Shown in pieces: positions 1 through 64,000 of a stretch of 64,000 nucleotides of DNA. The stretch lies in assembly GCA_002269645.1 (NCBI GenBank), contig NIVC01002751.1, positions 1 through 64,000 of the forward strand, read 5' to 3'. The stretch is from Macrostomum lignano (lineage: Eukaryota). Under the pieces are notes generated by a model, which did not search any database, was not told the DNA's origin, and saw nothing but the letters and a program-made list of their open reading frames with translations. The stretch's first letter is position 1; each line of letters begins with the position of its first letter. The position numbers and the translations under genes are program-made.

Positions 1-315
1 TAAAATGAGTGCCTGCGGCGTAAAAATGAGTGCCTGCGGCGCTAAAATGAGTGCCTGCGACGCTAAAATGAGTGCCTGCGCCGCAAAAATGAGTGCCTGC
101 GGCGCTAAAATGAGTGCCTGCGGCGCTAAAATGAGTGCCTGCGCCGCAAAAATGAGTGGCCTGAGAGGCGCTAAATGAGTGCCTGCGGCGCTTTATATAA
201 AATGAGTGCTGACAAGACGGATTCTGACAATAATCGGTACATGATAATGTGCATTTTCCGACGGAGGCTCGACGGAGGCGTGCGCCCTGTGCCCCCCCCC
301 TTAAATCGCTCACTG
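1..315. mobile_element. Right end of a probable non-autonomous hAT-type element with an internal 21-bp minisatellite
   Basis: 1-180 is a tandem 21-mer (TAAAATGAGTGCCTGCGGCGC). The terminus at 315 reads CAGTGAGCGATTTAAGGGGGGGGG on the - strand, resembling the CAGTGG...GGGGG ends of the hAT MITE at 6687. The other end is outside the window, so the TSD cannot be checked. Confidence 0.45.
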
Positions 316-1257
316 AACTGCCCCCCCCATTTTTTGAAAGTTCCTAAGCTATGGAAAGAAATTATTAACAGATGTACGAAATTCTGCTATTGAAATGGTA
401 AAGTGACTAATTTAAGCCCTCGAAACTTTTGGCTCATTAGCTCATTCCGCTCACTCGCCACAAAATGAATCTGTTACAGGAGCTAGACACGTTGACAGGT
501 ATAAAATCGGTGAAATTATATAAATTAGATTATAGTATTTCGCTTCCGCTCCTGTAGCCTGGACAAGTGTGGCTAAAGATGCAGGAATTATCTAATGGGA
601 AACAGATTGCAGAATGGATGTTCGCAAAGCCGGCTCTGGTCATAGGTCAGCCGCCGAGCCTTAGGAATATTTTAGGTAGCGTTCGAGCCTGAGGAAAGGT
701 TCTGTACGGACCCCTGCCCTTAATGAGCAGGCACACCGCATCATTCCACACGCTGCTTTAGCGGGTCCTGGTGATCAGGAATTGTTTGAGCTATCTGGTG
801 TAGCCGGGAAGTCGAAAATGGGACTATGCAGCCATGCAGAGGACTTTCCAGGCAGTGGATCTTCAGGCTGTGAATGAAGAAGATACGCCGTACTAGCGCA
901 TTAGACTACAAAGATTACTATGAGGGAACGTGAGCTCTATTGTTCCAGATGATCAGTGCCAGTACAGGGATGCGACGCTCGTACAGCTTCGTCGGTTGAT
1001 TATCATGCAGCTAAGAATTGAAAAGCAACCTGCAATAGTGGCACAAGATGAACACAGTTTGCAGGTGAATAACTCGTACAGGCCTTAAGCAAGAGTGCTG
1101 ATTTTTGACTTGCCAACGCATCTCGCGTGCGCGTCAAGAGAAAAAAGTTTCATAGCTCTGAGTTGAGTAGAAGTGTCTGTCAGCGAATGTCAAGCTGGAC
1201 CCCCAAAATACACTACGGAGATAGGAACACAGTTTGCAGGTGAATAACTCGTACAGG

Positions 1258-3331
1258 TGATGGGTTCGGCCTTTTTAAGCCTGTAGCTTCGGGCCTCAGA
1301 ACTCAGAAATGAATCACTTAGAACTCTGGCCTCTCACTCCTGTCAGATGGTTAGCCCCGTGGTAGCAAGATTGTGGGCGAGCAGCAAGGTCCTATAGCTA
1401 AGAGAAGACAGCAAGAGACAAGCAGGGAGAATTTGAAAGGTAGAGATTAGCTAATCCACAGTTTAACTAACCCGCTGCCACCAGTCCGTGCGCCCCGGCT
1501 CACCAAACCGGAGCTATCGAAATTGGACTTCCGACTAGAGGGAGGGGCGCTGCACTTACCTGCCATCTAGTGTCTTTTAGCTGTCTATCTATCTCGAAGT
1601 CATAGCCGAATAGAAGGGACGCAGCTGGGACTAAGATCGCATTGGCCATGCAGGGACAGAGAGGACTTTTGCAGGGGTTCTTGCGCTGGCGAGCCTTCAT
1701 ACACTACTAAATGTACTATTTCCTTACCAAATTCCCAGAAATACATGTACAAGTACACGCAACTGCACGCTTTTGCACTAAATGTGTTAACGCGTCGACA
1801 GATAGCGATGATGTAGGTGTATTGCCGCCTTTGGAGATCTTTAGACTAACATTTAACTCGTTTTAGCCGCTTAGCTGCCTGAGACTGCGCGAAAGCACCA
1901 GTCTGGCACTTAGGTTGCATGCTTATCATTATTGCTTAGATCTACTGATTGACTGGGAACTGTGCCGCTTCCGGTCCACCGTGACCCCTGCCTCTAGATT
2001 TTGTCACTCATCTCAGCCGGCATTGCGAAAAAGAAAGAAAACGCCAAGTCTTTAACTTCCAGATTTAACTTTCTCACTTGATCCGCAATCCTAAACACCT
2101 TAAATTGAGTCAGAGCGAATGCCTACTTTTAGTATTAACTGACACTTCTGCCTCGAATTTGACACACAAAAGCAAGTAAGCAAAAGTGCAAATCCTATCA
2201 GACTACCTAGGAAGGGGTCAGACAAAGGGCGCACCCAGTTAAGCAGGTCAAGAAAGCCTCTCACCCGACCAATCAGAGGACCTAACTGCCGGTAGCCAAG
2301 AGATCCGTAGAGACCGAAGCGCTCGGATGGGATGCTGCTGCCGATCTTAACTGACGAGTGTCGCCGTTACTCTTCACTTGCCGGTTGCTGTCGAAGCTCT
2401 TTGTTCACGGCCGGGAGGTACCGGTGATGCCTCTCAAGGGGAACTTAGCTGTTGAAGCCGAAACTGCCGGGGAAGAGGGACCGGAGGCCGAAGAGGCAGC
2501 AGAAGCCGAAGGGGATTAGATTGGTAGGACCGGCCAAGGCCAAGGTCAGGGCGTGCCAGAAGGTAGGGGGATGACGGGAACCTCGAACCGGCCTTTCCGA
2601 GCGTGGGTCGAGTTGCCGCCTTTTATAACTTTCACGCGGCCGATTTGTTCTAACGATCGACGAATTTTTTGATTGGCTGATAGCTTTTGTTAAAATAGAC
2701 GCCGAATTTCTGATTGGTCGAGCCGGGGGCTGTCGGGTCGACTCTGATTGGCTGAGCTCGAGACCCCAAAACCCACCCACCAGGTGGCCTTCGGACCCCA
2801 GGGAAGCTGACAGGTGCGGTCATAAATCATGTGCAAAACATAATAAAAGTCACTTGTCTAGACATCCTGGCGCCAAAGTGACAGCAAAACGCCCATAAAT
2901 CAAAGGAGAAAGTAACAGAGCGAGTGGGGAGAAAGCTGGAAAGGCCTCTTTGACCCAGACAGGCTGGAGCCAAAAGTGACAGCTAGACCGCCATAAGTCA
3001 CTGGAAGCAGTGAAAAAGTCACAAATCTGGGGATCAGAATGGGGCTAAAAACATTCCTCCCAGACTTAGTGTCGCCTGTCAAGACTGTTAGAGGTCAATC
3101 CGCCTCAGACCCAGACAGTCTGACCTTCAAAGATGCGTAAACAATCCAAAATTAGAATCCTAAGAGAAGTACATTGAGTATCTATCATAGTAATGTCATA
3201 AGTTAATATAGAACTTAGTCTAGACGAGAGAATGGAGAGACAATCCTAAGCTAGCCTACTGACAGTAGGGGAAAAGGCGCATCGAAGCAAAATGTGCGGT
3301 TTTAAGATTGATAAAAGGTGCGTCCTCATCA
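1258..3331 (-). mobile_element. Probable solo LTR (~2.07 kb)
   Basis: Starts TGATGGG and ends CCTCATCA (TG...CA with short inverted termini). Flanked by a CAGG 4-bp duplication (1254-1257 and 3332-3335). Has an internal - strand Pol II promoter. No gag/pol recognised. Confidence 0.6.
2621..2751 (-). promoter_or_regulatory. Three CCAAT boxes plus TATA box (LTR U3-type promoter)
   Basis: On the - strand, RCCAATCA occurs at 2747-2751, 2713-2717 and 2672-2676, followed by TATAAAA at 2627-2621. Confidence 0.65.
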
Positions 3332-4016
3332 CAGGCCTTAAGCAAGAGTGCTGATTTTTGACTTGCCAACGCATCTCGCGTGCGTCAAGAGAAAAAGTTT
3401 CATAGCTCTGCGTTGAGTAGAGCTCTATGACAGAGCTACCGTCTGTCAGCGAATGTCAAGCTGGACTCCCAAAATACACTACAGATATAGGAACACAGTT
3501 TGCAGGTGAATAACTCGTACAGGCCTTAAGCTAGAGTGCTGATTTTTTACTTGCCAACGCATCTCGCGTGCGTCAAGAGAAAGAAAGTTTCATATCTTTG
3601 CATGTATTTTAAGACGTTCTGCTGAGCTGCATAATAATACACTACGGAGATAGGAACATACTTTATATGTGAATTATTCGTACAGGCTTTTTTAAATGCC
3701 GAGATATTTTACTTAGTTTTTTATCTTGGTTGCGTCAAAGTTTTTGTAAATTTTTAAAGCGTTTCGTTTAATCATTTTTTTCTTCTCGATTTTTCGTTTC
3801 AACTTCATTTGTTCCTTATCTCGTAATCTCGTAATGAAAGCAATACCTCGTAATTCGTACTCATTTTTGTACTCATATTCATACTCATATTATAATTCCC
3901 TTTATTAAATACTTCAATTTGTCGCTTCGTTTTTAGTCGTCACTTTTCGTACAAAAATACCGTAAAAAATTCTGTGCGCGCTTTCAAATACTTTATCTTT
4001 TACAATAACATTGTAA

Positions 4017-5036
4017 CAAGATAGCATTGCTACAAAAATATACTACGACAACCAAGAAATAGAAGAAGTAAATGAATTTAAATACCTGGGAATTATTTTT
4101 GAACCAAAAAACAGCTTTAAAAAATGTATTGAACACCAAACTAAGCAGGGATATACAGCCATGTTTTCCCTACTCCATAGGGTAAAGAATACGTCCCTAG
4201 ACATCACACTCATTCGCAGACTATTTGACGCGCTTGTTACCCCCGTTATCACTTACGGTTGTGAGCTCTGGGGCCCTCTGGCTACCATGTCTGATACAAA
4301 AGCTATTGATAATATTCAGCTGAAATTCTACAAATATCTCCTCAATCTACCAAAATTTGCTAGCAACAGTGTGATATCATCAGAACTTGAGCTTACTCCA
4401 ATCTCTCAACGAATCGCTAAAACCTACCTCATCTACTGGCTGAAGATTAGACACAAAAAACTCTGCCAAACGACTCTAGAAATTTTTTACTCAAGCACTG
4501 GCCAAAAAAATCCATGGAAAATGAATGTACTAAAGAAACTAGAAAGTATAGACCTAAAAGCACTAACTGAAGATAAACTTTCCCAAAGCTTTAATAACGA
4601 GAAATACCTAGTGAAAAAGCACCTCAAGATACACAGAGAAAGAGAACTTAGCCAAAAGCTAGAGAATCTGCAACATATTAAACTCTACAAAAACGCCTAT
4701 CTCTACAAAAAAATCTGCAGGCCCGACCTTTCAGATTACTTTCCATGTACATTTAGAAACAAAAAATTCTTAACAACCCTTCTAAAACTGAAATGCGAGA
4801 TTACACCCAACTTTTTTTCTCAAGAACCATGTAAAATGTGTGGAGCGCGAAATGGTTCTGACATTCTACACTACTTGACCGAATGTCCACAAACTGAAGA
4901 GATCAGAAAAAAATACTTCTGTCAATACCTCTTAAATAGCAATCAAATACACAAGATAGGATATGCTACAAATGAAAAAAGAGTCAGAAAAGAACTCACT
5001 GGTGTAGCTAAAATATATGAAGTCATGAATAGCTAA
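4017..5036 (+). mobile_element. 5'-truncated non-LTR retrotransposon (LINE): RT C-terminus/thumb plus C-terminal Cys/His motif
   Basis: Frame is open from 4017: QEIEEVNEFKYLGIIF...LFDALVTPVITYGCELWG...IQLKFYKYLL, typical of the end of a LINE RT, then CKMCG...ILHYLTECP. (TAC)n at ~5646-5678 may be the 3' tail. Clade not determined. Confidence 0.85.
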
Positions 5037-5645
5037 AATAGTTAAACAAACTGAATCAGATACATTAGCAGTGTAAAAAAATCCGCTTTTCAGTTGTTTA
5101 TTCATTTACTGTCTTTTTTAATTCCCTATTTAAATCGTCGTTATTCGTTAAACGTAAAGTTCTTTCGAAGTATTGTTTATGTTCGTTTTTTCACGCTTTG
5201 AAATATCACGCGCTTTCAAAAATACTACATCTTTTTCTTACAAGCTCGCTTACCAAAGTAATCTCGCAATTAAAGCTATACCTCGTAATTTGTACTCATT
5301 TTTGTATTAATATTTATACTCGTTGTTAGTTGTTAGTCGTCACTTTTCGTCCAAAAATACCGTAAAAATTCTGGCGCGCTTTCAAATACTTTATCTTTTA
5401 CAATAACTCTAACTCTTACTACTACTAACTCGCGGCAAATCGTCTTTATAAACTTCTATTTCGAAAACTTTTCCAAATACATAGCTCTACAATATATTGG
5501 CCAAACAGGCTAATTGCCTGAGCCAAATTCTCTTACTACTAACGTCGAATCTTTATAAACTTCCATTTCGAAAATTTTTCGAAATACATTGCCCTATAAT
5601 ATATAATATATTAGCAAAACAGGCTAATTGCCTGAGCCAAATTCT

Positions 5646-5677
<32 letters not shown>

Positions 5678-6686
5678 TACGTTACACTTCTCTGAAATTT
5701 TTAAAAGCAATACCGCGTCGGGCTGAGCAACTCCTTGTTGCTCACTCTTAGGCCTATAATAAATAATTAATCGTATTGGCATTTACAAGTTATGATTGGC
5801 GTATGCAGTATTATTAGAGAGTCAGCATCTGATTTTAAGAGAGTAGATGATGATAGAAGAAAGAAGAGAGATAAGAAAGCAGAGATAAAGGTGAAGAGAT
5901 AAGAAGAGAGAGGAGAAAAAATAGGGAGCAATGGAGAGAAGAGATGTGATTTATTATATTAGACTAGGCCTATTATATTATGCAATATAATTTGGCACCC
6001 AAGATAATTGACATTGAAGTGTCTGGTACCAAAATCTCTAGCACTAAAATGTCTAGTATTCATTCTAATTTATTTAGTACTAGGAGTTAGTAAACACAAA
6101 GTTTTAACAAAATAAAAATAAAATAAAAATAATTTTTTAATTTTTTCAATTGCTTCTATATAAATTTATAAAGCTTTTTGCTATATAGGCTCTTATATTT
6201 GCAGTCAAATCTCTTATTCTAATTTCTAAGCTTACCTTACCATTGCAATTAAAATTGTTATACTTTTATAGCCTAGTATAGTAAAAATGGTCTAGGCCCT
6301 ACTCTTTATCAAAGAAAATTTTGGTATAGGAGCCTATATAAAGCCAGGGTCCCTAATGGCAATGCATTTGGTCTTTAATCATGGTATATACAATATATAA
6401 GTATTTGATGCATATAGTATACAATTTATTTTTAGTGACTTTCATGAATTATAATATTTATTTGTTATAATATTTGCATTTTAAAATGTTTCACTTATAC
6501 ATATGTTTTATACCATATTGCTAATCGTAGTATGAGGGTTGTCAAAAAAAGTTCTGTATATATTGTAATAACTTGAGAATGATAAATAGTAGCCTATAGA
6601 AATATAAAAAATTACAAATGTCTTCCTTAATATTTATTCACTCAAAGTATGAGCCTTTAGCTTCAATGCACTTCTTCTAACGCTGC

Positions 6687-9048
6687 CAGTGGCGCGTCCA
6701 AGGTGGGGCTAGGGGGGCCTGGGCCCCCCCAATTAAGCCACGGGCCCCCCCTGTGGCCCCCCCAATTAAGCCACGGGCCCCCCTGTGGCCCACCCCCACT
6801 TTCAGTTTTTTTCACTTTGGATTTTCCAAAAAATAGTTTGAAAAACCCTTTTTTTCTTTTTTGCAATATTAATTTTAGAAACAATAGTTTTTATACAAAC
6901 ACTTGTAAGCTGTTGAAACCTGTGGATCTTGAACCCGTGGAATTCCAATCTCGGGAATTATTTTCGCACATATTCTAGAATTTGAAGTCATACTCAAACA
7001 AAAACTTGTTAATAGTTAGGATGGAGATGAACATAAAATGGAGTAAATTCATGTAAAATTAAGATTTGAGGCAAGCATTGATCTCGTTGGCTAGGATGCT
7101 GTGCAGAATATCATCAGGCAATGTCGATCTAAAACATGTATTGGAAAATTCAAGAAAACTCTGACCTCTGCCTCTGCCTCTCTCTACATGTACATCCCTC
7201 GGATCCTTTGAAACTTCTATCTTTGCTTCTGTTTCTTCTCTTTTCTCTCATCTTTCGTCTCTCCTGTCATCTCTTCTTTCCTCTTTCCTCTCTTCTCTCT
7301 CCCCTCTTCTTTTGTCTTTTCCCCCACCTCTCTTCTCTCACGTCTTTTCTCTCATCCCTCCTTTTTCTTATTTTATCTCTGCTCTCTTATCTCTTCGCAT
7401 TTCTATTTTTTTGCCTCTCTCTTCTCTCATCGCATCTCTTCCCTGTTCTTTCCTCTCTCCTCACTTTTTTCTCTCTGCTCTCCTCTCTCCTCTTTCCCCT
7501 CTACTCTCGTCTCTTCCCTTTCCTCTCTTTTCTCTCCTCTCTTCTCTTCTCTCTCATCTCTCTCATCTCATATCTTCTCTCTTATTTCCTCTCTCCTCTC
7601 TCCTCTTATTTATCTCTCTGCTCTCCGTTGCCCATCTCTCTTCTCTCTACTTTCTCCCCTCTCCATTCTCTTCTTTCCTCTCCCCTCTCTCCCAGCTGTT
7701 GTCGATTCTCTCCCCTCTTCTCTCTTTACTCCACTTCTTTCTCCCTTTGTATCTCTTCTCTGCTCTTACACATTTTTCTTCTCCCTACTCTCTTCTCTCA
7801 TCTTCATAATCTCTTCTCTGTCCTCTGTTCTCTCTACTCTCCCATCTCTTGTCTGTTTACTCTCGTCTCTGTTCTCTCTTCTGTCAACTTTAATCTCTTA
7901 TATGTTCTGTCATGTCTTTTCCCTGTACTCTTTTATTTCCCGTCTTTGACTCCTCTCTTTCCTTTCTCCTCTCTTCTCTTCTCTTGTCTCTTCTCTTCTC
8001 TCTTTACTCTCCTCTCTCTTCTCTTTCATATCTCATATCTCATTTCTTATTTCTCCTGTCATCTCTACCACCTTATCTCTTTTCTCCTAACTTTACTCTT
8101 TCTCGTCTCTCTTTGCTCTCTCTTTGCTTGCTCTCTTATCTCTTCTCATTTCTCTCTGCTCTCCACTGTTTCCTCTCTCCCCTCTTCTCACTTCTCACTC
8201 TCCTATCTCTCAAAACTTCCCTCTTCTTCTCTCTCTCCTCTCTTCTTTCTACTTCTCTGCTCTCATTTCTCATCTCTCCTATCTATCTCCTCTCTCCCTG
8301 ATCTCTAATCTGTACTATCCTTTTTAACATCTCTTCTCTCTTCTCTCTGCTTGCTTATCCCCACCCTTTCTAATCTCTCCTTTCTCCACTCTCATCTTTC
8401 TACTCTCTCCTATATACTCTCTCCTCTCTCATCTCTACTCTCTTCTATCTGCTCTCTATACTTTCTCCCATCTTTTCTCTCTTCTCTCATCTCTACTCTC
8501 TTCTATCTCCTCTCTTTATCCTTTATCCTATCTACTTCATCCTATCTACTCTCTCCTCTCTCATCTCATCTCTCTCATTTCTCCCTCTTCTCACCTCTAC
8601 TCTCTCCTCCTATTTATCTCTCCCTACTCTCTCCCCTTCTTCTCTGCCCTCTCCTCTCAGTAAAAATATATACTTTGCAGAGATTAGCCAATAATTAAAT
8701 GAACCAACAGAGTTTTTTGATAATAATCTGCCAGGAAAAGTAAACTGTAAAGTTAAATGTATTTGTGTTTAGCTTTCTATTCAAAAATTTTCAAATTGCA
8801 AATCCTAAAAAGTGTTCTTGGGCAAAAACATTTAGAATGTCTAAATGTAAATAAGAGAGAATATAAATCAACTTAGCTATAGCATTCATTCTTTGTGAGA
8901 TCTTTTTTGGATGTCATTTTTACTTTTCGGTAAAAATTTGCTTTTACAATAATTAAAAAACTCAATTCAAGATGTTGGTATTGCCCCTTCAGTTTTTACT
9001 GGGCCCTAACTGGGCCCCCCCATCCTGAAAACTCTGGACGCGCCCCTG
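6687..9048. mobile_element. Non-autonomous hAT-type element (MITE-like, 2.36 kb) with a CT-rich interior
   Basis: TIRs CAGTGGCGCGTCCA and TGGACGCGCCCCTG. Perfect 8-bp TSD AACGCTGC at 6679-6686 and 9049-9056. Subterminal GGGCCCCC motifs. Confidence 0.9.
7170..8660. repeat. Polypyrimidine (CT-rich) low-complexity tract
   Basis: Almost exclusively C/T on the + strand; source of the spurious Leu/Ser/Phe ORFs. Confidence 0.9.
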
Positions 9049-9993
9049 AACGCTGCACTAGCCCATCAATGCCTGCAATCATGCCATTGTTTGTCATGGC
9101 AACAATGCCAGCCTTGTAGGCCCGATTCACATCTTCTTTTGCACTGAAACGCTGGCCTCACATTGACTCCTTGATTTGAGGGAAAAGGAAAATGTTGCAT
9201 GGACTTAAGTCCAGGGAATAAAATGGATGTGGAAGAATTTCCTATCCGTACAACTTGATCGTAGCTAGCACGCTTTGCTTTTGGTATAGGGCTGTGTTGT
9301 CATAAAGCAGAATCAGGCCAGCCATGTGAAATGCAGGCCTTTGTCCCGAATGGCATGCCAAACTTTCACTAGAACTGACAGGTAGAAATCACCATTGACC
9401 ATCTGCCTCACTGGCACAGGCTGATCAAACAACAGACCCTCCTGGTCAAAGAAAGTCACGTGCATGACCTTAAATTGACCAATGCTCCAGATGGCCTTTG
9501 AGGTTGTGGAGAACCTGGCCTGCACGCAGGAATGCCATGCCCTCCCACTGACACCGCTACAGGTTGGATGCGCACATGGCAACCTGCTGAGCCTGCTGAT
9601 TGTCAGTGAGCAGATGTGGCATCCACTTGGCACAGACCTTGCCCATCCCAAGGTCCTTGGTCAGGATCTTATGAACTAAGTTGTAGGACACCCCTATGGC
9701 ATCAGCCAGCTGCCTGGTGGTCAGTCTCCAGTCCTGCAGCATGGCTGCCTCCACCTAACTCACCAGGCTGTCAGTCCAAGCACTTGTTGGTTGTCTACTG
9801 CGTGGCTTGTCATCAAGGTCTTCTTTGCCATTGCAAATAGCAATAGCCCAGTAGCAAATTGTCTCATAAGATGGGCAAAAGTCTCCTATGGTCTGCTATA
9901 TTTCTTCAAAAATCTTGGTTGCTGAATGCCCCTAAAAGACATGAAACTTGATGATCACTTGAAAGTTGTGTTTAGAAAAACTCTCTTGCAGGA

Positions 9994-10059
9994 TAGGGTT
10001 AGGGTTAGGGTTAGGGTTAGGGTTAGGGTTAGGGTTAGGGTTAGGGTTAGGGTTAGGGT
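9994..10059 (+). repeat. Interstitial telomeric repeat (TTAGGG)10-11
   Basis: Perfect TTAGGG units from 9999 to 10058, preceded by TAGGG. Confidence 0.95.
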
Positions 10060-10192
10060 GCATGTATTGGTCTAGAATGGTCTTGGTCTTGGTATAGAAT
10101 ACCAAGTATAGAATGCGCCATGGGTGTGGTTGAATAATTACTGCTACACAGGCTAGAAATGATCTGGTGCTCTAAAACTGAAGCTAGCAACT

Positions 10193-10195
<3 letters not shown>

Positions 10196-10246
<51 letters not shown>
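10196..10246. repeat. (TA)n microsatellite
   Basis: Directly visible dinucleotide run. Confidence 0.9.
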
Positions 10247-10248
<2 letters not shown>

Positions 10249-11904
10249 CTATGGCTAAAACCCCAACTCTTCAGCTATTCATAGAGTTGAGTTATTCTCT
10301 TATACACAGAACTTTTCTGACAACCCTTGTATATGTACAATACACTAGAAATAATTTGGCTATCATCTACGAGTAGTAAAGTATACGCTAATAAATTATA
10401 CCAATTAGGTATTCTAATTAATTGTATGCCACTAAAAATTGCGTGATTACAAAACATAGAACCAATGACACAAGCAATAGATATGTGGCAAATAATTGCT
10501 ACAAAAAAGCAAAACTATTAAAAAAAATTAGTAAAACAAAATAGTTATATATTACCTTTTGTTTTATATATACCTATTGTTTTAGGTATATTTTTAACTA
10601 GTTACTATAGAAACTAATTATATTATTAAAAAATATTTATTATCATAAATTTAAAATTACCTTTAGGCCTACTATAGCAAAGAATTGTTTAGCATAATTT
10701 ATGAAATTATGACATATACTTTGATTCTTTTATATGCTGTGCTGCAAGCTTGAACATGTATAGTTAAAAATTATAAGCTAGTAATTATGCTAAAAAGTTG
10801 TATTTTCTCCTTGTATGCCATATATACACTAGCTAAAACATTTGTATACTAGATATACGCCAGCTAAAGCATTTGTATGCTGGAATTTTCCAGTGTATAC
10901 TACACTTTTTGCAATATGGGTTTTATATAGTTTTGATAGGTTAATATATGCTATACAAATAATATAGAGATAATTTATGCTTTGCTAGGCCTATCTTTTT
11001 GACTAGGTGATATTAAGGTCATGCTCTTTTGGTATATTACTAAATAATACTTAATCTACTTCTGATGTGTTATATATTTTGAGTAGTATATAATGCTTAA
11101 TTCTTAGGCTGAGCCTTCTTATTATACTATATTAATCTTATTTGTTTTGTTTTCTGTACTTCTAAATATACTAAATCTCTAAGGTTTGTATGCTTGCTTG
11201 CTTGAATGTCCATAATGCTCTAGAGCGAGCAATTCTTCACCGATTTATTCTATTCAATTTATTCTAATCTCTATTTGCTTTTATTGGTATTTTTCTCTGT
11301 CTAGACATTATTGAGATTAGAGGGCCATAGTTTAATAAGCCTATTCTAAAACTATATATCTATCTTCTATTTCTATATTAAAAATGACCAGCACTTGATT
11401 ATTACTAATTCTAAGGTTACTAATTGAGTTTGCTTTGAATATTATAACTCAATGGAAATATATACAGTTTAAACTAACAACTTAATGTTTTTCTCTTTCT
11501 ATATATTTTCTCCTATTTCTAATAGGAAAAGAATTTTTTTTTCATTTTAAAGGCAATATTCAAATGAACCAAATGGGAGAAAATGAAACTTCTTAAAAAT
11601 AAGTCTTAGAAGCCTAGATAATTAAAAACATAAGCACTAAAGTACATCAGGATGTATTAAAAATATTGGTTTACTGGAAAATATATATATACTTAACTTT
11701 TATATTGCCTTACATTTAATGTTAAATTAACATTTTTTATTTTTACTAACATTTATTGTTATTATTATACATTTCTGTAACTCTATTGTATACTATTATG
11801 TAAGTTCTACTTTTACTCCTTGTTGTATGCCATGTCATGCCATATCCATTGTCAAAAACTTCTATTGAAGCTATAATATAAAAAATATCTTTTTACTGCA
11901 AAAC

Positions 11905-14663
11905 ATGTATCTAGAAGTATTCAAAGAGCCAAGAGGAATGATGCGGCTTATTCAGCTGGTGAGTATTTATTTTGTTTTACTTGACATTCACCTAAATTGG
12001 TCACTCGATGCTAGTGGTGAATGCACTCAGTTTATATATAATTTTGATTCTTAATGATTTATTTATTGTCAGAGTTTGACTACTGATAAGTAGAAAGTAT
12101 AGACTGTGGCGCGAAAAGCTTGCATTACAGGCAAAAAATGCCGCCATGCAAGAGTGGAAGAGTATAAGTACATTTGCATGTGTTCAGCGTAGCTTATGGG
12201 TGAAGTCTAGCATTGAGTCATCTGAAGAAGCCTACGAGTATAAGGGCAGAACCCTGTCCTGGCAGTATCACCCGAGTTCGGTTGCACTATTTGTGTTTTT
12301 AGCTATTTGCAATCCTGGCATTTTCTACGACTGCCGGCTATAATTCAACAATGAAATTCGAGTACCGATGCAAGACGGGAAATGATACTGGCAGTCGGCA
12401 GCTCACAGTTAGCTATCCATTCTATACGCCTGACTCGGCTGTTGAGTCGATAGTCTGTCCCAGCACTGGCGTCAGCACTGTTCAGCCTGGCCTCAACTAT
12501 CCATTTGGTAGCTATATGTCCTCTGCTCAGTTCTACGTTTTTGTTGGCGTGATGGCCTTTCTCTACTGCATTGGCATCACTGTTCTGTATGTCGTCTTCG
12601 AGCAGGTCTACAATGACAATGACCTGGTGCCCCAGATTGTAAGCTCCTGCGGTTTGGTTGACTGTTGCTCTCCTGAGTCAGTTTGGTCAGATATAGCTCA
12701 CTCCTGAGTCAGTGGTCAGATATAGCTCACTCCTGAGTCAGTGGTCAGATATAGCTCACTCCTGAGTCAGTTTGGTCAGATATAGCTCACTCCTGAGTCA
12801 GTTTGGTCAGATATAGCTCACTCCTGAGTCAGTTTGGTCAGATATAGCTCACTCCTGAGTCAGTTTGGTCAGATATAGCTCACTCCTTAGTCAGTTTAGT
12901 CAGATATATTGTAGCTCACTCCTGAGTCAGTTTGGTCAGATATAGCTCACTCCTGAGTCAGTTTGGTCAGATATAGCTCACTCCTTAGTCAGTTTAGTCA
13001 GATATATTGTAGCTCACTCCTGAGTCAGTTTGGTCAGATATAGCTCACTCCTTAGTCAGTTTAGTCAGATATATTGTAGCTCACTCCTGAGTCAGTTTGG
13101 TCAGATATAGCTCACTCCTTAGTCAGTTTAGTCAGATATAGCTCACTCCTTAGTCAGTTTAGTCAGATATAGCTCACTCCTTAGTCAGTTTAGTCAGATA
13201 TATTGTAGCTCACTCCTGAGTCAGTTTGGTCAGATATAGCTCACTCCTTAGTCAGTTTGGTCAGATATAGCTCACTCCTTAGTCAGTTTAGTCAGATATA
13301 GCTCACTCCTGAGTCAGTTTGGTCAGATATAGCTCACTCCTTAGTCAGTTTAGTCAGATATAGCTCACTCCTGAGTCAGTTTAGTCAGATATAGCTCACT
13401 CCTTAGTCAGTTTAGTCAGATATAGCTCACTCCTTAGTCAGTTTAGTCAGATATAGCTCACTCCTGAGTCAGTTTGGTCAGATATAGCTCACTCCTGAGT
13501 CAGTTTAGTCAGATATATTGTAGCTCACTCCTGAGTCAGTTTGGTCAGATATAGCTCATTCCTTAGTCAGTTTAGTCAGATATATTGTAGCTCACTCCTG
13601 AGTCAGTTTGGTCAGATATAGCTCACTCCTTAGTCAGTTTAGTCAGATATAGCTCACTCCTTAGTCAGTTTAGTCAGATATAGCTCACTCCTGAGTCAGT
13701 TTAAACACCATGAGCTGTGTGATCAGCTATTAAAAACTTTTAAGCTGATTAGCTACTGCACACAGTAGTCAGTAATGTGTATGCTGTTAGTAACCAATAC
13801 ATAGCGAAATCTGGCCCCGCAGGATTTCATAGTCACCGCCGTTTGGACTCTGTTCTGGTTCATCGCCTCCGTGGCCTGGGCCGTCGGCGTCAGCTTTTTT
13901 AAGCTAGAGACCTACCCGGACAGGCTGTGGCACCAGATCACCGCTTGTCTGGGCTTGGCCGAATGCAAGACCAAGGAGTACTTTGGCTATGGTGGCTTGG
14001 ATGTGTCGCTTGTAAGTTCGAGTAAAATAGCTTTCTTTTACAAATACATGGCTATTCTATTATGGGAGAGTTTTTTGATATTTTGTACTTTAGACTGTGC
14101 TTTTTCAGATTAGTATATCTTATTGTAGTGTGCTATCTGACAGCCTGTAATGTTCTGCATAGTGCTGTAGTGTACTGTCTGAGCCTGTAATGTCCTGAAT
14201 AGTGCTGTAATGTACTGTCTGACAGCCTGTATACGAGAACTGTAATGTATCTAGATACTAGGTGACAGACTGCATAATGCTGTAATATACTGGGTGACAG
14301 ACTGAATAATGCTGTAATGTACTGGGTGACAGACTCCATAATGCTGTAATGTACTGGGTAACAGACTGCATAAGTGCTGCAGATTACCAGCTGCAGAATC
14401 GAATAGTACTGTAAACGTTGAACTTTCTGTCAACCTGCAATGTCACTGGCACACTACAGATCTGCGGCTTTGCCAACGTGTTCCTATGGGGCGCCAGTCT
14501 GTGGTTTCTGTTCAAGGAGACAGTATGGTTCAAGCGCATGTACCCTGAGCAGGCCTACGGCGAGTCCGACTTTGCTGGCGGCGGGCCGGACCCGAGCGGC
14601 GGCAGCGGCGGCTACCAGCAGAAGGGCGGCGTGGAAACCGGAGCCGGTCTGCCACCTCAGTAG
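11905..14663 (+). CDS. SYP: Synaptophysin/synaptoporin-family (MARVEL domain) protein, 4 exons
   Basis: Exons 11905-11958 (VFKEPRGMMRLIQL; start codon uncertain), 12303-12638 (LFAILAFSTTAGY...SSAQFYVFVGVMAFLY), 13823-14011 (DFIVTAVWTLFWFIASVAWA), 14460-14663 (GFANVFLWGASLWFLFKET plus Gly-rich tail). All GT-AG, phase 0. Motifs match synaptophysin KEP, SAQFFV and WFxFKET. Confidence 0.9.
12668..13703. repeat. 31-bp minisatellite (36-bp variant) in SYP intron 2
   Basis: Unit GAGTCAGTTTGGTCAGATATAGCTCACTCCT. Confidence 0.95.
14125..14380. repeat. Degenerate ~33-bp tandem repeat in SYP intron 3
   Basis: Recurrent TGACAGACTGCATAATGCTGTAATGTACTGGG-like units. Confidence 0.6.
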
Positions 14664-15028
14664 CTCTGCCTCCGAGTCTCTGTGGGTGGAGGTTAGCTTA
14701 GAAGAATACCTGCATTAGCAGCTAGTGTTGTCTTTTGAATAATCAAAGCACGTAGACAATTGATTTTGATAGACTTGAGCAGACTTGACTGAACAGACTT
14801 TGTTTTTTTATTTTACTGGAACGAACAAAACTTCTGTGTTTGTCGCCACTTTTGTAGCATTAGAACTGAAAAGTAACCAGTAATAATATCATAGAAATGC
14901 GACCAATCTTTTTTATATTGCCTTGCGTAACCAATATTTACCAGGTGTTTATTGCGGTTTAGTACGCCATTAACGTGTGTAAATTCCCATTGGTGGATGC
15001 ATAAGATTCCCACAATCAGCTGGGACTC

Positions 15029-15520
15029 CGCTACCTTCTTCCAAGTAGCTTGGCAGGTCACCGCTACCCTCTCTGCAGTAGCTTGGCAGGTCACCGCTAC
15101 CCTCTCTGCAGTAGCTTGGCAGGTCACCGCTACCCTCTCTGCAGTAGCTTGGCAGGTCACCGCTACCTTCTCTGCAGTAGCTTGGCAGGTCACCGCTACC
15201 CTCTCTGCAGTAGCTTGGCAGGTCACCGCTACCTTCTCCCAAGTAGCTTGGCAGGTCACCGCTACCTTCTCCCAAGTAGCTTGGCAGGTCACCGCTACCC
15301 TCTCTGCAGTAGCTTGGCAGGTCACCGCTACCCTCTCTGCAGTAGCTTGGCAGGTCACCGCTACCTTCTCTGCAGTAGCTTGGCAGGTCACCGCTACCCT
15401 CTCTGCAGTAGCTTGGCAGGTCACCGCTACCTTCTCCCAAGTAGCTTGGCAGGTCACCGCTACCCTCTCTGCAGTAGCTTGGCAGGTCACCGCTACCCTC
15501 TCTGCAGTAGCTTGGAAGGC
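15029..15520. repeat. 33-bp minisatellite
   Basis: Unit GTAGCTTGGCAGGTCACCGCTACCCTCTCTGCA. Confidence 0.95.
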
Positions 15521-16218
15521 CGTCACTGCACACCTCTGCAAAGTTCCATATCAAATGAAGGTTTAGAACAATTCTATTTACATGTATTGATATATGCCAT
15601 TCATAGATATTCCATTCACCCCCGACGGAGACTTTGTAATGCTAATTATTTATATTTATTCAAAAATTGGCTGTATGCCCTTTTGATTGTTTATTGCATA
15701 CTCGGGTGCTAATTTTTATAGCGCATATTCGAAAGAGCCTGGTGCTCAATCTCATTCTTCGATCTATATACATATCGGTAGCTACAGGTGTCACAAAGTT
15801 GCGGCCAACTTTTGTGCTAATTAATCTGAACAGATCCTTGTGTTTTATCAATCTATTTCTAACCCAATTGCTACTTAATAGAAAACCAATCACTAAACCT
15901 TATTTATGGCCCATCATTTTTAATATTAAAAATCGCTGATTCCTAAGCTCATGACTGTTTGAATTGAATTGCGCTTCCATTATATTTTGTAATTTGTTTG
16001 TGCACCGTTAAGCTTAAATACGAGCTAGTTTACTGTGTCTGCAAATTTTATAGTTCAATTTTAATTATACTATAAATAACTACTTAATCCCAGACCTAAC
16101 TGATCATTACTCCAACTGGTGATTCTTTACTGATTAATTTTTGCCTTTGTTCATTTTGTGCCTGCTTGCTTCTTCGCAATTGTCGGCTACTAATGGTAGC
16201 TTATGAATCTTTTATAGA

Positions 16219-17000
16219 TGCCATTTCTCCCCCAATCAATAAGATAACTGCCATTACTCCCTCAATCCATCAGATAACTGCCATTTCTCCCCCAATCTAT
16301 CAGATAACTGGTATTACTCCCTCAGTCAATCAGATAACTGCCATTGCTCTTCCAATCTATCAGATAACTGGCATTACTCCCCAGTCCATAAGATAACTGC
16401 CATTACTCTTCCAATCTATCAGATAACTGGCATTACTCCCCCAATCTATCAGATAACTGGCATTACTCCCCCAATCTATCAGATAACCGGCATTACTCCC
16501 CCAATCTATCAGATAACCGGCATTACTCCCCCAATCTATCAGATAACCGGCATTACTCCCCCAATCTATCAGATAACTGGTATTACTCCCCAGTCCATCA
16601 GATAACTGACATTTCTCCACCAATCTATCAGATAACCGGCATTACTCCCCCAATCTATCAGATAACAGGCATTACTCCCCCAATATATCAGATAACTGGC
16701 ATTACTCCCCCAATCTATCAGATAACTGGCATTACTCCCCCAATCTATCAGATAACCGGCATTACTCCCCCAATCTATCAGATAACAGGCATTACTCCCC
16801 AATCTATCAGATAACCGGCATTACTCCCCCAATCTATCAGATAACAGGCATTACTCCCCAATCTATCAGATAACCGGCATTACTCCCCCAATCTATCAGA
16901 TAACCGGCATTACTCCCCCAATCTATCAGATAACTGGTATTACTCCCCAGTCCATCAGATAACTGACATTTCTCCCCGAATCTATCAGATAACTGACATT
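16219..17000. repeat. 30-bp minisatellite
   Basis: Unit CCCCAATCTATCAGATAACCGGCATTACTC. Confidence 0.95.
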
Positions 17001-17154
17001 AATCCTTAGATTTATTGACGGCCAGATTCGTTATTCAATAAGTTTTAGCTTATTGTCAATCAATGAAAATGAATACAGATTACACATAGCGGCTGTCCCG
17101 TTTGAACTGTGCTCATACCATAACTCTACTGAAATTGTCATTTCATGCTAAAAA

Positions 17155-18805
17155 ATGGCCGACAACAAGTCGGTAGCTCAGCGCAGCGCCTCCTCCGTGG
17201 ACGCCATCAAGAAGATGGAGAAGGAGCTGTACAGAGAGGCCCTGATGCGGGATTACGATTTGAAGCGCGGCTCGAAGTATCCGCCAATGTCTATTGAGCC
17301 GTTTCCCTACGAGCGGCAGCGGCTCTCGGGCAACTACACCGATGCGGACAGGGCCCTGCGCAAGCAGTGGCTGCAGGACCAGATCCTGACTGATCGGGAG
17401 CCGGTTAGTGCGATACAACTGACTGCTGTGTTTGCTAGCTGTGTTGTTGCTTTCATGGAATCAGGCTATTTATATTCAGAATCACTCTAGTGGAATTTAG
17501 TTACTTCATACAGATATAGTCACTCCTTTAAAAAATAATTACTCCATTGAGTTTGACAATCACTGCATTGAGTTTAAGAATGACTTCAACGAGTTTGAGA
17601 ATCAGGTTGCCACTCTTCTGGATGGGTTGCCACTCTTCTGGATGGGTTGCCACTCTTCTGGATGGGTTGCCACTCTTCTGGATGGGTTGCCACTCTTCTG
17701 GATGGGTTGCCACTCTTCTGGATGGGTTGCCACTCTTCTGGATGGGTTGCCACTCTTCTGGATGGGTTGCCACTCTTCTGGATGGGTTGCCACTCTTCTA
17801 GATGGGTTGCCACTCTTCTAGATGGGTTGCCACTCTTCTGGATAGGTTGCCACTCTTCTGGATGGGTTGCCACTCTTCTGGATGGGTTGCCACTCTTCTA
17901 GATGGGTTGCCACTCTTCTAGATGGGTTGCCACTCTTCTGGATAGGTTGCCACTCTTCTGGATGGGTTGCCACTCTTCTGGATGGGTTGCCACTCTTCTG
18001 GATGGGTTGCCACTCTTTTACTCCGTTGATTTTAAGAATCACTGCTTTGAGTTTAAGAATGACTCCGTTAAGTTTGAGAATCACTGCATTGAGGTTGAAA
18101 ATCACTCCATTGAGTTTGAGAATCACTCCATCGAGTTTGAGAATCACTCCGTTCAGTTTGAGCAGCACTGCATTGAGATTGAGAATCACTTCATCGAGTT
18201 TGAGAATCACTCCATTGAGTTTGAGAATCACTCCATCATGCTTGAGAATCACTCCGTTCAGACTGACTGATTGCTAATCATTCCATTAGAGAATCACTAC
18301 TAAATATTAGTGCCCCGGGATCTCTCTCGAACTCCATATTGGTAATTGATTTACTAAGCATCACCCGCACTTACCTTGGCCACAGGTACACGTGGAGCGC
18401 TGGATGCGCAGGAACATATTCAGACGAATCTGGAATGCGCCATTCGACGCTCTGGACCGCGCGCTGACCCGCACCGGCCTGCCGCTGTCAGCTACCTACG
18501 GCATCCGGTTCGCCCTGCCCAAGCTAGTAGCCGGCCTAGCCGCTATATACGCCCTCTGTCTGCACTTGAAGGTGGCACCGCGCACCTGGGAAACCGGCGT
18601 AGGCATGGTTGTTACACAGGCTAACGCTGTCACTCGAATGAGCGTGCCAGGCACCGCGGAATGGGAACGATTTCAAAACGGCGAATTCTACCGCTCCAAA
18701 GAGTCGTTTGACGATCTGGGATTCTCCAAGCGGTCGGCTATGCGCGATGAGACGCTGCTAACTAGCGCCGCGGGACCGCAGATGAATGGAACCGTTAATC
18801 AGTGA
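17155..18805 (+). CDS. NDUFB6: NADH dehydrogenase 1 beta subcomplex subunit 6 (B17), 2 exons
   Basis: Exons 17155-17403 and 18386-18805, GT-AG phase 0. ERQRL...RALRKQWLQDQILTDREP|VHVERWMRRNIFRRIWNAPFD matches the B17 pattern R..WLKDQ.L...EP...N...R.Y.AP.D. Confidence 0.85.
17541..18262. repeat. 21-bp minisatellite interrupted by a 20-bp minisatellite (17605-18017), NDUFB6 intron
   Basis: Outer unit CTCCATTGAGTTTGAGAATCA; inner unit GGTTGCCACTCTTCTGGATG. Confidence 0.9.
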
Positions 18806-18934
18806 CTCACTACTGACTACTGAGTCATTTTTGCGCTTATCTGAACTCCAACTGTTAGTTAGTTTGCCATCTTTTCAATACAACAAACTGGGTTATTTTA
18901 ACTTATCTTGCTTTGTTTAAATTCAAGCTGATTG

Positions 18935-19620
18935 AACGGAGAGGCAGAGGATTTGAGAATGGAATAGAGAGGATTGAGGGAGGAGCGGAGAGGCAGATTC
19001 AGGAATTGAGGGAGGAGCGGAGAGGCAGATTCAGGGATTGAGGGAGGAGCGGAGAGGCAGATTCAGGAATTGAGGGAGGAGCGGAGAGGCAGATTCAGGA
19101 ATTGAGGGAGGAGCGGAGAGACAGATTCAGGGATTGAGGGAGGAGTGGAGAGGCAGATTCAGGGATTGAGGGAGGAGCGGAGAGACAGATTCAGGGATTG
19201 AGGGAGGAGTGGAGAGGCAGATTCAGGGATTGAGGGAGGAGCGGAGAGACAGATTCAGGGATTGAGGGAGGAGTGGAGAGGCAGATTCAGGGATTGAGGG
19301 AGGAGCGGAGAGACAGATTCAGGGATTGAGGGAGGAGTGGAGAGGCAGATTCAGGGATTGAGGGAGGAGCGGAGAGACAGATTCAGGGATTGAGGGAGGA
19401 GTGGAGAGGCAGATTCAGGGATTGAGGGAGGAGCGGAGAGACAGATTCAGGGATTGAGGGAGGAGTGGAGAGGCAGATTCAGGGATTGAGGGAGGAGTGG
19501 AGAGGCAGATTCAGGGATTGAGGGAGGAGCGGAGAGACAGATTCAGGGATTGAGGGAGGAGCGGAGAGACAGATTCAGGGATTGAGGGAGGAGTGGAGAG
19601 GCAGATTCAGGGACTGAGGG
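18935..19620. repeat. 32-bp purine-rich minisatellite
   Basis: Unit GGGATTGAGGGAGGAGCGGAGAGGCAGATTCA. Confidence 0.95.
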
Positions 19621-20295
19621 AGTTCTCAAGAGAGAATCAAGATGCAGTGTTGGGCGTTTATCCTGCTTATTTTTAACTCAAAGCCTCCGAAGTAGGTGTC
19701 AACAGAATCTTAGTCAAACAGTTGAAAAGCAAAATATCGTCAGTCTTCTGTTGCTACTTACAAGTAGACGATTAGGGATATGCTAATATAATGGCTTCTT
19801 GAATTTAACTCTTAGATTTGTAAAATGAAAATTATTTATTTCAATCTTAGTAATACTATATATACTACTGACTAGCTGTTAAAATAAATAGCTTTTGTTC
19901 ACTATTTGTACCCGTGTAGTACCGGTAGTTTTGCCAATAGTGGCACAGGCAGTTTTCCATCTTCCTTACAGAGTCTGGCGTTAGAAAGAAGTTTAATAAA
20001 CGGGTATTCATTTTGTTAATAAACTACCCTTATTGTAATCAATAGTACATAATAAGCTACTATCAATTCGTCTATATGCCAGAGTCTAAACCCTTGCTTA
20101 GTAAACTGTGTGCCCAGTCGTAGCTTTAGTCCAATCCAAGTTTACTGTGCCGCAACAAGTAAATACCTGAGATACCTGATTAGCTTGCCTTTGTGTGTCC
20201 TGCTTTTTATTTCTTCTTTGATCATTAGGTACGGTTATTTACCACAATAATAAGTAGTCTTAAAGAAGTTTACACAGTGTATAACAATTTTACAG

Positions 20296-21426
20296 GTGAC
20301 AGATTGTAGCTGACAGTTTGTAGCTGACATGTTGTAGCTGACATGTTGTAGCTGACAGTTTGTAGCTGACATGTTGTAGCTGACAGATTGTAGCTGACAT
20401 GTTGTAGCTGACAGTTTGTAGCTGACATGTTGTAGCTGACAGATTGTAGCTGACAGTTTGTAGCTGACATGTTGTAGCTGACAGATTGTAGCTGACAGTT
20501 TGTAGCTGACATGTTGTAGCTGACAGATTGTAGCTGACAGTTTGTAGCTGACATGTTGTAGCTGACATGTTGTAGCTGACAGTTTGTAGCTGACATGTTG
20601 TAGCTGACATGTTTGTAGCTGACAGATTGTAGCTGACAGGTTGTAGCTGACAGTTTGTAGCTGACATGTTGTAGCTGACAGATTGTAGCTGACAGTTTGT
20701 AGCTGACATGTTGTAGCTGACAGTTTGTAGCTGACAGGTTGTAGCTGACAGGTTGTAGCTAACATGTTGTAGCTGACAGTTTGTAGCTGACAGTTTGTAG
20801 CTGACATGTTGTAGCTGACAGTTTGTAGCTGACAGATTGTAGCTGACAGGTTGTAGCTGACAGTTTGTAGCTGACATGTTGTAGCTGACAGATTGTAGCT
20901 GACAGTTTGTAGCTGACATGTTGTAGCTGACATGTTGTAGCTGACAGTTTGTAGCTGACAGATTGTAGCTGACAGTTTGTAGCTGACAGATTGTAGCTGA
21001 CAGGTTGTAGCTGACAGTTTGTAGCTGACATGTTGTAGCTGACAGTTTGTAGCTGACAGATTGTAGCTGACAGATTGTAGCTGACAGGTTGTAGCTGACA
21101 GATTTTAACTGACAGATTGTAGCTGACAGGTTGTAGCTGACAGATTTTAACTGACAGTTTGTAGCTGACATGTTGTAGCTGACAGGTTTTAACTGACAGG
21201 TTGCAACTGACAGGTTGTAGCTGACAGGTTGCAACTGACAGGTTGTAGCTGACATGTTGTAGCTGACAGGTTGCAACTGACAGGTTGTAGCTGACAGGTT
21301 GTAGCTGACAGTTTGTAGCTGACAGGTTGTAGCTGACATGTTGTAGCTGACAGGTTGCAACTGACATGTTGTAGCTGACAGATTTAATGACAGGTTGTAG
21401 CTGACAGGTTGCAACTGACAGGTTGT
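20296..21426. repeat. 14-bp minisatellite
   Basis: Unit AGCTGACA(GT/TG/GA/GG)TTGT. Confidence 0.95.
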
Positions 21427-21507
21427 AAAGGTGAGCATCAGATGTGTTTGCTAGCACTGATCCCTAGCTTATGCCAGACAATTTTACACAGTACAGTATG
21501 CACATAA

Positions 21508-24293
<2,786 letters not shown>

Positions 24294-25104
24294 TAGGTCT
24301 GGAAGCTCTGAGCAGTAGGTACCTGGTGGCTTCCAGTTCATCTTCAAAAGTACGCGTAGGGATCGCAAATCCCTGGATCCCGGGATCTGGCTAATATAAC
24401 TACAAGCATAACATTGCTGTCATTTTAAAGCGGCAGATTTCTTCTTTCTACGCTAGTAAATTATACATTTGGCAAGTATGCCAGAGCAGGGATTCATATG
24501 GAGGACAAAGTTCGGCGCAGTCTCTTTCATGGTCGATTGACGGGATGCTCAAGTGAAGGGGGAAGTGCATTGCTACAGGTAGAGACTGTTGAGAAAGCTG
24601 TCTGGAAGGCTGATGATGGCTCTATAAGAACAAACCATCTCTTTTTATCTACTTTATCGCTTTAAAATGACACCAAATAAGTTTGCAGCTGAGTTTCCAT
24701 TTGGGTTTTTTAAAAATGACCGAACTTTCCTGACACCCCTTCGTACGAGGTATATTGGTATTGATTATTTTTTTCTGATCCCGGGATTTCGCGATCTCTA
24801 CTTTAATTAAATAACTTAAGCCTGTGTTGTTCAACTTAAGTCATTCGTCCTCTTGACCAGATATTCTATGTAGTGGCTGTTGATCTGCTTTCTTTTTTAG
24901 ATCCTAAACAAGCATTGGTTCTTTGTTACACTGTTCACTGCGTTCATTAACTGTGTGTTTTTGTTCATTATTTACTGTGGCTTTCTGGTACTCGCAAACA
25001 ATTCATTACTTATGGGTTTGTTGAGCTGTTAAATGATCAGAAGGTTTCGGTAATGAATTCCTAATTTTAATTTTATCCTGAAGATTTAGCCCTTTAAAAA
25101 CTTT

Positions 25105-26780
25105 ACCATGTTATTGCAAACAACTCACCAGTGATTCTAGCGACTCTTGTAACTTTTCAACCACTCGAACGACTGCAATGCAACGGAGAGGCGACTCTTG
25201 AGTCACGAGCTCATCACGTGAGTTGCAGAATCGTGAAAAGAGTCGCGAAAAGTCGTCCAAGAGTCATTGTGCTTGCGCTTTAGTTGCAACTCGGTGATTC
25301 TGCAGTGACTCTACGGCCCCAGAGTCATTATACGAGGGGTGTCCCAAGGGTCGGTGCACTTTCTTCACTGCAGCCTTTTCTGACCGATCAGAAATATTTA
25401 TTTTGTATCAGTTAACAGGAGAATTATCTGCCCGTTAAAATGACTTTCTGTTTGTTTCTGTATCTGCTGGCATTCTTGAGATGTGAGCATTTTTATGCCC
25501 CACCCCCTGTGCTACTTTTACAAATTGCCATAGACCAAAGCTTTGTACCTGATGCACGAAACAACGAAATATTCAACGAATCAATAAAACATCGGCAACA
25601 TGAAAGCTGAGGAAAGAACAGTTGAAGGTTAATCATTAACATTGTCCTGAGGATTCTCCACATAGTCACCACTGCGCTGCACACTTCTGCCATCGGCAAT
25701 GGCATCAGCAAGGGCATCAGCAATGGCATCGACAAATTCAGGAATGGCTTGACACCGATGCCAGACTGACAGTTCGTGAGATTGATCAGACTGACATGCT
25801 CGGCAGTCCAAAGTTCACTGTTCCATACCGCACGATGACTGCAGAGTTGGAACTGTCAAAGATCTCGGCCCGCTGGGTACCGCGGCTCCGCACCTTCTGC
25901 GCCATGACAACCCACAATCCACGTCCCACACGGCCAAGAAAACGGAGGAGACGATCAAGCAGGCAAGTTTTGAGCTGCTCTGACACCCACGCCTTCTCTC
26001 TGGATTTGTCACCAGCTGACTTTTCCATCTTTCCAAAGATAAAGAAGCTGCTGCATGGACGAATCTTTGCTTGTTGTGGGAGCCTGGAAGCATTGACTCG
26101 CTAAGTTCTCCTTCATGAGATGCCGCGCTCAGATTTTGCTGATGCCATTGACGACATGCACAGCCGATGGCAGAAGTGTGCAGCGCAGTGGTCACTGTGT
26201 GGAGAGTCCTCAGGACAGTGTTAATGATTAACTTTTAACTGTTCTTTCCTCAGCTTTCATGTTGCCGATGTTTTATTGATTCGTTGAATATTTCGTTGTT
26301 TCGTGCATCAGGTGCAAAGCTTTGGTCTATGGCAATTTGTAAAAGTAGCACAGGGGGTGGGGCATAAAAATGCTCATATCTCAAGAATGCCAGCAGATAC
26401 AGAAATAAACAGAAAGTTATTTTAACGGGCAGATAATTCTCTTGTTAACTGATACAAAATAAATATTTCTGATCGGTCAGAGGGGGCTGTGGTGGGGAGG
26501 GTGCACCGACTTTTGGGACACCCCTCGTAGAAGCGCCCCCAGAGTGACTTGCGCTGCCCGAGTGTCGTTTCAGAGTCGCAGGCAGTAAAACGCCTCAAAT
26601 TTGACTCTCAGGCGACTCTGACCACTTTTTTGGCGACTTTTAACGTGACATCTCGTTGCTTTAGACTAGAGTCGTTCGTCTAGAGTCACTTCTTTCATAT
26701 TTCACCTTTATTACCTGTACCGACTCTAAAGTGACTTTGGGGCCACCCAAGTTGACTCTATGACGCTTCTTGGCCTTGGT
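25105..26780. mobile_element. Possible non-autonomous DNA element rich in GAGTC/GACTC motifs, host of the mariner at 25333
   Basis: About 14 GAGTC/GACTC motifs are split evenly across both flanks of the mariner. Both ends begin TACCA in inverted orientation. No convincing TIR or TSD beyond that. Confidence 0.35.
25333..26527 (+). mobile_element. Internally deleted mariner derivative with ~380-bp inverted arms
   Basis: TA-flanked CGAGGGGTGTCCCAA termini. Left arm 25333-25711 is the reverse complement of 26136-26527. The middle encodes DARLTVREI...SKISARWVPRL, AFSLDLSPADFSIFPKIKKLLHG and SRWQKCAAQ. Confidence 0.9.
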
Positions 26781-27141
26781 AACGTTTTCAAGCGGCTAAT
26801 ATCCTAAAAAAATATTCTTTCCATGCAACACTAAGCCGTTTAATACCTTCTATCTCTGCTTGGATTGTTTTGCTATCATGTCTTGTTTTTTTTATCTACT
26901 ATGCAATGCTATTGAGAGTATCGGTGTTTAGTCATATGACATCAAATACAATTATTTTTCTGTTAAATACTTATCACAACTAATGGCGATGGCATTAGGT
27001 ATTAGGTACAGACACAAAGCTATTAAACTGTTAGTTTGTCTTATTTTAAAAACTTTTTTGAAACCATCTACTAAGATGAACGAATTTACCAGAATGCAGT
27101 ACAGTGCAGAACACTAGATATCTAGATATATGGACTACTAA

Positions 27142-27956
27142 TCTATCTCCTATACGGTACATATAAAAACGAAAACTGTGTATGTGTGTGTACTAAGCTT
27201 GTTACGGACTCGCAAACCGCTCAACCAAATGACACCAAATTTTGCACTCACCATAAACTCACTACCGAGAATGAGAGAGGAGAGAGCAGAGACGAGACGA
27301 GAGAAAAAGAGAAGAAGCGAGAGAGGAAAGAGAATTTTTAAGCCAAGGCCCAAGGGACGTAGAGAGAACAGAGGCCGGAGTTTTCCCACGCATGCGTTAA
27401 GAGTTCAGATACCTGGTTGGTTACCATTTTTACCTCTATCCAACTATTGACAATTTTTTGTTAGAATTTGATTTCAGAATTAAGAATGTCAGGAAAAATA
27501 GTTCTGGGGATTGGAATTCCACGAGTTCAAAATCCGCGGTTTCAACAGCTTGTAGTAAGTACATAAACGTAACCTTATTGGCATTTAGCTGCGAGTTCAT
27601 GCTCTCTCCTATGGCCAAGCGCTCGTCCGGCTGAATTAACTGAATTTCCAAGAAAAAAACAGCTCCGAGAGACAAGAGGGAATGTACATTGCAAACCAGC
27701 CCCCCACCCCCCCGCGGAGTGAGGAGTGCTATGCTATCTACGAGCGTACTTTATTTTTCGTTCCCCTATCTCGCCGATTATTTCCTGGAAATTTCAACCA
27801 GTGAAGTGCGCTTAATGACGGATAGGGCTACGCTACATTCAAGCATACGAGAGTGCAGCTCAGAGAGAAATAAAGATCACGTGATTTCCATCAACCCAGG
27901 GCTTAACTTAGCGGCAACGCGATGCACTCGGTCAGTGGTTGGTCGGGGCCCGCTAG
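27142..27956 (+). mobile_element. Helitron-like non-autonomous segment
   Basis: Begins A|TC TATC...ATATAAAAACGAAAACTGTGTATGTGTGTG...CGCTCAACCAAATGACACCAAATTTTGCAC, resembling common Helitron 5' ends. Candidate 3' end is a GC-rich tract then CTAG at 27953-27956, followed by A rather than T, so the 3' boundary is uncertain. Confidence 0.45.
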
Positions 27957-28168
27957 ATTGTTAAAAATAAGCGGAGGGAGAGGTTAGCACAGCGGATACC
28001 GCTCGCCGCAACTAAATTTCCAAGAAATCTTAGGATTTTTTGGAAACCGAAAAAAATTACGGACAGTAGACCCTCGCACAGCGTACTTGTTCATTATTGT
28101 GTGTTGCGGTGGCGCTTTCTTGGAAATTCCAAGCTCAACTTCCCACCGCCTGAAAGTGTATATATATA
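27646..28168 (+). promoter_or_regulatory. Putative viperin promoter: 4 GAS-type palindromes, ISRE-like, kappaB-like and TATA-like elements
   Basis: TTCCAAGAA 27646, TTCCTGGAA 27782, TTCCAAGAA 28018, TTCTTGGAA 28117; GAAACCGAAA 28043; TGGAAATTCC 28121; TATATATA ~28158. Confidence 0.6.
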
Positions 28169-28277
28169 CACAGAGGCTGGACGCGACGGATGGTCACCAC
28201 CATAGCAGCTTTCGTGTTTGTTGAAATCTCTGATGTAAATATCCATTGATCAGTTTGATAGAAAAAAATATCTAGAC

Positions 28278-30470
28278 ATGCCAATAGTTTTGTTTAACAA
28301 TATCGAGGGCAGCTTGCCATCGAGTTTGATTACGCTGGTTAAAATCGCTCTGACTCATCTGGGTCACCTGGGTCAGCTGGCTCTTGCCAATGTACGCGGA
28401 TTTATATTCAGGCGTACATTGGACGCTGGCAGAGATACAAACGATGAAGCTGAGAAGCCACGAGCCGCCGGCGCCGCCCCGCCAGAGTCTGTGGTGCCGG
28501 TGAGCGTCAACTATCACTTCACCAGGCGTTGCAATTATAAGTGTGGCTTCTGCTTTCACACGGCAATTAGTTCGTTTGTACTGCCGCTGGAGGAAGCTAA
28601 GCGAGGCCTGCGGATGCTGCAGGAGGCTGGTAAGGCTGGTTCGATTGTTGGTCCATGGTATTTTACTTTACTTTGCACTTTGCAGACGGTGAGCTCCATT
28701 TTAAGCACCGGGCTACGGGCGCCCATTGAAGCACCTGTAGGGCTGGGAGCAGCGCCGCCCATTGAAGCACCTGTGGGACTGGGAGCAGCGCCGCCCATTG
28801 AAGCACCTGTGGGACTGGGAGCAGCGGCGCCCATTAAACAGCCAAGGCGCCCGTGCGTAGACCAACGCTGTCAGTAGTATAGTGAAAGTATGAAACTCTG
28901 TAACCACCCGCAGGCATGCAAAAGGTGAACTTCTCAGGCGGCGAGCCGTTCCTCGAACAGCGGGGTCGCCTGCTTGGCGAGATGGTCCGCTTCTGCAAGG
29001 AGACTCTCGGCCTGCCAAGCGTCAGCATCGTCAGCAACGGCAGCCTCATCACCGAGGAATGGTTCCAGACCTATGGTGAGTGAGCTGCTCTGCCCCCGAT
29101 GAAAACTGTGACAGACACTAAGACTTGCAGACAGACGCTAGGTCAGATACTGAGACAGACGCTAGGTCAGATACTGAGACAGACGCTAGGTCAGATACTG
29201 AGACAGACGCTAGGTCAGATACTGAGACAGACGCTAGGTCAGATACTGAGACAGACGCTAGGTCAGATACTGAGACAGACGCTAGGTCAGATACTGAGAC
29301 AGACGCTAGGTCAGATACTGAGACAGACGCTAGGTCAGATACTGAGACAGACGCTAGGTCAGATACTGAGACAGACGCTAGGTCAGATACTGAGACAGAC
29401 GATAAGACAGATACTGAGACAGACGATAAGACAGATACTGAGACAGACGCTGCTAAGACAGATACTGAGACAGACGCTGCTAAGACAAATACTGAGACAG
29501 ACGCTGCTAAGACAAATACTGAGACAGACGCTGCTAAGACAAATACTGAGACAGACGCTGCTAAGACAGATACTGAGACAGACGCTAAGACAGAGTTGCA
29601 ACAATACCCAACCGTACCAAAACTCTCCAGGCGAGTGGCTGGACATCCTAGCCGTGTCCTGCGACAGCTTCGACGAGGCCACCAACCGGGCCATCGGACG
29701 CCACGCGCCCCGGAGCCACCACCTTGATAAGCTTTACCAGATCAGCGAATGGTGCGCTCGCTACCGGGTGGCCTTCAAAATCAACACCGTTGTCAACACG
29801 CACAACTGGCAGGAGGACATGGCTGATCAAATCCTGGATCTCAACCCGTGCCGCTGGAAAGTCTTCCAGTGCCTCCTAATCGGCGGCGAGAACTGCGGCG
29901 AGGACAGCCTGCGCCACGCCGAGACTTTTGTGGTCACCGATGAACAGTTTCGCAGCTTCCTTGACAGGCACAGCCGCGTGGAGTGCCTGGTGCCGGAGAG
30001 TAACGAGAAAATGCGCGACAGCTACCTCATACTGGATGAGCGGGTGCGCTACTGCTTCTAGAGGGGTCCTTGCAATGGGGTTTGCTAGCTGATGACGTCA
30101 TTGACAATTTGGTGACGTCACCGGTGAAGACGTAATTTGTAATCAACAACGTCATTCGCTATTTATTGCATCATATTATACTTCTTGATGACATAATCTT
30201 GGATTTATTACGTCATTTTCTATCATTAGATGATATTCAGAACCATATGTTGAAATCGTTGAATATCTCGACGATCTAGAACGGGTTAGTCAACCAACAA
30301 TCCCACAGATGCGCTTCCTCGACTGCACCCGCGGCCGCAAGGAGCCCTCGCGCAGTATCCTGGATGTTGGGGTCGCCAACGCCATCTGTTCCAGCGGCTT
30401 CGACGAGGCGATGTTTCGCAGGCGAGGCGGAGTATACCAGTGGAGCAAGAACGACATCATGGAGTGGTAA
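28278..30470 (+). CDS. RSAD2: Viperin (radical SAM antiviral ddhNTP synthase), 4 exons, 362 aa
   Basis: Exons 28278-28629, 28914-29075, 29631-30043, 30309-30470; all GT-AG and phase-consistent (1089 nt). Motifs [88 protein letters not shown]|[25 protein letters not shown]. Confidence 0.97.
28719..28835. repeat. 39-bp repeat x3 in viperin intron 1
   Basis: Unit GCCCATTGAAGCACCTGTGGGACTGGGAGCAGCGCC plus 3 nt. Confidence 0.85.
29128..29592. repeat. 24-bp minisatellite (27-bp variant) in viperin intron 2
   Basis: Unit GACAGACGCTAGGTCAGATACTGA. Confidence 0.95.
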
Positions 30471-30955
30471 CGCCTGCCTAGCCAGTCAGCTGATGACTAC
30501 TGACTACTGACGTCATCAAAATCTATGGGACCTCCTTTTTTAAATACTATTCAATCTGTTTCTATTTACACATTATTTAAGTAAATTTATAATTTTTATC
30601 TATGCTAATCTACCATACAAAAAAATCTATGCTATAATCATGGCAGCCCCCGCTTTGTTTAGAACTCCTTTTTTAATCTGTTTTGCAAATTTTCATGACA
30701 TTTTTGAACTACGAGTTATGTAGCCAGTTTTGACCACATCTGTACATAAATTTCTCGTTTAGTTCCTCATACTTATGGAAACCGTGACCTATTGTATCCA
30801 TCGTTTGTTATAGTTCCCAATTATATAATACAGTCAGTTTGCTTTTGTTTAAACATGCGTATCCAGAAATTGCACCAATATATGGTGTACTATTTTGCAC
30901 GTTATGTGACTTTTTATTGGACTGATTTTGACTCGACCTTTTCCCTTGTATATTC

Positions 30956-31430
30956 ATCTTTCTCTTGTCTGTCTCCGTCTTTCTCTCGTCTGTCTCCGTC
31001 TTTCCCTTGCCTGTCTCCGTCTTTCTCTTGCCTGTCTCCGTCTTTCTCTTGCCTGTCTCCGTCTTTCTCTTGCCTGTCTCCGTCTTTCTCTTGCCTGTCT
31101 CCGTCTTTCTCTTGCCTGTCTCCGTCTTTCTCTTGCCTGTCTCCGTCTTTCCCTTGCCTGTCTCCGTCTTTCTCTTGTCTGTCTCCGTCTTTCTCTTGCC
31201 TGTCTCCGTCTTTCTCTTGCCTGTCTCCGTCTTTCTCTTGCCTGTCTCCGTCTTTCTCTTGCCTGTCTCCGTCTTTCTCTTGCCTGTCTCCGTCTTTCTC
31301 TTGCCTGTCTCCGTCTTTCTCTTGCCTGTCTCCGTCTTTCTCTTGCCTGTCTCCGTCTTTCTCTTGCCTGTCTCCGTCTTTCTCTTGCCTGTCTCCGTCT
31401 TTCTCTTGCCTGTCTCCGTCTTTTTCTTGT
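30956..31430. repeat. 21-bp minisatellite
   Basis: Unit CTGTCTCCGTCTTTCTCTTGC. Confidence 0.95.
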
Positions 31431-32296
31431 TCGTCTTCACCCGTCCCGCTCCTATCCAGTTTTTTATTGACATCTACGTGTGCAGCATATACTACTAACT
31501 TCAGCTCGGCGCCATTGAATCCAAAACGATACAATGGCCCTCCACCAGCCAAATAGTTGAAAATAAGTATGCCAATCAATCGGTGCCCATGTATGCATGT
31601 ACTTTTAGTAATATAACAAGAGCCGCGCCAGTACAAGCCTGAATCCCGCTAAAAGCAGTTTTCAATTATAGAAAAAAAGCACGCGCAAAATGTGCCGGCA
31701 GGCAATCCTCACAGCAAACTCGCTAGCAAATGACGTTTGCCTAATATCTCCCCGCATGCCTTGCTCGCTGACCGAAAGAGGCCAGGTTGCTGCGGTGAGA
31801 AAAACACTGCTTTCTTCTGTACTCAAAAAGGCATGCATTTTGTGTTCAGTCAACTTTGGCGCTAAAGCACTTCTTTTATCTTTCCTGCTTTCGACTCTGC
31901 TTTTTCTGTTTTTTGAGCCAGAGATTGCAGTTTATCCTGTCCAAAGTCTAAAGACATTCTGTTTCCTCTCTCCGCTCTCATCTCTGCTAGTGTTTTGCGT
32001 GAGTTTTACACAGCCATGGAACTTTTTTCTATTTGACTGAAAGCCCTTCTTATCAGGCTGGCTTGGCTTGTAAATTATGAAAACAATTCTAAATGTGCGA
32101 GCGCGACTTTTGTGCTGAAAGGAGATCATGCAGACGGGTAGGTTGCATAAAAACGTACTTGGTGCACTTTTAACTAAGCTGGGCAGCATTATGCAGGGAG
32201 TGGTTTTCAATTATGATAATGAGGTTTGGATAATTTTGTTGCATATTTGGCAGCCTTGCAGCCAGAGACAGGGGCTCACTGGAGACTCATTTTTGT

Positions 32297-32800
32297 CACC
32301 CTGACACACTGGCTTTGCCAATCTGACACACTTGCTTTGGTGCACCCTGACACACTCGCTTTGGTGCACCCTGACACACTCGCTTTCTCACCCTGACACA
32401 CTCGCTTTCTCACCCTGACTCACTCGCTTTCTCACCCTGACACACTCGCTTTCTCACCCTGACACACTCGCTTTCTCACCCTGACACACTCGCTTTCTCA
32501 CCCTGACACACTCGCTTTGGTGCACCCTGACACACTCGCTTTCTCACCCTGACACACTCGCTTTCTCACCCTGACACACTCGCTTTCTCACCCTGACACA
32601 CTCGCTTTCTCACCCTGACACACTCGCTTTCTCACCCTGACACACTCGCTTTCTCACCCTGACTCACTCGCTTTCTCACCCTGACACACTCGCTTTCTCA
32701 CCCTGACACACTCGCTTTCTCACCCTGACACACTCGCTTTCTCACCCTGACACACTCGCTTTCTCACCCTGACACATATTTACGTAACCCTGACACAGAT
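32297..32800. repeat. 22-bp minisatellite
   Basis: Unit CTGACACACTCGCTTTCTCACC. Confidence 0.95.
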
Positions 32801-33140
32801 CAAATTAACCTTGACGCAGGTTTAGGCAACTCTGACACAGATTTAGGCAACGCCGACTCTCCCATTGTATTGAATCCATTTGGTAAGCTATGGCTCTCGC
32901 AGGATGAAGTACTTGCCGCAAATTACCCTCTCAATACCTGAGTTAACTGGTCAGTTTTTCATTAGAAAAAATCGCCACACGCGCGTGACTTTCAGCGCTG
33001 GCACAGAATTGAATTGGAAAATGCGAGCTGTGAACAGGCACCAGCCAATGAGGGCCCGAGAAGCAGAACAAACCCAGCCCTGTGCACTGCACAATAATTA
33101 GTTCTGCATGTGGGCATGAATCGAGCGAGTCGGTGTCAAG

Positions 33141-61940
<28,800 letters not shown>

Positions 61941-61963
<23 letters not shown>

Positions 61964-62120
61964 GTAAGCAGGATGTCGGAGTGACCAAGCTAGGTTAGAA
62001 ATGCTTCTGAGTGCCCAATTTGCAATCAAAGCATGTCGGAGTGACCAAGTTGGAATCAAGGCATGTCGGAGTGACCAAGATGAAATCAAGGCATGTCAGA
62101 GTGACCAAGTTGGAATTGGT
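61941..62120. repeat. 30-bp repeat whose first copy spans the Caskin exon/intron junction
   Basis: GGATGTCGGAGTGACAAAACTGGGTAAGCA-like copies at 61941, 61971, 62001, 62031, 62061 and 62091. Confidence 0.9.
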
Positions 62121-62924
62121 CGGGGTTAACCAGATTGTTGAAGGAGGAGTCCAAACGCATGCTGGGGTGACTAATCTGGCAAGAGAGGGAGATTCAAACT
62201 GGTTGAATTTGATTATTCGATTCAACCGGTAAATCCCCAATTAGATTGTCCCAAGGATTCTATCAGCTTTTTTGCAGTTCCCAGTTTCAAGACGCGACAA
62301 TGACTAAGCGTTGCGTTGTGCGGTGCGACAGTTTTTTATGATGATTCATTATGAAGAGCCACGGGGATAGCTGATACAGAATACTGATGCAGCCCGTACA
62401 GTCAACCATCCGCCGCCCAGCTTCACTGGCGCAGATGAAGCCAATTTGCTGCTAAGCTAAGAAAAAGACTACGGTAGCTAAAATAACGAGAGAAAATAAG
62501 CGTGTGTTGCTTTGGCCAAAGAGTAGCCGAGAAAGGCCCAGATGGTTGGTAAAGGTGCGAACTGTATTTTCAGTTTAGATTTGTTTCAGTCGGCTTATGC
62601 CATAAGGCCCGCGTCAGCAGCTAGTTGGGATACGTTTACCCATCTCGATGCCCCCCCCCCTCCGTCGGCTTGTAAAACCTAGGGTTTATTGGTCTCTCTC
62701 TCTGCCCCGAACTGTCCTGCGTCATAAAAACTATTGGGGCTCTACCGTCCCAGAGAGAGGATTTCCGAAACTTTGCGTGGCTATTGGATCTGTTGGATCA
62801 AGCCACCCTCAACAAGGGGCTATTGAAGTGAATTTCGCCTAAAGGTTATCTGTAGGGACAGTTCTAAAACCTATTGAAAGATGCAAGCGTTTTTATTGGT
62901 TGTATAGCAGATCAGGTTCGGTCA

Positions 62925-64000
62925 GGTGTCAGTTTCTGTCGGGCGTCAGGTTCTGTCGGGTGTCAAGTTCTGTCAGGTGTCAGATTCTGTCAGGTGTCAG
63001 GTTCTGTCAGGTGTCAGGTTCTGTCAGGTGTCAGGTTCTGTCAGGTGTCAGGTTCTGTCGGGTGTCAGGTTCTGTCGGGTGTCAGGTTCTGTCGGGTGTC
63101 AGGTTCTTTCAGGTGTCAGGTTCTGTCAGGTGTCAGGTTCTGTCGGGTGTCAGGTTATGTCAGGTGTCAGGTTCTGTCGGGTGTCAGGTTCTGTCGGGTG
63201 TCAGGTTCTGTCAGGTGTCAGGTTCTGTCAGGTGTCAGGTTCTGTCGGGTGTCAGGTTATGTCAGGTGTCAGGTTCTGTCGGGTGTCAGGTTCTGTCAGG
63301 TGTCAGGTTCTGTCAGGTGTCAGGTTCTGTCAGGTTCTGCCGGGTATCAGGTTGTGTCAGGTGTCAGGTTATGTCAGGTGTCAGGTTCTGTCGGGTGTCA
63401 GGTTCTGTCGGGTGTCAGGTTCTGTCGGGTGTCAGGTTCTTTCAGGTGTCAGGTTCTGTCAGGTGTCAGGTTCTGTCGGGTGTCAGGTTATGTCAGGTGT
63501 CAGGTTCTGTCGGGTGTCAGGTTCTGTCAGGTGTCAGGTTCTGTCAGGTGTCAGGTTCTGTCAGGTTCTGCCGGGTATCAGGTTGTGTCAGGTGTCAGGT
63601 TATGTCAGGTGTCAAGTTATGTCAGGTGTCAGGTTCTGTCAGGTGTCAGGTTCTGTCAGGTTCTGCCGGGTATCAGGTTGTGTCAGGTGTCAGGTTATGT
63701 CAGGTGTCAAGTTATGTCAGGTGTCAGGTTCTGTAGGATGTCAGATTCTGTCAGGTGTCAGGTTCTGTCAGGTGTCAGGTTCTGTCGGGTGTCAGGTTCT
63801 GTCGGGTGTCAGGTTCTGTCGGGTGTCAGGTTCTTTTAGGTGTCAGGTTCTGTCAGGTGTCAGGTTCTGTCGGGTGTCAGGTTATGTCAGGTGTCAGGTT
63901 CTGTCGGGTGTCAGGTTCTGTCAGGTGTCAGGTTCTGTCAGGTGTCAGGTTCTGTCGGGTGTCAGGTTCTGTCGGGTGTCAGGTTCTTTCAGGTGTCAGG
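62925..64000. repeat. 17-bp minisatellite running off the window end
   Basis: Unit GTTCTGTCAGGTGTCAG. Confidence 0.95.

What the first reader, a model, noticed from the sequence alone, without database searches (positions are those of the whole stretch)
27645..28168. Cluster of four STAT/GAS palindromes plus ISRE-like and kappaB-like sites upstream of an invertebrate viperin
Seen: TTTCCAAGAAA (27645), TTTCCTGGAAA (27781), TTTCCAAGAAA (28017) and TTTCTTGGAAA (28116), all fitting TTTCYWRGAAA, within 480 bp and not part of a tandem array. GAAACCGAAA lies at 28043-28052, TGGAAATTCC overlaps the last GAS (28121-28130; 9/10 to the GGGAAATTCC kappaB site), and a TATA-like run is at ~28158, ~120 nt before the ATG. 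Established: TTC-N3-GAA binds STATs, GAAANNGAAA binds IRFs, and vertebrate viperin is an interferon-stimulated gene. Inference: an ISG-like, JAK/STAT-inducible antiviral module in an animal lacking interferons. The two distal sites lie in the Helitron-like segment and may be TE-derived.
Basis: partly seen in the sequence, partly recalled or inferred. Interest (0 to 1): 0.82.

Follow-up and report, generated by a model that had tools for sequence, protein, structure and literature searches.

The report
STAT-site cluster upstream of flatworm viperin
Four near-identical STAT-type binding palindromes sit just upstream of the antiviral gene viperin in the flatworm Macrostomum lignano, which suggests, without proving, that this interferon-less animal switches the gene on through STAT signalling.

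Summary
The window is Macrostomum lignano contig NIVC01002751.1. A complete four-exon viperin/RSAD2 gene starts at 28278. TTTCCAAGAAA occurs three times (27645 +, 28017 +, 28116 -) and TTTCCTGGAAA once (27781), within 482 bp ending about 40 bp before a TATA run. None lies in a tandem array.

A cluster like this is rare by chance: P about 0.005 for TTCNNNGAA, at most 0.001 for TTCYNRGAA, and 0 of 3000 simulations for TTTCNNNGAAA. The ISRE-like and kappaB-like sites are present but are single matches, no better than chance.

All three syntenic copies in this polyploid genome keep every site. They differ by only 1-2.5%, so this says nothing about constraint. Only 27434-27551 is demonstrably a dispersed repeat, and it ends 93 bp before the first site.

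Independent support comes from planarians. Three of seven validated dsRNA-response genes (stat5, mx1, dicer1-2) carry TTCTAAGAA within the first 50 nt of their transcripts; none of 17 other genes does. M. lignano transcripts carry STAT5A, IRF1 and RELA best-human-hit labels.

Best reading: a STAT-responsive, inducible viperin promoter. This is a prediction with no expression or binding data, and it is a new member of a known kind.

The parts
27645..27655 (+). GAS 1: TTTCCAAGAAA, extended GAATTTCCAAGAAA from 27642. TTC starts 632 nt before the ATG.
27781..27791 (.). GAS 2: TTTCCTGGAAA inside the 13-bp palindrome ATTTCCTGGAAAT (27780-27792). TTC starts 496 nt before the ATG.
28017..28027 (+). 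GAS 3: TTTCCAAGAAA. Its 18-bp context AACTAAATTTCCAAGAAA matches that of GAS 1 at 17/18. TTC starts 260 nt before the ATG.
28043..28052 (+). ISRE/IRF-like core GAAACCGAAA, 15 bp after GAS 3. A single match, not above chance.
28116..28126 (-). GAS 4: TTTCTTGGAAA, the reverse complement of TTTCCAAGAAA. TTC starts 161 nt before the ATG, about 40 bp before the TATA run.
28119..28133 (.). 15-bp palindrome CTTGGAAATTCCAAG. It contains the kappaB-like TGGAAATTCC (28121-28130) and a second, incomplete GAS half (TTCCAAGCT at 28128).
28158..28169 (+). TATA-like run GTATATATATAC, 109-120 nt before the ATG. Presumed core promoter; the TSS was not determined.
28278..28629 (+). Viperin/RSAD2 exon 1, from the ATG, including the CNYKCGFC radical-SAM motif
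28914..29075 (+). Viperin exon 2
29631..30043 (+). Viperin exon 3
30309..30470 (+). Viperin exon 4 with stop codon. The spliced product of 362 aa is 100% identical to BOX15_Mlig028573g1.
27434..27551 (+). Fragment of a dispersed repeat, 80% identical to 6907-7026 on the minus strand. It ends 93 bp before GAS 1.
27267..27340 (+). GA-rich simple sequence, where the blastn alignments to copy L001 break

Best explanation
The roughly 650 bp before the ATG at 28278 is the proximal promoter of the M. lignano viperin (RSAD2) gene. It has a TATA box at 28158-28169.

Upstream of the TATA box are four high-quality STAT-type palindromes. Three are TTTCCAAGAAA and one is TTTCCTGGAAA. All fit TTCYNRGAA, which from my own knowledge is the STAT5 / Drosophila STAT92E type of GAS. 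They are irregularly spaced, and the repeated 11-mer occurs in both orientations.

The most likely mechanism is that a tyrosine-phosphorylated dimer of the flatworm STAT5-like protein binds these sites. That would make transcription of the antiviral enzyme inducible, as part of a dsRNA/virus or cytokine-like response. A homotypic cluster would give cooperative, switch-like induction.

Shown here: the sites, their non-randomness, their position relative to a viperin gene, and their presence in all three genomic copies.

Inferred: promoter function, STAT binding, inducibility and the upstream signal. The single IRF-like core next to GAS 3 may contribute, but nothing supports it beyond the match itself.
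For: 1. Sites and coordinates are verified.

2. Clustering is beyond Markov-model expectation: P = 0.005-0.0065 for TTCNNNGAA, 0-0.001 for TTCYNRGAA, 0/3000 for TTTCNNNGAAA. No comparable strict cluster occurs in 87 kb of other invertebrate viperin loci.

3. The sites are not in a tandem array. They are not products of a segmental duplication longer than 18 bp. Both halves TTTC and GAAA are kept in all four, as expected for a dimeric palindromic binder.

4. The gene is a true viperin. It scores 544 bits against TIGR04278 (cut-off 450) and E = 1.6e-137 to mouse viperin 5VSL. It has introns and conserved synteny (NDUFB6-DPM1-viperin) in three copies.

5. Flatworm STAT exists and belongs to an antiviral-type response. 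Planarian stat5 and mx1 rise with RIG-I-like receptors on adar knockdown (PMC8797187). M. lignano transcripts are labelled STAT5A, MX1 and MX2 by best human hit (PMC5946080 supplement).

6. New cross-check. In that paper's S6 table, the 9-mer TTCTAAGAA starts at nt 24, 32 and 39 of the mx1, stat5 and dicer1-2 transcripts. That is 3 of 7 validated dsRNA-response genes against 0 of 17 other genes. Fisher P = 0.017; binomial P = 1.7e-4 for the GAS class.

7. Precedent exists. STAT, IRF and NF-kappaB motifs were found in a search of known TF binding sites among Nematostella poly(I:C)-induced genes, and viperin is among those genes (PMC8476169). Oyster viperin depends on an IFN-like cytokine whose receptor activates GAS reporters (PMC8218723).
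Against: - There are no expression, binding or chromatin data for this gene in any source I could reach.
- I could not retrieve an M. lignano STAT sequence. Its presence rests on a best-human-hit label in a supplementary GO table. The same table also lists TLR4, although a review states that Platyhelminthes have no TLR orthologues, so such labels are not orthology.
- JAK status is unknown.
- The three genomic copies differ by only 1-2.5%. Retention of all sites is therefore expected by chance: P of no hit is 0.45 for the 44 bp of GAS.
- A homotypic GAS cluster is not a shared feature of other invertebrate viperin promoters. Oyster, sea star, lancelet and scallop have 0-2 sites in 1.5 kb.
- Sites 1, 3 and 4 share 14-18 bp of context. 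This could be extended specificity, or it could be small-scale copying.
- The same window holds 45 TTCTAAGAA copies in two minisatellites, so GAS-like palindromes can multiply in this genome without any evident function.
- The TSS is not mapped.
Confidence: 0.5

Rival explanations
1. The palindromes have no regulatory function. They arose by small-scale copying of a 14-18 bp unit, or were carried in by a transposable element. They happen to resemble GAS elements.
For: - Sites 1 and 3 share 17/18 bp, and sites 1 and 4 share 14/14 bp in inverted orientation.
- A dispersed-repeat fragment (27434-27551) lies 93 bp upstream of site 1. Both it and its other copy are followed by a GC hairpin plus CTAG, which resembles a Helitron 3' end.
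- A 1.2-kb element with 32-bp inverted ends inserted at 25326-26533 in this copy only, so the intergenic region is TE-active.
- GAS-like cores are amplified 45 times in two minisatellites of the same window.
- Real genomes produce loose GAS clusters more often than Markov models predict.
Against: - No part of 27560-28160 recurs elsewhere in the 64-kb window.
- Beyond the 118-bp fragment the two repeat copies show no significant similarity: score 22 against a shuffled mean of 17.4, SD 2.1, maximum 26.
- Spacing is irregular and the repeated 11-mer occurs in both orientations.
- Two of the four sites lie outside the putative element, next to the TATA box.
- The strict motif cluster was seen in no more than 1 of 1000 simulations per model, and not at all in 87 kb of control loci.
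- The planarian result shows the motif class tracks dsRNA-response genes in another flatworm.
Confidence: 0.2
2. The sites are functional but bound by a factor other than STAT. Candidates are a Rel-homology protein (NF-kappaB/NFAT type) using the (T/A)GGAAA halves, a zinc-finger repressor with BCL6-like specificity, or a flatworm-specific factor. They would then set tissue-specific or stress expression rather than a STAT-dependent antiviral response.
For: - Every site contains (T/A)GGAAA on one strand. Site 4 forms GGAAATTCC, which fits the loose Rel consensus HGGARNYYCC.
- A RELA best-human-hit label exists for an M. lignano transcript.
- TRANSFAC-type scans of viperin promoters routinely return BCL6 alongside STAT for the same sequence (PMC6414715).
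Against: - All four sites keep both halves at exactly 3-bp spacing (TTTC-N3-GAAA). A monomeric GGAAA reader would not require this.
- Only one of the four has a kappaB-like flank, and the strict GGGRNWYYCC consensus is absent.
- BCL6 is a vertebrate factor (my own knowledge).
- No HSF-type spacing (GAAnnTTC) is present.
Confidence: 0.2
3. Viperin here is driven mainly as in vertebrates, by IRF binding to the ISRE-like GAAACCGAAA and by NF-kappaB at TGGAAATTCC. The GAS palindromes would be secondary.
For: - Both sequences exist within 240 nt of the ATG.
- IRF1 and RELA best-human-hit labels exist for M. lignano transcripts.
- The scallop viperin upstream region has AAACCGAAAG near one GAS, and the oyster region has AAACAGAAAG near one GAS.
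- Vertebrate viperin is ISRE-driven (PMC6414715).
Against: - The ISRE core is one of 7 in the window and lacks the extended GAAANNGAAACT form. The kappaB-like site fails GGGRNWYYCC. Single matches of this kind are expected by chance in a 1.3-kb region.
- The kappaB-like sequence is explained by the flank shared among the GAS sites.
Confidence: 0.1

Closest known systems
Vertebrate viperin (RSAD2) promoters, including fish promoters with predicted GAS plus ISRE (Atlantic cod, crucian carp; PMC6414715)
   Same: Same downstream gene: about 70% amino-acid identity to vertebrate viperins over about 80-85% of the protein. STAT- and IRF-type elements lie in the proximal promoter, with a TATA-proximal arrangement.
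   Different: Vertebrate induction is interferon-dependent and dominated by ISRE bound by ISGF3/IRFs. Here there is no interferon. There is one weak ISRE-like core and a homotypic cluster of four STAT5-type GAS sites. The CMPK2-viperin gene pairing, seen in the lancelet locus, is absent; the neighbours are DPM1 and an ankyrin-repeat gene.
Oyster interferon-like system (CgIFNLP / CgIFNR-3 / JAK-STAT controlling CgViperin, CgMx; PMC8218723, PMC5869526)
   Same: A lophotrochozoan without a canonical interferon in which viperin behaves as an induced antiviral gene, with STAT signalling proposed as the route.
   Different: The oyster evidence is functional: RNAi, a haemolymph factor and heterologous reporters. 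No GAS cluster is evident in the C. virginica viperin 5' flank, which has one TTCAAAGAA at -180. The flatworm evidence is purely cis-sequence.
Nematostella vectensis poly(I:C) response (PMC8476169)
   Same: Among genes induced by a viral mimic in an interferon-less animal, which include viperin, a search of known TF binding sites found STAT, IRF and NF-kappaB motifs.
   Different: That is a genome-wide motif search over induced genes, backed by expression data. Here there is a single locus with an unusually dense, nearly identical set of sites and no expression data.
Planarian dsRNA response downstream of PRLR1 (stat5, mx1, dicer1-2, ago, RLRs; PMC8797187)
   Same: Same phylum. A STAT5-like gene is itself induced. 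The same class of palindrome (TTCTAAGAA, fitting TTCYNRGAA) lies at the 5' ends of three response genes.
   Different: No viperin is mentioned in the planarian paper. The planarian motif sits inside the assembled 5' UTR as a single copy. The M. lignano sites are TTCCAAGAA/TTCCTGGAA, four copies, upstream of a TATA box.
Drosophila STAT92E target promoters and multimerised-GAS reporters (my own knowledge, not checked here)
   Same: Clusters of TTCNNNGAA with TTTC...GAAA extension, read by a single STAT5-like STAT; used for inducible, partly antiviral, genes.
   Different: Different phylum and target genes. Insects have no viperin. The Drosophila pathway components (Upd/Dome/Hop) are not established in flatworms.

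Membership tests
Viperin / RSAD2 (the gene served by the element) | Whole-protein match to the curated viperin model above its cut-off | tested here: met
   TIGR04278 scores 544.5 bits against a cut-off of 450.
Viperin / RSAD2 (the gene served by the element) | Radical-SAM CxxxCxxC motif and viperin-specific C-terminal domain aligned to a solved viperin | tested here: met
   CNYKCGFC is present. Residues 69-359 align to mouse viperin 5VSL at E = 1.6e-137. Pfam Radical_SAM also hits.
Viperin / RSAD2 (the gene served by the element) | Antiviral activity / ddhCTP synthesis | not testable with these tools
   Needs enzymology or infection assays.
GAS element (STAT dimer binding site) | Palindrome TTC-N3-GAA | tested here: met
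   All four sites fit. All also fit the narrower TTCYNRGAA and TTTCNNNGAAA.
GAS element (STAT dimer binding site) | Occurrence beyond chance in a promoter-proximal position | tested here: met
   P = 0.005-0.0065 or lower in simulations. The sites lie 161-632 nt before the ATG, and the nearest is about 40 bp before the TATA run.
GAS element (STAT dimer binding site) | A STAT protein encoded by the same organism | tested here: inconclusive
   Indirect only. A STAT5A best-human-hit label exists for an M. lignano transcript, and planarians have stat5. An attempt to fetch a flatworm STAT protein found nothing.
GAS element (STAT dimer binding site) | Evolutionary conservation of the sites above neutral expectation | tested here: inconclusive
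   All sites are kept in the three M. lignano copies, but divergence is 1-2.5%, so P of no hit by chance is 0.45. No genomic sequence of another Macrostomum species was reachable.
GAS element (STAT dimer binding site) | Physical STAT binding and STAT-dependent induction | not testable with these tools
   Needs EMSA/DAP-seq, RNAi and reporter assays.
ISRE / IRF element | Extended consensus GAAANNGAAAC(T) | tested here: not met
   GAAACCGAAAAA matches only the 10-nt core. GAAANNGAAAC occurs once in the window, elsewhere.
ISRE / IRF element | Occurrence beyond chance | tested here: not met
   It is one of 7 core matches in 64 kb.
NF-kappaB site | Consensus GGGRNWYYCC | tested here: not met
   TGGAAATTCC has T at position 1. 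No strict match lies in 27000-28300. It does fit the looser HGGARNYYCC.
Helitron (claimed source of the two distal sites) | 3' end CTRR preceded by a GC hairpin and followed by host T; multiple genomic copies; Rep/helicase or clear family consensus | tested here: inconclusive
   GGGGCCCGCTAG at about 27944-27955 is followed by A, not T. Only 27434-27551 recurs in the window. The ORF in the segment has no Pfam hit. The whole genome could not be searched.
Interferon-stimulated gene (strict sense) | Induction by an interferon through ISGF3 or GAF | not testable with these tools
   Interferons are not known outside jawed vertebrates (established knowledge). At most this is an ISG-like arrangement.

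The most novel reading that the evidence does not exclude
Flatworms run an interferon-independent antiviral regulon centred on a single STAT5-like factor that reads TTCYNRGAA palindromes. In M. lignano it would drive viperin through a four-site promoter cluster. In planarians it would drive stat5 itself, mx1 and dicer1-2 through a TTCTAAGAA element at the transcript start. If so, the STAT-to-antiviral-effector link predates interferons and goes back at least to the spiralian, and probably the bilaterian, ancestor. M. lignano is described as amenable to transgenesis (PMC5173321 abstract), so the link would be directly testable there.
Probability: 0.3. Interest if true: 0.75.

Novelty: new member of a known kind. 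Interest (0 to 1): 0.52.

Why it matters
How animals without interferon switch on interferon-stimulated-gene homologues such as viperin is an open question. Functional data exist mainly for oysters, insects and a sea anemone. No cis-regulatory evidence was found for flatworms in the papers searched.

A dense, nearly invariant GAS cluster on a viperin promoter gives a concrete and falsifiable handle. M. lignano is reported to be amenable to transgenesis, and RNAi is an established method in planarians (PMC8797187). A wild-type versus mutated-site reporter, combined with STAT knockdown, could therefore settle the question.

The planarian side result should be checked genome-wide. The same palindrome class marks stat5, mx1 and dicer1-2, which hints that the logic is shared across the phylum.

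If the sites prove non-functional, the case becomes a caution about reading vertebrate motifs into a repeat-rich genome.

Tried and rejected
1. Footprinting with paralogues. I fetched the two other syntenic copies, L001 and L008. All motifs are kept, but divergence is too low (1-2.5%) to mean anything.

2. Orthologue from another Macrostomum species. Only an intronless 1.2-kb transcript contig was available (L003, 87% amino-acid identity), with no promoter and a 5' UTR that shows no GAS and no evident resemblance on inspection.

3. Direct retrieval of a flatworm STAT. The 115-aa N-terminal fragment of planarian stat5, taken from a paper supplement, found no protein. A generic STAT query was not tried, because only the best 120 hits are listed and they would all be close relatives of the query.

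4. A random M. lignano background via TE-encoded proteins. The LINE-like ORF at 4017-5033 returned one non-Macrostomum hit. Genome-wide motif frequency and repeat status therefore remain untested.

5. Shared GAS cluster in other invertebrate viperin promoters. Not found in oyster, sea star, lancelet or scallop, apart from one proximal site each in three of them.

6. tRNA/SINE and Rfam checks of 26.4-28.4 kb: nothing.

7. MITE reading of the 14-bp inverted match between sites 1 and 4: rejected on reading the flanks, because there is no target-site duplication and site 3 is an internal direct copy.

8. HSF reading: rejected, because there is no GAAnnTTC spacing.

9. Literature. There is no paper on Macrostomum viperin or its gene ID. 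The M. lignano microbiome paper's supplement has no viperin or STAT entry, and the germline/neoblast paper's supplement has none either.
Full report
**Where the window comes from**

Splicing four exons (28278-28629, 28914-29075, 29631-30043, 30309-30470) gives a 362-aa protein. It is 100% identical to the Macrostomum lignano protein BOX15_Mlig028573g1. The encoding contig is NIVC01002751.1, and window coordinates equal record coordinates. M. lignano is a free-living marine flatworm and a hidden polyploid (abstract of PMC10468722).

The protein is a true viperin. It scores 544.5 bits against TIGR04278 (cut-off 450). Residues 69-359 align to mouse viperin 5VSL at E = 1.6e-137. The CNYKCGFC radical-SAM motif is present. 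The upstream neighbours are NDUFB6 and a DPM1-type glycosyltransferase. Downstream is a long gene that probably includes an ankyrin-repeat exon at 51462-51749.

**The observation**

One point makes the pattern tighter than described. TTTCTTGGAAA at 28116 is the reverse complement of TTTCCAAGAAA. Three of the four sites are therefore the same 11-mer, two on the plus strand and one on the minus strand. The fourth, TTTCCTGGAAA, lies inside the 13-bp palindrome ATTTCCTGGAAAT.

Flanks are also similar. GAATTTCCAAGAAA occurs at sites 1 and 4, and AACTRAATTTCCAAGAAA at sites 1 and 3. No similarity extends beyond 18 bp, spacings are 136, 236 and 99 bp, and no tandem array covers the interval.

**Chance**

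I masked 24.2 kb of tandem arrays and simulated the remaining 39.8 kb with first- and third-order Markov models.

| Motif | P of at least 4 matches in some 500-bp window |
|---|---|
| TTCNNNGAA (textbook GAS) | 0.005-0.0065 |
| TTCYNRGAA (STAT5 type) | 0-0.001 |
| TTTCNNNGAAA | 0 of 3000 |

Real DNA is less well behaved. In 87 kb from four other invertebrate viperin loci, two clusters of four loose GAS matches occur, but none of the strict form. In this window the only other clusters are two minisatellites. The GAS cluster is therefore more than chance.

The other two motifs are not. GAAANNGAAA occurs 7 times in the window, and the copy at 28043 lacks the extended ISRE form. TGGAAATTCC fails GGGRNWYYCC. 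The kappaB-like sequence is most simply the flank of GAS 4, since the other sites have TGAATTTCC, TAAATTTCC and GAAATTTCC in the same position.

**Repeat or promoter?**

A self-comparison shows that 27434-27551 has a second copy at 6907-7026 on the minus strand (80% identity), along with the GA-rich run at 27267-27333. Nothing in 27560-28160 recurs.

Both copies are followed, at different distances, by a GC-rich hairpin and CTAG. Beyond the 118-bp fragment the two copies show no significant similarity: local score 22, against a shuffled mean of 17.4, SD 2.1 and maximum 26. The base after CTAG is A, not the T expected of a Helitron insertion. No tRNA-like or Rfam feature is present.

A TE origin of sites 1 and 2 therefore remains possible but unshown. 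I could not search the whole genome.

**Related copies**

Two further syntenic copies exist in the assembly. L001 is on NIVC01001964.1. L008 is on NIVC01000984.1 and encodes BOX15_Mlig012673g1 (361 aa). All three keep the four GAS sites, the ISRE-like core, the palindrome and the TATA run at equivalent positions.

This carries no weight. Divergence in the promoter block is about 1-2% and similar to introns and flanks. Zero changes in 44 bp is expected with P = 0.45. A 1.2-kb element with 32-bp inverted ends at 25326-26533 is present only in the window copy.

**Other invertebrate viperins**

I fetched the loci of Crassostrea virginica, Asterias rubens, Branchiostoma and Pecten maximus. None has a homotypic GAS cluster in the 1.5 kb before the ATG.

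Three of them have one TTCNNNGAA 100-180 nt before the ATG. Two of those, oyster and scallop, have it next to an AAAC(A/C)GAAAG IRF-like half site. This is suggestive but post hoc. The dense cluster is a Macrostomum feature, not a shared one.

**Does the animal have the factor?**

I could not retrieve an M. lignano STAT sequence. Indirect evidence is as follows.

- A supplementary GO table of the M. lignano ageing study lists best-human-hit labels for M. lignano transcripts. These include STAT5A, IRF1, RELA, MX1 and MX2.
- The same table also lists TLR4, although a review states that Platyhelminthes have no TLR orthologues. Such labels are hints, not orthology.
- No JAK label was found among those lists.
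- In the planarian Schmidtea mediterranea, stat5 and mx1 are upregulated together with RIG-I-like receptors, Dicer and Argonaute genes when ADARs are knocked down. The authors raise JAK-STAT signalling as a possibility (PMC8797187).

**An independent cross-check**

The S6 table of that planarian paper prints the first 222-400 nt of 24 transcripts. TTCTAAGAA starts at nt 24 (mx1), 32 (stat5) and 39 (dicer1-2). The upstream sequences are otherwise different, so this is not a spliced leader. None of the 17 genes outside the seven validated dsRNA-response genes has any TTCNNNGAA in its first 60 nt.

| Test | P |
|---|---|
| Fisher one-sided, 3 of 7 against 0 of 17 | 0.017 |
| Binomial against base composition, GAS class | 1.7e-4 |
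| Binomial against base composition, exact 9-mer | 1.5e-8 |

The 60-nt limit was chosen after seeing the data. The paper's main text contains no match to 'promoter', 'binding site' or 'cis-regulatory', and its only uses of 'motif' concern protein domains and RNA-editing sites. In a second flatworm, then, the same class of palindrome marks antiviral-type response genes, including the STAT gene itself.

**Mechanism**

The best-supported reading is a TATA-containing inducible promoter. In it, a STAT5-like dimer binds four TTCYNRGAA palindromes and raises viperin transcription during a dsRNA, viral or cytokine-like response. I put this at about 0.5. The match of TTCYNRGAA to STAT5 and STAT92E preferences is from my own knowledge and was not tested here.

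Rivals:

- Non-functional palindromes spread by small copying or brought in by a TE: 0.2.
- Functional sites read by another factor, such as a Rel/NFAT-type protein using the GGAAA halves: 0.2.
- A vertebrate-like IRF plus NF-kappaB drive, with GAS secondary: 0.1.

**Comparison and novelty**

STAT, IRF and NF-kappaB motifs among genes induced by viral mimics in interferon-less animals have been reported for Nematostella (PMC8476169). An interferon-like cytokine upstream of oyster viperin has also been reported (PMC8218723, PMC5869526). Fish viperin promoters have predicted GAS plus ISRE (PMC6414715).

What is new is the phylum, the unusually dense and uniform GAS cluster with only a weak ISRE, and the agreement with planarian response genes. 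I rate it a new member of a known kind with moderate interest (0.52). Its main value is that it is directly testable in a flatworm reported to be amenable to transgenesis.

Noticed in passing
window 22019-22867 and 51902-52399: Two minisatellites with different units (a 39-mer in about 22 copies, a 21-mer in about 23 copies) share the core TTCTAAGAATCC. That core is a STAT5-type GAS and the same 9-mer found at planarian dsRNA-response transcript starts. They hold 45 of the 65 TTCNNNGAA matches in the window. The first lies in a DPM1 intron 5.4-6.3 kb upstream of the viperin ATG. Whether they are related, or bind anything, is unknown.
   Followed up: partly
Schmidtea mediterranea transcripts dd_Smed_v6_7128_0_1 (stat5), 884_0_10 (mx1), 8502_0_1 (dicer1-2), from PMC8797187 S6 table: TTCTAAGAA starts at nt 32, 24 and 39 of these three dsRNA-response transcripts. 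No such site occurs in the first 60 nt of 17 other genes in the same table. The main text of the paper has no match to 'promoter', 'binding site' or 'cis-regulatory'.
   Followed up: partly
window 25326-26533: A 1.2-kb insertion with 32-bp imperfect inverted ends (25328-25359 and 26501-26532), present in this copy of the locus and absent from L001 and L008. Its ORF looks mariner-like to the eye but has no Pfam hit.
   Followed up: partly
window 27434-27551 and 6907-7026 (minus): A 118-bp dispersed-repeat fragment (80% identity). In both places it has a GA/TC-rich simple tract on one side and a GC hairpin plus CTAG some distance away on the other. It contains GGAATTCCACGRGTTCAARATCC, which resembles a tRNA T-arm, but ARAGORN finds no tRNA.
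   Followed up: partly
window 23056-23066; L001 5753; L008 5831: A fifth, isolated TTTCCAAGAAA in the DPM1 intron, 5.2 kb upstream of viperin, kept in all three copies.
   Followed up: no
window 27877-27884: TCACGTGA palindrome (an E-box with TFEB/MITF-type flanks) between GAS 2 and GAS 3. A single 8-mer of this kind is expected about once per 64 kb.
   Followed up: no
whole window: About 24 of 64 kb is minisatellite or microsatellite arrays in roughly 40 separate blocks, many of them inside introns, including three viperin introns. Also present are (TAGGGT)11, a telomere-like hexamer, at 9994-10059 and (TAGT)154 at 45293-45908.
   Followed up: no
L006 1-4196 (Branchiostoma) versus window 21541-24293: The lancelet viperin has a Thymidylate_kin (CMPK2-like) gene upstream on the opposite strand. 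That is the pairing known from vertebrates (my own knowledge). M. lignano has DPM1 in that position in all three copies.
   Followed up: no
L004, L005, L007, 100-180 nt before the ATG: Oyster, sea star and scallop viperins each have one TTCNNNGAA close to the ATG. In oyster and scallop it is beside an AAAC(A/C)GAAAG IRF-like half site.
   Followed up: partly
window 27307-31427 versus L001: The two copies are 98.4-99.3% identical from the GA-rich tract through the gene and about 1 kb beyond, but 89-96% identical in most adjacent blocks. This could be a gene-conversion tract or uneven haplotype divergence. The third copy, L008, does not show the same step.
   Followed up: partly
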